Shown here: in pieces, positions 1 through 64,000 of the stretch
Layout of the letters: each line of letters begins with the position of its first letter
How positions within the stretch are numbered: the stretch's first letter is position 1
Source: an uncultured Verrucomicrobiae bacterium
Lineage (GTDB): Bacteria > Verrucomicrobiota > Verrucomicrobiia > Chthoniobacterales > JAFAMB01
DNA length: 64,000 bases
NCBI GenBank assembly: GCA_963813025.1
Contig: CAWEXO010000001.1
Location: 96,001-160,000 of the forward strand
Reading direction: 5' to 3'
Made by a program: the position numbers and the translations under genes
The notes under the pieces: generated by a model
Seen by the model: only the letters and a program-made list of their open reading frames with translations
Database searches by the model: none
Told to the model about the DNA's origin: nothing

Positions 1-164
1 GATCGATCAGTGAATGACGTAGCAATTCCGGAGATAGTCGGATAAAGATCCAGCCCGAGGATCAAAAGCAGTGCCGGTAGCAAAAGCCAGTAACCGAAAC
101 TGTTCTGCCTGATTTTGAGTAATCGAGTCTGGCGCGGAGCAACGGCTGGCCTTGGAGCGGTCAC
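1..164 (-). CDS. Carbohydrate ABC transporter permease, N-terminal part (runs off window start)
   Basis: Manual translation of the minus strand gives VTAPRP...FGYWLLLPALLLILGLDLYPTISGIATSFTDR, a typical MalF/UgpA-type first TM helix. The GTG start is a guess. Confidence 0.7.
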   Translation of the reverse strand, partial: MTAPRPAVAPRQTRLLKIRQNSFGYWLLLPALLLILGLDLYPTISGIATSFTDR

Positions 165-332
165 CCGTTCAGTGTCGATCAGATCATCGTTTTTCTGCGA
201 GGATTTTCTTCACCTGAAATCAATACCGCGGCATTCGGTCGGTCGGAGTTTGGAAACTTGTACTGCTAGGGCATCAAAGTACAGGTGGATGACAATTTAG
301 AAATTTCTCTCGACGTGACTTTGAGCTGTATC

Positions 333-440
333 GCTAGGGCAAGAGTTTAGAGAGTGTCTCCCGACACCCAACGTCGGTAGGGTCAAGCTCCCGCTTGACC
401 TCCTTAGCGTTGGATCACGTCTCGATCCGGACGAGCAGGG
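333..440 (+). repeat. GTAG-family REP/REPIN element
   Basis: GTAG (377-380) followed by the hairpin GGTCAAGC-TCCC-GCTTGACC, then GGATCACGTCTCGATCCGGACGAGC. Similar copies at about 25790, 31110, 42041 and 53915. Confidence 0.85.
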
Positions 441-601
441 CTTCTTGACGCCCCTCCTCTCTCCACGACAGCCGCGACACACGGGCCGGTGCGTCTTACC
501 CGCACGCCTCTTTAGAGCTGATTCTTCTACGGCTGCCTTGTTGAACTCCTCGGCCACTCGGCTAGCGTGTAAAACAACCTCGCTTGTGCTGATTTCTTGT
601 T

Positions 602-2131
602 ATGAACGCGCCACCGTCCCCGGACACCCAATCAACCCCGCACCTCACAGTCGTGCCGCATCTCATCAACGGAGAGAAAGTCGTTTCTTCCGCAGCCCGG
701 CAAGCACCCGTTTTTAATCCGGCCACCGGCAAAATCGACGAAGTCGTCGGTTTCGCTTCCGCCCAGGAAATCGAGCGCGCTATCCAGGCGGCCGCAGGCG
801 CTTTTCCTCTTTGGGCGGCCACCACTCCGCTCCGGCGCGCACGCGTTTTCTTCAAATTCCGCGATTTGCTCGACCAGCACCGGAACGACTTGGCACGCAT
901 CATTTCAGCGCAGCACGGCAAGACACTGCAAGACGCGTTAGGAGAAGTCACTCGGGGAATGGAAGTCGTGGAATTTGTCTGCGGCATTCCACAATTGCTG
1001 AAAGGCGAATTTACTCCCGAGGTTGGAACCGGGGTCGACAGTCAGGCATGTCGCCAGCCGCTTGGCGTAACGGTTGGAATAACGCCGTTCAATTTTCCGG
1101 TGATGGTGCCGCTCTGGATGTTTCCGGTTGCGCTTGCCTGCGGAAATACATTCATCCTCAAGCCGAGCGAGCGCGATCCCGGTGCAAGCGTTCTGTTGGC
1201 AGATCTCCTGCAGCAGGCCGGTTCACCTAAAGGAGCCTTCAATGTGCTTCAGGGCGACGCGGAAACGGTCCAGCAATTGATCACTCATCCGTTGGTACAA
1301 GCGGTGAGTTTCGTTGGTTCCACTCCGGTTGCGGAATCGGTCTTTCGGCAGGGAACCGGCGCAGGCAAGCGCGTTCAGGCACTGGGCGGAGCCAAAAATC
1401 ATGTCGTCATAATGCCGGACGCCGATATGGAGATGGCCGTCAACGGGCTGGTCGGGGCAGCATTCGGCTCCGCCGGCGAGCGATGCATGGCCATTTCCGT
1501 GGCTGTGGCGGTGGGAGAACGGACGGGCGACGAGCTCCTCGCCCGGTTGATCCCGCGGGTCAGAGCACTTCGGATCGGCCCAGGTCTGAGCGAGGATTCC
1601 GAGATGGGGCCTCTCGTCACTGAAGCCCACCGAAAGCGGGTCCTGTCGTACCTGGAAACAGGCGTGCAAGAAGGAGCGAAGCTTATCCTGGATGGGCGCC
1701 AGACGGAGGTTCCGGCCGAGGGCTTTTTCCTGGGCGGCTCCATCTTTGACCAGGTCCGGCCGACCATGCGGATTTATCGAGAGGAAATTTTCGGACCAGT
1801 ACTGGCCGTCGTTCGAGCGAAGAGTCTGGCGGAAGCTACCCGTTTGGTGAACGAACATGAATTTGGAAATGGAGCAGCGATTTTTACCGGAGATGGCGGT
1901 ATTGCCCGGGCTTTTGCCGAGGAAGTCAAAGCGGGGATGGTCGGCGTGAACGTGGCGATCCCGGTACCCATGGCATTCCATTCTTTTGGAGGTTGGAAAC
2001 GATCGCTCTTCGGCGACCATTATGTGCACGGGGTCGAAGGCGTGCGCTTTTACACGCGCTTGAAGACCGTGACCAGCCGCTGGCCGGACGCCGGCTCGGT
2101 TGCGCCGGAGTTTGTTTTGCCGACGCACTGA
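602..2131 (+). CDS. mmsA: CoA-acylating methylmalonate-semialdehyde dehydrogenase
   Basis: ALDH motifs ITPFNFP, LKPSE, FVGST, GGAKNH, GSAGERCMA (catalytic Cys), EEIFGP, GVNVAIPVP. Confidence 0.93.
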   Translation: MNAPPSPDTQSTPHLTVVPHLINGEKVVSSAARQAPVFNPATGKIDEVVGFASAQEIERAIQAAAGAFPLWAATTPLRRARVFFKFRDLLDQHRNDLARIISAQHGKTLQDALGEVTRGMEVVEFVCGIPQLLKGEFTPEVGTGVDSQACRQPLGVTVGITPFNFPVMVPLWMFPVALACGNTFILKPSERDPGASVLLADLLQQAGSPKGAFNVLQGDAETVQQLITHPLVQAVSFVGSTPVAESVFRQGTGAGKRVQALGGAKNHVVIMPDADMEMAVNGLVGAAFGSAGERCMAISVAVAVGERTGDELLARLIPRVRALRIGPGLSEDSEMGPLVTEAHRKRVLSYLETGVQEGAKLILDGRQTEVPAEGFFLGGSIFDQVRPTMRIYREEIFGPVLAVVRAKSLAEATRLVNEHEFGNGAAIFTGDGGIARAFAEEVKAGMVGVNVAIPVPMAFHSFGGWKRSLFGDHYVHGVEGVRFYTRLKTVTSRWPDAGSVAPEFVLPTH

Positions 2132-2134
2132 CGC

Positions 2135-2329
2135 ATGACTAGCCAACCGCCTCAGTGGTATGACTACTTTATCCTCCTCGGCCTTATTGGAACCATCATG
2201 CGGTGGCGACGGTTTCGGCAATCGAAGTACCCCGCAGGGCGACATCACGCCCGAAACTATCTGGTCGGTATGCTGATCTTTGGAATTTTGGTCTTGGCAC
2301 GCTGGCCCTTTCTTTTGCCGCACGGGTAG
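2135..2329 (+). CDS. Small membrane protein (two hydrophobic segments)
   Basis: 64-aa ORF starting 3 bp after the mmsA stop, with two TM-like stretches separated by a basic loop. Confidence 0.55.
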   Translation: MTSQPPQWYDYFILLGLIGTIMRWRRFRQSKYPAGRHHARNYLVGMLIFGILVLARWPFLLPHG

Positions 2330-2384
2330 ACGCGGGCATCTGAGAATGCGCGCTATAGGTCCTATGCGAAAGGCGGGAATCTTC

Positions 2385-2470
2385 CGACCTTTCAGGGCGG
2401 GTTGAGGGTGGTGGTTTTTCCCAGGGTTAAAAACACCGGGCTAAGTCCTGCTGCCCCTTCGGGGCGAAGA
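2385..2470. repeat. Probable REP-like palindromic element (second type)
   Basis: Short hairpins CCTTTCAGG, CCCAGGG...CCGGG and GCCCCTTCGGGGC between convergent genes. Only one copy in the window. Confidence 0.4.
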
Positions 2471-2524
2471 GTCAAGACCTGACAGACCCGAGTCCGCGCT
2501 ACGTGACCGCCCGCGCAGAACAGT

Positions 2525-3784
2525 TCATGGACTCGACCGCTCCGGCACCTCCAGCGCGACCGGGGCATGGCGTTCTTTGACCTGGGTCCGCTTCATTTTG
2601 CCTTGTTCGGCCAAGGCGTTCAGTTCCTTCGTGCCGCCGGGGAACCAATCGTTTAATCGCCGTTTAGCGATGTTTACATGAAGGACCTCATCCGCCCAAT
2701 CGTAGTCTTGAAAAATGGCCATCAAAGGATGACAGGCGGCAACGCGACAGAACTCCCACTCGCCTCTTTTGCCGACCGGGTATTTCATCTGGGCACCTTC
2801 TATTTCCAATCCGAGTGTAGCGTACTGTTCGAGCGGGGTGGCTTCCATACAGTAAGCGCTTTCATAGTCGCGCATCGGAACGGCGCCGAGCGACCCAAAG
2901 GTAGCTTCGATGGCCGCTTCGCCCATCATGGAATGGCGGACCTCGTCCCAGAGATGGCGGGACAGGTCGTGGTAGAACTCCCAGGGCATATTCGGTGTTT
3001 CACATAGAACGACGCAGAGACCTTCGGCCACATTGATCTCTGAGAGTCGGATGCCCATCATGTACACGAGGTAGGACGCGGTGTCGCTGAGTTCTGGCTT
3101 CTGATAATCCCAGACACGCCGAACACGCGCATCCCGGCCCGGAGTCCGTGGACGAACAAACCCATTCACCGACCGTTGCCGCTCCGGGAGATCGCCGGAA
3201 CGAGCTCCGGCGCCGTCAAGGCCACCGCTGGCGCTAAGGTATGCTGGCAGCCACGCCGGCGCGAGCGACAGACCATTCGCATTATCCCCCCCTATCCCAA
3301 GCCAGCCGATACTCTGGGTCAGACGAGGTAGTTCCGACTCGATCAAATCGCAAGTCGGTGAATCAGCCAGCGGATTCGTGTCGCGCAGGTACTTTTCGTA
3401 TCCGGCTCGCAATTCCTCATGCAACCGTCGAATGACCAAAACGAGCTCGTCGCTTGGACGCGCCTGCATGGCTTCATCCAGCAATCTCTCCAAACCTGCG
3501 TCAGGTGAAGCTTCAATCCGGACCTTCGGAGTGCGCAACTGCCGGAGCCGCTCGTAAATGCGATTTCCGCGTTCTCCCGCGAGATACTGCAATCGTCCAA
3601 GCAACAGTTTCAAATCGCGTTCTGGAACGATGACCAAAGCGGCCGCGCACAGGAACATCAACCGTCGCTCGACGTACCCGAAACGAAGCAGCCGCGCGAC
3701 AGCTTCTTGCACTGTCAGGCCCTCCCGAAAAGGATCTCCCAAGCCCGCGAAACGGGGAAAAACTGCTTCAGTACTTTTGTCCAT
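2525..3784 (-). CDS. Ferritin-like di-iron protein (DUF455-like C-terminal domain)
   Basis: Paired ExxH motifs DEVRH and DEVLH, each preceded by helical Glu residues (SEINVAE, LEIEG), and a MPWEFYHD segment. Confidence 0.7.
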   Translation of the reverse strand: MDKSTEAVFPRFAGLGDPFREGLTVQEAVARLLRFGYVERRLMFLCAAALVIVPERDLKLLLGRLQYLAGERGNRIYERLRQLRTPKVRIEASPDAGLERLLDEAMQARPSDELVLVIRRLHEELRAGYEKYLRDTNPLADSPTCDLIESELPRLTQSIGWLGIGGDNANGLSLAPAWLPAYLSASGGLDGAGARSGDLPERQRSVNGFVRPRTPGRDARVRRVWDYQKPELSDTASYLVYMMGIRLSEINVAEGLCVVLCETPNMPWEFYHDLSRHLWDEVRHSMMGEAAIEATFGSLGAVPMRDYESAYCMEATPLEQYATLGLEIEGAQMKYPVGKRGEWEFCRVAACHPLMAIFQDYDWADEVLHVNIAKRRLNDWFPGGTKELNALAEQGKMKRTQVKERHAPVALEVPERSSP

Positions 3785-3803
3785 AGAGGTAGAGAAAGGG
3801 AAC

Positions 3804-3967
3804 CACAGATTTCACAGATTTCACAGATTTCACAGATTTAGCCAACTCAGTCCAGGAGTCAGTGTCAGTGTCAATGCCAGTGTCAGTGCCAGTGCTAGTG
3901 CTAGTGCCAGTTGCCATAGGTCATTGGTTATCGCTCATCGGTAATCGGTCATCGGCCATCGGTCATT
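3804..3967. repeat. Composite simple tandem repeats: (CACAGATTT)x4, (GYCAGT)x9, then ATCGGTC-type heptamers
   Basis: Read directly: 3804-3839, 3858-3911 and about 3915-3967. Confidence 0.9.
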
Positions 3968-4042
3968 TCAATCTTGCAGAAAGCGGTTGTCAGCCGGGCC
4001 GCCTTATGGCATGTTCCGCGCCTTTCAGATCACCGCTTTGTT

Positions 4043-4357
4043 ATGGCGTACGCAATTATTCGCTCAGGGGGAAAACAATTCAGAGTCAGCCCGGGAGATA
4101 CCATCGCGGTGCAAAAGGTCTCCGGCGAGCCAGGCGACAAAGTCACTTTCTCCGACGTGGTGTTTCATGCCGATGGCAAAACGGTGCAAACTGGGTTTCC
4201 GTTGATCGAAGGCGCCACGGTGACAGCGAAGGTTGTTGAACAGTTTAAGGCCGATAAAGTGATCGCCTTTAAATACAAGCGGCGCAAAGGGTACCATCGC
4301 ACTGTCGGGCATCGACAACAACTCACGCGGGTAAAAATTGAATCAATTGGTCTTTAG
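4043..4357 (+). CDS. rplU: 50S ribosomal protein L21
   Basis: MAYAIIRSGGKQFRV...KYKRRKGYHRTVGHRQ; ATG at 4043. Confidence 0.97.
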   Translation: MAYAIIRSGGKQFRVSPGDTIAVQKVSGEPGDKVTFSDVVFHADGKTVQTGFPLIEGATVTAKVVEQFKADKVIAFKYKRRKGYHRTVGHRQQLTRVKIESIGL

Positions 4358-4384
4358 ATTGTCTACTGATAAGGAGGCTTTTTC

Positions 4385-4657
4385 ATGGCTCATAAAAAAG
4401 GGCAGGGCAGTGTCAAAAACGGACGAGACAGCGTCAGCAAACGGCTGGGAGTCAAGAAATTCGGCAGCCAATCGGTGGTTGCGGGAAATATTATCATCCG
4501 GCAGCGCGGCACAAAATTTTTGCCTGGAAAGAACGTTGGCCTCGGTCGGGATTATACGATTTTCGCTTTAGTCGACGGCACGGTACGATTCGACCAGAAA
4601 GGCCGTCGGGTAAACGTCGAACCGGTTGAAGAGGCATTTGCGGGTTCAACTAGCTGA
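4385..4657 (+). CDS. rpmA: 50S ribosomal protein L27
   Basis: [16 protein letters not shown]...RQRGTK; AAGGAGG SD upstream; follows rplU. Confidence 0.98.
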
Positions 4658-4684
4658 AAGCAGCAAAGATTTCCCTCCCGATGG

Positions 4685-4716
4685 AAAAAGCGCCTCGCCC
4701 GTTGAGGCGCTTTTTT
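4685..4716 (+). terminator. Rho-independent terminator (possibly bidirectional)
   Basis: AAAAAGCGCCTC-GCCCGTT-GAGGCGCTTTTTT just after rpmA. Confidence 0.9.
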
Positions 4717-4855
4717 CGTTTCAGCGAACGCGAGCGGCTGTTTTAACCCGCGGCGCTCTAGAGTCCTTTGAAACCCGATTAAGCTGGATCAAGTTTTAGG
4801 CGGATTTTTCCACTGCTTCTATTCTTCGCCTTTCAAAGACCGGGAGACTGACTCC

Positions 4856-5314
4856 ATGCTGAACGTCGTGTTGGTCGAACCCGAAATACCGCCGAACACC
4901 GGCAACGTTGCCCGGCTGTGTCTCGCGACCAACACCCATCTTCATCTGGTGAAGCCGCTAGGCTTTCAAACTACCGATCGCGCGTTGCGCCGCGCCGGGA
5001 TGGACTACTGGGAGCAAGTGCAGATTTCGTATTGGGAAAATTGGGCGGAGTTTGAAAAAGCGACGTCCGCAGAATCGCGCCGGTTCTTTTTCTCGACGAA
5101 AGCGCGACAGCTTTATTGGGATATTCGCTTCCGCGACCATGATTACCTCATTTTCGGCCGTGAAACCAGAGGCTTACCAGAGAGTCTTTTGGCGGCCTAT
5201 CCAGACCAGTGCTTCGTTATTCCGATGCAGCCTGCTGCGCGAAGCTTGAATTTAGCGACCGCTGTCGCGATCGTGTTATTTGAAGGAATCCGCCAAATGA
5301 GCGTCCAACCGTGA
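4856..5314 (+). CDS. trmL: tRNA (cytidine/uridine-34-2'-O)-methyltransferase (SPOUT)
   Basis: PEIPPNTGN, RRAGMDYW, FGRETRGL, RSLNLATAV. Confidence 0.93.
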   Translation: MLNVVLVEPEIPPNTGNVARLCLATNTHLHLVKPLGFQTTDRALRRAGMDYWEQVQISYWENWAEFEKATSAESRRFFFSTKARQLYWDIRFRDHDYLIFGRETRGLPESLLAAYPDQCFVIPMQPAARSLNLATAVAIVLFEGIRQMSVQP

Positions 5315-5982
5315 ACGTTGCTCCACAATTGACCGCGGCAAATCTGCGCCAATCATTCAAGATCGGCTCACGCCGGATCGAGGTTCTTCGGGGAATTACC
5401 CTGGAGGTACACCATGGCGAAACAGTTTTTCTCTGCGGCGCCTCGGGCGCTGGCAAGACCACGCTGCTCTACACGCTTGCCGGCCTGGAGCGACCGGAAT
5501 CGGGGGAAGTCACTTTTGAGGGCCGGATCCTCTATCGCCGAAGCTCAGCCGAAGACGCGCGCATCAGAAACACCCGCATGGGCTTTGTCTTTCAAAGCTA
5601 CTTCCTTCTGCCGGAACTCACCGCCCTTGAGAACATCCTTTTGCCATCGTTGATCCGCCAGAAACAACGGCTCGATCAAGCGCAGGCTTTCTTGGCTCGC
5701 GTTGGCTTAGGTGACCGCGCACACCATCTGCCCAGTGAATTGTCGGGCGGGGAGCAGCAGCGGGTAGCGATCGCCCGAGCGTTGATGAATGAACCAGCGA
5801 TTATTTTCGCCGATGAACCTACCGGGAATCTTGACTCGTTGAATGGTCGCACCATCATGGAACTGCTGCTTTCCGTTGCCCGCGAAAAGTTGACGACACT
5901 GGTTGTGGTCACGCATGACGAGCACCTCGCCGTCCTCGGCGACCGGCGTCTGAATATTCACGACGGCCTTCTGGCAAAGTAA
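5311..5982 (+). CDS. ABC transporter ATP-binding protein, LolD/MacB-like
   Basis: GASGAGKT, LSGGEQQR, ADEPTGNLD, VVTHD. Confidence 0.9.
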   Translation: MNVAPQLTAANLRQSFKIGSRRIEVLRGITLEVHHGETVFLCGASGAGKTTLLYTLAGLERPESGEVTFEGRILYRRSSAEDARIRNTRMGFVFQSYFLLPELTALENILLPSLIRQKQRLDQAQAFLARVGLGDRAHHLPSELSGGEQQRVAIARALMNEPAIIFADEPTGNLDSLNGRTIMELLLSVAREKLTTLVVVTHDEHLAVLGDRRLNIHDGLLAK

Positions 5983-5987
5983 GAACT

Positions 5988-6866
5988 ATGAATCTGAAGA
6001 TCTATATTGACGGCGAGTTCCTCGACGAGTCCGAGGCGAAGATCTCGGTCTTTGATCATGGATTGCTGTATGGCGACGGCGTCTTTGAAGGTATCCGCTT
6101 TTATCACGACCGGGTTTTTCGCCTCAACGAACACATGAACCGGCTTTGGGATTCGGCAAAGGCCATTGCCCTCGAGGTGCCGATGTCGAAATCGGAACTC
6201 GTTGCCGCAACGTTGGAGACAATCCGCCAGAATGATCTCCACGACGGTTATGTTCGCCTGCTCATTACGCGTGGCGCCGGCTCTTTAGGACTGAGCCCTG
6301 AGAGTTGTCGGCGTCCTAGTGTGGTGATCATTGCCGCGACCATCTCGCTCTACCCGGAAGAGCTTTACCAAAAAGGTTTAACCATGGTGACCTGCTCGAC
6401 CAGGCGAGTCGCCCCCAATGCGGTCAGTCCGCGGATAAAATCACTGAACTATCTCAACAATATCCTGGCTAAGATCGAGGCTCAGGCGGCCGGTGCCGGG
6501 GAAGGTTTGATGCTCAACGAGCATGGCTACGTCGCCGAATGTACGGGCGACAACATTTTTGTCGTCAAGAATGGCCAACTGTTCACTCCCCCGCTCAACG
6601 CCGGGCTGCTGAATGGGGTGACCCGGCAGGTCGTACTTGAGATCGCTCAGACCATCGGAGTCCGCACGCATGAACGCGAACTTACCCGATACGACATTTA
6701 CACCGCGGACGAGTGCTTTCTCACCGGCACGGCAGCCGAGGTCATACCCGCCGTCGAGCTGGATCGCCGGCCGATTGGGCATGGCCGGCCAGGCGCGATG
6801 ACGGGTCGCTTCATCGAGGCGTTCCGCCAGTTGACACGTTCTTCCGGCACTCCCATTTATGATTAG
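5988..6866 (+). CDS. ilvE: Branched-chain amino acid aminotransferase
   Basis: DHGLLYGDGVFEG, KSLNY (PLP Lys), LTGTAAEV. Confidence 0.93.
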   Translation: MNLKIYIDGEFLDESEAKISVFDHGLLYGDGVFEGIRFYHDRVFRLNEHMNRLWDSAKAIALEVPMSKSELVAATLETIRQNDLHDGYVRLLITRGAGSLGLSPESCRRPSVVIIAATISLYPEELYQKGLTMVTCSTRRVAPNAVSPRIKSLNYLNNILAKIEAQAAGAGEGLMLNEHGYVAECTGDNIFVVKNGQLFTPPLNAGLLNGVTRQVVLEIAQTIGVRTHERELTRYDIYTADECFLTGTAAEVIPAVELDRRPIGHGRPGAMTGRFIEAFRQLTRSSGTPIYD

Positions 6867-7042
6867 TCCAGAACCAGCAACCTTATTTTTTGCCCGGCAG
6901 GAGATTGCTTCCGACAGAAAGGAAGCCACTCCTCGGGCAGGTTCGACAAACGTGCTATATTTACTCGTGCGGAAAGAGCAACGAAAACTTTGGACCGTTC
7001 GCCCATTCCGCGGTCAACCCGCCGTAGGGAGGACGGAACGGA

Positions 7043-7525
7043 ATGCTTTGTGACGTTTGCAAAACTAATACCGCGACAGTGTACCTGACGCAGATCGTGG
7101 AGGGGAATATGAAGAAGATCAATCTCTGCGAATCGTGTTCCAAAGAGAAAGGCGTCTCCGATCCAACCGGGTTCGCCTTGGCCGATCTTCTTTTGGGATT
7201 GGGTGAGAATCAACAGGTCGAGCAACCTGCTGTTACCGAGCATTGCCCGGTCTGCGGGTTCACTCAAGCGGATTTCAAGAAGACCGGACGACTCGGTTGC
7301 AGCGCGTGTTACGAAACTTTCCACGAAACCCTGGATCCCATTCTCAAAGCGATGCACAAAGGGACCCAGCACATCGGCAAAACCCCGACGCGCCTTCACT
7401 TCACGCAATCAGACCGTCTGAAAGAGCTGCAGCGTAGCCTTGATGACGCGGTCTCGCGCGAAGATTACGAGTCGGCAGCGAACATCCGTGACGAAATCAA
7501 ACAGCTGGAGGATAAAACGCAATGA
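7043..7525 (+). CDS. mcsA: McsA, arginine-kinase activator (CxxC motifs and UVR domain)
   Basis: Four CxxC motifs, GRLGCSACY, HIGKTP and a C-terminal EDYESAANIRD; lies upstream of mcsB-clpC. Confidence 0.9.
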   Translation: MLCDVCKTNTATVYLTQIVEGNMKKINLCESCSKEKGVSDPTGFALADLLLGLGENQQVEQPAVTEHCPVCGFTQADFKKTGRLGCSACYETFHETLDPILKAMHKGTQHIGKTPTRLHFTQSDRLKELQRSLDDAVSREDYESAANIRDEIKQLEDKTQ

Positions 7526-8637
7526 AGATAGCAGCGATCCTCGCCAGCCCAGGCGAGTGGGCGACCTCGAGCGCTGATCAACATCCAATTGTCATCAGCA
7601 GCCGGGTTCGGCTCGCCCGCAACCTGGCCCGCGCGCCCTTCCCGGGATGGGCAAAAAAATCCGAGCGCATGCGGATCCTGGATGAGATTAAGCCGGAGGT
7701 TGATGCCCTCGAAAGTATGTCTGACGCCTTCTCCACTCCGCTCAACGAATTGAGCGCCATGGAAAAGCAGGTGCTGGTCGAACGGCACTTGATCAGTCGC
7801 GAACACGCCGCGAAAGGCATGGGTAGCGCCGTTATCATTAATCCGTCGCAGACGGTGAGCATCATGATTAACGAAGAGGATCATCTCCGGATGCAGGCGA
7901 TCACCTCGGGTTTTGGTTTGCCGAGAACCTTTCAAATGATTGATGAAGTGGACACCGCTCTGGAAGCCCATCTGGAGTTCGCTTTTGATCCGCGTTTCGG
8001 CTATTTGACAGCCTGTCCGACCAATGTTGGCACCGGGATCCGCGCTTCGGCCATGGTCCACCTCCCGGGTCTGGTGTTGGGTGAGCAGATCAACCAGGTG
8101 GTGAATTCAGTGAACAAGATCGGGCTGGCCGTTCGCGGCCTCTACGGCGAAGGCACTGAGGCCATGGGCAATCTCTTTCAGGTCTCTAACCAGACGACTC
8201 TGGGCGAGAAAGAATCGCAGATTATCGATCGCCTCGGAAAAGTGGTTGAAACGCTGGTCCAGCGAGAAACGCAGGCTCGCGCCAATCTGCTGGAGACGAA
8301 ACGAAACGTCTTCCTCGATCAGGTGGGACGCGCCTTCGGGATTCTGACCAACGCCTACTCGATTTCCTCAAAAGAAGCGTTGAACCTGCTTTCGATCATC
8401 CGGCTGGGAATTGACTTGAGGATTTTCCCCGAGGAAGGGCGCTGCTTAATCAATCAGCTTCTGATGGAAACCCAACCGGCCCATCTACAACTCTCTTCCA
8501 AACAAAAACTGGCGGCCGAGGAACGGGACAATCTCCGGTCTGATCTTATCCGGGAGAAGTTGAAAAACTTTCCTAAACCACCTAATACTAGAGCGTCGGA
8601 CAGCCCGCCGGGAAGTTCGGCTTCGGAAGCAAGATGA
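7522..8637 (+). CDS. mcsB: Protein arginine kinase McsB
   Basis: SSRVRLARN, INEEDHLR, LTACPTNVGTG, VRGLYGEG. Confidence 0.93.
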   Translation: MKIAAILASPGEWATSSADQHPIVISSRVRLARNLARAPFPGWAKKSERMRILDEIKPEVDALESMSDAFSTPLNELSAMEKQVLVERHLISREHAAKGMGSAVIINPSQTVSIMINEEDHLRMQAITSGFGLPRTFQMIDEVDTALEAHLEFAFDPRFGYLTACPTNVGTGIRASAMVHLPGLVLGEQINQVVNSVNKIGLAVRGLYGEGTEAMGNLFQVSNQTTLGEKESQIIDRLGKVVETLVQRETQARANLLETKRNVFLDQVGRAFGILTNAYSISSKEALNLLSIIRLGIDLRIFPEEGRCLINQLLMETQPAHLQLSSKQKLAAEERDNLRSDLIREKLKNFPKPPNTRASDSPPGSSASEAR

Positions 8638-11108
8638 TGAACAATTTCACTCCACGTGCTCAACAGGTTTTGGCGCTTGCACGGAAGGAAGCGGATCGGT
8701 TTAACCACAACTATGTGGGCACCGAACACCTTTTACTCGGACTGATCAAACTCGGCCAGGGTGTCGCGGTAAACGTCCTGCAAAAAATGGGACTCGATCT
8801 GGAAACCGTCCGCATGGAGGTGGAGAAGAAGGTCGGCTCCCATCCCGAGACGAAAATGGTGGGCAACATCCCGTATACTCCCCGGGTCAAGAAAGTGCTC
8901 GCCCTCGCCGGCAAAGAAGCTAAAGCGCTCAACCATTCCTACGTCGGCACTGAACATATTTTATTAGGGTTGCTCCGTGAAGGTGAAGGAGTAGCCGCTC
9001 GAGTCCTCAAAAGTCTCGAGGTCGATATCGAAAGAACCCGCAACGAAATTTTAAAAGAATTGGACCCGAATTTTACACCGCCGGAAAGCGAGGCAGAGAG
9101 CCCGCAGGAAGGCAATAAAAAAGATGTTAAAACGCCCGCGTTGCGGGCGTTTGGTCGCGATTTGACTGAACTCGCGAAGAAAGGCGAGCTGGACCCGGTA
9201 ATCGGTCGCAAGAACGAGATCGAACGGGTAATTCAGATTCTTTGCCGGCGGACGAAAAATAACCCAGTGCTGCTCGGTGAAGCCGGTGTTGGCAAGACTG
9301 CCATTGTGGAAGGACTGGCTCAGGAAATCGGGGCCGGCAATGTTCCGGAATTGCTGCGTGACAAGCGGGTGATCACGCTGGACCTGGCCCTCATGGTTGC
9401 CGGAACGAAGTACCGCGGCCAGTTCGAAGAGCGAATCAAAGCGGTCATGGACGAAATCCGCCGCTCCAAAAATGTGGTGCTCTTCATTGACGAGCTTCAC
9501 ACGATTGTCGGTGCCGGTTCGGCGGAAGGCGCCATGGATGCCTCGAACATTATCAAACCGGCTCTGAGCCGGGGTGAACTGCAGTGCGTCGGGGCAACCA
9601 CGCTGAACGAGTATCGCAAATACATCGAGAAGGACGCCGCCTTGGAACGGCGATTCCAGACCGTGAAAGTCGAAGCTCCTACCGTTGAGGAGGCGATCCA
9701 GATCCTGCACGGACTACGACCGAAGTACGAGGCCCACCACAAGGCCAAACTTACGGATGAATCACTCGACGCGGCCGTCCGCCTCTCGGACCGATACCTT
9801 ACCGGCCGTTTTTTGCCGGACAAAGCAATCGACGTCATGGACGAAGCAGGTGCCCGCGCCCGCATCAATGCCATGACTCGTCCGCCAGATGTCAAAGAGA
9901 TCGAAAAGGAGATCGAAGTAATCCGGGCCGACAAGGAAGCTGCCATCAAAGCGCAGGATTTTGAAAAAGCGGCCGCGCTGCGGGATTCCGAAAAACAGGC
10001 GAAGGACAGGCTGGAACGGATCCTGGCCGAGTGGAGAGAAAGGCGGGAGGAGCACGAGGTTGTAGTCACGGCGGACGACATCATGCATATCGTCTCAAAG
10101 TGGACAGGTGTCCCTTTGAACCGTCTGGAAGAGCAGGAGACTCAGAAACTCCTGAAAATGGAAGACGAATTGCGGACGCGAGTCATCGGCCAGGACGAGG
10201 CGGTTATCGCGATCAGTAAAGCGCTCCGGCGTTCCCGGGCAGATTTGAAGGATCCGCGGCGGCCGATTGGTTCCTTCATTTTCCTGGGACCTACCGGCGT
10301 GGGCAAGACATTCCTCGCGCGGACTCTCGCGGAGTTTATGTTCGGCGACGCGGATGCCTTGATCCAGATCGACATGTCCGAATACATGGAAAAATTCACG
10401 GCTTCTCGATTGATCGGTTCGCCTCCCGGCTATGTGGGTTATGAGGAAGGCGGCCAATTATCCGAGGCGGTTCGCCGCCGGCCCTATTCGGTTGTTCTGT
10501 TTGACGAAGTCGAAAAGGCGCATCCCGACGTCATGCATCTGCTGCTGCAGATCCTGGAGGAAGGTAAGATAACTGACAGTCTCGGCCGCAAGATCGACTT
10601 CCGGAACACGATCATCATCATGACTTCGAATGTCGGGGCCGAATTCATCAAACGCCAAAACGCGATGGGTTTTGGCGCGGCGTCGGGCCACGAATCTTAC
10701 GAGGCGATGCGCGACAAGATCTTGGACGAAGCCAAACGCGGTTTCAAACCTGAGTTCCTGAACCGCTTGGACGATATGATCGTGTTTCACACGCTGTCCC
10801 GGCAGGATTTGGTGCAGATCGTCGATCTGGAGGTGGCCAAAGTAACCCAGCGGGTTCGTGCAAAAGACATTCACCTGCAGCTCGAGTCGAGCGCAGTCGA
10901 ATTTCTGATCGATAAGGGTTACGACCCGACCTACGGCGCGCGACCGATGCGGCGAGCGGTCGAACGGTACCTGGAAGACCCTCTTGCCGAGGAGCTTCTG
11001 CGAGCGCGCATCAAAGCCGGGGATACCGTTGAGGTTTACGCCGCGGGCGAGCAACTCGCTTTCCGTCCGGCCCACGCTGAGCAGCCGCAAACGGCGGAGG
11101 CCTCCTGA
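8634..11108 (+). CDS. clpC: ATP-dependent Clp protease ATPase ClpC
   Basis: Two Clp-N repeats, two AAA+ modules ([16 protein letters not shown]) and a UVR-type M domain. Confidence 0.95.
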
Positions 11109-11209
11109 GGGGCTTGTCAAAAAACTAAATCGCTTGGGAGTGGGCGCGACGTGGCACCCGGTCATGTGCCGGTAGGGCAGTATCTGAGCAGGTCTGGCAA
11201 GGGAAAAAG

Positions 11210-12484
11210 TTAAAGTTTTTCACCGATTGGTGAGTGGCGTTTTTTGAGGACTTGGAGGTAGCGCTCTTCGTCATAAGGGGTGGGGTCCTGCCAGAGCCGG
11301 AAGATGACGCGGATCCATTTAAAGGCCAAGGCGCGCACGGCAGTGTGGTGGGACTTACCGCGGGCCATTTGCTCTTGATAATAGAGCTTGGCCCATTGGG
11401 AATAAGGAATGGAATGAGCCGCGAATTCGTGGAAGCTCTGGCACAGGAATTTGGAGCGAAAGCGCCGCCGCTGGACGCTTTTGGTTTGGCCGCTGCGCAC
11501 TTGGACCGGAGCGATTCCGCTTTTTTTCTGTACCTCCAGGGCTTGGGCAAAAGCCTGCCGATTGGAGCCAAAAGCCACCAACAAGCGCGGGGCTAATTGC
11601 GGGCCGGCTCCGGGCAGACTTTCAAAAATGTGCCGATCGGGATGTTTGGCAAACAGAGTGTGGATGGCTTTGTCAAAAGCCTTGATGGAATCTCGCAGCG
11701 GCAACAATTGACTGACCAAACACTTGCAACTCAGCACGGAGGGCTCCAGCAGAGAACGATCCTCGGTGACGGTTTGGGCCCGAGCAATCTTTTCCAAGCG
11801 CTCCTCGATCAAGCTCTGGCTGCGGCTGTGGTGCTGATAAAAAAAAGAGCGCAGGGTCTGGGGCTTGGCTTTTTTTAAACTCTGCAGGGTCGGCCAGCGT
11901 TTCAAAAAATGCAGCGCCAGAGTGGTGCCCAAATCATCGAGGAGCTCGAGGGCCAGCGGATAGTAGACTTTGAGTAAGCTGGTGAGTTGGTTTTCGCACA
12001 CCACGGAGGCCTCGACGGCTTTGCGTCGGTGCTGACCGAGCAAATCCAGTTCCCGCACTACCGGCTCCGAGGGTTGATAAAGCCGGAGCCGATCCCGATG
12101 GTGATCAACGAGCTCTTCGATCAATTGGCTGTCGCGAGGGTCATCCTTGGCGCCACTAGTAAAGAAGACCTTGCGGTATTCGCTTAAACTCAAAGGATTG
12201 AGCGGATAGAGGTCGATCCAGTCTCCCTGGGTGCGGAGCATTTCAAAGAGTGCTCCCCGATTTTGTTCAAAACCAATGGCCACCCGCCCCTGCGGACCAG
12301 CCAAGCTTTTGAGCTCTTCGAGCCAGGTCCGAACCGAAACGGGATCGGCGCCCAGCTGGAATGTCCGGCATCCTCCCTCCGGACCAGAGCGTTGACAGAC
12401 AGCGTGTTCTTTATCAGCCCAATCGATTCCCACGCTGACCATATAATGGGGATCTGGGACCGGAAACGGATTTGATCGGTTCAT
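11210..12484 (-). CDS. IS110-family DEDD recombinase/transposase (424 aa, intact)
   Basis: GIDWA, GFEQ and AKDDPRDS (DEDD RuvC-like domain); SLPGAGPQLA and GIAPVQVRSG (Tnp domain with the Ser motif); AAGGAG SD. Confidence 0.95.
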   Translation of the reverse strand: MNRSNPFPVPDPHYMVSVGIDWADKEHAVCQRSGPEGGCRTFQLGADPVSVRTWLEELKSLAGPQGRVAIGFEQNRGALFEMLRTQGDWIDLYPLNPLSLSEYRKVFFTSGAKDDPRDSQLIEELVDHHRDRLRLYQPSEPVVRELDLLGQHRRKAVEASVVCENQLTSLLKVYYPLALELLDDLGTTLALHFLKRWPTLQSLKKAKPQTLRSFFYQHHSRSQSLIEERLEKIARAQTVTEDRSLLEPSVLSCKCLVSQLLPLRDSIKAFDKAIHTLFAKHPDRHIFESLPGAGPQLAPRLLVAFGSNRQAFAQALEVQKKSGIAPVQVRSGQTKSVQRRRFRSKFLCQSFHEFAAHSIPYSQWAKLYYQEQMARGKSHHTAVRALAFKWIRVIFRLWQDPTPYDEERYLQVLKKRHSPIGEKL

Positions 12485-12519
12485 GCTTGCTCCTTTTTTC
12501 TGGTTTTACCCAGCGCGAA

Positions 12520-12855
12520 AAAAGCCGCTTGGCTTTGGCCGTCCGAAATCCGTATAGTTAAGTCGTCGAAGTGTGAAGTGCTCGACCTCAACTAGAGTAT
12601 TCGTTGTGACGAATCAAAGCGCGACCGGCTGGCTCGAAACTCTGCCCTAAAGATCTCGCGGACCCGAAAATCCTATTCGTAGCCAGCCGGCGCGTCCTTC
12701 TTCGCGTGGGCAGCGCGGGATTTTGCCCGACTGCCCTTGGCAAAGAAAACCCTTTCTTTTTTCCAAAGCTTTCTTTTCTCCGGGCGGAGTTATTCACAAG
12801 CTGGAGCTCCGACCGGTAGGGCCTCCGACCACAGCTTGCTGAATAACTCCGGACT
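12520..12855 (-). ncRNA. Putative IS110 bridge RNA (target-binding and donor-binding loops, plus 5' hairpins)
   Basis: The stem 12625-12634/12681-12690 encloses guides ATTTTCG and TAGGGC that match the target. The stem 12534-12543/12608-12618 encloses ATACT and CTATAC that match the circle junction. RNA ends are inferred. Confidence 0.8.
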
Positions 12856-12863
12856 TGCTATAC

Positions 12864-12980
12864 GAAAATTCATTCGAGCGCCAGGCGAGAACTTGTTTGA
12901 GCCGGGCGTTGGATGTGGCAGCTCAAGCGTCCGGCTCGAACGAGTCTTCGCCGAAGGCTCAGATGAATTCTCGCTACCGA
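12864..12980 (+). repeat. Right part of the REPIN interrupted by IS110
   Basis: GGCGAGAACTTGTTTGAGCCGG...CCGGCTCGAACGAGTCTTCGCC...GAATTCTCGCTACCG, homologous to 43129-43235 and 48443-48568. Confidence 0.85.
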
Positions 12981-13074
12981 TTTTAGATTATTGCGGAGAC
13001 TGCCTCTTCCTCCGGCTTTCGTTGCTCCAGACCTTTTCCTTGCGCTCGGCCTGTTCGCGACGCGAGAATTTGCC

Positions 13075-13920
13075 ATGCTCTGGCAGGCACGCGGCCATCG
13101 TCTCGAATTGGGTCGGCAGGCCCAAATCATGGGTGTGCTGAATGTCACCCCGGATTCCTTCTCTGACGGTGGTCTTTACCTGGACCTCGACCGGGCTCTG
13201 ACCCACGCCCAAACGATGGCCGGCGCGGGGGCAGCCATTATCGACGTCGGAGGCGAATCCTCGCGTCCCGGCTCGGATCCGGTACCCCTCGAAGAGGAGG
13301 TTCGGCGAGTAGTCCCGGTGATTTCGGCCCTGCGGGAGCGATTGCCGGAAATCTTGATTTCTGTGGATACCTATAAGTCCGAGACCGCCCGTCAGGCGCT
13401 CGCGGCCGGAGCGGATATCGTGAATGACATTTCCGCCGCACGAGATCCAGAGATGCTCGCGGTCGTTCGGGAGTTCGGCGCCGGCATTATTCTGATGCAC
13501 ATGCAGGGAGTTCCGAAGACGATGCAGCTTTGTCCTGCTTACCGAAATGCGATCGACGAAGTCGTCGAATTCCTCGAGAGACGCCGAGATTCTCTGGTGG
13601 CGCAGGGCATCGCTCGAGAGCAGATTGGGCTTGACCCCGGATTTGGTTTCGGCAAACGGCTGCAGGACAATATTGTGCTGGCGGGTAACTTGAAGGAGTT
13701 GGCCAAGCTGGGTCAACCAGTCGTGGTTGGCCTTTCCAGAAAATCCAGCTTGGCCCAACTCCTCGGCGATCCGAAGTTGAACTACAGTGGACGGTTCTGG
13801 GCGACGATCGCTTTTACAAGCTACCTGCGCGAACAAGGCGCTCAGGTTGTGCGCGTGCATGATGTCCGGCCTAACGTAGAAGCAATTCGGATGACTGAGG
13901 CGATTCTGAACGATGAATGA
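13075..13920 (+). CDS. folP: Dihydropteroate synthase
   Basis: MGVLNVTPDSFSDGG, DVGGESSRPG, DPGFGFGK, SRKS, RVHDV; ATG chosen at 13075. Confidence 0.95.
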   Translation: MLWQARGHRLELGRQAQIMGVLNVTPDSFSDGGLYLDLDRALTHAQTMAGAGAAIIDVGGESSRPGSDPVPLEEEVRRVVPVISALRERLPEILISVDTYKSETARQALAAGADIVNDISAARDPEMLAVVREFGAGIILMHMQGVPKTMQLCPAYRNAIDEVVEFLERRRDSLVAQGIAREQIGLDPGFGFGKRLQDNIVLAGNLKELAKLGQPVVVGLSRKSSLAQLLGDPKLNYSGRFWATIAFTSYLREQGAQVVRVHDVRPNVEAIRMTEAILNDE

Positions 13921-14731
13921 CTTTTTGTTCCAGTTCCTGAAAAATTACTGGAACGCCGGCATCGAGATCTTGCTGCTGGCCGTGGCTATCTATTACGGGT
14001 ATCTGTTTTTCCGGGGAACTCGCGGGGCCAAAGTGCTCACCGGATTGGCGATTCTTTTCATCCTGCTGACCCTCGTTTCTCAGCTCTTGAATCTCACGGT
14101 GATCGGCTGGCTCTTGCGGAGCCTGACCGCTTTTCTCGCGATCGCCCTAGTGGTTATCTTCCAGCCCGAACTTCGACGAGCTTTAGCCGAGCTCGGCAGC
14201 AGCCGGATCTTCGCCTCTCCGTCGCAGGAAAAGGAGACGATCGACCTCATCACCGAAACTGTTTTTGAGCTGGCCAGTCGCCAAATTGGAGCGCTTATCG
14301 CTATCGAGAAGGACACGGCCATTCGCAATTTTGCGGAAAGCGGAGTTAACCTGGACTGCGAAATCTCACCCGAGCTGTTACTGACCATCTTTTTTCCGAA
14401 GACTCCTCTTCACGACGGTGGAGTTATCATCCGTAACGATCGCATCAGTGCGGCCGCCTGCATTTTTCCGGTAAGCCAGCGCGAGGATCTGGATCGCACG
14501 CTCGGTCTCCGCCACCGGGCCGGCTTGGGAATCACTGAGGAATCCGACGCCGTCGCTATCGTAGTTTCGGAAGAAACCGGGAGTATTTCCATTTGCTCTC
14601 GCGGCAAGATCGAGCGCGGCTTTCACCCCGCTCAGTTCCAGAAGCGGCTTTCCGAGCTTCTCTTGCTCGATCACGCTCCATCGGAGGCCGAGGAGAGCGA
14701 CGAACTCCAACGCGAGCAAACAATCCCCTGA
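13913..14731 (+). CDS. cdaA: Diadenylate cyclase CdaA (3 TM plus DAC domain)
   Basis: Three N-terminal TM helices, FQPELRRAL, LHDGG (DGA motif) and GLRHRA (RHR motif). Confidence 0.92.
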   Translation: MNDFLFQFLKNYWNAGIEILLLAVAIYYGYLFFRGTRGAKVLTGLAILFILLTLVSQLLNLTVIGWLLRSLTAFLAIALVVIFQPELRRALAELGSSRIFASPSQEKETIDLITETVFELASRQIGALIAIEKDTAIRNFAESGVNLDCEISPELLLTIFFPKTPLHDGGVIIRNDRISAAACIFPVSQREDLDRTLGLRHRAGLGITEESDAVAIVVSEETGSISICSRGKIERGFHPAQFQKRLSELLLLDHAPSEAEESDELQREQTIP

Positions 14732-14886
14732 TGAATTTGAAACGAATCTTTCTGCATAACTGGCGCGCGAAGCTGATGTCCCTGGTGGTGGCATTCGCGG
14801 TTTGGTATCTCATCAAAAAAAATGTCGAATCAGCCCAGGAACAGTGGCGTTACGGTCGGCCGGTATCGGCCTTTGATCTTCGCTAG
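14731..14886 (+). CDS. Minimal CdaR/YbbR-like membrane peptide (51 aa)
   Basis: ATG overlaps the cdaA stop. HNWRAKLMSLVVAFAVWYLI resembles the CdaR N-terminal anchor, and it occupies the cdaR slot between cdaA and glmM. Confidence 0.65.
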   Translation: MNLKRIFLHNWRAKLMSLVVAFAVWYLIKKNVESAQEQWRYGRPVSAFDLR

Positions 14887-14910
14887 CGAGGATCGATGAC
14901 CTGGCCGCGG

Positions 14911-15080
14911 CCGGCCATCGGCCATCAGTGTCAGTGTCAGTGCCAGTGCCAGTGCTAGTGCCAGTGCTAGTGCCAGTGCTAGTGCCAGTGCTAGTGTCAG
15001 TGCCAGTGCCAGTGTCAGTGCCAGTGCCAGCGCTGCCGGTTGTCATCGGTCATCGGCTATCGGCTATTGGTTATTAGCCA
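14911..15080. repeat. Hexamer tandem array (AGTGCC/AGTGCT/AGTGTC) flanked by ATCGGYY heptamers
   Basis: Read directly; about 17 hexamer units at 14926-15030. Confidence 0.9.
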
Positions 15081-15138
15081 CTGTCCACTCGAACCTCAGA
15101 CGTTGAAGGTTGCCGGTGGACACGCTAGCCTCAGAGCC

Positions 15139-16494
15139 GTGTTAACTCGGCTTTTTGGTACTGATGGGATTCGCGGTTTGGCAAACGAGGAGCCGATTAC
15201 CCCGGCTTCCATCATTCGCCTGATGGAAAGCGCGACCCGCGTGCTGGCTCCCGGTGTCGCGCGGCCGGTCGCAATTATTGGCCGGGATACCCGCGCCTCT
15301 GGTGAACTCATGGAAGCCGCTGCCGCCACCGGCTTGGCTGGTTGCGGAGTCGACGTGTTGTTGGCCGGTGTCGTACCTACTCCCGCTGTCGCCTATCTTA
15401 CCGCTTCGTATCCGGCCTCATTCGGCGTCGTGATTTCGGCCTCTCATAATCCGTTCGAAGACAACGGGATCAAATTTTTTCGATCAACGGGTTACAAGCT
15501 GAGCGATGCGGAGGAAAGCAAGATCGAAGAGTACTTTTCGCAATCGAGCGATCAGCCGCAGCGACCTACTGGCCGCCAAATCGGCCGAATCACGGAATTG
15601 GTCAATGCCATCGACCGCTACGTTTCCTTCGCTCTGTCGACCTTCCCGAAAAACGTTTCTCTGCAGGGTCTCCGCCTCGCCTTGGATTTGGCCAATGGCG
15701 CGGCGCACCAATCGACTCCTCGGGTTTTGGAGCTTCTCGGCGCGAAACTCGAGGTCGGCTACGCTGATCCGGACGGCTACAATATCAACAAGGATTGCGG
15801 CTCAACGCATCCGGGTGCCTTGATCTCTCTCGTACGTCAGACCGGAGCAGATCTTGGTATCGCCCATGATGGCGACGCTGACCGCATTCTGTTCTGTGAT
15901 GAAAGCGGCAGCCCTTTGGACGGGGACGAGATCTTGGCCATCGCCGGCGCGGATCTCCTGAGGCGCCATGAACTGCGAGCCAACACCATCGTGGCGACCG
16001 TGATGAGCAACTATGGCCTCGACGAGATGATAAAAAAATTAGGCGGCCGCGTCGAGCGAACCAAGGTGGGCGACCACTGCGTGATGGACGCACTCCTGAA
16101 TGGCGATCTGAATTTTGGCGGTGAACAAAGCGGCCACATTATCTTTCGTGACCTGACGACAACCGGCGACGGTTTGATCACCGCCTTGCAGATGCTCTCC
16201 GTGCTGGTCTCCACTGGAAAAACGTTAGGCCAATTGCGCCGCGTCATGGAAAAATATCCGCAGGTGCAGCGCAACATTGCCGTTCGCGAAAAGATTCCAT
16301 TCGGTAAATTCCGACTGATCACCGACCAGCTCGCAATTGCTGAAAAGGAGTTAGCCGGAAAAGGTCGAGTCCTGCTCCGCTATTCCGGGACGGAACCGAA
16401 AGCACGCCTGCTGTTGGAAGGCCCGGACCGGCTCCTGCTTGAACAATTGGCTGATTCAATCGGACAGGCCGTAGAGAACACCCTGGGAGCGTGA
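15139..16494 (+). CDS. glmM: Phosphoglucosamine mutase
   Basis: LFGTDGIRG, SASHNP, HDGDADR, GGEQSGH, RYSGTEP; GTG start at 15139. Confidence 0.95.
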   Translation: MLTRLFGTDGIRGLANEEPITPASIIRLMESATRVLAPGVARPVAIIGRDTRASGELMEAAAATGLAGCGVDVLLAGVVPTPAVAYLTASYPASFGVVISASHNPFEDNGIKFFRSTGYKLSDAEESKIEEYFSQSSDQPQRPTGRQIGRITELVNAIDRYVSFALSTFPKNVSLQGLRLALDLANGAAHQSTPRVLELLGAKLEVGYADPDGYNINKDCGSTHPGALISLVRQTGADLGIAHDGDADRILFCDESGSPLDGDEILAIAGADLLRRHELRANTIVATVMSNYGLDEMIKKLGGRVERTKVGDHCVMDALLNGDLNFGGEQSGHIIFRDLTTTGDGLITALQMLSVLVSTGKTLGQLRRVMEKYPQVQRNIAVREKIPFGKFRLITDQLAIAEKELAGKGRVLLRYSGTEPKARLLLEGPDRLLLEQLADSIGQAVENTLGA

Positions 16495-17144
16495 ATTACC
16501 TGGTTACCGGCACTGATACCGACGTTGGCAAGACTTATATCGCCTCGCGTCTGATCCGGGCCTTGCGTGCCCAGGGACGCGATTGCATCGGAATGAAACC
16601 CTGGTGCTGCGGCAGCCTCGATGACGTTACCGAGCTGCAGGCGGCCAGCGACTTCGGTGAGCCGGAGAATGCGATCAATCCGGTTTTCTTTCGGACACCC
16701 GCCGCACCCTACGCTGCGTCGATGATCGAAGGCCGGATCATCGATCTGGCACAGGTTGAAGACGTTTTCCGCCCATTGACTGCTCGTCATGATGACGTGC
16801 TGGTCGAGGGTGCTGGCGGACTTCTCGTCCCGATTCTTCGCGACTTCGATTACCGGGATCTGGCTGTCGCGTGGGATCTCGCAGTTGTCGTGGTAGCGCC
16901 GAACCGCCTGGGCACGCTCAATCATACTCGTTTGACCATTGAAGCGCTGCGTGCCCGCAAGGTGCGGTGCTGCGGGGTTGTCCTGAACAGCCTGGAAGCG
17001 AGCGACGCTCCCGACCGCGTCACAAATCGTTCCGTGCTGGAATTGCTGGTCGACGTTCCCGTCTTCCCGGTTGAATTCCGTCAGACCGACTTGCGCGGGT
17101 GTGCGGAAAACCTGGGCATGTTCCGCCCGGGAGCTGGAATTTAG
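16491..17144 (+). CDS. bioD: Dethiobiotin synthase
   Basis: VTGTDTDVGKT, MKP, VEGAGG, LGTLNHT. Confidence 0.93.
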   Translation: MNYLVTGTDTDVGKTYIASRLIRALRAQGRDCIGMKPWCCGSLDDVTELQAASDFGEPENAINPVFFRTPAAPYAASMIEGRIIDLAQVEDVFRPLTARHDDVLVEGAGGLLVPILRDFDYRDLAVAWDLAVVVVAPNRLGTLNHTRLTIEALRARKVRCCGVVLNSLEASDAPDRVTNRSVLELLVDVPVFPVEFRQTDLRGCAENLGMFRPGAGI

Positions 17145-17247
17145 GATCCAGAATATAGAGTCGGGCGCACAGGGTATCTGTTCCTTCGAGATCCAAGCTT
17201 CCAAAATTCTAACTCCTGGCTCCTGCCTCGAGGGAACTCCCCCCTCT

Positions 17248-17604
17248 TCAGGGCCGCTCTCGTGTCGTTGAAGCGCTGACATAAGCCGTGTCCGCCAGAA
17301 CAAACTTCCTGGCTTCGACTTGAAGTTCGCGGAAATGGAATCGCTCCAGCAACGCATCTGCCAGCCGCGACACGAAAGTCTCCAGAAGGCGCGTCTCAGC
17401 CCGCTCAGCAAAACGAGCACATTCCTGGGCGACCTCGCCATAGTCAATCGTCCGATCGATCTGGTCCTCCAGCTCGGAAAACCTTGAAGCTAACCGGTAG
17501 CGTATCGTGATGGAGAGTTGCTGCTCTGCGCTCCTCTCTGCCGCCGGCACTCCAATCCGGCTCCGTACGTTGAGTTCGCGGATCTCGATCCAATCAGCCT
17601 GCAT
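17248..17604 (-). CDS. folB: Dihydroneopterin aldolase
   Basis: IGVPAAER..EQ, TIDY, LLET and K motifs. Confidence 0.85.
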   Translation of the reverse strand: MQADWIEIRELNVRSRIGVPAAERSAEQQLSITIRYRLASRFSELEDQIDRTIDYGEVAQECARFAERAETRLLETFVSRLADALLERFHFRELQVEARKFVLADTAYVSASTTRERP

Positions 17605-17640
17605 CGCTCGCAAATCGCTGAGATTTGCGAGCGATGCGGG

Positions 17641-18000
17641 CTACCCTAACCGAAAACGGATATCTTTGATTATACCACCACCGAAACGCTGTTTAAGCTT
17701 CCGCAAAACCAGCGGTTTCCATTTCCGGTCCAGTTCGTAAAGAATCGTAGGCTGCACGACGTGCACAACCAAAGTTCCTTCCCAGAGTTTTGCCGGATGC
17801 GAATGTCGGGCGAAAAACTCGCCGACGACTGCGCTCCACGCCGCCAGTACTTCCTGTTCCTTTAAGCGGCTGGCCAAGCCCAGCTTTGGTGCCAGCAATT
17901 TCAGCACTTCGCCTACCGAAACGGTGCGATCGGCCTTCTCTTCCCCTTGGGGTAAACCGCGCCACTCTTCCAGAACATAACCCCGCAGAGAGCGCTTCAT
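17641..18000 (-). CDS. DciA / DUF721 family protein
   Basis: W..VVGE..ARHSHP..L..GTLVV, C-terminal IKDIRF; fitting size. Confidence 0.75.
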   Translation of the reverse strand: MKRSLRGYVLEEWRGLPQGEEKADRTVSVGEVLKLLAPKLGLASRLKEQEVLAAWSAVVGEFFARHSHPAKLWEGTLVVHVVQPTILYELDRKWKPLVLRKLKQRFGGGIIKDIRFRLG

Positions 18001-18064
18001 CGGTGGTTCTCAGATAACGCTGCCGGCGTGGTTACCGCCTGGATACGGGTCCTGCGGGAGGAGT

Positions 18065-18298
18065 TCAGGCGCCGTCGTTCCCAATGGCCTCAACCGGGCA
18101 ACCTTCCATGGCCTCCTTGCAAAGAGCCTCTTCTTCCGGAGACGTCGGCTGCTTGTACACATAGGAGTGACCGCCGTCATCATCCCGGGTAAAATTCGCC
18201 GGGGCCGTTTCACGACAGAGATCACAATCGATGCACTGATCGTCCACGTAAAACATGCCTGCTACGTTTTGTGCGTACTTGTTCGCAACGTCTGCCAT
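18065..18298 (-). CDS. Ferredoxin (single cluster)
   Basis: CIDCDLC...CPVEAI. Confidence 0.9.
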   Translation of the reverse strand: MADVANKYAQNVAGMFYVDDQCIDCDLCRETAPANFTRDDDGGHSYVYKQPTSPEEEALCKEAMEGCPVEAIGNDGA

Positions 18299-18460
18299 AA
18301 TAACCTGAGTTCCTGGTTCGCCTTAAACTCTGCGTATCGGGACAATAGTTCCTGCCAAAGCCTGCTAATCTAACAACGGATCTGCTGACTGCAAGTAGCG
18401 CCTTCGAGCGCCGCCGCGCCGGGCGAGGCCGCGCCTCAGACCCCAAGCGGCGGGCACTCT

Positions 18461-19279
18461 TCAAAGGGCCAGACGACGAAAAATCTCGTCGAGCGGTACT
18501 TGCAAGCCGATGTAAAATTCGCCGAAGTCGGCAAACTGAGCACTCACTTCGTCAAATCGCATTTCGTAAACGATCTTTTTAATGTCAAACACGTCATGAG
18601 CGAAGAGCGAAACGCCCCATTCCCAATCGTCTAGTCCGGTGGCGCCGGTAATCAACTGCCTGACCCGACCGGAGAACCGGCGTCCGACGCGCGCATGACC
18701 GGCCATTAGTTTTTTGCGCTGCTCAAAGGGGAGAGCGTACCAGTTCTGCCCAGCGAGGCGACGTTTGGTCATGGGATAGAAACAAAACACCGGCCAATCC
18801 GGCATATTTGGATAGAGCCGATCGGAAAGGTACTTGGCCATACGGCTGTTGAATTCCGCGAGAGCATTCGCATACTCCGGCGTTCCGGGCGTCAACCCGC
18901 GTTCATCGGTCAGCGTAGCAACGTACTCCGTTTCGGTGGTGGTGTATTCGCTGCGTTCGGTGAGGGAGTAGAAGCTGAATACCGGGGTCAGAACGTCAGG
19001 ACTGAGTGACTGAGTGAGGCGCTTCTCAATACTGTTGGCTTCGTGCAGGTCCTCCGCAAGCAGCATAAACCCGAGATCAGCTTTCGCGGTCAGCATGCTG
19101 AAAACGAGCAGCTGGGTCGCCGGCAAACAGCGAATTTCCTGCACCACCGCCGTCAACGCGGTTTTGCTTTTCACCTTTTCAGCGGCATCAAGAAGCTGCC
19201 ATTGGCCGTGTTCAATCCGGTAAAACAGGTGCAGCACGTTCCAGCCTTCCTGCGGTCGCAGAGTCGTTTTCGCGGACAT
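18461..19279 (-). CDS. Chlorite dismutase-family heme protein / coproheme decarboxylase (HemQ/ChdC-like)
   Basis: EGWNVLHLFY, FYPMTKRR, NWYALP..RKKLM.GH, GLDDWEWGV, MRFDEVSA. Confidence 0.88.
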   Translation of the reverse strand: MSAKTTLRPQEGWNVLHLFYRIEHGQWQLLDAAEKVKSKTALTAVVQEIRCLPATQLLVFSMLTAKADLGFMLLAEDLHEANSIEKRLTQSLSPDVLTPVFSFYSLTERSEYTTTETEYVATLTDERGLTPGTPEYANALAEFNSRMAKYLSDRLYPNMPDWPVFCFYPMTKRRLAGQNWYALPFEQRKKLMAGHARVGRRFSGRVRQLITGATGLDDWEWGVSLFAHDVFDIKKIVYEMRFDEVSAQFADFGEFYIGLQVPLDEIFRRLAL

Positions 19280-19318
19280 GGCGTAACGCTAGGGAAAAAC
19301 GACGGAGGTTCAATGTCC

Positions 19319-19400
19319 AACTGGCACTGGCGCTGATAGCCGATGGCCGATGACAACTGGCAGCACTAGCACTAGCACTAGCACTGCCACTGGCACTGTG
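19319..19400. repeat. Hexamer/heptamer array in reverse orientation (GCACTA/GCACTG, CCGATGG)
   Basis: Reverse complement of the arrays at 3858 and 14926. Confidence 0.8.
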
Positions 19401-19412
19401 CCACTGTTCTCT

Positions 19413-20228
19413 GTGCCAACTGAGATCAAGCGAGCGGCTCTCCGTGCGGTGCTGGCGAGTCAACAGCGTTTAATGGTGGCGTATTCGGGTGGCGTCGATA
19501 GCTCCTATCTCCTGGCCGAAGCGGTCGATGTCCTGGGCGATGCCGCTTTGGCGGTAATTGCGGACAGTCCCAGTTTGCCGCGCAAATCCCTGGAAAATGC
19601 TCTCACGCTGGCGCGCGATCTTGGTGGAAAAATCGAGGTGCTCGAGACTGAGGAATTGAGTGATCCGCGCTACTCCAGCAACCCCGTCAACCGCTGTTAT
19701 TTCTGCAAAGCGGAGCTGTTTCAACGGATGGAACAATTGGCCCGCAGGCGCGGTTACCGCGCGCTCGCCTACGGCGAGAATGCAGATGATGCCTTGGAAG
19801 TGCGCCCCGGCTCCCGAGCCGCCGAGGAATTTCACGTCCTTGCGCCATTGCGTTTAGCCGGTCTCACGAAGGCGGAGATCCGGCAACTGCTGCGATCCCG
19901 GAACCTCTCGATCGCCGATGCGCCAGCGCAGCCATGTCTCAGTTCACGCATTCCTCACGGCATTCCGGTCACGGCCGCGGCTCTGGGTTCAATCGAAAGG
20001 GCGGAGGACTGGGTCCGGGCCTTTGGCTTGCGGGTTTTCCGGGTCCGTTACTTACCGGGCGAGGGCGAAACTGGCCCGCGAGCTCGTTTGCAGGTTGCTC
20101 AGGACGAGATGCATCTGCTGCAGGGCCGTGAAACCGAAGTTCTGAGCGAGCTCCTCCGAGCCGGCTTTTCCGAGGCGATGATTGATCCGAACGGCTATCG
20201 GCCGCCGGTTCGGCAAATGACTCGATAG
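19413..20228 (+). CDS. larE: LarE-family ATP-dependent sulfur transferase (PP-loop)
   Basis: AYSGGVDS, RCYFCK, GENADD..RPG, PCLSSRIPHG. GTG start chosen downstream of the repeat. Confidence 0.88.
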   Translation: MPTEIKRAALRAVLASQQRLMVAYSGGVDSSYLLAEAVDVLGDAALAVIADSPSLPRKSLENALTLARDLGGKIEVLETEELSDPRYSSNPVNRCYFCKAELFQRMEQLARRRGYRALAYGENADDALEVRPGSRAAEEFHVLAPLRLAGLTKAEIRQLLRSRNLSIADAPAQPCLSSRIPHGIPVTAAALGSIERAEDWVRAFGLRVFRVRYLPGEGETGPRARLQVAQDEMHLLQGRETEVLSELLRAGFSEAMIDPNGYRPPVRQMTR

Positions 20229-20258
20229 CAGGCGGGCTTCTCTCACGGTTCTTCCACT

Positions 20259-20290
20259 CGGTAGGGACGAGCTCCCGCTCGTCCAAATCG
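20259..20290 (+). repeat. Single GTAG REP
   Basis: GTAG-GGACGAGC-TCCC-GCTCGTCC, a perfect hairpin. Confidence 0.85.
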
Positions 20291-20392
20291 CGGAGACAAA
20301 ATTCCGTTGCCCCTGCCGACGCTTTGCGCTATTGACTTCCCTCCCCTGTTTCCGGCGTCCTGCGACCTGGAGCAAGGGCCCGTAGGTATCCT

Positions 20393-20743
20393 ATGATTTT
20401 GACGATTTTCCTCTTGGCGCAACAGGCTTCCCCGGCCGCTCCTGCACCCGCGCCGCAGACTAGCTTCCTGCCGACGATCGCGATCTACGTCTGCTTTTTT
20501 ATTATCATCTATTTTTTGATGTTCCGGCCAAATCAGAAAAAGCAGAGGGAACGTGCGCAACTGATGGCCAGCCTCAAGACCGGCGACAGGGTGGTAACCA
20601 CGAGTGGTATCCACGGGCTGGTGTCCAATGTAAAGGATTCCACTCTCCTGCTCAAAATTGCTGATAACGTAAAGATCGAGGTCGAGAAAAGCGCTATTTC
20701 CTCCGTGGCTCGGCCGAGCGAAGCGACAAAATCAGTGACCTAG
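20393..20743 (+). CDS. yajC: Preprotein translocase subunit YajC
   Basis: YFLMFRPNQKKQ, LKTGDRVVTTSGIHG. Confidence 0.93.
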   Translation: MILTIFLLAQQASPAAPAPAPQTSFLPTIAIYVCFFIIIYFLMFRPNQKKQRERAQLMASLKTGDRVVTTSGIHGLVSNVKDSTLLLKIADNVKIEVEKSAISSVARPSEATKSVT

Positions 20744-20754
20744 GAGGGGCGTCG

Positions 20755-23124
20755 ATGAATCCCACCCTCACGTTTTTTTTCGGTCTCCTGCTCCTGGTTA
20801 TATTTGCCTGGTACTTCGTTAGCGAGAAAGACCGGGTAAAACGCTGGCTGGCCACTGTTCTGACCGTCCTGCTCTGCGCTTTTTGTATCGATTCGTTCCT
20901 GCCGCTGGATCAGAAGATTCGCCTTGGCCTGGATTTGCAGGGCGGCACGTCTTTTCTGATCCGGTTGGTTTCACCGACCGGCGAGAACGGCGCACCGCGG
21001 ACTATTACGCCGGAGATGCAGGACCAGGCGGTCGAAGTCATCCGCCGGCGCGTCGACCAGTTCGGGGTCAGTGAACCCGTCATTACCAAGCAAGGGATCG
21101 ACCGGATCCTGGTCCAGATACCGGGCCTCGATACCGCACAAATCGAGAACGCTCGCCAGCAGCTTCAACGTGTCGCCAAACTGGAGTTTCGGCTGGTTCA
21201 CCCGAACATGGATACTCTGCTTCCGCAAATTGAGTCGGGGGCAACGTTCACTCCTCCGGGGTACGTCATTTTACCGGGGAAACCTGAGCAGCCGATCGAG
21301 GGAACGGCTAAAAGCGCTCCGAAAGCGGCGAAGTACCTGGTCAAAAGGCGGCCTGAGCTAACCGGCGACCAGATCACCCGGGCCCAAGCGACTTTCGAGA
21401 CACGCGGCTACGAGGTCTCTCTGAAATTTACCAGTCAGGGCGCCGAGATCTTTCGCACGGTTACGCGGGACAACATCAATAATCGGTTGGCTATCGTGCT
21501 GGACGGCGAGGTGATCTCCGCTCCCGTCATTCAAAGCGAGATTCCCAACGGCCAGGCTGTAATCACTGGGAATTTTACGGCAGACGAGGCTCGCGCGCTG
21601 GCCAGTGCGCTCGAGAATCCGCTCCAGACTCCCGTGGTCATCGATGAGATGAACAGCGTCTCGGCCACACTTGGACACGACTCGATTATGGGAGGAGTCA
21701 TCGCTGGTCTGGCCGGGCTCGGCGCAACCCTCCTCTTCGTGCTGATCTATTATCGAACGGCGGGCGCAGTGGCTCTCATCGGGCTTGCCGTCAACGGGAT
21801 CCTGCTATTCGGGATCATGTCGCTATTCGGTTTCGTCCTCACCCTGCCGGGTATCGCCGGTATTATCCTGACGATCGGCATGGCGGTGGATTCCAATGTC
21901 CTGATCTACGAACGCTTGCGCGAGGAGCTTGATTCCGGCAAAACGTTGCGACCCGCTATCGAAGCCGCTTACCGGAAGGCGTTCAGCGCCATTTTTGATG
22001 CGAACGTAACGACGCTGATCACTGCCGGCATCCTCTTTTGGTTAGGCTCCGGTCCGGTCAAGGGATTCGCCGTCACCCTGACGGTCGGTATCATCGCTTC
22101 CATGTTTTCCGCGTTGCTGGTTACCCGAAACGTATTCAGCTGGGCCAACGCCTTCAATGCAATCAAGCGCATCTCGATGCTGCACTTGATCCGATCGAAA
22201 AGTTTTGATTTTCTCGGCAAGCGCCGGATCGCGATCGCCGGATCTCTTCTGTTGATTGCCGCTTCCATCGCGGCTTTCGCCATTCAGCGGCAGAATGCTC
22301 TGAATATAGATTTCACCGGAGGCGACCTTTTGCGGATTCACGCCGACAAACCGTTGACGGAGGCGGAGGTGCGCGGTCAGTTGGAAAAAATCGGCTTGGG
22401 CGACGTCGTGATTCAGCGAGAAACCAACCGGGTGAACAACCAAGTCATCAACTACTTTGAGATCCGTTCCCCGTTCCAGACGGCTTCCCGGATTACCGCG
22501 CAACTGCAGCAGGGCTTGCCCCAGGTACATCTGACCGTTGACAAGTCGGTCGGTGTCGGACCGGTTATCGGTTCAAGCTTAGCGAAAACATCCTTGCTGG
22601 CCCTCGCTCTGGGAGTTCTGGGAATCCTCATTTACGTCACGCTTCGGTTCGAATTCTCTTTTGCCGTGGGTGCAATCGTGGCCCTGGTGCATGATGTCAT
22701 TATTACTTTGGGAGTGTTTGTCCTGACCGGACACAAGCTCTCGCTGGAAGTCGTCAGCGCCGTCCTCACTATCGGTGGGTATTCGATTAACGATACCATT
22801 GTCGTTTTCGACCGAATCCGTGAAGGCTTTCACGCCGGCCGGAAAGGGAGCACTCAGGCCATCATGAACGCCAGCATCAATGAGACACTGAGCCGGACCT
22901 TGCTCACCAGCGGTGTCACCCTGATTTGTATGCTTTCGCTGCTGTTTTTTGGCGGCGCCGTCCTGCACGATTTCGCTTTCACCATAGTAATCGGCATCGT
23001 GGTCGGAACGTACTCTTCGATTTTTATCGCTTCCCCGATCGTTCTCTGGTGGAGCGATTGGCGAAAAGGCAACCTGCGGCGCGAAGTGACCAAGCCCCAG
23101 GCACAGCAGCCCGCCAAAGCCTGA
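20755..23124 (+). CDS. secDF: Fused protein translocase subunit SecDF
   Basis: LGLDLQGG, GMAVDSNVLIYER, IDFTGG, GYSINDTIVVFDRIRE. Confidence 0.95.
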   Translation: MNPTLTFFFGLLLLVIFAWYFVSEKDRVKRWLATVLTVLLCAFCIDSFLPLDQKIRLGLDLQGGTSFLIRLVSPTGENGAPRTITPEMQDQAVEVIRRRVDQFGVSEPVITKQGIDRILVQIPGLDTAQIENARQQLQRVAKLEFRLVHPNMDTLLPQIESGATFTPPGYVILPGKPEQPIEGTAKSAPKAAKYLVKRRPELTGDQITRAQATFETRGYEVSLKFTSQGAEIFRTVTRDNINNRLAIVLDGEVISAPVIQSEIPNGQAVITGNFTADEARALASALENPLQTPVVIDEMNSVSATLGHDSIMGGVIAGLAGLGATLLFVLIYYRTAGAVALIGLAVNGILLFGIMSLFGFVLTLPGIAGIILTIGMAVDSNVLIYERLREELDSGKTLRPAIEAAYRKAFSAIFDANVTTLITAGILFWLGSGPVKGFAVTLTVGIIASMFSALLVTRNVFSWANAFNAIKRISMLHLIRSKSFDFLGKRRIAIAGSLLLIAASIAAFAIQRQNALNIDFTGGDLLRIHADKPLTEAEVRGQLEKIGLGDVVIQRETNRVNNQVINYFEIRSPFQTASRITAQLQQGLPQVHLTVDKSVGVGPVIGSSLAKTSLLALALGVLGILIYVTLRFEFSFAVGAIVALVHDVIITLGVFVLTGHKLSLEVVSAVLTIGGYSINDTIVVFDRIREGFHAGRKGSTQAIMNASINETLSRTLLTSGVTLICMLSLLFFGGAVLHDFAFTIVIGIVVGTYSSIFIASPIVLWWSDWRKGNLRREVTKPQAQQPAKA

Positions 23125-23186
23125 CATCTCGGCCAAGAGCGTCTTCGAAGATTTCAACAGAGAAAATCGATGTCGACTCTTCCGCA

Positions 23187-24428
23187 CTAGCGACCACAGA
23201 GTTCCAGCTCTTCTAAAACGCGGTCGGCCTCTTGGGCGGTGTTATAGTGGACGAACCCGACGCGAACCACCCCGCCGGAATCCTCCAGCCCAAGCTGCTT
23301 GATCAGCTCAACCGCGTAGAAATGGCCGTTCCAGACAAACACTCCTCGATTACCAAGCCGTTGGGCAGTTTCCGCGGGAGATTGTCCGTCAACTCGCAAT
23401 GCGAAGGTCGGTGTCCGGCGATTCAGAGTATTGAGCTCCGCTAATCCGAAAAGCCGAATACCTTGCAATCGTTGCAAGCCTTCCAGGAAACGCCGGCTGA
23501 GGCTCATCTCATAATTCTCGATCGCCGACATGGCTTCGCGTAAACCGCCGTCGTGGCCGACTTGCCCAGCAAGTCGCCGCAGATAGTCCAGCGCGGCCAC
23601 CGCACCCGCGATCCCCTCTAAGTTTGCGGTTCCAGTCTCCCACTTGCCCGGCGCGTCCTCCGGAGCCGGCCGAACCCGATAGCTTTCCAGATTTTCCAAA
23701 AAGTCCAGTCGACCCCAAAGCACACCGAGATGCGGTCCAAAAAATTTGTAAACCGAACAGACCAGGAAATCGCAATCGAGTTTTTGCACATCGATGGGCG
23801 CATGCGGAGCGTAGTGCACCGCGTCAACGAAAGTCTGCGCCCCGGCTGCTTTGGCAAGCCGGAGGGCAGCGGCTGCATCCAGCCGGCTGCCGGTCGCATT
23901 CGAAGCCAAACCAACCGCGAGTAACCGGGTTCGATCGGAAACCAGCTCCGGCAAGTCCGCAATCGACAGGGTGCAGCACTCTGGACGGACCTTCCACACT
24001 TTGACGGTTACTCCTCGTTCGGCGGCGGCGAGGCGCCACGGTGTGATGTTGGCATCGTGGTCCAGCGAGGTAACAATGATTTCGTCGCCTGGTTTCCACG
24101 TCCGGGCAAGCGCTCTGCTCAAACCGAAGGTGAGTGTCGTCATGTTAGGCCCAAAGACGATCTCTTCCGGTTGTCTGGCGTTCAGGAACTCAGCCATGGC
24201 CTCCCGGCCGCATTGCACGAGTTCGCCGGTTTGGCGGCTCAAAACAAATTGGCCACCTAAATTGCTGTTCTGCCGACGATAATAATCGGTCACGGCCTGG
24301 ATCACGACGGCTGGGACCTGGGTACCTCCTGGTCCGTCCAGGAAAACCGCGGCCCGGCCTTCAACGATCAGCCGAAGAGAAGGGAACTGGTCTCGAACCC
24401 AGGAAATCGGAAAGAGTGATTCAGTCAT
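23187..24428 (-). CDS. Cysteine desulfurase-like class V PLP enzyme
   Basis: LDGPGGTQVP, DHDAN, DAVHYAPH, SVYKFFGPH, ETGT. It has WNGHFYA where SufS has the catalytic Cys. Confidence 0.88.
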   Translation of the reverse strand: MTESLFPISWVRDQFPSLRLIVEGRAAVFLDGPGGTQVPAVVIQAVTDYYRRQNSNLGGQFVLSRQTGELVQCGREAMAEFLNARQPEEIVFGPNMTTLTFGLSRALARTWKPGDEIIVTSLDHDANITPWRLAAAERGVTVKVWKVRPECCTLSIADLPELVSDRTRLLAVGLASNATGSRLDAAAALRLAKAAGAQTFVDAVHYAPHAPIDVQKLDCDFLVCSVYKFFGPHLGVLWGRLDFLENLESYRVRPAPEDAPGKWETGTANLEGIAGAVAALDYLRRLAGQVGHDGGLREAMSAIENYEMSLSRRFLEGLQRLQGIRLFGLAELNTLNRRTPTFALRVDGQSPAETAQRLGNRGVFVWNGHFYAVELIKQLGLEDSGGVVRVGFVHYNTAQEADRVLEELELCGR

Positions 24429-24476
24429 CGCAGCCTTCCCCGGTCGCAAGTCTCTAAGGATTTTGAGCGATGCAGG

Positions 24477-25115
24477 CTAAGCTGTCATCACAAACACGTC
24501 GCGCACGCCTTCGCCGGACGTTTGGGGGTAGAGGGCACTCGTGTAATGAAATAGCCGCCGGTCATTGACCAACACAAATTCGCCAGGTTGTAGTTCCTTC
24601 GCAAAAATCGGCGGTTTCTCCGGATCGCTGTACAGATGAGTCTCGGCGCCATACAGGTTTCGCCGCTTGATGCAGAAGATGCCCACGAAATCAAAACCGT
24701 CCTGGTGAATGCCTTCAGGAGCCGGTTCTCCTTGTTCCTCCGGCGAGGCAACCACGCGGATCTGATGAACTCCTACCTCTGTGGTCACTGGATCGATCTT
24801 CGAGAAATCAACAAATTTTGCGACAAGCAGCTTGAATTCTGTCATCTCGATCAAGCCGGCCTCCAGCTCTTCGAAATCCCGTTTCACGCCCCCCGCCAGC
24901 TTATTGACCCGGGCGCTCTGTTCAAAAACTTTGTGGTCAAGCCGGGTCAGATTTTCCGGCTCTCCGCGGAAACGGGAAAACCGCCGCCGCCGAAAATTTC
25001 CCTTAATGTAAGGGTCTCGCGGAAGCCGGCTGAAAAATGGTTCAAAGACCATCTCCGAAAAACTGGAAAGAAGCTGAACCTTGTAATCAAAATCAGTGTT
25101 TTGCAGGAGGGACAT
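24477..25115 (-). CDS. 2OG-Fe(II) dioxygenase family protein
   Basis: PEGIHQDG (HxD), distal His in LFHYT, and RDV. Confidence 0.8.
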   Translation of the reverse strand: MSLLQNTDFDYKVQLLSSFSEMVFEPFFSRLPRDPYIKGNFRRRRFSRFRGEPENLTRLDHKVFEQSARVNKLAGGVKRDFEELEAGLIEMTEFKLLVAKFVDFSKIDPVTTEVGVHQIRVVASPEEQGEPAPEGIHQDGFDFVGIFCIKRRNLYGAETHLYSDPEKPPIFAKELQPGEFVLVNDRRLFHYTSALYPQTSGEGVRDVFVMTA

Positions 25116-25162
25116 CTATAAACGTACTTCCGTCGGGAGGGACAAACAACTCGGAGGGCGCT

Positions 25163-25272
25163 TCATCGGCCATCGGTCCTCGGTCATCAGCTATCGGTCA
25201 TCAGCTATCGATTATCGGACATCGTCATCCGTCATCGGCCATCGTCATCCGTCATCCGTCATCAGCTATCGG
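25163..25272. repeat. Heptamer tandem array (CATCGGC/CATCCGT/TATCGGT variants)
   Basis: Read directly, between divergent genes. Confidence 0.85.
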
Positions 25273-25303
25273 CAGTTGGCTCTCCGATGTATGCTGGCCA
25301 TCT

Positions 25304-25723
25304 ATGGACTTTGTCACCAGACCGTCCTTTACGTTCCGTCGCGAAACCGGGCTGCCGGACATCGATGCGGTGGTCGATTTATACAAAAGCTGCACGCTGG
25401 GCGCGCGGAGACCGGTCGATGATCGTCAACGGATGTTGGCCATGCTGAAAGGCGCTAACCTGATAATTACCGCATGGGACGCGCAACAATTGATCGGCAT
25501 TGCCCGTTCACTTTCTGATTTCTCGTACGTAACCTATCTTTCTGACCTCGCAGTGCGCGAGAGTCACCAGAGTCTGGGCATTGGCAAAGAACTTCTCCGC
25601 CGCACACAGGAGGCGGGGGGCTCCGCAGTACACGTGGTTCTCATCGCCGCACCTGGAGTCGACGACTACTATCGAAAACTTGGCTTGGAGTCGCGTACTG
25701 GATTCGTGCTCGTGGCTCACTGA
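25304..25723 (+). CDS. GNAT family N-acetyltransferase
   Basis: YLSDLAV...QSLGIGKELL, YYRKLG; ATG at 25304. Confidence 0.85.
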   Translation: MDFVTRPSFTFRRETGLPDIDAVVDLYKSCTLGARRPVDDRQRMLAMLKGANLIITAWDAQQLIGIARSLSDFSYVTYLSDLAVRESHQSLGIGKELLRRTQEAGGSAVHVVLIAAPGVDDYYRKLGLESRTGFVLVAH

Positions 25724-25785
25724 CTGGACGCAGTTTGCCGACTATCGATTTAGTGGGTGTCAGTGGTCGCTCCACGTGTCTTTGG

Positions 25786-25945
25786 ACGGTAGGGCGAGAA
25801 TTCAGAGATTGTCTCGCAACCCACGTTGGTAGGGGCAAGCTCCGCTTGAACCTCCTTATTGTGGATCACGTCTCGATTTGGACGAGCAGAGCTCATCCCT
25901 ACCGAACGCTGGTGGCCACGGAGCGGTAGGGACCGGCTCCGTCGG
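25786..25945 (+). repeat. GTAG REP cluster / REPIN
   Basis: GTAGGGCGAGAATTC..., GTAGGGGCAAGCTCCGCTTG..., inverted GAGCTCATCCCTAC, GTAGGGACCG. Confidence 0.85.
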
Positions 25946-25962
25946 TCCGCTTTCTGACGCGA

Positions 25963-26286
25963 TCAGCGTCCGGTGATCGCCCCCGTGCGCACCTCATCGA
26001 GAAAGGCGAGCATCCGGTTCAAAGCTTCTCGCCCTGCCGGGTCGTCCAAGTTGAACTGGTACTCGTGCGGAAGCGGCGGAACACGGGAAGCCGGGAAGCA
26101 AAGAGTCTCGACGTGGACACCCAGGCCACTGAGTTCCTGTGCGAGCGCGACAGCCTGCGATTCCAACGGGTCGCCATTGCCGCTCGAGATAAAGCTCGGC
26201 GGGAAGGCACGGGTTACATGGCCCGTGACGGACATCAGCCCGAACCGCTCATCCTCCCGCTCAGCCCGTTCAACCCTGACGTTCAC
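25963..26286 (-). pseudogene. C-terminal remnant of an alpha/beta hydrolase
   Basis: FPPSFISSGNGDPL and LPHEYQF are present, but there is no N-terminal HGGG or GDSAG region. Confidence 0.6.
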
Positions 26287-27212
26287 CTCCGGGTAGTGGC
26301 AATGGCCAGAACAATTATAATCAGGAGTCCTTGCGCAACCTGCTGCAAACCGCCAGCCAACCGCAACACCTGCATCGTCGTCACGACCATCACCAGAAAA
26401 ATCGATCCCAGGATGGTTCCGAGCGCGGTCGCTCGACCACCCAGGATCGAGGTACCCCCGACGACCACAGCGCCGACGGACTGCAACAGGAATGGACTAC
26501 CCATTTCCAAAAAAGCACCACCGACTCTTCCGGAAAGCATCACGCCGCCTAGCGCCGCCAACAGTCCGCTCAAAAGATAAGCCACGGTGCGCGTCCGGTG
26601 GACGCCGATGCCCGCCAAACGCGCTGCGGCCGGGCTCTGACCGACCGCGGCTAGACTTCGGCCATAAACGGTTCGATCAAGCACAAAAAGCGCAATCAAA
26701 GTCAAGGCGAACGCCGCGATCAACGGCACCGGAATTTCCAGCAGCCGCGCGCTGGCCAAATAGACGAGCGCCGGACTGATCGCGTACGTCCGGAAGCCGC
26801 GATTGTATAGAAGCGTAGCAGTGGTCAGAATATATCCCACAGCCAATGTGGCGATGATCGGCGGAATCCGCAGATGATTGACGATCGCCGCATTCAACCA
26901 TCCCATTACCAGCCCCAGCCCGAGCACAAGCAACAGTCCCGCCGGCAAACGTCCGTCACTTCCGTTAATGAAGCTGGTTCCGACAAACGCGGAAAGAGTC
27001 ATGACGTTCGGGATCGAGAGATCGACCGCCCCATTGCCGGTAGTGACCACAAACATTTGTCCAAGCGCGACAACGCAAAGCAGTGCCGCCGATCCCAGTA
27101 TTCCGCTTAGGCTGGCGAAGCTGATCTGCCCGGCGCCGAAACTGAGAATGCCCCAAAGCACAAGAATACCCAGGAACGCCCAAATCCAAGGCTGGCTGAT
27201 GATACGCTTCAT
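26283..27212 (-). CDS. Sugar ABC transporter permease (RbsC family)
   Basis: DLSIP, IPPIIATL, GRSLAAVG..AARLAGI, VVVGGTSILGG. Confidence 0.9.
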   Translation of the reverse strand: MKRIISQPWIWAFLGILVLWGILSFGAGQISFASLSGILGSAALLCVVALGQMFVVTTGNGAVDLSIPNVMTLSAFVGTSFINGSDGRLPAGLLLVLGLGLVMGWLNAAIVNHLRIPPIIATLAVGYILTTATLLYNRGFRTYAISPALVYLASARLLEIPVPLIAAFALTLIALFVLDRTVYGRSLAAVGQSPAAARLAGIGVHRTRTVAYLLSGLLAALGGVMLSGRVGGAFLEMGSPFLLQSVGAVVVGGTSILGGRATALGTILGSIFLVMVVTTMQVLRLAGGLQQVAQGLLIIIVLAIATTRR

Positions 27213-29686
27213 AAGACCCGCTGCCAGATCGTCCGAATGACGACAATGAGTAACAGGATCAAGCCTTGCAACGCGGCAATGTAGTCCGAGCTCACCTGGA
27301 GGAAGCCCAATAATGCGCCCAGCAAGGACAAAGTCACCGCGGCAAGCACCACACCGATTGGGTCAATGCGACCACCGACGAGATCGCAGCCGCCCATGAC
27401 CACCGCAGCCACACTCAAAAGCGTGTAGCTGAGCGCAGCGTTCACGTCAGAGGCCGTGTTGATTCCGGTGAGAGCTAGACCAGCCGCCAAACCGAAACAT
27501 CCGCTGGTGAGGTAGGTCCAGACATGATACCGCAAATCCGACCAGCCGAGCTCGCGCATCGCGTGGGCGTTGTTGCCGAAACCACGCAGGACAATGCCGA
27601 ACCGGGTTCGCAGGAGGATTAAACCGACGGCAGCAAACGCCGCGATCAGGATCACGGGCATTGGCAGCAGGGGAAAATTAAAGTTAAATATACCTGCGAG
27701 CCAAGCGGGGGCGCTTCCACCGGGCATCGGCTGCAGAGCATAACCCAGCCCGATCCAGACAAAAGAACTCCCCAGAGTAGCAACGAGCGCCGGTATCCGG
27801 CGCACGTGAATTAACCAGCCGAGGACCCCATAGGCAGCCAACCCTCCGCCCAGGGCGACTATCCCGAGGAGCGGCTTCTCGACTAACCAGGTCGCACTGA
27901 CAACATTCGTCAGCCCGGCAAAACCACCGATGCCCAGATCGATCTCGCTTCGGCCAACCACAAACATCTGCCCAAGCGAAACCAGCACCAGCGGGACCGC
28001 CGTGCCCAGGAGCAATCCGAGGCCAAAAGGAGAAAGTGCTGATGGATTCAGCCAGCCGATCGCACTAAACACCGCGATTGCAGCCAGCAGAGGCGTAATC
28101 CAATGCGGCGCAGTAAAGCGTCTCTTCGCTTTCGCTTCGGCGGCGCGGCGTTCAGCGGGGTCGACCCCAAACGCCCGTCCTACCAGCTCGTCCCGTTCCG
28201 GTTTCGTGAGCTCGGCCACAATCCGGCCAAGCCGAAACACCAAAACCCGCGTACACTGTTCGAATTCGTTATCTTCCGAACTCTGCCAGACGACAAGTTT
28301 GCCTCGGCTAGCCATTTCAGAAAGTGTTCGATAAAACTCCGCTTTGACTCCTACGTCCACCCCCCGAGTCGGGTCGTCGAGCAGGATGGTCTCTGCATCC
28401 ACGAGCAGCGCCCGGGACAGAAGAGCCTTCTGCTGATTGCCGCCGCTGAGCTCGACGATCGGTTTTTCCAAAGCGTCCGAAGTGAACGCGAATCGTTTGA
28501 TCCAGGGATTGGCCCATTCGCGGTCTTCCCGCAACGAGACCAAGGCCCATGTCGGACGCTGAACCTGACGCGAGACCGTGATATTCAGCAGCGTCGGCCA
28601 GAGGCCGAAAATTCCTTCCTTGGCCCGATCTCCGGTGACATAGGCCGCCGAACCTGATCTTCGAACGGTTTGATATGGCTGTTTTCGCGCCCGGAAGATC
28701 GCCTGCAAAAGATTCTCTTGGCCGCTCCCCTCCAGGCCGGCCAAACCGATAATCTCTCCGGCACGGAGTTGAATCTGACGCCCCGGACCGCTGGAGATCC
28801 AGCGCTCGCCGATCTCCACCCGCCACCCGGGCGTACCTGAAGGTGAGGGCAAGCGCAGAGGTGCCTCCCGTACCCGAGGCGTCATGTTTCCTGAGGCACC
28901 GGAACCAGTCGGAAGAATCGTTGCGGCCGACAATAGCGTTATCAGGCTTTTTTCGTCGGTCTGACTGCGCGGCCCCTGCCAGACAACACGCCCGTCACGC
29001 ATGACGATGCATTCCTGCGAGAGATCGAGTATCTCTTCCAAGCGGTGGCCGATGAAAACCACGGCCATGCCCTCGCTCGATCGCCTCCGGAGATAAGCGA
29101 GGAGCTGGTGGGCGCGCCGGGCGTCTAACGACGAGGTCGGTTCGTCGAGAATCAGCAGCTTTAGCCTTGGATCGAGCACGGCGCGCGCGATCTCGACCAT
29201 CTGGCGTTCGGCCAGGCGAAGGCTGCCCACCTGACTGCTTGTGCGCACGCGATTATCAGGAAAGATCGCATGCAGTATTTTCGCGATGGCGCGCTCGGCT
29301 TTTCGACGCCAATTAAACCCCCGGAAAGCGCGTCCAAACTCGAGCAAAACGTTCTCGCTGACGGTCAGATTGGTACATAAGGAAAGTTCCTGGTGGACAA
29401 CGCGAACGCCCAGGCTCTTGGCAATCGATGGAGAATAGCTTCCAAAATGAACTTGAGTTCCATCCAGAGAAACGGAGCCGCGATCCGGGGTAATGCGACC
29501 TGAAAGGATTCGTGTTAGCGTGGACTTGCCCGCTCCATTTCCGCCAAGCAACGCGGTAATCCTCCCACGCTGAATGGCGAGCGAAACGCCGTTGACCGCC
29601 ACGGTCGCACCAAACGTTTTCGTTAATTGCTCAGCCGCGAGGAGCGTATCGGGAGGGCTGTCAACGCGAAAATCATGAGGCAGCAT
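27209..29686 (-). CDS. Fused sugar ABC protein: tandem ATPase domains plus permease
   Basis: GGNGAGKS, LDEPTSSL, LSGGNQQK and DDPTRGVD, followed by an RbsC-type TM domain. Confidence 0.88.
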   Translation of the reverse strand: MLPHDFRVDSPPDTLLAAEQLTKTFGATVAVNGVSLAIQRGRITALLGGNGAGKSTLTRILSGRITPDRGSVSLDGTQVHFGSYSPSIAKSLGVRVVHQELSLCTNLTVSENVLLEFGRAFRGFNWRRKAERAIAKILHAIFPDNRVRTSSQVGSLRLAERQMVEIARAVLDPRLKLLILDEPTSSLDARRAHQLLAYLRRRSSEGMAVVFIGHRLEEILDLSQECIVMRDGRVVWQGPRSQTDEKSLITLLSAATILPTGSGASGNMTPRVREAPLRLPSPSGTPGWRVEIGERWISSGPGRQIQLRAGEIIGLAGLEGSGQENLLQAIFRARKQPYQTVRRSGSAAYVTGDRAKEGIFGLWPTLLNITVSRQVQRPTWALVSLREDREWANPWIKRFAFTSDALEKPIVELSGGNQQKALLSRALLVDAETILLDDPTRGVDVGVKAEFYRTLSEMASRGKLVVWQSSEDNEFEQCTRVLVFRLGRIVAELTKPERDELVGRAFGVDPAERRAAEAKAKRRFTAPHWITPLLAAIAVFSAIGWLNPSALSPFGLGLLLGTAVPLVLVSLGQMFVVGRSEIDLGIGGFAGLTNVVSATWLVEKPLLGIVALGGGLAAYGVLGWLIHVRRIPALVATLGSSFVWIGLGYALQPMPGGSAPAWLAGIFNFNFPLLPMPVILIAAFAAVGLILLRTRFGIVLRGFGNNAHAMRELGWSDLRYHVWTYLTSGCFGLAAGLALTGINTASDVNAALSYTLLSVAAVVMGGCDLVGGRIDPIGVVLAAVTLSLLGALLGFLQVSSDYIAALQGLILLLIVVIRTIWQRVL

Positions 29687-29689
29687 TTT

Positions 29690-29850
29690 AAGCGGCGGAA
29701 GCGGAGGGAGCGGGTTCAGCGGAGGAAGGTAAGTATCAGATCACACTCAACAGCCTGATCCTGCAATTACGAATCGCTGACATATCATACCTTCTGCTGC
29801 TCTCGCGCTACTTTCCTCCGCTGAAACCGCCCCCGCCGCTCCTTCCGCTT
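29690..29850. repeat. Long imperfect intercistronic inverted repeat
   Basis: About 43-bp arms AAGCGGCGGAAGCGG...CAGCGGAGGAAGGTA and TACTTTCCTCCGCTG...TCCGCTT. Confidence 0.7.
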
Positions 29851-29855
29851 AGTTC

Positions 29856-30872
29856 CTACTTCTTCACCAGATTCGTTTGAACCCATTCCCGAGTGTAGGT
29901 CGGACTCACAATCTGACCAGGCGGCATGTTCGTGTACTCCGCCAGGTTTTCACTGGTCACTCGTGCGCCGGGCATCTTGATCACTGTTGGAACGTTCTCA
30001 CCATTGAGAATATCGATCGCCAGCCACACAGCGGCACCCCCAATCCCCGGCGCGGTATTGGCGGAGATTGTCTGGTAGGGGGCCTTCTTGTTCTGCTCAG
30101 CCCACCATCGTAGAAAATTCGAAGTTCCACCACCCTGGATAATCGGAAGCTTACCCCCGGCTTGCTCGAAGGCCTGCACGATTCCGATATCGTCACCTCC
30201 CCCCTGAGCGATCACGGCATCCACGTGTTTCAGCGTTGGCAGAATGTTTGCCACTGCCGCCTGTGCTACTGAGGTCGTCGCCTGACCGTAAATTTCACCA
30301 ACAATGTTTATCTCGGGGTATTTCTTGAGGACATCCTTCTGCGCATCCGAGATAATCTTGTCCGGTGCGGATCCTTGGACGCCGCGGACCAGCAAGACAT
30401 TTCCTTTCCCGTGCATCAGTGTCCCGGCAATATAGTCGGCCATACTGCCAAAGATACCGACCATATCGAAATCGAGTTTGTAAGCGCAATCAGCCGTCGC
30501 GATCGAGTCGAAGGCAAGCACTTTGATCCCGGCTTGGCAGGCTTTCTCAATCGTGCCGTTGAGCGCCGTGGGCGACGCGGAATTGATGCAGATCGCATCG
30601 ACTCCTTTGAGGATCAGTCCGCTGAGCTGGGCGTTCTGCTGATTGACCGTGCCGTCTCCATTTTCAACGACGTAATCAGAAATCAACCCTTCTGCTTTTG
30701 CTTGATCAGCGGCCTGACGAAAGGCCTCTACCATCTGGTGTCGCCAGATGTTTCCGTAATAAGAATTCGAGAGCGCGATTTTCCATTTCTTTTTCTGACC
30801 AGCCTCCTGGGCCTGGGTCGAAAAACCAAAACAAACGGAGAGCAGACTGAGAACGAGGACGAGACGTTTCAT
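29856..30872 (-). CDS. Sugar ABC substrate-binding protein (periplasmic binding protein type I)
   Basis: Signal peptide, IALSNSYYGNIWR, GVDAI, AFDS. Confidence 0.9.
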   Translation of the reverse strand: MKRLVLVLSLLSVCFGFSTQAQEAGQKKKWKIALSNSYYGNIWRHQMVEAFRQAADQAKAEGLISDYVVENGDGTVNQQNAQLSGLILKGVDAICINSASPTALNGTIEKACQAGIKVLAFDSIATADCAYKLDFDMVGIFGSMADYIAGTLMHGKGNVLLVRGVQGSAPDKIISDAQKDVLKKYPEINIVGEIYGQATTSVAQAAVANILPTLKHVDAVIAQGGGDDIGIVQAFEQAGGKLPIIQGGGTSNFLRWWAEQNKKAPYQTISANTAPGIGGAAVWLAIDILNGENVPTVIKMPGARVTSENLAEYTNMPPGQIVSPTYTREWVQTNLVKK

Positions 30873-31109
30873 AACAATTGTGTATCGGGGGGTCGGCAGA
30901 GCTATTGAAGCAACGAACTGTTAGTCTAGCCAGCCGGCCAAGACCTGCCTTTAGCCGGGACGGAAAGTTGTTTCGCCGGTTTGGAACCTGCGTCGCACAA
31001 AAGGCCTCGGCCCTGCGCGATAGGTCAACAATTCGCGATTCTGTCGCAACCTGTCTTTGGCTCAGGTTCCGTCAGGTCGATCCGCCTTGGCGGATGAGCC
31101 TTTCGAATA

Positions 31110-31225
31110 AAAGAGATTGTCCCGCAACACCTACGGTCGGTAGGGTCAAGCTCCCGCTTGACCTCCTTTCTGTTGGATCACGTCTTGATCCGGACGAGCT
31201 GAAGCTCATCCCTACCGCTCCTCGT
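31110..31225 (+). repeat. GTAG REPIN
   Basis: GTAGGGTCAAGCTCCCGCTTGACC...GGACGAGCTGAAGCTCATCCCTAC; near-identical to 333-440. Confidence 0.88.
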
Positions 31226-31392
31226 CCTTGAGGCCACTGTGAAAGCGGCTCGAATAAATTATCGATCGTTAGCCATTCTAGAAAACGAACAGCCCTCAGC
31301 ACCTTGCATAAAATCAACGGGACAGTGTTTTTTATTTTAGAGAGACGAATTTTTGCGTAGGTGAGATTGAGCCCCTGCAATCCCTTCGCCCG

Positions 31393-33282
31393 ATGTCCTC
31401 ACCGCCGGATCGCCGTGTCATCCATTTGTCCACCCAGGAATTCACCTGCCGTTTTGAAACCGACACCGGATTTCTTCGGCGAATCAATCGAGGCAACACC
31501 GAAATCGTGCGCGCCATTTACGCCGCCGTGCGGGACGAAAATTGGAACACGATTCAGCCGCAGATCGAGATCAGGGCGATCCGAGCCGAGCCCAACGCAT
31601 TTCGGGTCGACTTCGAGGCACATTGTGAAGCGCCGAACATTCGCTTCTGGTGGACTGGATCGATCGAAGGACGGGGTTCTTGCCTGTCATTTTCATTTCA
31701 CGGAGAAGCGAAAACCAGCTTTCGCAAGAACCGGATTGGTCTGTGCATTCTTCATCCCATCCGGGAATGCGCGGGAATTCACTGCCATATCCAGCAAGCG
31801 ACAGGCGCCTGGATAAAAGCCGAGTTTCCGTCCTCTATCTCGCCCCATCAACCGTTCAAGGACTTGCGAGCAATGCGCTGGCCGGCCAGTCCGAAAATCG
31901 ACGCCGAGCTGCAGTTCTCTGGCGATATTTTTGAGACCGAAGACCAGCGGAATTGGACCGATGCGTCGTTCAAGACCTATTGTACTCCACTGGCAATTCC
32001 TTTTCCCGTCTTGATCGAGGCCGGGACAAAGATTGACCAGGAGGTAATTCTACAGATACAGCCGACCAGCGCGATCGCCGATGTCCCGAACGCACCCGGC
32101 GAGATTCGCCTGGACCAAATAAGAGCGAAGCTGGCGATGCCTGCCGTGGGACTAGGCATGGCGAGTCACGGGCAGCCCTTGAGCGACCTCCAACTCGATC
32201 GGCTCCGGCGATTGTCGCTCGATCACCTGCGGGTGGATCTGCCGTTGGCCCGCGAAGATTGGCTGAACCGCTACGAGGAAGCGCGCGAGGCGGCGTCTGC
32301 CCTGAACGCCGGACTGCAGACAGCGATCTTTCTCTCCGACCAGGCGGAGGCCGAGCTGATCCGATTTCGACAATCCGTTGACCTGTCCTCGATCCGTTCC
32401 TGTTTGATCTTTCATGAAAAGGAAAGCGCGACTTCTCCGCGCTGGTTGGAGCTAGCGGAGCGAATGTTAGGAGATTTCCCACTGGTTGCCGGAACCAATG
32501 CCTACTTCACTGAGTTGAACCGGCAGCATCCTCCAGAACGTTTCGCCGTCACTTTTTCCATCAATCCACAAGTACACGCTTTCGATGATCTCAGCCTGAT
32601 GGAGAATCTCGAAGGCCAACCGGCGGTGGTGAACAGCGCGCGCCAATTTTGTACGGGCGGCGTTTTTGTGACCCCGATCACCTTGCGACCACGGTTTAAC
32701 CCAAACGCCACCAGCGGAACGGTCGAACTTCCTGACCACCTTCCTTCCAGTGTGGACCCGCGACAGCGAACTCTGTTTGGGGCGTGCTGGACAGCGGGTT
32801 CTCTGGCTGCCCTGCTTCCCTGCGATGGAGTGGCCAGCCTTACCTATTTTGAAACGACTGGCTGGCGCGGCCTGATGGAAACGAGCCAGGGCTCGCCGCT
32901 GCAGGCCAAGTTCGGGTCGGCGCCGGACGAAGTTTTTCCGATCTATTACCTCTTCGAATTTTTAGCCGGAGCAACCACTGTGCTGCGCCTTGCCAGTCCA
33001 CCGTCCGAGGGAATTTCCGCTCTGGCCGTTGAACGTGCGGACGGCTCTACCCGATACATTGTGGCAAATCTTGAATCCCGCGACAAGCGGATCGTTTGCC
33101 ATTTGCCTGCCGAAAGCGCTGCCGCAGTTTACCTCGGTCTTGATCAAATCGATCTACTTCGTCGCGGATTATTGCCCGAAGCGGAGCGGCGTTCGTTCCC
33201 TGACGGAATCTTGAGCTTGGAGCTCCCGGCCCTATCGGTCGCGCTACTGCAAGCTGACCCGCGAGAACCACCCAAGAGCTGA
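31393..33282 (+). CDS. D-apionate lactonase-like protein (ApnL family)
   Basis: VRDENWNT, NRIGLCILHP, GDIFETEDQRNWTDASFKTYCTPL, YFTELNR, PQVHAFDD, DPRQ; lies near an ApnO-like gene. Confidence 0.75.
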   Translation: MSSPPDRRVIHLSTQEFTCRFETDTGFLRRINRGNTEIVRAIYAAVRDENWNTIQPQIEIRAIRAEPNAFRVDFEAHCEAPNIRFWWTGSIEGRGSCLSFSFHGEAKTSFRKNRIGLCILHPIRECAGIHCHIQQATGAWIKAEFPSSISPHQPFKDLRAMRWPASPKIDAELQFSGDIFETEDQRNWTDASFKTYCTPLAIPFPVLIEAGTKIDQEVILQIQPTSAIADVPNAPGEIRLDQIRAKLAMPAVGLGMASHGQPLSDLQLDRLRRLSLDHLRVDLPLAREDWLNRYEEAREAASALNAGLQTAIFLSDQAEAELIRFRQSVDLSSIRSCLIFHEKESATSPRWLELAERMLGDFPLVAGTNAYFTELNRQHPPERFAVTFSINPQVHAFDDLSLMENLEGQPAVVNSARQFCTGGVFVTPITLRPRFNPNATSGTVELPDHLPSSVDPRQRTLFGACWTAGSLAALLPCDGVASLTYFETTGWRGLMETSQGSPLQAKFGSAPDEVFPIYYLFEFLAGATTVLRLASPPSEGISALAVERADGSTRYIVANLESRDKRIVCHLPAESAAAVYLGLDQIDLLRRGLLPEAERRSFPDGILSLELPALSVALLQADPREPPKS

Positions 33283-33509
33283 AGCAACGAACTCGTTAGA
33301 AGCCAGAAGATTCCGAAACAGACATCGCGCCCCTACCTAAAGCATTTCTCAAAATGGATGGATTCCAACAAACTGTTTCGAAATCTTCTCGCAAAAAAAG
33401 TCAGCAGAATTCTCCGGCGCAGCCGGAAGATTCTGCTGCCGCAGCCTGCGTCGTTCGCAAACCGTTTACTATTTGCGAGCGACGCAGGCTATGGGATGTC
33501 GCGACCGGG

Positions 33510-34439
33510 ATGCGATTCGAGCCGCACCGAATCCGCTTGGATGCAACCGGCCGTTACGACGAGGCGCTTGATCGCGAGTTCCCGTTTGTCGTCCGCTTGT
33601 TTCACTTTCGGCACAAGGATTACACCCCAGGGTTGACTTGGCACGAGCGGCTCGAGCTTTTCCTCCCGCTGGATGGAATCACCCGGATGCGGATGGGAGA
33701 ACAAGTCGTCGAACTGGAGCCAGGCGAGTTACTGATCGTTGACAACCTCCGCCTCCACATGACACTCGATTATCCGGGGTTCGATTCGCGGGTTATAGTG
33801 GTCAGTTTCCTGCCCGAATTCGTCTACAGCTTGGGCTCGCCTTCCCACGATTATTTTTTCCTACTGCCCTTTTACTTTCGGGCCATCGACCGAGCACATG
33901 TTGTTCGCCGGAGTTCCCCTCTTTTGTCGCAGATGCACGATGCGATTGCCCAGCTGTTACAGTGTTATTTTCAGCGCCCGGTTTACTTTCAGGCCGGCTG
34001 CAAGGCGCACTTGCTCCAGCTGCTTTACCTGCTTGCCCAGCAGTTCCGATCCGCCGAGTACCTCCGTTCAGAACTCATTCGCCAACAGGAACGCTCCTCC
34101 CGGCTGCGGCCGATTTTTGAACATGTGTCGCACAATTTTACAGAAAACCTGACCCTCAAACAGGCCGCAACCATGGTCAACATGAGCCTGCCGCAATTCA
34201 TCAAACTGTTCAAACGAGTCGCCGGAATGACTTTTGTGAGCTACGTAACGCATGTCCGGCTCTCCCACGCACTCCGTTTGCTGAAAGAGAGTTCCTACAC
34301 CATCGCGGAGGTGGCAAGTCGCACCGGATTTTCGGATCAAAGCTATTTTGATCGCCGATTCAAAGCCGCCTTCGGCCAGGTGCCCAGTTCTTTTCGCCGC
34401 TCCGGACGTATCCGTCGAAGCTTTAGCGAACGCGCCTGA
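33510..34439 (+). CDS. AraC-family transcriptional regulator
   Basis: Cupin WHERLEL and C-terminal HTH with GFSDQSYFDRRFK; ATG at 33510 chosen. Confidence 0.9.
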   Translation: MRFEPHRIRLDATGRYDEALDREFPFVVRLFHFRHKDYTPGLTWHERLELFLPLDGITRMRMGEQVVELEPGELLIVDNLRLHMTLDYPGFDSRVIVVSFLPEFVYSLGSPSHDYFFLLPFYFRAIDRAHVVRRSSPLLSQMHDAIAQLLQCYFQRPVYFQAGCKAHLLQLLYLLAQQFRSAEYLRSELIRQQERSSRLRPIFEHVSHNFTENLTLKQAATMVNMSLPQFIKLFKRVAGMTFVSYVTHVRLSHALRLLKESSYTIAEVASRTGFSDQSYFDRRFKAAFGQVPSSFRRSGRIRRSFSERA

Positions 34440-34442
34440 GAG

Positions 34443-34766
34443 TCACTCCCACTTCCCGAGCAGGGAATTACGCGTGGGTTCGCTGAACCTGGCCAACTCT
34501 TCATCGGTGATTACTCCGAGGTTCATAATAATGCTTATCTGTAGTTCTGCGGTAGAACGTCGAAAGTCATTGAAAGCCGCACCCAATTCCTTGTCTTTAT
34601 CGTGCATGAACCGGTAAGCCTTCAGATAGCGCTCGTGAGAGCTCCATCCTGGCCGCGCTAGCAAGCGCTTCATCTCTTCATTCACGCTCGTGCAATACCG
34701 ATCGAGCCAAATCTTGTAGAATTGACGAAAGACTTTCCAGTCGGCTTCTGGAATCGGTTTCCACAT
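34443..34766 (-). CDS. Hypothetical protein
   Basis: MWKPIPEADWKVFR...FNDFRRS...GVITDEELARFS; fills the gap between genes and looks protein-like. Confidence 0.65.
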   Translation of the reverse strand: MWKPIPEADWKVFRQFYKIWLDRYCTSVNEEMKRLLARPGWSSHERYLKAYRFMHDKDKELGAAFNDFRRSTAELQISIIMNLGVITDEELARFSEPTRNSLLGKWE

Positions 34767-34932
34767 GATGCAAAGTGTTTCCCAAAATGGCCAAGGTGCA
34801 AACGAGTTCTTTTGTCGGATTGCACCAATGCACTGGTAGCAACGCATTTCTATAGGGGTAAAAATCGTCCAAAAGAAAGATCAAACCCTTCTAGCCGAAG
34901 TTTCTGGGCAACAGCTACGTTGCCAGCCGTCT

Positions 34933-35298
34933 GTGACCCCCCTGCGCATTGCTGTCGTCGGCTGCGGTTTCTGGAGTCGTTTCCAGATTCCGGCTTGGCG
35001 CGAGATTGCCGGAATCGAGTGCGCCGGAGAAGACGTCGCGACCGTTTTCCTGAAGATGAGGAATGGAACTACGGTGACCTGCAATCTAAGCTTCGCCAGC
35101 CGGCTCGAGCTCGAACGATTCCCGGAAACCGTTATCCTGGTTGAGTGCAACCGAGGTTCCGTGGAGTTGGCCCCGAGTGCTGGATTCGGACGACCGGCCG
35201 AGACAACGGGAGAAGATAACCTGCGAACGCTTCAGCTCGTGTTTGCGGCATACGCCAGCGCGCGGTTCGGCGAAGTAGTCAAACTGGCTGACGGATGA
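34933..35298 (+). pseudogene. Internally deleted Gfo/Idh/MocA oxidoreductase (D-apiose dehydrogenase-like)
   Basis: IAVVGCGFWS N-terminus, GEDVATV middle and EDNLRTLQLVFAAY C-terminus, all in only 121 aa; the EKP motif is missing. Confidence 0.75.
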
Positions 35299-35318
35299 TT
35301 TCAAAAGAAATGTAAACC

Positions 35319-36155
35319 ATGAATATCACCTTACTTGGCGCCGGGGGAAAGATGGGTGGACGGCTGACCGCTAATCTTCGGCCCAGACCGGAGTACAAAA
35401 TCGATTATGTTGAGATCAGCGAGATCGCAAGGAAACGGCTGGCGGAGCAACAGATCCAAGCCACCGAGCTCTCCGAGGCGGTCAGGCGGACCGAAGTTCT
35501 CATCCTGGCGATTCCTGATTCCGCGATTGGAAAGGTAACTCAGGAGCTCATCCCTCAGCTGCGCCCTGGTACCATGGTCTTTGGGCTGGACCCGGCCGCT
35601 GCCTACGCCGGAGTCATTCCGATTCGCGAAGATCTTTCCTACTTCGTTGCCCATCCGTGCCATCCGCCCTTGTTTACGGACCGAGACCCGGCTGGACCTG
35701 ACTCAGATTGGTTTGGCGGCCGAGGGACCCTTCCCCAAAGCGTTGTCTGTGCGCTGCATCACGGTCCGGAAAAGGATTACGCCATTGGGGAGAGGCTGGC
35801 GGCCCACATGTTCGCTCCCATCCTCCGACTTCACCGGATTACGGTCGAACAGATGGCAATCCTGGAGCCTGCGGTGGTGGAGTCCACTATGCTGACCTGT
35901 GTCACGATTATGAAACAGGCCATGGAAGAAGCCGTGCAATACGGAGTCCCCCGCGAGGCCGCCTGGGATTTCTGTCTCGGTCACATTCGCACCGAACTGG
36001 CAATCGTCTTCGGGTTCGCGGGTTTCCCAGTGTCAGATGGCGCTAAGCGCGCAGTTGAGCAAAACATGAAACGAATTTTTCGAGAGGATTGGCGCGACGT
36101 CATTTCGATTCCTGCCCTTCGCGAGAGCGTGCGGGATATCTGTAACGCGGCATGA
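35319..36155 (+). CDS. D-apionate oxidoisomerase-like protein (ApnO / PGDH_C family)
   Basis: LLGAGGKMG, LDPAAAYAG, HPCHP, EQMAILEP, FCLGH, SDGA. Confidence 0.8.
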   Translation: MNITLLGAGGKMGGRLTANLRPRPEYKIDYVEISEIARKRLAEQQIQATELSEAVRRTEVLILAIPDSAIGKVTQELIPQLRPGTMVFGLDPAAAYAGVIPIREDLSYFVAHPCHPPLFTDRDPAGPDSDWFGGRGTLPQSVVCALHHGPEKDYAIGERLAAHMFAPILRLHRITVEQMAILEPAVVESTMLTCVTIMKQAMEEAVQYGVPREAAWDFCLGHIRTELAIVFGFAGFPVSDGAKRAVEQNMKRIFREDWRDVISIPALRESVRDICNAA

Positions 36156-37006
36156 CGACAATCGGACCCACCGGCGGAAAAATCGGCATTGGTTCATGGA
36201 CTTATCCATGGGCGGTCGGAACAATTCCGGAGCGCCGGCCGGAGACACCGCTCAAGCCTATCGATTTGGTCCACCGAGCACACGCGCTCGGTGTCGGGGT
36301 AGTCCAGATCCTCGACAACTTGCCGATGGACCGACTATCGCGGGCTGAACTGGATGAGCTACGTCGAGCCGCTGAGGATTGTTCGGTTGATCTGCAGATC
36401 GGCACTCGCGGCGTCGAACCAGATCATCTCCGTCGCTACCTGGAGATAGCTTGCCGGGTAGGGTCTCGCCTGGTTCGAACGATGGGAGGCTGGAACGGAA
36501 AACCGGCGCCGCTGCCGATCATGGAGCAAAGCCTGCGAGATGTACTCCCGGACTTTGGCGACGCTGCTGTGCTGTTGGCCTTGGAGAATTACGAAGCTTA
36601 TCGCACGAGCGATCTGGCCAATCTGGTTCGCGCGATCAATCATCCTTTTCTGGGTATTTGTTTTGACCTGACGAATTCGCTAGGCGCCCTGGAGAACATA
36701 GAGGAGATTCTGCAGAATTTGCTCCCTTTGGCCGTCAACGTGCATCTGAAAGAATTTACGATTGAACGGATGGCTCACCTGATGGGGTTCGCTTTTACGG
36801 GCCGGCCGACGGGGCAAGGCCGATTGCCGCTCGACCGTATTTTCGCCGAGTTGCGCCGTCTCGATCGCCGCCCCGATGTTATCATTGAGCTCTGGACACC
36901 ATTCTCGCAATCACTGTCCGAGACGCTCACTCTGGAAGAGAGCTGGGCGAAACAAAGTGTTACTTACCTAAAAGGTTTACCACGGTTCGAAGACATCGTT
37001 TCCTGA
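36152..37006 (+). CDS. Xylose isomerase-like TIM barrel protein (possible 3-oxo-isoapionate decarboxylase)
   Basis: GIGSWTYPW, ALENYE, FDLTNS, VHLKE, IIELW; overlaps the apnO-like stop. Confidence 0.75.
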   Translation: MTTIGPTGGKIGIGSWTYPWAVGTIPERRPETPLKPIDLVHRAHALGVGVVQILDNLPMDRLSRAELDELRRAAEDCSVDLQIGTRGVEPDHLRRYLEIACRVGSRLVRTMGGWNGKPAPLPIMEQSLRDVLPDFGDAAVLLALENYEAYRTSDLANLVRAINHPFLGICFDLTNSLGALENIEEILQNLLPLAVNVHLKEFTIERMAHLMGFAFTGRPTGQGRLPLDRIFAELRRLDRRPDVIIELWTPFSQSLSETLTLEESWAKQSVTYLKGLPRFEDIVS

Positions 37007-37013
37007 GTTCCGA

Positions 37014-37118
37014 TAGCCAATATCCGATGACTGATGACTGACTCCTGCAACTCCTGTAACTCCTGTAACTCCTGTAACTCCTGTAACTCCTGTAACTCCT
37101 GTAACTCCTGCAACTGCT
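37014..37118. repeat. Nonamer tandem array (CTCCTGTAA) of about 8 units with flanking heptamers
   Basis: Read directly. Confidence 0.92.
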
Positions 37119-37127
37119 CCCTCCCCC

Positions 37128-37970
37128 ATGTCTCCAACCAACACTCGTTCCCGCGTCCTCGCCATGCGCTGTCTCCGATCCGCGCCCGGCGCCTTTTGCG
37201 ATTATCATTCACATCCTTACCCGGAGTTCACGTTAGTAACTGACGATTCCACGTTAAACGGATGCGCCAGTGGAAAATTAACGTCGCTGCCAAACACGCT
37301 GTACCTTTTCTTGCCCGGAGAACCGCATGGGCACTGGAATTCAAGCCGCCAAACCCCGCGATTCTGGGTAATTCACTTCATTACACCGCTCTGCCAACAG
37401 CTCAGCTACTTGTCGGAACCGGATTCCGCCGCCCGCATTTGGCGCCTGACCGCCGAACAAGCTTCCACTTTCAAGTGGTTGTTCATCAAATTATTTAACG
37501 AGCATACCCAGGCTCTGGCCAACAATCATTTGGGCGCTGAAGCCTGGCTGCAACTCCTGCTGGTTAACCTGGGACGCTGGGTGAAAGGCGATCACAACCA
37601 GGAAATGTTGCCGCAACAACCCGATAATGACGTGCTCCACCTCTGGCACCTGGTGAATGAGTGCATCGGCCGCTCGAACGAATTTGTTCATCAGATCAGC
37701 CGGGTTCCTAACTACGACTCGGTCCGGCATCGGTTCAAAAACGTTTTCGGAGTGTCGCCCACGCAATTACTGGCTCGGTTACGCATACACCGAGCCAGCG
37801 ATCTGCTGCTCGATACGTCTATGAGCATCAAGGAGATCTCCGATCAGCTGGGTTATGAGCGACAGCATGAGTTCGCACGTGCCTTTCGGCGGCATACCGG
37901 GCGGAGTCCTACCGACTGGAGGACTGAACCATTTGCCGAGGACGTGTCCTTCAGTTCCAGGAATGGTTGA
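37128..37970 (+). CDS. AraC-family transcriptional regulator
   Basis: HSHPYPE cupin and SIKEISDQLGY..FARAFRRHTGRSP; start uncertain. Confidence 0.85.
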   Translation: MSPTNTRSRVLAMRCLRSAPGAFCDYHSHPYPEFTLVTDDSTLNGCASGKLTSLPNTLYLFLPGEPHGHWNSSRQTPRFWVIHFITPLCQQLSYLSEPDSAARIWRLTAEQASTFKWLFIKLFNEHTQALANNHLGAEAWLQLLLVNLGRWVKGDHNQEMLPQQPDNDVLHLWHLVNECIGRSNEFVHQISRVPNYDSVRHRFKNVFGVSPTQLLARLRIHRASDLLLDTSMSIKEISDQLGYERQHEFARAFRRHTGRSPTDWRTEPFAEDVSFSSRNG

Positions 37971-38082
37971 CTTTTCCGACCCAGCGACATGATTTTCCGG
38001 ACCGGCTAAAGCCCAGTACTCTCAACGACTTTAATTTTTGCTGAACGCGGCAGTGCAAATAGCCAGCCGCGGTTCGAACATC

Positions 38083-39006
38083 ATGAGAACAGCTATTCTG
38101 GGGGCCGGAGCGATGGGCAGCGTCATTGGCGGACTTTTGGCGCAAGCGGGCGATGATGTCGTCTTAATCGATGTAGCCCAGCCGCTCGTCGACGCGATCC
38201 GGGCGAACGGGTTGACTCTCCAAAACAAAGACGGCCGGCAAACCACAGTGCGGATCTCTGCGACCACCGATCTTGCCGCGGTCGGTCCCGTTGATCTTCT
38301 GATCGTCTTTGTAAAATGTTACCACACGGAGGCCGCCGTCCGCAGCGCCGGGCCGCTCCTGAAAGCGGACACCATTGTTCTCTCGCTACAAAATGGTTGG
38401 GGAAATGCTCCCCGGATTGCGGCGATTGTCGGGGAAGAGCGGCTTCTGATCGGCGTTAGTTACCACAGCGCGACTGTGCTTGGTCCGGCAGCGGTGTTAC
38501 ATGGCGGTCACGGCCCAACATTCCTTGGAGAGATTAATGGATCAGTTAGTTCCCGGGCGGAAGCCGTTGCTCAATTTCTCTCTTCGGCCAGCATTAAAAC
38601 CCAGGCATCCGATGATGTGCTCAAAGAGATCTGGTCTAAACTGGCTTTGAATGTCGCCACTTTGCCGGCTTCGGCGCTGACCGGTCTGACCGCGGAAAAA
38701 TTGCTGGGGTCGCCGGAGATGCGCGAACTGATGCAGGTTCTTTTGCGTGAGGTAGTGGCGGTAGCAGGTTCGCAAAAAATTTCGCTCGGCTTCCAAGAAC
38801 GCTGGGAGGCGATCACCGGCTTACTCGGACGTTTGGCTCCAAATACAAAAGGCTCCATGTTTCAGGACGTCGAGCGCCGCCGCCGCACAGAAATTGATGT
38901 CATCAACGGCGCTGTGGTTGCCGTCGGCCAGGAGCAGAATATACCAACACCGGCCAACGAAGTGATGGTTCAGTTGATCAAAGCGTTGGAAACAACCTTC
39001 GGTTGA
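38083..39006 (+). CDS. panE: Ketopantoate reductase family protein
   Basis: ILGAGAMG, FVK, LQNG, WSKL, SMFQD, TEIDVING. Confidence 0.85.
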   Translation: MRTAILGAGAMGSVIGGLLAQAGDDVVLIDVAQPLVDAIRANGLTLQNKDGRQTTVRISATTDLAAVGPVDLLIVFVKCYHTEAAVRSAGPLLKADTIVLSLQNGWGNAPRIAAIVGEERLLIGVSYHSATVLGPAAVLHGGHGPTFLGEINGSVSSRAEAVAQFLSSASIKTQASDDVLKEIWSKLALNVATLPASALTGLTAEKLLGSPEMRELMQVLLREVVAVAGSQKISLGFQERWEAITGLLGRLAPNTKGSMFQDVERRRRTEIDVINGAVVAVGQEQNIPTPANEVMVQLIKALETTFG

Positions 39007-39047
39007 GCGATGACAAACGGGTTTAGTCACAAAGTCAATGCGTGTTC

Positions 39048-39205
39048 TGGAGTGCGTGCGACTTGTCGCCGCTTTGAGACCGCGCGGAGCGCGGCCCTTA
39101 ACCAAGGTAGTCTTTTGGTTAGCGAACTCGACACTTCGTGGTCCCGTCTTCGGCCTGACGCGCGCTCCGCGGATCCTAAAGCGGCGACAAGTCGCACGCA
39201 CTCCA
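39048..39205. repeat. REP doublet with perfect 28-bp inverted arms (GGAGTGCG type)
   Basis: TGGAGTGCGTGCGACTTGTCGCCGCTTT (39048-39075) and its exact reverse complement (39178-39205). Confidence 0.9.
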
Positions 39206-39212
39206 TAACTCC

Positions 39213-39980
39213 ATGACTCCTACTATTCGTTTTTTCGGGGTAGCCGCTTACGAGTTGGTTAGTTCGACTGGCAAACGCATTCTGATTGACCCCTTTCTGG
39301 ACGATAATCCAGGCAGTCCGGTTGGCTCCACGGAGTTGGCAAACCCAGATCTCATCCTGGTCTCTCATGCCGCCTTCGATCACCTGGGAGATACCGAGCA
39401 GATCGCGCATCGGACGGGAGCGCCGGTCGTGTGTGGCGGCGAGGTCAAGGCATACCTGATGGCCAAGGGAATCGCACCGGAGCAGATCCGTGCCACGACC
39501 TGGGGAATTGCGGTTGAGGTGAATGGCATAAAGGTGCAACCGGTTGAATGCCACCACTGGTCGCAGATCAAAATGCCGGATGGAACTTTTGCCAGCGGCG
39601 TTCCGATGGCTTTCATCGTCGAACTCGCTCCGGACGTTCGGTTTTATCATTACGGCGATACCGCAATCTTTTCGGATCTGAAGCTTCAGGCCGAGCTTTA
39701 CCAGCCCACGATTGGTTGCATCGGGATCGCCAATCCGCTGGAGATTTTGCCGCGCAACCCGATGCCGGGTCGCATGATCAGCGCAGAGATGAATCCGCGA
39801 GAGGGGGCGCTAGCCGCCCAGTGGCTCGGCCTGCAGACAGTATTTCCCTGTCATTATGTCGATCCGAGTTGTCCCGAAATTAATGAGTTCCACGATCACC
39901 TTGCCCGGGCACAAGCCGGCGGAGCCACTGTTCCGGTCTCAGTCGTTCTCAAACCGGGGCAAACATTTGCGCTCAAATGA
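39213..39980 (+). CDS. Metallo-beta-lactamase-fold hydrolase (UPF0173-like)
   Basis: ILIDPFL, VSHAAFDHLGD, YHYGDT, PCHY. Confidence 0.85.
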   Translation: MTPTIRFFGVAAYELVSSTGKRILIDPFLDDNPGSPVGSTELANPDLILVSHAAFDHLGDTEQIAHRTGAPVVCGGEVKAYLMAKGIAPEQIRATTWGIAVEVNGIKVQPVECHHWSQIKMPDGTFASGVPMAFIVELAPDVRFYHYGDTAIFSDLKLQAELYQPTIGCIGIANPLEILPRNPMPGRMISAEMNPREGALAAQWLGLQTVFPCHYVDPSCPEINEFHDHLARAQAGGATVPVSVVLKPGQTFALK

Positions 39981-40978
39981 AGGCCGCGATCTTCGATGCC
40001 CCTTTCCAAATGCATGTCGGATTCTGGGATAATCCGGAGCCGGGTCCTGGCGAGGTGGTTCTGGCCGTGGAAGCGGCCGGGATCTGCGCGGGCGATTTCT
40101 ATATCTACACCGGCAAGAACCCGTACACCCAGTATCCGTTGATCGGCGGTCACGAAGTTTGCGGCAGAGTAGTCAAATTCGGCTCCGCTGCGACCAGGTT
40201 TTCACACGGACAGCTGGTCGTGATCGAGCCATTTCTTGCCTGCGGGAAATGTTACCCCTGTCGCGTGGGTAAACCGAATTGCTGCGCGAACATGCGCATC
40301 ATCGGAGTGCATCAACCTGGCGGATACGCGGAGTTTGTCGTTGCACCAGAGACTCATCTGCACCCGGTGCCGACCGGCGTCTCCGCGCTCCGCGCTTCTT
40401 TTGCCGAGCCAATTACCATTGGGATCCATGCCTGCCGGCGGGGAGAGATTGCCAATCGCGACTATGTCCTGATTTTGGGCTGTGGACCTATCGGCCTGGC
40501 GATCATCGAGATAGCGCTGCTGCGAGGCGCGCGGGTCGTCGCCGCGGACGTGATCGAGTCGCGCCTAACGATGGCTGAAAGGCTGGGAGCGGAAACAATT
40601 TTTTCGGATGAGCACCTGCTGGAAAAAGCCCTGCAACAAACCAACGGAGAAGGCGCGTCGGTCGTGGTGGAAGCAACCGGGAATCTCAAGGTCATGGAAG
40701 CGACAGTCGATCTCGTCGCCGCCGGCGGGCGGATCGTGATCGTCGGGTTGGTGGCAAAAGGTTTGCAAGTCAGCTTCCCCGGACTCGATTTCACTCGCAA
40801 AGAACTGTCGATCCTGGGTTCCCGAACAGAAACAAATTGTTTTCCGGAAGCGCTCGCTTTGTTGGCCGGCCGCCGGATCAACTATCCGGATGTCGCCTCT
40901 GCCTTTGATCTCTGGTCCGCCCCCAGCGTGTTCGCGGAGATGTCCCAGGATCCCGGCAAAATCCACAAGGGAGTGCCT
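39977..40978 (+). CDS. Zn-dependent dehydrogenase (sorbitol/L-idonate type); reads in frame into the next gene
   Basis: GICAGD, GHE, CGKCYPC...C, ILGCGPIG. There is no stop before the FAH start. Confidence 0.85.
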
Positions 40979-41852
40979 ATGCGCTTCTACAGCTTCCTGA
41001 TCAAGGAGACACCTCACTACGGGGTCGAACTTCCCGGCGGCAAACAGGTGCTGGATCTGACCGCGGCCCATGGTCTGCCGCGTACTCTGCTCGAATTTGT
41101 CGCGAACTCTCCGGATACAAGCCGCATGGCGGCTGAACTAATTCACCGGCGCCGGGCAAGTGACCATGCTCATTTTCTTGATGAAGTGGAGCTCCTTGGG
41201 CCAATTTCGCGACCAGGAAAAATCCTCTGTTCCGGAATCAACTACCGCTCCCATCAACAGGAAAATCCCGAGAGCGGTGTTGCCGGATGAGCCTTTCTTT
41301 TTTGCGAAGCTTCCGTCTACCGTGATTGGGTCCGGGCAACCGATTATCTTACCGCGGCGCTCACGGGAAGTGGACTACGAGATCGAGTTCGCGGTCGTGA
41401 TCGGGAAGACGATGGCCGCGGTACCTAAAACCGCGGTCATGGAGCATATCTTCGGCTATACGATCCTCGACGACGTCTCAGCCCGAGACGTTCAGTTTCG
41501 TAACAACCAGATCACGCTGGGTAAGAATTTCGACACGTTCTGTCCGCTTGGTCCGTGCATCGTTTCGGCAGACGAAATCATTCATCCTGACCAGATCGGG
41601 CTGCGGACATTGCTGAACGGGAAAGTGATGCAGGACGGCTCAACGGCAGATTGGTTGTTCAGTCTGCCGCAATTGCTCAGCTTTCTGTCCGAAACAATTA
41701 CCCTGGAACCTGGAGATATCGTTAGTACGGGTACCCCGGCCGGCGTCGGCGCATTTCGTCATCCGCCGGTTTTTTTGCGGCCCGGCGACGTTGTCCGGTT
41801 GGAAGCCGACCAGATCGGGGTTCTTGAGAATGCCGTGGAGCAGGCCCGATGA
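40979..41852 (+). pseudogene. Fumarylacetoacetate hydrolase family protein, frameshifted near 41267
   Basis: MRFYSF...KILCSGINYRSH in one frame; PFFFAK, VDYEIE, DDVSARD, GKNFDTF and TGTPAGVG in another. Confidence 0.8.
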
Positions 41853-42040
41853 CGGCTAAGCCGATCGCAAATCACAAATCGCAAACTTAACCTCGTGAAT
41901 CTCCTGCTGGGATCCGAGCGCGTTAATTCCTGCGATTAGCAGCGCGATTGAAGCAGGCATCCCAGTGGTGTGTGTCGATGCGATGTCCCTAACAGTAAAC
42001 GCTTTTCCTGTTTGACGTGTCCGCCATAGCCGCAATCAAA

Positions 42041-42116
42041 TGGTCAAGCGGGAGCTTGCCCCTACCGACCTCGGGGGTTGCGGGACAAGCTTTAAATTCT
42101 CACCCTACCGGCACAG
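42041..42116 (-). repeat. GTAG REP pair (reverse orientation)
   Basis: GGTCAAGCGGGAGCTTGCCCCTAC...AATTCTCACCCTACCGGCACAG. Confidence 0.8.
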
Positions 42117-42149
42117 AACCAGCGATACGACACGTTGTAAGGCAGCCTC

Positions 42150-42638
42150 TTATTCCTGGTCGTAGGCCCGCTGTAAGCCTTCGATGTTCAGTTTATCCAT
42201 CTTCAGCATCGCCTGCATGACGCGGTTGGCTTTCGCGGCGTCTTCGTCCTGCAACAACTTGCCGAGAATAGACGGGACCACTTGCCAGGTCACACCGTAT
42301 TTGTCTGTCAGCCAACCGCATTGTCGCTTTCTTCCGCCCTCGGAAAGCCTCTCCCACAGGTCGTCGACCTCGTCTTGAGTCTCACAGTTCACAAAGAAGG
42401 AGATGGCCTCCGAAAAGCTGAATTCAGGGCCGCCGTTCAGAGCAAAGAATTCCTGCCCATCGAGCTCGAAGATCACCGACATGACCGTGCCCGGTGTTCC
42501 GGGACCCGCATCGCCATAATGGCTAACGCTCACAATCTTCGAATTTTTGAAGACCGAAACATAAAAGGCGGCCGCCTCTTCGGCCTGGTCGTCGAACCAC
42601 AGGAACGGGGTGATTTTTTGTCGCTTATTCATCTTCAT
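42150..42638 (-). CDS. VOC / PhnB-like (3-demethylubiquinone-9 3-methyltransferase family) protein
   Basis: KITPFLWFDDQAEEAA, ALNGGP, CGWLTDKYGVTWQ. Confidence 0.9.
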   Translation of the reverse strand: MKMNKRQKITPFLWFDDQAEEAAAFYVSVFKNSKIVSVSHYGDAGPGTPGTVMSVIFELDGQEFFALNGGPEFSFSEAISFFVNCETQDEVDDLWERLSEGGRKRQCGWLTDKYGVTWQVVPSILGKLLQDEDAAKANRVMQAMLKMDKLNIEGLQRAYDQE

Positions 42639-42769
42639 TTTCCGATTTGTTTCCAAACAAGTTCGTTGATCGTTTCTAAAGGCCAAATCGAGGTGACGAA
42701 GGTCAATAACCTGGGGGCCGGCGAAACCCGCCGGTTATCGGTGACAGGGCATAGGCGGTTGCGAGAAGC

Positions 42770-42934
42770 CCGGGCCAGAGCTCTTTCGGCATCGATGATG
42801 ACGACCGCGTTCAGCGCCTGATTGTGTTTTTCGATCTGGATCAAATGGGCCTGCAAAACCTCCACTGCCGAGATCTGCCTTGCCCGGATCGACGCCGCCA
42901 ACTCGATCGTACTGGAGACTACCGGATCCGTCAT
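42770..42934 (-). pseudogene. N-terminal remnant of an amidase-signature protein
   Basis: ELAASIRARQISAVEV..AHL..I..HNQALNAVV..DAERALARA, then similarity is lost. Confidence 0.7.
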
Positions 42935-43034
42935 CTTTGCTCTGCCCTGCCTTTTCCTTGTTTTCCACGTCCTCTGACAAGAAACCTTCTTGTTCTCTTT
43001 CGGAAGGACTGACAGAGGACCGGCTTACTGGGCC

Positions 43035-43320
43035 TGTCGGACTTTGAGTTATCTGTGGCCCACGCGATTGAGCTATGGTTCGGAAGGGAGGTTAGAGACT
43101 TGTTCCAACGCATCTTTGATCCTGTGTCGGTAGGGCGAAAACTTGTTTGAGCCGCCTGGAGCGGGTGGCTCACCCCAGCGTCCGGCTCAAACAAGTTCTC
43201 GCTAATGCTCGAATAAATTTTTGCCCTACCGGCACAGGACAGTACGGCACTCTGAGACCATCTCTAACTTTCGCGCGGGCAATCCCTCGATGGCGTACCG
43301 CAGATTCCCAAAGTCCGACA
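43035..43320. mobile_element. Nested MITE/REPIN-like element, copy 1
   Basis: Outer TIR TGTCGGACTTTG/CAAAGTCCGACA with an inner GTAGGGC...GCCCTAC cassette; homologous to 48351-48661. Confidence 0.8.
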
Positions 43321-43482
43321 CGCCCTTACTGGCGGGGTTCATTGTTTCGACGTATTGACACCGTCCGGTCAGGACATTGTTTGCCATCTTTTTTGCGGAA
43401 AAAAATCCTGACTTGACATGTCACGGAGCCGGCGAGATTCGCTCGGAGTCGTGGCGAAGCTCGCCGAAAAACGAGATGGAAA

Positions 43483-44249
43483 AATGATCGCTGTGCAAAA
43501 CTTTCAAGCTGCACTGGCAGTGCTCCTTTTCGGAATGGCCGCCCCTGTCATCGGTCAGCAACCAGTCGACAAAAGCGCGCCGAACGATCGTAACACGGAC
43601 TTGCAGTTCGACTTTTCAGTCACGAATACCGGGAAACGAGGGACTTATCGGATTATCCGGCTGGATACTGGCGAGACTTTGGCGACGGGATTAGTTGGGC
43701 GAGACGTTTCGCCACATACGACCTTGCTGAACGAATTTAAGGCTGCGGGTCTGCCTGCGCGTACACCTGTGATCATTCAGGTCCGAGGTGCCGACGGGTC
43801 ATGGTCGACCGTGGACAGTATCGAAGTCCATTATCCTCCGGAGCCGAGCGACTCCCAACGGTATCTCAGATGACGCCGGCTATCGTGGGAACTTTAAAGT
43901 GCCCGATCTTTCCACACCATCCCCTACGCCTGCCGCCAGTCCAAGTCCGAATCCTAGCGCTACTCCCAGTCCAAGTCCGAATCCTAGCGCTACTCCCAAT
44001 CCAAGTCCGAATCCTAGCGCTACTCCTGTTCCAAAGCGTACCAGTGCCGCCTCACAACCCCGTGAATCGGCGATCCGAGCACAAAACGGGACAAATGCGA
44101 ACGCCAATACAGGTTCACATTTGGGCCCAGGCCCTGTTCGCTACGGCTCAGATGAAGAGGTTGTCTCGCAACATGGCCTCGACCCTGCTCCGGTAGGCGA
44201 AAATTTATCCGACGTGTTCGCCGAAGCTTTAGCGGAAGAGAAGCCTTAG
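43483..44249 (+). CDS. Secreted protein with a Pro/Ser/Thr-rich linker, apparently frameshifted near 43850-43870
   Basis: Signal peptide MIAVQNFQAALAVLLFGMAAPVIG; the second frame carries PSPSPNPSAT repeats. Confidence 0.5.
43936..44026 (+). repeat. 30-bp coding tandem repeat x3
   Basis: CCAGTCCAAGTCCGAATCCTAGCGCTACTC x3. Confidence 0.9.
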
Positions 44250-44320
44250 CGAGGAGTCGTTTGAGCCGGATATACGGGATGTGCCACACCTCCAAGATGG
44301 CTCAAACAAGTTCTCGCTGA
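44247..44320. repeat. Isolated REPIN inner core
   Basis: AGCGAGGAGTCGTTTGAGCC...GGCTCAAACAAGTTCTCGCT. Confidence 0.75.
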
Positions 44321-44448
44321 CGCTTGTCCGCCAAGGCGGATCGCCCTACCAGCACAAAGCCAAAGAATGTTCCGAGACGCTCTTTGAATTCTTCGCCTGG
44401 CAATTCCCGCCGCAGAACCCGCTCCCTCCCGTTCCACCGCTCGCCTTC

Positions 44449-45453
44449 CTACTTCGCTCGTTTCAGTGCGAGCCGGCAGATTTCTTCGCAAAGCTGCGGG
44501 AAAGGAATTCCGACCGCCGCTGCTGACTTCGGGAGTAAGCTGGTCGCGGTCATACCAGGAAGCGTATTCGCTTCGAGACACCAGATTGCACCTTTGGGAT
44601 CGAGTCGAAAATCGATCCGACTATAGTCTCGCAGCTTCAGTGCCCGATGCGCCCGCAGCGCTATTTCCTGAAAACGGCTCGTGAGTTGTTCCGAAATATC
44701 TGCGGGGAAAATCTCAATAGCGCCGTCCGGTTGATATTTGCTCTCGTAATCGAAAATCTCGGATCTGGTTGGCACTATTTCGCCGACCGCCAAAGCGCGT
44801 TCACCCAGGATCCCAACCGTAAATTCGCGTCCCGGCACAAACGATTCCAGAATGACCTCGTTGTCGTGACGGTAGGCTTCGTCGATCGCGGGCAGACATT
44901 GATCAAGCGCCCGAACGATGGTGAGGCCCACCGTCGACCCCTGCTTGTTCGGCTTTACAACCAATGGCAAGTCCAGACAGGCGATCGCTTTGGCTGGATC
45001 GACCGGCGCCATCAGCCAGCGCGGTGTCGCGACATCGGCGGCAAGGAACAGCCTTTTCGCCAGGTCCTTGTCCATCGCAGCCGCGCTGCCGACCTGGTCG
45101 CTTCCGGTGTAGAGAACCCCGGCCGCGTTGAAGACGGCCTGGATCGTCCCATCCTCACCGGCCCCGCCGTGCAGGGCAAGGAACACGACGTCCGCGTCCA
45201 CAAAATAAGATGGTTGCACGATCGCGCCGGTCTTCGCCCGGATCACTTGCAACTCCCCTTCGGTCGGCGGTTCCGGAGCGACTCCCTGAGAAAGCAAAAT
45301 TTCCTGGGCTTTCTCATCGAGAACACCGCGGTAAGTGTCGACCGCCAGAACCTGGTGCCCACCTTCGCGCAAGGCCTTTGCCACCTGTCCCCCGCTGGCA
45401 ATCGAGACATCCCGTTCCGAACTGTTTCCGCCAAAAAGTACTGCGACTTTCAT
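44449..45453 (-). CDS. ddl: D-alanine--D-alanine ligase
   Basis: GGNSSER, LHGGAGEDG, MDK, GSTVG, FDYESKY, EANTLPGMT. Confidence 0.92.
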   Translation of the reverse strand: MKVAVLFGGNSSERDVSIASGGQVAKALREGGHQVLAVDTYRGVLDEKAQEILLSQGVAPEPPTEGELQVIRAKTGAIVQPSYFVDADVVFLALHGGAGEDGTIQAVFNAAGVLYTGSDQVGSAAAMDKDLAKRLFLAADVATPRWLMAPVDPAKAIACLDLPLVVKPNKQGSTVGLTIVRALDQCLPAIDEAYRHDNEVILESFVPGREFTVGILGERALAVGEIVPTRSEIFDYESKYQPDGAIEIFPADISEQLTSRFQEIALRAHRALKLRDYSRIDFRLDPKGAIWCLEANTLPGMTATSLLPKSAAAVGIPFPQLCEEICRLALKRAK

Positions 45454-45512
45454 CGCGCGCAGTTTGAGTTACGATCGGCCGAGAGAAAGCAGAAAAGCGC
45501 CCCGAGTTGCGG

Positions 45513-45670
45513 GTCCCGAGTCCCGAGTGGCGAGTCCCGAGTCTCGGGTGGAGAGTCACGAGCAGCGAGCGGCGTGCTGTACCCTCCCGTCTTTTGTGGT
45601 TAGTTAGAAGGCATGCAGCATCGGATTGGCGACCCGGGACTCGGGACTAGAGACTCGAGACCCGGGACTC
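45513..45670. repeat. Heptamer arrays (GAGTCCC type, in opposite orientations)
   Basis: GAGTCCC variants at about 45513-45560 and GGGACTC variants at about 45628-45670. Confidence 0.7.
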
Positions 45671-45674
45671 TTCC

Positions 45675-46793
45675 ATGAAAGCTGCCGTCCTCGCCAAAGC
45701 TGGAGCCGCTCGGCCTTACGCCGAGTCGAAACCCTTGTGCATAACCGACGTAACGCTCGATGCGCCCCGGTTCGGCGAATTGCTTGTCCGGATCGAAGCG
45801 GTTGGCCTTTGTCATTCCGATCTCTCGGTCATCAATGGTGATCGCCCGTGGCCATTGCCGCTCGTTCTGGGTCATGAAGCGGCTGGACGCGTGGTCGAGT
45901 GCGGCTCAGAAGTGACTGCGTTTCGTCCGGGCGATCACGTTGTCCTGACCTTTGTCCCCTCGTGTGGCGCCTGCCCGTCGTGCGCCGCCGGTCGACCTGG
46001 ACTCTGCGAACCAGCGTTGACCGCCAACCGCGCGGGAACACTGCTTTCGGGCGAACGGCGCTTGCATCTCGGTGAAACAACCTTGAATCATCATATCGGC
46101 GTTTCGGGTTTTGCCGAGTATGCCGTCGTCTCCCAGCATTCCGCGGTGAAAGTGGATGAGGATTTGCCCAGCGCCGAAGCGGCTCTTTTCGGATGCGCGG
46201 TTTTGACCGGTGTCGGCGCGGTCATCAATACCGCTAAGGTACCCGCCGGTTCCTCGGTCGCCGTAGTCGGCCTCGGGGGAGTGGGGTTGAATGCGATTCT
46301 CGCCGCGTCATTGGTTGGCGCACGCACGATTATTGCCGTGGACATCAACCCCCAAAAACTGGCACTGGCCGCACAACTTGGCGCAACCAAAACATGGGCC
46401 GCCGGTCAACCGGACACTATCGCCGAGATTCGCGAGTTTACCGGCGGCGGCGTCGAATATGCCTTTGAGATGGCTGGCAGCAGCGCTGCATTAGAACTCG
46501 CGTATGCGATCACGCGACGCGGAGGCATGACCGTAACGGCTGGCCTTCCCCACCCGGATCAACGGTTCGCGCTCTCGCCGGCGATGCTGGTTGGCGAGGA
46601 ACGAACTCTCCGCGGGAGTTACATCGGCTCGGCGGTTCCCCTGCGTGATATTCCCCGCTACATCGCGCTCTATCGTCAAGGCAAACTGCCGGTGAACCGC
46701 ATCGTGACACGGCAACTGTCTCTGGAAGAGCTCAATGAAGGGTTCGATCAACTCGCCGAGGGCAAGGTCGCGCGGCAGGTGGCGGTGCTGTGA
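45675..46793 (+). CDS. Zn-dependent alcohol dehydrogenase (class III-like)
   Basis: LCHSD, GHE, CGACPSC...C, FGCAVLTG, VGLGGVG. Confidence 0.92.
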   Translation: MKAAVLAKAGAARPYAESKPLCITDVTLDAPRFGELLVRIEAVGLCHSDLSVINGDRPWPLPLVLGHEAAGRVVECGSEVTAFRPGDHVVLTFVPSCGACPSCAAGRPGLCEPALTANRAGTLLSGERRLHLGETTLNHHIGVSGFAEYAVVSQHSAVKVDEDLPSAEAALFGCAVLTGVGAVINTAKVPAGSSVAVVGLGGVGLNAILAASLVGARTIIAVDINPQKLALAAQLGATKTWAAGQPDTIAEIREFTGGGVEYAFEMAGSSAALELAYAITRRGGMTVTAGLPHPDQRFALSPAMLVGEERTLRGSYIGSAVPLRDIPRYIALYRQGKLPVNRIVTRQLSLEELNEGFDQLAEGKVARQVAVL

Positions 46794-46832
46794 GGCGGAG
46801 ACCAGTGCCGGTACCAGTTGGCAGCGAGAAGT

Positions 46833-46905
46833 GCAGGAGTTACAGGAGTTGCAGGAGTCGAAGGAGTCAGGAGGAGCCGGCCATCGGTCATCGGCCATCG
46901 CTCAT
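46833..46905. repeat. Nonamer (GGAGTTRCA) plus heptamer array
   Basis: Read directly; reverse complement of the 37040 unit. Confidence 0.75.
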
Positions 46906-46927
46906 TCCTTTTAGCGCGCTTTTGGCG

Positions 46928-47530
46928 CTAAAAGGCCAGGACCCCGCGAGCGATCGCTTCCGCAATCCGTTGGCGATAGGCCGGATTGAGCGCTCGCGCA
47001 GCTTCGGCGCGATTGGTTAGAAAACCACACTCGACCAGGACCGCCGGTAACCGGTTGCGCCGCAGCACCCAGAAACCGCGCCGCCGGATCCCGCGATCAA
47101 CGGTATTCATCGCACGGATGACCCTCGGATGAATCAGACCCGCCAGCCGATAAGATCGCGCGCTGTAATAGTAAGTCTCGATGCCGTAAGCGCTCTCCCG
47201 CGGCCCGGCGTTATAGTGAATCGACACAAACACACCACGCGGACCGCCATAAGCATTGGCGATGCCGGTGCGCTCGTCGAGCGTCACGAAGCGGTCAACC
47301 GAGCGAGTCATGATCGTCCGAACCTGGCCGGAGGCGCGCAAAATACGGTTCAGTCGAAGGGCGGTATCGAGCGTTAAATTTTTCTCGCCAATCCTCTGGC
47401 CGGGCATTCCGCCCCGATCGAATCCGCCATGACCCGGATCAATAACCACAACGCGTGGAATAGCCAGAGCCGCACCGTTGGTGAACAGCAGACAGAAGAA
47501 AACGGTGGACAACAAAACAGCTCGGACCAT
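46928..47530 (-). CDS. N-acetylmuramoyl-L-alanine amidase (Amidase_3)
   Basis: Signal peptide, IDPGHGG, EK, SIHYN, VLVECGF. Confidence 0.92.
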   Translation of the reverse strand: MVRAVLLSTVFFCLLFTNGAALAIPRVVVIDPGHGGFDRGGMPGQRIGEKNLTLDTALRLNRILRASGQVRTIMTRSVDRFVTLDERTGIANAYGGPRGVFVSIHYNAGPRESAYGIETYYYSARSYRLAGLIHPRVIRAMNTVDRGIRRRGFWVLRRNRLPAVLVECGFLTNRAEAARALNPAYRQRIAEAIARGVLAF

Positions 47531-47539
47531 GCGCGGATA

Positions 47540-48208
47540 CTATATTGCGCAAGCAATCGAAATGTCCGTTTGCGAGACCTTCTTGTACCATTCCCGCGAT
47601 TTCCGAACAATCGCTGCTTCCATGCGCTGGTCCAGTGGCACACGATGTTTTCGGACACTGCAACCACACTGAAAAAGGGTGTCCTCAAGCGTCTTCGCTT
47701 CCTCGAGCAAGGCCTCCGGATCTTTTTCTCCCGTAAAGAGAAGTACAGGATAACACGGAAGGGCAGGGAGCGGTTTGGGCCGAAAAGGATTGCATGGACG
47801 AATCAGGATCGCGCCCCCAAGAAGCTCCGAATGGACAAACAGCAGGGCAGCAGCCAACGTGGCCCCTTCGCCCAGACCGAGACAAAGCAGGCGTTGCGGG
47901 TTGATCCCATACTCCGGCGCGGCCCAGTCCAGGAAACGCGAGATATGTGTGCCGCGATCCAGGAAAAGCGTCTCAGTCAGTTCGGGATCAGCGGAGAGGA
48001 ACGAAAATCCTCCGGGCCGCGGATACCATCCGCGGAGAGAGAGAATACCGTCGCCCGAATCCCCGACAATCCCCTGGGCCATGGACATGAGCTGGCTTTC
48101 GTCCGCGCCAGAATCGTGCAAAAGCAAAAGACCGGGCCGCGGCTCCGCGCCTCGTTCTCCAGCGAACAAATGTGCGCAGGTGTTGCCCTCTTTCTTTGTA
48201 AAGTCCAT
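47540..48208 (-). CDS. Phospholipase/carboxylesterase-like alpha/beta hydrolase, catalytic motif degenerate
   Basis: LLLLHDSG, LSLRG, YGINPQR, TGEKDP. The nucleophile elbow reads GLGEG, with no Ser. Confidence 0.65.
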   Translation of the reverse strand: MDFTKKEGNTCAHLFAGERGAEPRPGLLLLHDSGADESQLMSMAQGIVGDSGDGILSLRGWYPRPGGFSFLSADPELTETLFLDRGTHISRFLDWAAPEYGINPQRLLCLGLGEGATLAAALLFVHSELLGGAILIRPCNPFRPKPLPALPCYPVLLFTGEKDPEALLEEAKTLEDTLFQCGCSVRKHRVPLDQRMEAAIVRKSREWYKKVSQTDISIACAI

Positions 48209-48350
48209 AGGCCGGAATGTAACCTGACCTGTAACACTTGCGGGATGCCAAAAGCAAATCGGGTGCTCCCAACTGCTCCCCCCTTCGCCCTCGCTTCGCT
48301 CGGAGCTACGGCGGGCAGGGAAGCCGCGTAAAGTACGGACGAGACTGGGC

Positions 48351-48661
48351 CTGTCGGACTTTGGAAATCTGTAAGTACGCCATTCAAGCGATTGGTCGCG
48401 CGAGGTTCTAGAGATCGTCCCAGAATGCCCCCTGTCCTGCGTCGGTAGGGCGAAAAATTATTCGAGCCCCAGGCGAGAACTTGTTTGAGCATCTGGAGCG
48501 GGTGGCTCACCCAAGCGTCCGGCTCAAACAAGTTCTCGCTAAGGCTCGAATAAATTTTCGCCCTACCGCCACAGGACCAAAGACGCCTTGGGACATCCCT
48601 CGAACCTCTCTTCCGAACCATAGCTCGATGGCGCGTGCTACAGATTTCCAAAGTCCGACAG
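48351..48661. mobile_element. Nested MITE/REPIN-like element, copy 2
   Basis: Perfect 23-bp TIR CTGTCGGACTTTGGAAATCTGTA; inner GTAG cassette at 48443-48568. Confidence 0.85.
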
Positions 48662-48812
48662 ACGCGAGGTTGTCCAGCCTGCGCCGAAGCTTTTTGCTGG
48701 CGAAGCGCGCGCCGTAGCCTTGCGGAGGTAGCCTATTCATCCAGATCGAGACGTGATCCAACACGCAAGAGGTCAAGCAGCGCCGGCCAAGGTACGGACG
48801 AGGCCGTCCGCC

Positions 48813-49823
48813 CTACTTCTTTTCGCGCAAGGCTGTTGTTTCCGCCGGCCGAAGCAGTTTCCACGCGTCAGTGAACATGTTCTTCGGAAAACCCAGGGCT
48901 CTGGTCAGCTGGTATTTTTTCTGCAGCGGATTCTTCTGGCGCCTGATCGAGTGAAACTCATCGGCGGAAATCCAGCGGCACAACCATGCCCAGACCGCGG
49001 TAGCCAGGACCGGATAATCGCTGCCATAAAAAACGCGGCGCGGATCGTCCCGCAATCGAGCGAGAGTGTTCAAGTGGGTTGGTTGGGAGAGCGCTGAAAG
49101 ATCGCCGTAAAAATTTGGGTAGCGCTCTCGAAGTTGGGCAAACTCCGGCCAATAGTCACGATCCCAAGGCATTGCCGGACTGCCGCAATGCGCCGCGATA
49201 ACGTTCATGCCGGCTGCCAACGGACCAATTAGACAGGCGGGATTCTCGAGATCCCGCCGGTAGGTCGTCAGCGAAAATTCGCCTCCGGTGTGCGCCAGCA
49301 ACGGCAAACCCAGCTCGGCCGCGCGCTGCCAGAACCGGCAGGAGCGCGGCTCACCCGGATCAATCATTTGCACCGATGGCAGGATCTTCAGCAACACCGC
49401 TCCACCCTCCGCACAGCGCTCAAGCTCGTCCAGCGCATCGGGACGCGAGGGATGGATCGAGACCCCGGCAAGCAACTCCGGATTCTCGGCCGCAACCTTC
49501 AGCACGTAGTCATTGGGGACAAAAAGGGTGGACAAATCCGGGCGCGCCTTGCCCTGCTCATCGTGAACATCATCACACGCGAGAATCACAGCGGAAGACA
49601 GCGAAGAGTCGCGGATCCAATGCAGCAAAGCATCAACGTACGCCTGGTCGAACGCACGCGAGTCCAGGGCCATGTCCAACCCGATACTTCGCGCAATCAG
49701 ACCGGCGAACGGTTTGAACCACAAGCGCCCTTGGAAACGGCATCCCGACCCTTGCAAACCGTTGCCAACCAAATGCACATGCAGGTCAAGTATCCTTTGT
49801 TCCGCCACTGGTTCACCGGTCAT
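48813..49823 (-). CDS. Amidohydrolase family protein (Amidohydro_2)
   Basis: DLHVH, AHTG, AAHCG, YGSDYP. Confidence 0.88.
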   Translation of the reverse strand: MTGEPVAEQRILDLHVHLVGNGLQGSGCRFQGRLWFKPFAGLIARSIGLDMALDSRAFDQAYVDALLHWIRDSSLSSAVILACDDVHDEQGKARPDLSTLFVPNDYVLKVAAENPELLAGVSIHPSRPDALDELERCAEGGAVLLKILPSVQMIDPGEPRSCRFWQRAAELGLPLLAHTGGEFSLTTYRRDLENPACLIGPLAAGMNVIAAHCGSPAMPWDRDYWPEFAQLRERYPNFYGDLSALSQPTHLNTLARLRDDPRRVFYGSDYPVLATAVWAWLCRWISADEFHSIRRQKNPLQKKYQLTRALGFPKNMFTDAWKLLRPAETTALREKK

Positions 49824-49983
49824 ATTTCACGCCCCGCCCGCGCGGTCCGAGCCGGACTGGCAGCAGGAGGAAGCATATCTGAAGCGATGCGTGACCGACG
49901 AGCAACGCCGCCGCTGGCCCATTTTCAACGCAACCTTTTGGACCGCGGCGACGTCATCCGTATGTGCGAGACGGTGCACTAGC

Positions 49984-50328
49984 TCAACGGTGTGATCCGC
50001 CGCGACCACCACCGCCACGCGGGCCGCCTCCGCCGAACCCGTGAAAGCTGCCGCGATTTCCTCCTTCGTGAGCCGCGAAATGGCGAACACCGAAGCTATG
50101 CGGATAGAAATGGTGGTACCCGAAATGACTCGGATAGCGATTGTTATTGATCACCAGATCCGCGCCATAGTAGGAACCGTAGTCAGGATAGTACGGACCG
50201 TACCCTCCCAGATAGGGGCCGGCGTAGGCGCCACCAACATACGCGCCGCCTACCGAGTAATCACCCTCGCACCCGGTAAAAAGCAAAGCTGCTGACGCAG
50301 CTGCCGCAAAGAGGAGCCTCGTTTTCAT
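49984..50328 (-). CDS. Gly/Tyr-rich lipoprotein
   Basis: Lipobox LFTGC after a hydrophobic leader, with a low-complexity GY/GG body. Confidence 0.7.
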   Translation of the reverse strand: MKTRLLFAAAASAALLFTGCEGDYSVGGAYVGGAYAGPYLGGYGPYYPDYGSYYGADLVINNNRYPSHFGYHHFYPHSFGVRHFAAHEGGNRGSFHGFGGGGPRGGGGRGGSHR

Positions 50329-50355
50329 GAAATCTGTTAACTTGTGGGGAGGCTT

Positions 50356-50886
50356 CTATCGCCGGCTCATACGAAAATTAGTCGCTTGGTCAAAAGCCTG
50401 CTTCTCTTGGGGCGTTAGTTCGGTGTAATGCGCCCGGAGCGTGTAACCGCCGACTAAGACTCCATCTCGGACATACATCCAATCGGAGATTTCATTCGGA
50501 TTAACCGAAACGAGATCTCCCATTTTCAGCCGGGTTATCTTTCGCGGTTGGTTATCAAGCCGTCCCTGAAACCGATTGCCCACAAACCGCACATCGGTCA
50601 GCCAGATATGCTCGACCTGGCCGTTTTCATAGCATGGCTTTTTCACGGCAAAATCAGTGTCAGTCGCGGTCGGATGCTGCAGCGCGGCAATGAACTTCCC
50701 GACGCTTCGCCGTGCCCGAATCACGGCTTGATGCATTGCCGCGTGGTCTGCCGGGACCTGAAACATCGGTGTTGTTCCCTTTTCCGCCTCCGCGGATTCC
50801 CCGACTAGATTTGTGGCAGAAAGAGAGCCAGCACCGGCGAGCGTCAAGCCGATCGTCACGATCGACATATTAAAGAACCTTCTCAT
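50356..50886 (-). CDS. DUF2314 / YegJ-like secreted protein
   Basis: Signal peptide MRRFF..., AM..A..RAR.SV..F, EHIWL, G.LDNQP, ISDWM, GGYT. Confidence 0.8.
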   Translation of the reverse strand: MRRFFNMSIVTIGLTLAGAGSLSATNLVGESAEAEKGTTPMFQVPADHAAMHQAVIRARRSVGKFIAALQHPTATDTDFAVKKPCYENGQVEHIWLTDVRFVGNRFQGRLDNQPRKITRLKMGDLVSVNPNEISDWMYVRDGVLVGGYTLRAHYTELTPQEKQAFDQATNFRMSRR

Positions 50887-50928
50887 ATCAGAGAATAGTT
50901 CCATCCATGCCGCTCGCAATCGGGGATT
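50878..50928 (-). promoter_or_regulatory. Putative promoter TTGCGA-N16-TATTCT, copy A
   Basis: The ATG lies 5 nt after the -10 box; the block is repeated at 52079-52130. Confidence 0.55.
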
Positions 50929-51026
50929 CACCGCGTGATCGATACTATGGGCGACGAGTCTTCGCCGACGGGAGAGAAAGGAAGGGGAGTTCACCGCGTT
51001 GAGGCGCGGACATTGCTGTCGCACAT

Positions 51027-51986
51027 TCATTCGATTGGCACAGGTGGCCTCAGTCGCGTTTCGTCCAGAGATTCGACGTCCCAGTGAGCAAGGGCCGCTG
51101 CTGCGTCGTAAGCAGTCTGAGCGAACTGAAGGATCGCTTCGTCAGGTGACGGCGCCGCGCGCACCACCTCGTATGGAAGGAGAAACTCGCGGAGCTGAGT
51201 GGAGTAGAATGCGCCGTCAGGTCGGATCGTTTGTACACCAAAATCTTTCGGTTCCGGATACGCATACGAATAGAATGCTGCCGGATTTGCTGCGTCACCG
51301 GGCCAAAAGCCGACGCTGCTCAATTCCTGTGCGTAGCCTTCGCGCACAACCGCATCGGGCAGGTGCGGAACACCGCCGGGATGCGGAGGCGCTTGCCGCC
51401 CTGAGAACCGCGTCACCGCGAGATCGAAACTCCCCCAGAAGAAATGCACCGGACTGCATTTCCCACAGAAACGCGATCGGAAACGTTTGAACACGCGATC
51501 AGCCTGAACAAGCACCCGCCAGAAACGGTTTGAGTATTCGCGATCGTAGGAGTGATGTGTTTCGTCCTGGTCGAACGGAATCACCTCAGGAATCTCGTTC
51601 GGCACCCGGTTAATACTCACCGGGAGCCCGAGCGCATCGAGTTCGCGCATTAAGGAGTTGTAGAAGAAAGCGACTGAGTGAGGGCCCAGTTCGATCTCGC
51701 GGCGACTGCCGTCGCTGATTAAGATGCGCAATTGGTGATCGATGAAGTCGAATTCGATTTCGAACGTGCGCAAGCCATGCGGAATCGGCGAAGTCGTTAG
51801 TCCGCGCGACGTCACGTAAAGCGTGACACCCCAGGAATGATTAATCCACGACGAGAGGGCGAGTCGAACCTTGCCGACTATCTGTGTCCACAGGCGCAGT
51901 GTTTGCGCCGTGTCCTGCCAATCCTGATAAGGCAATGGCGGCCAGAAGCGATCGCGCTCGGCTGGTGTCAGTTCGCCAGTTTTCAT
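51027..51986 (-). CDS. DUF5996 family protein
   Basis: WTQIVGKVRL, NHSWGV, SPVHFFWGSFDLAVTRFSG, GFWPG, FYSYAYPEP. Confidence 0.85.
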   Translation of the reverse strand: MKTGELTPAERDRFWPPLPYQDWQDTAQTLRLWTQIVGKVRLALSSWINHSWGVTLYVTSRGLTTSPIPHGLRTFEIEFDFIDHQLRILISDGSRREIELGPHSVAFFYNSLMRELDALGLPVSINRVPNEIPEVIPFDQDETHHSYDREYSNRFWRVLVQADRVFKRFRSRFCGKCSPVHFFWGSFDLAVTRFSGRQAPPHPGGVPHLPDAVVREGYAQELSSVGFWPGDAANPAAFYSYAYPEPKDFGVQTIRPDGAFYSTQLREFLLPYEVVRAAPSPDEAILQFAQTAYDAAAALAHWDVESLDETRLRPPVPIE

Positions 51987-52087
51987 CGTTGCACCGCCTG
52001 CACCCCAGGACCGCGCTGTAAAAGGTAAGCGAAGGCGGAGCGGGTGAAACCGACCGCCACGATCAAGATACCAAAAAACCTTCTCAT
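51983..52087 (-). CDS. 34-aa upstream ORF, paralog of the DUF2314 signal peptide
   Basis: MRRFFGILIVAVGFTRSAFAYLLQRGPGVQAVQR*; its stop overlaps the DUF5996 ATG (ATGA). Confidence 0.45.
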   Translation of the reverse strand: MRRFFGILIVAVGFTRSAFAYLLQRGPGVQAVQR

Positions 52088-52130
52088 TTTGGAGAATAGT
52101 TCCATCCACGCCGCTCGCAATCGGGGGATT
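52079..52130 (-). promoter_or_regulatory. Putative promoter TTGCGA-N16-TATTCT, copy B
   Basis: Direct repeat of 50878-50928. Confidence 0.55.
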
Positions 52131-52219
52131 TAACGATTGTTAACAATATCTCTGGGGGTAAGATTCGAGCCGCTTTCTGAGCGGCGTTAAGGACGAGGAG
52201 CGACGGAGTGCAACAGTTG

Positions 52220-52278
52220 CGGTAGGATGAGCTCCTGTTAGGTGGGCATGGACTTCTCTCGGTAGGGATGAGCTCCCG
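52220..52278 (+). repeat. GTAG REP tandem, left part (interrupted by IS481)
   Basis: GGTAGGATGAGCTCC...GGGCATGGACTTCT...GGTAGGGATGAGCTCCCG; continues at 53888. Confidence 0.8.
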
Positions 52279-53887
52279 TGTTCTGACCGGATAGATCGCT
52301 GACACCCGTTCGGATACATCGCTGACAGGTGGGTAACAGATTTATCGAATGCTGGGATAAGAAGTCAATGGCCTTGTTGGCTGCGGTTTTTGCGCGTTTG
52401 AGGTGACTAGCCGAGGGCGTCCAGACTTATCCATAATCGCCCCGGACCGGTGTGCTGCGAGAATGCCTGGTACAGGTCCACTACGTCGCAGCAGCGCACC
52501 GGTCCGGAAAAAGGCGATTGTGGATAAGTCGCATCTTGAAGCCGGACTTCTGCGAAGCCCAAGGGCTGTCTTTTTGCCTTTTTGGCTCATCTTTTTGCGG
52601 TGCCTGCCCCCCGGGCTGTCGCAGGATTCATTTGCCGGCAAAGCGGCCACCGATTGGAGTCGGTTTGGGAGAGTTCTTTTAGATCCAGCCGGCCAACTTT
52701 TTTCCAACCCAAAAATAGATCCCAACAATCCTCTTGCCCGCTGGGGCGAAAGGCGAGCTGCAGTCCGGCAAAAGCTTGGCCGGCATAGAGCAGATGGCCC
52801 TTGAACTTAATCTCTCCTTTCGTGCGCACTTTTCGCACCTGGTCCTGGCTGAGGGATTCCAGGGCGGGCAGCTCTTGAGGCATCCCTCGGCAGGCTGGGT
52901 TGATAGCGGCTGGCCGGTACGGCCAATTGCAGGGCTTCGTGGGGCCGTTGGGTGTTGTAACAATCCCGGAAGGCGCTGAAGCGCTTTTGACACTGTTCCA
53001 GCTCAGGCCAAGCGGTGCTTTGATTGAGCACCTCGGTTTGCAGAGTGCCGTGAAAACCTTCGGCTTTGCCTTGGGTCTGGGGGGTGATAGACCCGGCCAT
53101 GAATGACTTCGACCCCTAGCCGCAACAGCCAGACACTGAATTCCGTATAGGGACAGGCGCTCTCGGCGCTGCCCCAAGGCGAGCCGTTGTCGCACAAGAT
53201 CCGCTGGGGCAACCCATAACGGCCAAAAACCTCTCTCAGCCGCTCTTTGACCCTCTGGTTGCGCTGATTGGCACAGGCTTCGACCGCCAACCAGAAGCGG
53301 GAATGATCATCTAAAAGGGTCAACACCTCACAGCGTCCGGCATTGCTCAGCTGCAACGGGCCCTTAAAATCCATTTGCCACAGTTCATTGGGCGCCTCGT
53401 ACTCAAAACGCTGCCAGGGCCCTTTTTGCTCGGCTTGGCGCAGTTGTCCCGGCCGACGCAAAATCTCGGTGATGGTGCTAGCCGCCGGCGCCGCACCCAA
53501 GCCAAGGTTTTCCAGGCGCCGTTTGAGCTTGCGTTCCCCAGCTGGGCTGTCGGCCCCTCAGTTCCAGGATCCATTTTTCCATCTCTGGGCTGGTCTGCTC
53601 AGGATGATTGCGCGGACGGCGCGATTTTTCTTCCAACCCCAGCTCGCCCTGTTCTTGGTAGGCCCGCCACCATTTATAGCCGCATTCGGCGCTAATGCCA
53701 AAACGCCGGCATAAAGCTCTTCGATCGCTTCCGGCTTGCTCAAAAAGCAGCACAAATTCTTTTTTCATCGCGAACAATTCCTTGACCTGCCAGGGCATAA
53801 GCCTCCCTCCCTAGCAGACCCTTTTTCTTAGGCCAATGTGTCAGCGATGTTTCCGAACAGGTGTCAGCGATCTATCCGGTCTGCGCA
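52279..53887 (-). mobile_element. IS481-family element with a 6-bp TSD (CTCCCG)
   Basis: TIRs TGTTCTGACCGGATAGATCGCTGACA and TGTCAGCGATCTATCCGGTCTGCGCA, each with two ATCGCTGACA boxes; CTCCCG at 52273-52278 and 53888-53893. Confidence 0.88.
52587..53798 (-). pseudogene. IS481-family transposase, multiply frameshifted
   Basis: MPWQ...LCRRFGIS..GYKW, PNELWQMDFKG, LDDHSRF, DNGSPWG, PQTQGKAE and YNTQRPHEAL spread over several frames. Confidence 0.88.
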
Positions 53888-54020
53888 CTCCCGTTCGGGG
53901 GCATGGACTTCTGCTCGGTAGGGATGAGCTCCTGCTCGTCCAGATCGACACGTGATCCACTAAGGAGGTCAAGCAGGAGCTTGTCCCTGCCGACCTTGAG
54001 TGTTACGAGGCAACTGTTCC
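53888..54020. repeat. GTAG REPIN, right part
   Basis: GTAGGGATGAGCTCCTGCTCGTCC...GGTCAAGCAGGAGCTTGTCCCTGC; reverse-oriented homolog of 333-440. Confidence 0.85.
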
Positions 54021-55455
54021 GAGGTCCGTGCCAATTCGTTGGGAGTTATAACCGAATTTTGTGGATGAGGAGATAAAGAAAGGCGCATCCTTTCAGCAAG
54101 AAAAAGAAACGATGGCGGTCTCACTCGAGGGCGCCAAAAAAGAAAGGATGCACCAGTGCCAGAGAATAAAGTGGTCTCGCTCGATGAGCGAGCAAAAGAT
54201 GAAGAGAAGCCATTCCTGGAGCAGTTGCTGCAGGAAGGAGCCAGGAAGCTGTTACAGGCGGCAATCGAGAATGAGGTGATCGACTATATCCAATTCCACA
54301 AGGATCGACGGGATGAGAATGGACAGCGGTTGGTGGTACGCAATGGACACCTGCCGGAGCGGGAAGTGGTTAGTGGAGTCGGTCCGATCCGGGTTCGTCA
54401 GCCACGGATCCGGCATCGTGACAGGGGTCGCTTTTCCAGTGCGATTCTGCCCAAGTACATGCGTCGGGCTCGAGAGCGTCGATGCACTGATTCCAGCCCT
54501 TTACCTGAAAGGGATCTCGACTGGAGATTTCAGTGAAGCGTTGGCAGCGATTTTGGGCGAAGGAGCCAGTGGACTATCAGCAACCAATATCGTCCGGTTG
54601 AAGGCCGGGTGGGAAAGCGACTATAAGGCGTGGACTCAGCGCGACTTAAGTCAGAAGCGTTACGTTTACTGGTGGGCCGACGGAGTTTATTTCAACGTCC
54701 GGCTCGATGAGGAACGAACCTGCGTGCTGATCTTGATTGGAGCTACCGAGGATGGCACCAAGGAACTCTTAGCGGTTGTCGATGGGTATCGGGAAAGCAC
54801 CCAATCCTGGCGCGAACTGCTTGGGCAGCTCAAACGCTTGGGTCTGTCTAGCGCACCGAAGCTGGCCATCGGTGATGGTTCGCTTGGCTTTTGGATCGCT
54901 CTCCAGGAAGAATATGGCCAAATCGCCCAACAGCGCTGCTGGGTACACAAAACGGCTAACATCCTGGATAAAATGCCTAAGAGCGTTCAGGGCAAGGCCA
55001 AGCAACTGATCCATGAAATGTACCTGGCGGCGACCCGCAAAGCAGCTCTGGCCGCCTACGATCAGTTCATCTCCAGTTACCGGGCTAAATTCCCTCAAGC
55101 CTGCGAGTGCCTGCAGAAAGATCAAGAAGTCCTGTTTACCTTTTATGACTTTCCGGCTCAACATTGGCCGCATTTACGGACCACCAACCCCATCGAATCC
55201 ACCTTCGCTACCGTTCGGCTGCGAACTCATCGAACCAAGGGTTCCGGTTCACGAATCGCAACCCTGACCATGGTCTTTAAACTCGGCCTGGAAGCCCAAA
55301 AGCACTGGCGTCGGCTTCAGGGCTTCGAACTGATTCCAAAGGTAGTCACCGGTGTCCGATTCGTCGATGGCGAAGAACAAGCTCAACAGGCCGCCTAACC
55401 AAGTTATTTTAAAAGGATGCGCCCATCCCCGATACACAACTTTTGACAATATCTC
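54021..55455 (+). mobile_element. IS256-family element
   Basis: Imperfect ends GAGGTCCGTGCCAATTCGTTG and CAACTTTTGACAATATCTC around the transposase; no clear TSD. Confidence 0.7.
54156..55398 (+). pseudogene. IS256-family (Mutator) transposase, frameshift near 54470
   Basis: VVRNGHLPER, LYLKGISTGD, YWWADGVY, IGDGSLGFW, QRCWVHK, RTTNPIES. Confidence 0.9.
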
Positions 55456-55476
55456 GATTCGTTGGGGCAGCACAGC

Positions 55477-57378
55477 CTAGGCAGATTTTCGAAACGCCTC
55501 GATCGCTTCGTACTCTGCCAAACCAAGCGCATCGTACATCTTGGCCGTGGCGCGATTGAGCATCTCCGCTTGCTGCCAGACCTCGCCCGACTGCTGTTCA
55601 GCAAACGGCGTTTGACTTCGTTGCGACCGATGATGGAAAAGGCAGTCAAGCTTGACCGTTAGCTCATCCGGGCTGAGCGGGACGGCCATATCGATCTCAT
55701 GCGGGGACCAGGGGCGCTCGGTCGAGGCGTAAAGCCAGAGCTGAGTTTCCCGTAACCAGGATTGCTTCCCCGCGCATTGCTGGAGCGCCTGGTTGATCAA
55801 ACCAAAAGAAAGCCCCGCCACGCTGTTGGGTTCAGCACCTGCGCCCGTGAGATAGATCTGGTGCGGCTGAATTTTCTGGCACAGCCCGGCAATAGCCGAC
55901 ACGTCCTCCGCTCCTGTACGAAACTGGCGATATCGACCCGTCTCATAGAATGGCAGGTCCAGAAAAAGCACTCTGGATAGTTGCAATCCAAGCAGCTGAC
56001 CAGAAGCGCGCGCCTCGGCTCGGCGAATCAGGCTTTTGAACTGCCTCAATTCGAAGCTGTCCTCGTCGTAGGCAGTCTTGTTCTCGATTTCATTCGCCAG
56101 CCGATCCAAGTGACTTTTCGTCGCTCCGGGTTGGCTGGGCTGAACGCCGGCTTCCGTGAAAAGGTTAATCGCCATCCTCGCTTCGTTATCCGGAACGCCC
56201 AGATTACCGGAGGTGAGGTAGGCAACGGTTACCTCATGACGATGCCGCACTAAACGATTCAACGTTCCGGCCATCCCCAGTTCGGCATCCAGCGGCTCCG
56301 GTCCAAAGACCAAGACTCGCTTTTGGGCCGGCTCCGCTGGTACGGGCCGGTTGGAGTCGTCGGCGTTTGGTTTCCCGCCAGGCCAGCCGGTAATCGTGTG
56401 CTGCAGCTCATTAAAGATCCGGATGTTTAAACTGTAGGCCGAGCCGGTCTCTACCAGCAGTGGCGCCAGGCCTGACTCCGTGAAATCCTCATCGCGCAGT
56501 CGCAGCACCGGTTTATGGCGATCCCCGGCCAGACCAACCACCGCGCGACGAATCAGGGGCGGGTTCCAATCAACCGGCCCCACTTTCCACGGCGCCCGAA
56601 AACGAGTAAGCTCCCCGGCCGCGACCCGATCGACAAAGCAAGCGCAATTCGGATGCCGCTGCAGATAGCTGGCGGGAACCGCATCGGTTTGCGGTCCCTC
56701 GATTGCCGTCCGCAGGATCCCGGCTTTCGATTCGCCCCACGCGAGCAGGATGATCCGGCGGGCGGTCAGGATAGTTCCGACGCCCATCGTAATCGCGTAG
56801 CTGGGCACATTCGCTTCACCGCGAAAATCGCGAGCCGCGTCTCGCCTGGTCAATCGATCCAGCGCCACCAGCCGGGTCCTGGAGTCCGCCCCTGAACCCG
56901 GCTCATTGAACCCGATATGACCAGTTCGTCCGATGCCAAGGATCTGCACATCAATGCCACCGGCCTCATGAATCTGCCGTTCGTACTCGGCGCAATACTC
57001 AAAGACGCGACTCCGATCAACCGTCCCATCAGGTACATGCGTGTTGTCCGGCGGCAGATCCACTTGTCCGAAGAGCTGTACCTCCATGAAATGCCGGTAG
57101 CTTTCCGGATGCGCCGCCGAAAGCCCGTAGTACTCATCCAAATTGAATGTAACGACGTTCCTGAAGGAAAGCCCCTCAGCGCGGTGGAGACGAATCAGTT
57201 CGCGATAAAGCTTAACGGGGGTAGACCCGGTGGCGAGACCTAGAACCGCCGTTCTGTTTTCCGATTGGCGTTGCCGGATCAATTGAGCGATTTCGCCGGC
57301 GACTTCGCGAACCGCGTCATCCGCACTTGGAAAAACGCGGGTATCGATTTTCTCGAATTGCTGAGCTTCAGCGGTCAT
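55477..57378 (-). CDS. nagB: Glucosamine-6-phosphate deaminase fused to a PIG-L-like domain
   Basis: LGLATGSTP, FNLDEY, GIGRTGHIGFNEPG, ITGWPGGKP, FLDLPFYETG. Confidence 0.92.
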   Translation of the reverse strand: MTAEAQQFEKIDTRVFPSADDAVREVAGEIAQLIRQRQSENRTAVLGLATGSTPVKLYRELIRLHRAEGLSFRNVVTFNLDEYYGLSAAHPESYRHFMEVQLFGQVDLPPDNTHVPDGTVDRSRVFEYCAEYERQIHEAGGIDVQILGIGRTGHIGFNEPGSGADSRTRLVALDRLTRRDAARDFRGEANVPSYAITMGVGTILTARRIILLAWGESKAGILRTAIEGPQTDAVPASYLQRHPNCACFVDRVAAGELTRFRAPWKVGPVDWNPPLIRRAVVGLAGDRHKPVLRLRDEDFTESGLAPLLVETGSAYSLNIRIFNELQHTITGWPGGKPNADDSNRPVPAEPAQKRVLVFGPEPLDAELGMAGTLNRLVRHRHEVTVAYLTSGNLGVPDNEARMAINLFTEAGVQPSQPGATKSHLDRLANEIENKTAYDEDSFELRQFKSLIRRAEARASGQLLGLQLSRVLFLDLPFYETGRYRQFRTGAEDVSAIAGLCQKIQPHQIYLTGAGAEPNSVAGLSFGLINQALQQCAGKQSWLRETQLWLYASTERPWSPHEIDMAVPLSPDELTVKLDCLFHHRSQRSQTPFAEQQSGEVWQQAEMLNRATAKMYDALGLAEYEAIEAFRKSA

Positions 57379-57665
57379 GAGTTGAGCATGGCCAGGGTGT
57401 TATGAAGAACTTGCGGCTCACGGGAATCGACCACCCCGAACATTTGAAAGGTTGCTGGATTCCGGCGCGTTCGACAAAGCAAATTTCAAGCACTGGTTTT
57501 TTGTAACGCGGCCGCCAGCTCACCCGCGCTATCGCCCGCAATGATGTGCCACGGATAGCTCGATCACACCCAAACCCATCAACAACGGCACGGCTATCGC
57601 TCATCGGTCATCGGCCATGCTGGTCGTGACCTGCTGTTTAGGCTAAGTTAGCGGTCTTCAGATCT

Positions 57666-58652
57666 ATGACGCGTCGCGGGTCTCGAATCAACTGGTCGTG
57701 GGTACGTTGGCTGATTGAATCCAATCTGCGGCAACAGCCGGGGTTTCAAAAGGATTTCCGGCTTGAAGAATACATTCACTCATTTGGGCAGGGTCTTTTT
57801 TACCAGAACTATTTGTTTAGAGTGGATGGCAAGCCTTTGGTGTTAAGGCTGTCGAAGATCGAGCGCGGTTTCCAGAGCCGTGAAGAGGCTGGCATTAGTT
57901 TACGGAAAGAAGCACGAACCCTCCAGGCGTTGGGAGCTTTCGATTTGCAATTCGAGGTTCCCAGACTCGTGTGCCTCGTGAGGGATGGTTCTAGTGAGCC
58001 TGTCGGTTTGATCGAGTCAGCAGTGAGCGGTCTACCACTCTCGTGGTCGAGTGGCGTCAACCTTGAGTTGCCGCTGGAGACAATCGCGAAGGTCGCGGGC
58101 GCCACTCACAATTTACCTAAAGCGGATTTTCCGCATCTCAAGGTGTGGGCTGATAGTCGCGCGCATGTGATGGAGCAACTGGACGCTTTCCCTTTATCGC
58201 TTTTTGATGAGTTTGCAGAGGCGCAAAATTCCCGCGATTGGATTTTGCATCATTCACCGAGTGACAGGCCCTCAGTAGTCCTGCATGGGGATTTGCTTCC
58301 GCAAAACCTGTTGTTGGATACCTCGAAGAACGCCAGGATAGCCGTCCTCGACTGGGAGTGCGCGCAAATCGGGGATCCAGCTTACGATCTGGCTATCGTA
58401 ACCCGCGGCGTTCGCAAACCACTTGGAATTTCTAGTGGACTACAGCGGTTGGTTAGTTTGTATAACGAAATCGCGGCGCACAAAATCGAGCCCGCCGCGG
58501 TGATAGTGCATGAGTTGTTCCTTCATCTGAACTGGCTCGCTGAAGCTGCAGAGAAAAAGAGAAACAAGAATGCGGGTGGGCACGGACCCGAGCATTACGC
58601 GGGTTTGCTCGGAAGCATCTTGAGACGAGCGGAGGCTGTGGCAGCACGATGA
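57666..58652 (+). CDS. Aminoglycoside/choline phosphotransferase (APH) family protein
   Basis: LHGDLLPQNLL, LDWE, GDPAYDLA. Confidence 0.85.
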   Translation: MTRRGSRINWSWVRWLIESNLRQQPGFQKDFRLEEYIHSFGQGLFYQNYLFRVDGKPLVLRLSKIERGFQSREEAGISLRKEARTLQALGAFDLQFEVPRLVCLVRDGSSEPVGLIESAVSGLPLSWSSGVNLELPLETIAKVAGATHNLPKADFPHLKVWADSRAHVMEQLDAFPLSLFDEFAEAQNSRDWILHHSPSDRPSVVLHGDLLPQNLLLDTSKNARIAVLDWECAQIGDPAYDLAIVTRGVRKPLGISSGLQRLVSLYNEIAAHKIEPAAVIVHELFLHLNWLAEAAEKKRNKNAGGHGPEHYAGLLGSILRRAEAVAAR

Positions 58653-58667
58653 ACCGGTCCTGCGCCC

Positions 58668-58775
58668 TGGAGTTGCAGGAGTCGTAGGAGTTACAGGAGT
58701 TCAAGGAATTCAGGGACGCTTGGGTAGTTCGAGGAGCGTTCGTTTGCGATTTGCGATCTGCGATTTGCGATCGGT
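58668..58775. repeat. Nonamer (GGAGTTRCA) and heptamer (TTTGCGA) arrays
   Basis: Read directly. Confidence 0.75.
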
Positions 58776-58789
58776 TTCGGCGGTATCGC

Positions 58790-59020
58790 CTCTGTCGGTA
58801 GGGCGAGAATTTCATTCGAGCCGCACCGAGGAGCGGTAGGGATGAGCTCCTCGGATGAGCTCCAGACTACGGACAAGCCTTCGTCGCGGTCGGGTACGGA
58901 ATGGCACAAACGCCTGACCGGAGGGCGCGCCGTAGCCTTGCGGAGGTGGCCCGCTCGTCCAGATCGAGACGAGGCTCACCACGGGGTTGCGAGACAGCCT
59001 CTAAATTTTCCCCTACCGAT
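58790..59020. repeat. Mosaic GTAG REP cluster
   Basis: GTAGGGCGAGAATTTCATTCGAGCC, GTAGGGATGAGCTCC, GCTCGTCCAGATCGAGAC, AATTTTCCCCTAC. Confidence 0.8.
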
Positions 59021-59100
59021 CCGGTCGCAAATAAATATCAAATCGCACCGGTGTGCTCCTAAGTCCGACATATCCTCTGGAGGATCTCTCGGGGCGCATT

Positions 59101-60036
59101 TTAACTAGAACCGACCAGCCTGTCGACTTCATCGCGATAGGGCATGGACGGCGCGGTTCCTGGCCGGGTAACTGATATCCCGGCTACCGCGCACCCGTAT
59201 TTCGTCGCTTCGATAATAGATTTACCCTCGGCGAGAGCCACCGCAAAACCTCCGGCGAAAGCATCTCCCGCTCCGGTAGTTTCTACCACTTGGCCAGTAG
59301 AAAACGCCGGAACTATTTCGCGGACGCTCTGGTTTCTAACAAATGCGCCTTTTTCGCCTAATGTTAAGACCACATTCTCGACGCCCATCTGAAGCAATCG
59401 ATCGGAGAGGGTTTCAAAGTCGTGTGGATCGATCTCAGCGCCGTTTCCGATCAGGCCTGCCGCTTCCGTTTCGTTTGGTGTCAGATAGTTAACCATCGCG
59501 AGCGCGCTGAGCGGAACTGGCACAGCCGGGGCAGGATTCAAGATCACCGCAACACCGGCTTCATGAGCAATCTCAATACCGCGAATCGTCGGCGCAATCG
59601 GCAGTTCCAGTTGAGTGAGGAAAATGTCAGCCGACACAATCGCGCTGCGTGCCGCTTCGACTTCGGCAACACTTATGGTGCTACACGCGCCTGGGACAAC
59701 AACGATCGCGTTTTCGCTGGAAGCGTGATCGACCAGGATGGTCGCAGTCCCGCTGGACTCTTCCGGATGCTCAAAAATCTGGTCGAGACTCATCCCTTGT
59801 TCCTGATAGAACTTCCGAGCCATCTCGCCGAACGCGTCCCGACCGAGTTTTGTAATTAAATGAACGTCCGCGTTGAGCCGAGCGGCCGCGACCGCCTGAT
59901 TGGAACCCTTTCCGCCCGGACCCATCTTGAAGCCTGCGCCTAAAATGGTCTCACCCCAATTGGGCATTCGTACAGCCCGGCAAGTAAGATCGGCCACGAA
60001 CGCACCCAAAACGCAAATAGTTGGTCTTTTTGGGAT
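59101..60036 (-). CDS. rbsK: Ribokinase (PfkB family); start codon unclear
   Basis: GPGGKGSNQA, LNPAPA, PNETEA, ETTGAGDAF. The expected start position reads ATC. Confidence 0.85.
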   Translation of the reverse strand: MPKRPTICVLGAFVADLTCRAVRMPNWGETILGAGFKMGPGGKGSNQAVAAARLNADVHLITKLGRDAFGEMARKFYQEQGMSLDQIFEHPEESSGTATILVDHASSENAIVVVPGACSTISVAEVEAARSAIVSADIFLTQLELPIAPTIRGIEIAHEAGVAVILNPAPAVPVPLSALAMVNYLTPNETEAAGLIGNGAEIDPHDFETLSDRLLQMGVENVVLTLGEKGAFVRNQSVREIVPAFSTGQVVETTGAGDAFAGGFAVALAEGKSIIEATKYGCAVAGISVTRPGTAPSMPYRDEVDRLVGSS

Positions 60037-60038
60037 GG

Positions 60039-60857
60039 CTATTTGATCGCTCCCATCGTGAGACCGCGGGTTAAATATTTCTGGAGAAAAGTCGCCAGAA
60101 CCAGAGCCGGAACAATCGCGATGATTGCGGCAGCCGAGATCTGTCCCCACAGAATTTCGTGTCCGCCCGCGAACTGTGCGATTACGATCGGTAGCGGAAT
60201 CACCTTCGAGCCGCTGAAGATCACGGCGTAAGCAAAATCATTCCAAGCGAAGATGAAGGTAAAAAGCGCTACCACAACCAAACCGGGAGCCACCAACGGA
60301 ATCACAATGTTTCGGAAAATCTGAAGGCGTGAGGCTCCGTCCACTTTCGCTGCTTCTTCGATGTCGCGCGGGAGATCCTCAATAAAACCTCTGAGCATCC
60401 AGATGGCAAAAGGCAAGTTGAACACGGTATATGACAGAATAAGTCCGGAGTACGAGTCAACCAGTCCGGCAAAGCGAAATATGACAAAGAGGGGAAGAAT
60501 AGTAGCGATTGGCGGAAACATCCGGATCGAAAGAATCCAAAACGAAAGATTCGTCCGACCGACGTTAAATCGAGCAATCGCATAAGCCGCTGGCGCCCCG
60601 AGAAACAATGAAATCAACATTGATGAGAACGCGATCGTGAAGCTATCGAACAGTCCCTTCGCCGCTCCGCGTCCAAGCGAATCAGGATAATTTGACCACT
60701 CCGCATGCGCTGGGATCCAGATGGGTGGACGAGTAAAAAATTCCCCGCGCGCTTTAAGACTGCTTGAGACGATCCAAAACAATGGGAACAGAAAAACGAT
60801 CAACACTCCGATTAAGAGGATCCATTTCGCTGAGCCGACCAAAAAACGCCGGAGCAT
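60039..60857 (-). CDS. Carbohydrate ABC permease (MalG-like)
   Basis: EAA motif IEEAAKVDGAS, and WNDF. Confidence 0.92.
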   Translation of the reverse strand: MLRRFLVGSAKWILLIGVLIVFLFPLFWIVSSSLKARGEFFTRPPIWIPAHAEWSNYPDSLGRGAAKGLFDSFTIAFSSMLISLFLGAPAAYAIARFNVGRTNLSFWILSIRMFPPIATILPLFVIFRFAGLVDSYSGLILSYTVFNLPFAIWMLRGFIEDLPRDIEEAAKVDGASRLQIFRNIVIPLVAPGLVVVALFTFIFAWNDFAYAVIFSGSKVIPLPIVIAQFAGGHEILWGQISAAAIIAIVPALVLATFLQKYLTRGLTMGAIK

Positions 60858-60859
60858 GA

Positions 60860-61795
60860 CTAAAATCCCTCCTGCCTTAGCATGACCCCTAAAAAGATCT
60901 TTGCCGCCACCGTGACAACCAGCAGCTGGATAAATGACATCGCAGAGGCGTAGCTTGGATTGAAAAATTTGAAACCGACTAAGTAAGTAAAAAAGGTCAG
61001 CGTCTCGCTCGAATTACCTGGACCGCCCTGTGTGAGAATATAGACCAAATCGAAGGTTTTGAAGAGATCGACGCCACGCAACAGAATCCCGATTCCGGTA
61101 ACTGGCAGGATCAGCGGCAACGTAATTCGCCGAAACATGGACCATCCGTGTGCACCATCGAGTCGCGCGGCCTCGATCAATTCCTGCGGCTGGCTTTCGA
61201 TCGCAGCCAGGATTACCAAGGCGAGAAAGGGGGTCCATTGCCAGGTATCGGTCAAAAGAATCGAGACTAACGCCGTCTGGGGCGATGCAAGCCAGGCGGG
61301 CCCGTGAATGCCGAATCGCGCTAAGAGATCGTTCAGCGGACCATAAGACGCGTTGAAGATCATCCTGCCCTGCCACCCAGCTACCACCGGTGAAATAACG
61401 GCTGGTATCAGTATCGGACTTAAAAGCAGCGCTCGGTTCCTTCTTACCCGGGACAGTAATGAAGCAATGATGAATCCGAGCACCGTTTGGATGACGACTC
61501 CAGCGAACACCAGCAACAACGTCCGCACTAACGCGGTCTGGAAGCGAGTATCTTTCGTGACCAGGTTGAGGTAGTTGTCCAGGCCGATCCACCGCAGCGG
61601 TTGTGGACTACTGAATTGAAGATTCGTGAATGAAACCGCCAGAGAAAAGAGCAGCGGTGCGATCGTTACCAGGAAAAGTACGGCAACGGCGGGACCAACC
61701 ATCGACCAGGCAAACGTTTGATCATGCCTGCCCCCCGGAGCCCTCCGGCCCTCGCTCACCCTAACAGCCCGGACGTTGGAAGTAACGGTTTGCAA
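60860..61795 (-). CDS. Carbohydrate ABC permease (MalF-like)
   Basis: WIGLDNY, WQWTPF, EAARLDGA, TQGGPG. Confidence 0.92.
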   Translation of the reverse strand: MQTVTSNVRAVRVSEGRRAPGGRHDQTFAWSMVGPAVAVLFLVTIAPLLFSLAVSFTNLQFSSPQPLRWIGLDNYLNLVTKDTRFQTALVRTLLLVFAGVVIQTVLGFIIASLLSRVRRNRALLLSPILIPAVISPVVAGWQGRMIFNASYGPLNDLLARFGIHGPAWLASPQTALVSILLTDTWQWTPFLALVILAAIESQPQELIEAARLDGAHGWSMFRRITLPLILPVTGIGILLRGVDLFKTFDLVYILTQGGPGNSSETLTFFTYLVGFKFFNPSYASAMSFIQLLVVTVAAKIFLGVMLRQEGF

Positions 61796-61830
61796 GCTCC
61801 GGCTATCGACTATTGGCTATGGGCTATTTG

Positions 61831-63274
61831 CTACTGGCTAGTGGACTTGAGGAGTCCCGCCGCGCGATAGCTAGAAAGTGCGTCTTTCCAAAACTTTTTC
61901 TGGGTATCCGCCCCGAGTCGGTCAGTAATGCCTTTCCAATCTGCGGCCACTCCATCCAACGCGGTCTTCGGATCTGCTTCTCCGGAAAGGGCCTTGCCCA
62001 CCGCCAAATCCAGAGCGTCGATATATTGCGCGGCGCCGGGAATATTCAGGTCGGGGAACCCGTTTTCCAGATTGGCTTTCACCGCCGCGACATAGGCTCT
62101 TCGTTGAAGCTTCATCCGGAAATTTGTAGTGCGAGATATCGGTGAAATGGCTGATCCGGTAAGGATCTTGCCCACTCCAGTTGGCCGCGACTGTGATCGG
62201 GCTCTTGTCCAAAGAGAGATATTTCGCGACCCAATAGGCGGCTTCCTTGTTCTTCGACTTCGCCGGTACTGCCAGGACCCGGCCAACCGGCATCGGCGCC
62301 TTGTGCTGAATCTGACCGTTCACCTCGGTGCCCGGAACCTGGCCAAACCCTGCTTTGCCAACAATTTTACTGAGTTGCGGATCCGCGGTCTTTTTTCCGA
62401 CATCCGACCATTGCACCACCATGGCAATATCACCGTTCAAAAACGCATTTTTAAGCTCCTCGTACCCGTAGCTCAGCACATCTGGAGGACAGAATTTCAG
62501 GCTATCGACCATGTTTTGCAGCCCTTCGACCGCTGCGGCCGTGTTGATCTGCGGGTTCATATTTTCATCAAAATAAATTCCACCCGCGCTCGCGAAACGG
62601 GCTAAGAACCAGCCGTAACTAAATCCGCGCGCTCCGTACTCGCCGGCACCGTAGAACGCTCGATTGAGTTTTTGACCGGCCAACATGTCACCCGGTTTTC
62701 GGGTAAAGAATTCTGCGACTTCTAACCATTCTTTCCAGCTTGCCGGCGGAGCCAGCTCCCGATTGTACTTCTTTTTGAAGGCGGCTTTTTCCTCGGGATT
62801 CTCAAAAAGATCTTTGCGGTAGTAAAGCATCAGCACGTCTCCATCATAGGGCAAGGCATAAGTCTTCCCTGCCCATTTGCAGTAGATCTCCCGGTAGGGC
62901 GGTTCTACTTCGGCCATATTCGGATCCCAAACGGAAGCGGGCGTTTTCTTCATGTACTCGTCCAGCGGTTCCAGATAACCGTTGCCGGCGAAGTCACCAA
63001 TGTAGGAGGGATAAAAAATCACCATGTCATACTCGTCGGAACCAGCGACAAAACTGGTCTTCAGCTTATCGTAGAGGCCGGTGAAGGTTGCTCCGACTTG
63101 TTTGATGGTTACGCCGGCCTTGGTGAAATCATCCTCGTACTTGTTGAGCGATTCCATGTTCTGACCGGCATCGCCGATGACCGTGATGGTGACATTGTTG
63201 AAATGCGGCAGCTCAGCCGAGCCGGTGCTTGCGGCCATCAAAGCGAACCAAAGAGGGAGGAATTTGGGTTTCAT
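61831..63274 (-). CDS. Carbohydrate ABC substrate-binding protein, frameshift near 62100
   Basis: Signal peptide, YALPYDGD, YYRKDLF; the C-terminus (PDLNIPG...ALSGE.DPK.ALD) is in another frame. Confidence 0.82.
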
Positions 63275-63387
63275 CGTAGGGGGCTTCCAGGGTGGAGGCG
63301 CCAGCAACCGTCGGCGATAATTCTCCGGGGCTCGCCAGTCGACTCTGCTCCATCATTAGAGCCCATCGCTCAACTGTTGTAAAATAT

Positions 63388-64000
63388 CCGCGTCCGAAAA
63401 CACTGGGTATTTCTTGGGGACGAACGATGGCGGCAATGGTCAGGTGGATGCCTCGTCAATGGAACCGCGGATTACATGTAGTGGTGCTGAACGGCGGTAT
63501 CGGTCGAACGAATTCTCCGAGCCAACCCGTCGATGTTGCGGTAAGAATGGCCGCTTCGGCGTCCGGCTTTGCCACCATTATGCCCGTCCCCGCGATCCTC
63601 GGGCTGGCCACCACCAAAGAAGCGCTAGAGAGAGATCCGACGATCTCTACGGTGCTCGCCGCGGCCGCCGAGACGCCCATTGCTTGCTTTACCGTGGGCG
63701 CTCTTTCCCATCATTCGGTTCATGTCGAGTCCGGCAATCTGACGAAAGCCGAAATAGCACAGCTTCGCCGGAAAGGGGCGGTCGGCGATATCTTGGGTCG
63801 ATTTATCAATCGCGAGGGCGACATTGCCGACGAAGAGATTGATGCCCGGACAATTGGCCTCGCCCCAAAAGCATTACGGGACAAGGAACGCTCAATCTGT
63901 GTGGCGGGCGGAAAAACTAAGCACGCTGCAGTCCGTGCCGGCTTAATCGCCCGCTATTACAACGTGTTGGTAACCGATGAACAAACGGCTAAGTTTCTTT
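63388..64000 (+). CDS. SorC/DeoR-type sugar-binding effector domain, no N-terminal HTH seen (runs off window end)
   Basis: Manual translation gives LGISWGRT, LNGG, GAVGDILGRF, RTIG, VAGGKTK, LVTDEQTA. Confidence 0.8.

What the first reader, a model, noticed from the sequence alone, without database searches (positions are those of the whole stretch)
12531..12695. Bridge-RNA-like bispecific guide in the IS110 non-coding end: loops match both the target and the element's own junction
Seen, reading the minus strand. The reconstructed target is GAATTTTC-G-CCCTACC and the circle junction (donor) is CAGATACT-G-TATAGC. Loop 1 is closed by the perfect stem CCGGCTGGCT/AGCCAGCCGG (12625-12634/12681-12690). 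It holds ATTTTCG (12665-12671, identical to the left target) and TAGGGC (12644-12649, reverse complement of the right target), on either side of a small inner hairpin. Loop 2 is closed by TTTG..CGTC/GACG..CAAA. It holds ATACT (12596-12600, identical to the left donor) and CTATAC (12552-12557, reverse complement of the right donor). Established: this four-guide layout is that of IS110 bridge RNAs such as IS621. Inference: this is an intact RNA-programmable recombinase. Its geometry appears to differ from IS621, with a single shared core base, about 6-nt right guides, a 424-aa protein and a 378-bp left end, so it may be an uncharacterised subtype.
Basis: partly seen in the sequence, partly recalled or inferred. 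Interest (0 to 1): 0.95.

Follow-up and report, generated by a model that had tools for sequence, protein, structure and literature searches.

The report
IS110 bridge RNA, one shared base
The flagged stretch encodes the two-loop guide ("bridge") RNA of an intact, multi-copy IS110-type jumping gene, a known kind of RNA-guided recombinase, here in a branch whose insertion site and own ends share one base instead of two.

Summary
In detail: all six strings sit at the stated coordinates.

**What it is.** The region is the left end of a 1,685-bp IS110-family element (window 11178-12862, minus strand). The genome holds 10 full copies, all inserted at AATTTTCG|CCCTACC inside an abundant host repeat.

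**Is it a bridge RNA?** This reading is strongly supported.
- A covariance model built from this RNA finds the same two-loop structure upstream of the recombinase gene in 28 distant loci.
- 43 of 55 base pairs show compensatory changes.
- The variable loop segments track each element's own flanks. No permutation reached the observed match, 0 of 10,000, for either the left or the right target guide.

- The "ATACT" left donor guide is probably a conserved scaffold motif (CGAAUAC). By homology the guide is the adjacent CUCUAGUUGAGG, which pairs only imperfectly in this copy.
- The bases just 3' of both right guides match the recombined junctions, like the handshake guides of IS621.

**What differs.** Distant relatives have a CT core like IS621. 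This clade shares only G (target CG, donor TG).

**Verdict.** It is a known kind with a modest variation. The scan had already noted another copy in this genome (e1-7688197). No RNA data were available.

The parts
11178..12862 (-). Whole IS110-family element (1,685 bp, counting the shared G at 11178 with the right end)
   Evidence: 10 full copies at 98.3-100% identity plus one left-end fragment in the genome. Boundaries come from 10 junction pairs and from uninterrupted target sites.
11210..12484 (-). Recombinase gene, 424 aa
   Evidence: Pfam PF01548 (2.3e-20) and PF02371 (1.1e-08). NCBIfam NF033542 'IS110 family RNA-guided transposase', 144.1 bits against a cut-off of 140. D21, E73, D115 and D118 are invariant and S331 nearly invariant in 12 homologs. 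The ORF is 424 aa in 10 of 10 copies.
11178..11209 (-). Right end (32 nt). It holds a -35-like TTGCCA (11200-11195) and the left donor CTCAGATACTG (11188-11178).
   Evidence: Read from the sequence. TTGCCA lies 17 nt from the first left-end base, so a circle junction would read TTGCCA-N17-TATAGC. A TTGnnn hexamer 16-18 nt from the left-end start was found in 16 of 18 family members examined.
12857..12862 (-). TATAGC: first bases of the left end. TATAG is the right donor, and the hexamer is the -10-like half of the split promoter.
   Evidence: TATAG (TACAG in L029) starts the left end in all family members with a readable junction.
12786..12853 (-). Long 5' stem-loop of the left-end RNA. Its loop holds GCCCTACCGG (12822-12813).
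   Evidence: Fold. The stem sequence is conserved in close relatives and, by eye, in the L073 group. The loop decamer is in all 10 copies but not in relatives.
12510..12707 (-). Bridge RNA body: an outer stem (12706-12697 with 12523-12514) enclosing the target-binding and donor-binding loops
   Evidence: Consensus fold. Covariance model R1 hits 28 distant loci at E 2e-13 to 9e-5. 43 of 55 pairs have changes on both sides and 94.2% of cells are paired, against 73% in shuffles. The stretch is identical in all 10 copies.
12665..12674 (-). Left target guide AGGAUUUUCG. The last 7 nt equal the left target plus the shared G.
   Evidence: The segment varies between relatives in step with their left flanks.
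12652..12664 (-). Small inner hairpin of the target loop (GGUC-CGCGA-GAUC)
   Evidence: All 4 pairs show changes on both sides across the family (helix 3).
12642..12649 (-). Right target guide with handshake-like extension: UAGGGCAG, the reverse complement of CTGCCCTA at the right junction
   Evidence: 8-nt match to the right junction. The homologous segments of relatives match their own right junctions.
12586..12597 (-). Left donor guide by homology: CUCUAGUUGAGG. It would pair with the bottom strand of CTC-AGATACTG with one bulged U.
   Evidence: The homologous segment matches the right-end terminus over 8-10 nt in the 15 distant rows of the table (for example CUCAGGUG/CTCAGGTG in L024, CUCAGGGC/CTCAGGGC in L028, CUCAGAUC/CTCAGATC in L068). 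In this copy only CUC[U]AG is an exact run.
12596..12600 (-).
   Evidence: ACGAAU(A/G/C)CUC is kept in family members whose donor end is CTCAGATGTCT and has no ATACT. Close relatives have TTACT or CTACT in the DNA but unchanged AAUACU in the RNA. A 5-mer of this kind is reached by 1,449 of 2,000 shuffles.
12549..12557 (-). Right donor guide with extension: CUAUACGGA. It is complementary to TTCGTATAG at the left junction, with one G-T wobble.
   Evidence: The reverse complement of this strand matches the left junction, including 2-5 flank letters, in 23 of 23 family members listed.
12863..12870 (-). Left target AATTTTCG (host repeat)
   Evidence: Identical in 10 of 10 insertions.
11171..11177 (-). 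Right target CCCTACC (host repeat)
   Evidence: Identical in 10 of 10 insertions.
48553..48567 (+). An unoccupied copy of the 15-nt target AATTTTCGCCCTACC in the same window
   Evidence: repeat family D4.

Best explanation
Window 12510-12707 (minus strand) encodes the body of a bridge RNA of an active IS110-group insertion sequence.

Steps read from sequence:
1. The element sits in a host repeat at AATTTTCG|CCCTACC.
2. Its right end carries TTGCCA and its left end starts with TATAGC. A circular copy would therefore join them into a sigma-70-like promoter with a 17-nt spacer, reading into the left end.
3. The RNA would fold into a 5' stem-loop, two short hairpins, and an outer stem that encloses two pseudo-symmetric internal loops. 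Each loop is closed by CGAAU...UUUCG.

Steps inferred by analogy with IS621:
1. [quoted passage not shown] 2. In the donor loop, CUCUAGUUGAGG pairs imperfectly with the left donor CTCAGATACTG, and CUAUAC pairs with GTATAG.
3. The DEDD/Ser recombinase cuts the top strands next to the shared G, exchanges them and resolves the junction.
4. The bases 3' of each right guide (AG in the target loop, GG in the donor loop) pair with the incoming strand.

The difference in this clade. The position that is C of the CT core in distant relatives differs between target (C) and donor (T). The left target guide matches its resident DNA, as does the left donor guide of most clade members (U-G; this copy has G-G). 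The right guides match the strand that arrives after exchange.
For: - Protein. IS110 domains; NF033542 above its cut-off; DEDD and Ser conserved; weak sequence matches to the solved ISCro4 and IS621 recombinases (E 1.9e-6 and 7.4e-6).
- Activity. 10 copies at 98.3-100% identity with intact ORFs, all at the same 15-nt site. 127 empty sites remain.
- Structure. z = -5.3. R1 finds the RNA on the same strand, upstream of the ORF, in 28 distant loci. 43 of 55 pairs have compensatory change. 94.2% of cells are paired, against at most 46% when partners are slid.
- Target guides. LTG against its own left flank gives a mean longest match of 6.75 nt, against 3.25 for other loci (24 LTGs, 552 cross pairs). 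The 3' strand of the target loop against its own right junction gives 7.0 against 3.86 (19 strands, 342 cross pairs). Both give 0 of 10,000 permutations. Within the close clade alone the LTG changes from AUUUUCG to AGGUUUUCG to GGAGCCUC together with the flank.
- Donor guides. RDG CUGUA goes with TACAG in L029. Core and handshake letters track the flank: GGCT in L070, CCAA in L028, AACCT in L077. The LDG tracks right-end variants in L024, L028 and L068.
- Conservation. A variant contig differs at 27 listed places in 732 nt of ORF, at 2 in the 378-nt left end, and at none in 12510-12707.
- Architecture of IS621, taken from passages of PMC11208160 and PMC11208158.
Against: - No RNA evidence: no RNA run was listed, and only contigs of DNA runs could be laid.
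- No circle junction in the assembly.
- No Rfam family matches.
- The consensus scan finds no minus-strand promoter in the linear copy. The junction -10 (TATAGC) lacks the usual final T.
- The left donor guide pairs poorly in this very copy. The exact run is CUC[U]AG. By my hand count, allowing wobble, 8 of 11 positions pair here and 10 of 11 in most clade members.
- L028 fits neither target guide (3 and 3 nt).
- 54 of the 86 sources searched with R1 gave no hit at all, and 2 more gave only a marginal hit on the expected strand (L069, L035; E about 0.2). These are mostly relatives at 39% identity or less, so nothing is shown for them.
- A2 was fitted to the model, which inflates the pair counts.
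- Junctions of single-copy metagenome loci were set by the TATAG and CTCAG landmarks, not by empty sites.
Confidence: 0.9

Rival explanations
1. One reading: ATACT (12596-12600) is the left donor guide of this clade. The guide would have moved 5' onto the scaffold after the donor end changed from ...GATGTCT to ...(A/T)TACTG.
For: A five-base exact match next to the core in this copy. TACT is present in the DNA of all clade members with a readable right end. The homology-based guide has 3 mismatches here (hand count).
Against: AAUAC is conserved where the DNA has no such sequence. The DNA varies (A, T or C before TACT) with no change in the RNA. The match is at chance level (1,449 of 2,000). 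It would disrupt the CGAA/UUCG closing helix, in which 2 of 4 pairs never vary and 97.8% of cells are paired (helix 6).
Confidence: 0.12
2. The structured left end is only a 5' leader that controls recombinase expression (promoter, translation or stability). The similarity of its loops to the flanks is incidental.
For: Before 2024 the non-coding ends of IS110 elements were thought to regulate expression (background in PMC11208160). Single matches in this copy are not significant. There are no RNA or binding data here.
Against: The loop segments change with the flanks across families while the stems are kept by compensatory changes. The sense/antisense layout of the four segments is that of IS621.
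Confidence: 0.03
3. The two-base core is intact and the 'one shared base' is a boundary misreading.
For: Distant relatives have CT at both junctions. An earlier scan note on another genome (e1-7943343) reports such a misreading.
Against: Empty site TTTTCGCCCTA, left junction TTTTCGTATAG and right junction ATACTGCCCTA allow only G to be shared, wherever the boundary is drawn. This holds in 10 of 10 copies for the left junction and 9 of 10 for the right, the other being ACTA. All clade relatives with a readable junction agree: 16 left and 13 right.
Confidence: 0.03

Closest known systems
IS621 of Escherichia coli and its bridge RNA (IS110 group; Durrant et al. 2024, PMC11208160; Hiraizumi et al. 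2024, PMC11208158; PDB 8wt6)
   Same: - A DEDD plus Ser recombinase.
- The guide RNA is encoded in the long left end.
- Two internal loops. In each, the 5' strand has the sense of the left half-site and the 3' strand is the reverse complement of the right half-site.
- The bases beyond each right guide match the other DNA, like handshake guides.
- A promoter split across the junction of right and left ends.
- Insertion into a host repeat without duplication.
   Different: - The protein is very distant: phmmer E 7.4e-6, Tnp domain only, and 424 aa against a 328-residue solved chain.
- The left end is 378 nt against a 177-nt bridge RNA. It has extra 5' hairpins and an outer stem enclosing both loops.
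- The right target guide covers 6 nt, against the 4-base RTG of IS621.
- Target and donor share G only (CG against TG), against CT in both.
- The left donor guide pairs with a bulge and mismatches.
- I did not align the two RNAs, because no IS621 DNA was fetched.
ISCro4 bridge recombinase (PDB 9t56)
   Same: It is the best solved-structure match by sequence (E 1.9e-6, query residues 227-412). The serine motif aligns (RSG here, ESG there).
   Different: Only the C-terminal domain aligns. The name and role are taken from the PDB title and from the listing of the IS622/ISCro4 preprint, which I did not read.
CT-core relatives of this same family (L072, L073, L077, L102 and others; 30-45% protein identity; metagenome and MAG contigs)
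   Same: The same RNA scaffold (CGAAU...UUUCG in both loops, CUAUA right donor guide), TATAG as left-end start, CTCAG in the right end, and the split promoter.
   Different: - They end in ...CT at both junctions and carry AG as core guide in both 3' strands.
- This clade has CG/TG in the DNA, with CA and CG in the RNA.
- The 3' strand of the target loop is one base longer here, 13 against mostly 12 nt.
IS1111-group elements and their seekRNA / right-end bridge RNA
   Same: The same recombinase family and the same two-specificity logic (section 12 passages of PMC11208160).
   Different: There the RNA lies in a long right end. Here the right end is 32 nt and the RNA lies in the left end.

Membership tests
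IS110 family, IS110 group (bridge recombinase elements) | Recombinase with an N-terminal DEDD RuvC-like domain and a C-terminal Tnp domain with a catalytic serine | tested here: met
   PF01548 and PF02371. NF033542 at 144.1 bits against a cut-off of 140. D21, E73, D115 and D118 invariant, S331 at least 90% conserved in 12 homologs.
IS110 family, IS110 group (bridge recombinase elements) | Long left end, short right end; no terminal inverted repeats; site-specific insertion, often in host repeats | tested here: met
   Left end 378 nt, right end 32 nt. 10 of 10 copies sit at AATTTTCG|CCCTACC in a repeat with 127 empty copies.
IS110 family, IS110 group (bridge recombinase elements) | Sigma-70-like promoter reconstituted across the junction of right and left ends | tested here: inconclusive
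   TTGCCA-N17-TATAGC would form. A TTGnnn hexamer 16-18 nt from the left-end start was found in 16 of 18 relatives. This is a consensus match only, and the -10 lacks the final T. No circle and no transcript were seen.
Bridge RNA (IS621 type) | Non-coding RNA with two internal loops flanked by conserved stems | tested here: met
   (43 of 55 pairs with compensatory change).
Bridge RNA (IS621 type) | Target loop: 5' strand has the sense of left target plus core; 3' strand is the reverse complement of core plus right target; both covary with the insertion site | tested here: met
   Here the matches are 7 nt and 6 nt (8 nt with the extension). Covariation gives 0 of 10,000 permutations for both.
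Bridge RNA (IS621 type) | Donor loop: 5' strand matches the left donor; 3' strand is the reverse complement of core plus right donor | tested here: inconclusive
The right donor guide is met: CUAUAC against GTATAG, 23 of 23 relatives, and L029 compensatory. The left donor guide is met in distant relatives (8-10 nt). In this copy it is only an imperfect match with a bulge.
Bridge RNA (IS621 type) | Handshake guides: bases next to each right guide pair with the other DNA after top-strand exchange | tested here: met
   By sequence only. UAGGGC-AG matches CT-GCCCTA at the right junction. CUAUAC-GGA matches TTC-GTATAG at the left junction with one G-T. In relatives these letters follow the target flank. 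The concept is taken from PMC11208158 and PMC13626964 (passages).
Bridge RNA (IS621 type) | A core dinucleotide identical in target and donor and paired by all four guides | tested here: not met
   Only G is shared: target CG, donor TG. The feature is met, as CT, in most distant relatives of the same family; L024 and L028 end in TT and AA.
Bridge RNA (IS621 type) | The RNA is made, binds the recombinase and directs recombination | not testable with these tools
   No RNA holder was listed.
Rfam families | A match to a curated covariance model | tested here: not met
   Nothing relevant at E up to 10 in 10500-13500.

The most novel reading that the evidence does not exclude
In this clade the first core position would have become a third handshake position.
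- The target has C and the donor has T.
- The left target guide, and the left donor guide of most clade members, match their resident DNA.
- Both right guides match the incoming strand: CA pairs with the donor's TG, and CG pairs with the target's CG.

Pairing would therefore increase on top-strand exchange, biasing the reaction toward insertion, with a single shared base. That would be a natural version of the 'post-exchange' guide design that was engineered for IS621.

In addition, this genome's copies carry a 10-nt copy of the right target (GCCCUACCGG) in the loop of the 5' stem-loop. It could pair with the right target guide of the same RNA and act as a built-in mask.
Probability: 0.25. Interest if true: 0.55.

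Novelty: new variant of a known kind. Interest (0 to 1): 0.38.

Why it matters
Bridge recombinases are being developed as programmable tools for inserting, excising and inverting DNA. This family offers three things.
- A distant recombinase (about 424 aa) with a readable guide code.
- Dozens of natural guide/target pairs.
- A natural case in which target and donor need share only one base, while the neighbouring position is read differently by left and right guides.

If that holds at the bench, it loosens the core constraint on programmable sites. It would also give a natural example of how guide design sets the direction of recombination.

For genome annotation the result is ordinary: an active IS110 element sitting in a host repeat.

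Tried and rejected
- Rfam scan of 10500-13500 at E up to 10: only chance-level hits.
- RNA evidence: no RNA holder was listed.
- Laying contigs of two runs showed no joints. Loose ends at 12863 read as uninterrupted repeat copies, which the genome has in 127 places, so they say nothing about excision.
- Circle junction in the assembly: none with up to 2 mismatches.
- Promoter scan of the linear element: no minus-strand site.
- Pair counts on the close-relative alignment A1: the stems are almost invariant and only 1 pair changes on both sides, so this is uninformative. The wider alignment A2 was needed.
- RNAalifold paired the left target guide with the inner hairpin region. I replaced this with a 4-bp hairpin, which later showed 4 of 4 compensatory pairs.
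- Placing the core by position relative to the closing helix gave conflicting registers. The L024 group is shifted by 3 nt and L077 by 1 nt. I therefore make no claim about exact cleavage positions.
- L028 fits neither target guide.
- Rows left out:
  - L057 (chimeric left end) and L076 (nested copy) were excluded from the left-guide test.
  - L027, L061, L080 and L085 have no left flank.
  - The left boundary of L066 was set by hand, because a later TATAG lies inside its left end.
- Earlier-findings look-up by place: nothing.
- I did not fetch IS621 DNA, so the two RNAs were not aligned to each other.

Full report
**1. Observation**

The flagged 165 nt lie inside the 378-nt left end of an element spanning window 11178-12862. 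The only long ORF on that strand (11210-12484, 424 aa) carries the two IS110 domains, PF01548 and PF02371. It passes NCBI's model NF033542, "IS110 family RNA-guided transposase", at 144.1 bits against a cut-off of 140. In an alignment of 12 homologs D21, E73, D115 and D118 are invariant and S331 is nearly so. These correspond to the DEDD tetrad and the catalytic serine described for IS621. The nearest solved structures by sequence are the ISCro4 and IS621 recombinases. The matches are weak and limited to the C-terminal domain (E 1.9e-6 and 7.4e-6).

**2. The element is multi-copy and site-specific**

- The window's genome holds 10 full copies at 98.3-100% identity and one 213-bp left-end fragment.
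- All 10 ORFs are 424 aa.
- All 10 copies have AATTTTCG to the left and CCCTACC to the right.
- The uninterrupted 15-mer AATTTTCGCCCTACC occurs 127 times in the genome. Another 100 sites differ from it by one mismatch.
- This 15-mer is the most conserved part of a roughly 60-nt host repeat. One empty copy lies in the window at 48553-48567.
- Comparing the empty site with the two junctions shows that only one base, G, is common to target and element ends.

**3. Chance**

Within this one sequence the matches are individually weak (000 dinucleotide shuffles of the left end).

| Match | Shuffles doing as well |
|---|---|
| 7-mer to the left target | 341 of 2,000 |
| 5-mer to the left donor | 1,449 of 2,000 |
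| 8-mer to the reverse complement of the right junction | 43 of 2,000 |
| 7-mer to the reverse complement of the left junction | 75 of 2,000 |
| All four together | 0 of 2,000 |

The case therefore rests on relatives.

**4. Relatives**

A scan of genome contigs gave 25 loci. The best, at 69% protein identity, lie in MAGs labelled Verrucomicrobiota and Acidiferrales. A scan of metagenome contigs gave 104 relatives, of which 80 were kept. The left end aligns by BLAST to 20 of these 105 loci.

In that close clade (62-72% protein identity) the stems are almost invariant, while the 10 nt after CGAAU in the first loop change together with the left flank:

| Loci | RNA segment | Left flank |
|---|---|---|
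| this element | AUUUUCG | AATTTTCG |
| L059 | CAGGUUUUCG | CAGGTTTTCG |
| L051 and others | UAGGUUUUCG | GAGGTTTTCG |
| L056 | GGAGCCUC | GGAGCCTCG |
| L054, L055 | same type | one mismatch each |

**5. The wider family**

I built a covariance model (R1) from 13 distinct clade sequences with a curated structure.

- Over 86 further sources it found the RNA on the ORF strand, upstream of the ORF, in 28 distant loci at 30-45% protein identity (E 2.2e-13 to 8.9e-5). It also found two truncated close copies.
- The other 56 sources, mostly at 39% identity or less, gave nothing at that level. Two of them (L069, L035) had only a marginal hit on the expected strand (E about 0.2). I draw no conclusion about any of these.
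- On the resulting alignment (A2, 35 distinct rows) 43 of 55 pairs show changes on both sides. 94.2% of cells are paired, against 73.0% in shuffles (0 of 500) and at most 45.6% when partners are slid. The alignment was fitted to the model, which favours the structure. The slid controls share that bias.

The scaffold common to all is as follows.
- First loop: stem, (C/G)UACGAAU, about 10 variable nt, a 4-bp hairpin, variable nt, AGAnnUUCG, stem.
- Second loop: stem, ACGAAU(A/G/C)CUC..., a hairpin, CUAUA(A/C)GGnnUUCG, stem.

**6. Guide-DNA covariation**

Junctions were located by the left-end start (TATAG or TACAG) and by CTCAG in the right end.

Rows left out:
- L027, L061, L080 and L085 lack a left flank.
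- L057 (chimeric) and L076 (nested) were excluded.
- The L066 boundary was set by hand.

Results:

| Test | n distinct | Own DNA, mean longest match | Other loci | Permutations reaching the observed sum |
|---|---|---|---|---|
| Left target guide against the last 12 nt of the left flank | 24 | 6.75 nt | 3.25 nt (552 pairs) | 0 of 10,000 |
| Reverse complement of the 3' strand of the first loop against the right junction | 19 | 7.0 nt | 3.86 nt (342 pairs) | not run on this measure |
| The same with the conserved last 5 nt trimmed | 19 | 4.53 nt | 3.01 nt | 0 of 10,000 |

Poor fits are L028 (3 and 3 nt), and L025, L047 and L085 (4-5 nt).

For the second loop:
- The reverse complement of the 3' strand matches the left junction in 23 of 23 listed loci, including 2-5 letters of host flank. 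These letters differ between families: AACCT in L077, GGCT in L070, GCT in L102 and L068, CCAA in L028, TTT in L024.
- L029 has TACAG in the DNA and CUGUA in the RNA, a change on both sides.
- The 5' strand matches the right-end terminus over 8-10 nt in the 15 distant rows of the table, and it follows right-end variants: L024 CUCAGGUG/CTCAGGTG, L028 CUCAGGGC/CTCAGGGC, L068 CUCAGAUC/CTCAGATC.

This is the layout described for IS621. The left guides pair with the bottom strand, the right guides pair with the top strand, and handshake bases sit beyond the right guides. The sources are passages of PMC11208160, PMC11208158 and PMC13626964.

**7.

(a) The left donor guide.
- ATACT (12600-12596) overlaps CGAAUAC. 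That motif is conserved in family members whose donor end is CTCAGATGTCT.
- In the close clade the DNA reads TTACT or CTACT while the RNA stays AAUACU.
- The homologous guide is CUCUAGUUGAGG (12597-12586).
- The following are my hand counts, not a tool output. With one bulged U and allowing G-T wobble, it pairs at 10 of 11 positions in most clade members and at 8 of 11 in this copy. The donor end of this copy carries A where its relatives have T.

(b) The extensions of the right guides. The two bases after each right guide were not named in this finding. UAGGGC-AG is the reverse complement of CT-GCCCTA at the right junction. CUAUAC-GGA pairs with TTC-GTATAG at the left junction with one G-T. 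That is, they pair with the products of strand exchange.

**8. The core**

Most distant relatives end in CT at both junctions, as IS621 does. Both of their 3' strands carry AG there.

In this clade the left flank ends in CG (16 of 16 relatives with a readable flank, and 10 of 10 own copies). The right end ends in TG (13 of 13 relatives and 9 of 10 own copies; the C4 copy has TA).

The RNA reads:
- CG in the left target guide.
- UG in the left donor guide of most clade members (GG in this copy).
- CA after the right target guide.
- CG after the right donor guide.

So at the first core position the left target guide fits its resident DNA, as does the left donor guide in most clade members. The right guides fit the incoming strand. 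The donor-loop G can also wobble with the resident T. I prefer cleavage 3' of the shared G. That keeps TATAG as right donor and as the -10 box, and it agrees with the position of the core in most left target guides. Sequence alone cannot decide between cutting before or after G.

The methods of PMC13626964 (passage) state that IS621 products are expected to carry mismatches in the two bases 3' of the core after bottom-strand exchange. If that also holds here, a difference at core position 8 need not create a heteroduplex there. That would fit the uniform junctions. This step is inference.

**9. Expression**

A circle would join TTGCCA (11200-11195) to TATAGC (12862-12857) with a 17-nt spacer. 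A TTGnnn hexamer 16-18 nt from the left-end start was found in 16 of 18 family members tabulated. By eye, L073 also has TTGACG at 17 nt. The linear copy has no consensus promoter on this strand. No RNA run was available, and the assembly holds no circle junction.

A variant of the element in one DNA run differs at 27 listed positions in 732 nt of ORF, at 2 in the 378-nt left end, and at none in 12510-12707. The left ends of the 10 genomic copies differ at 3 positions, none of them in the RNA body.

**10. Comparison and novelty**

This works like IS621 and belongs to the IS110 group.

It differs as follows:
- A very distant protein.
- A longer left end, with a long 5' stem-loop, two small hairpins and an outer stem around both loops.
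- A 6-nt right target guide.
- A single shared base.

Longer right target guides are reported in orthologues, and non-CT cores were engineered in IS621 (passages). My two literature searches listed no paper whose title or abstract start describes a natural element with non-identical core positions. I read only passages of four papers, and their supplements were not opened. Those supplements may list such cases.

Another note (e1-7943343, another genome) warned of a one-base misreading.

**Verdict.** This is a real and well-supported bridge RNA: a known kind with a modest variation. Interest 0.38.

Noticed in passing
G000 C13:92671, C11:77963 and the fragment at C1:207984 (loci L004, L010, L011); compare locus L066: Three of the 11 left-end copies start with a 13-bp tandem duplication of the first left-end bases (TATAGCAAGTCCG twice). 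The distant relative L066 has a similar 12-bp duplication at its left-end start. The recurrence suggests that the recombination mechanism produces it, for example a secondary insertion at a weak site followed by collapse of the tandem copies. This was not tested.
   Followed up: partly
G000 C4:2774-4458 (L006): One copy has ACTA instead of ACTG at its right junction, while its left junction keeps TTTTCG. This is either a point mutation or an insertion into a repeat variant with A at the shared position. Variants such as TATTTTCACCCTACC do exist in the genome.
   Followed up: no
window 12813-12822 (minus strand): The loop of the 5' stem-loop reads GCCCTACCGG. That equals the shared G plus the first 9 nt of the right target, and it is complementary to the right target guide UAGGGC of the same RNA. 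It is present in all 10 copies and absent from relatives. Its function is unknown.
   Followed up: partly
L076:1-1200: One element copy is inserted exactly after the DNA that encodes the left target guide of another, truncated copy (GACGAATTGGCAACCCT|TATAGG). This is an insertion at a site matching only the left half. It resembles the 'half-match' events reported for IS621 (bioRxiv 10.64898/2026.08.31.748434, passages).
   Followed up: no
L057: A chimeric copy. The flank and the first ~10 nt of the left end look like the L054/55/56 subgroup, while the rest is identical to L047. The ORF match stops at residue 332 and the downstream DNA is unrelated.
   Followed up: no
window 43156-43240 and 48493-48577, and genome-wide: A host repeat family with a conserved core of about 60 nt (CCGGCTCAAACAAGTTCTCGC...GCTCGAATAAATTTTCGCCCTACCGG). 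127 exact copies of the 15-nt target and 46 copies of a TTCTCG variant exist. None of the 10 insertions uses the variant.
   Followed up: partly
G000 C16:83668-85352 (L007): This copy lacks one A in the left donor (CTCGATACTG), which would shift or weaken pairing with the donor guide.
   Followed up: no
window 3835-3923, 14901-15049, 43923-44034: Arrays of 6-nt and 12-nt period repeats (CCAGTG/TCAGTG type, and a 30-nt unit) turned up in the repeat scan. They are unrelated to the element.
   Followed up: no
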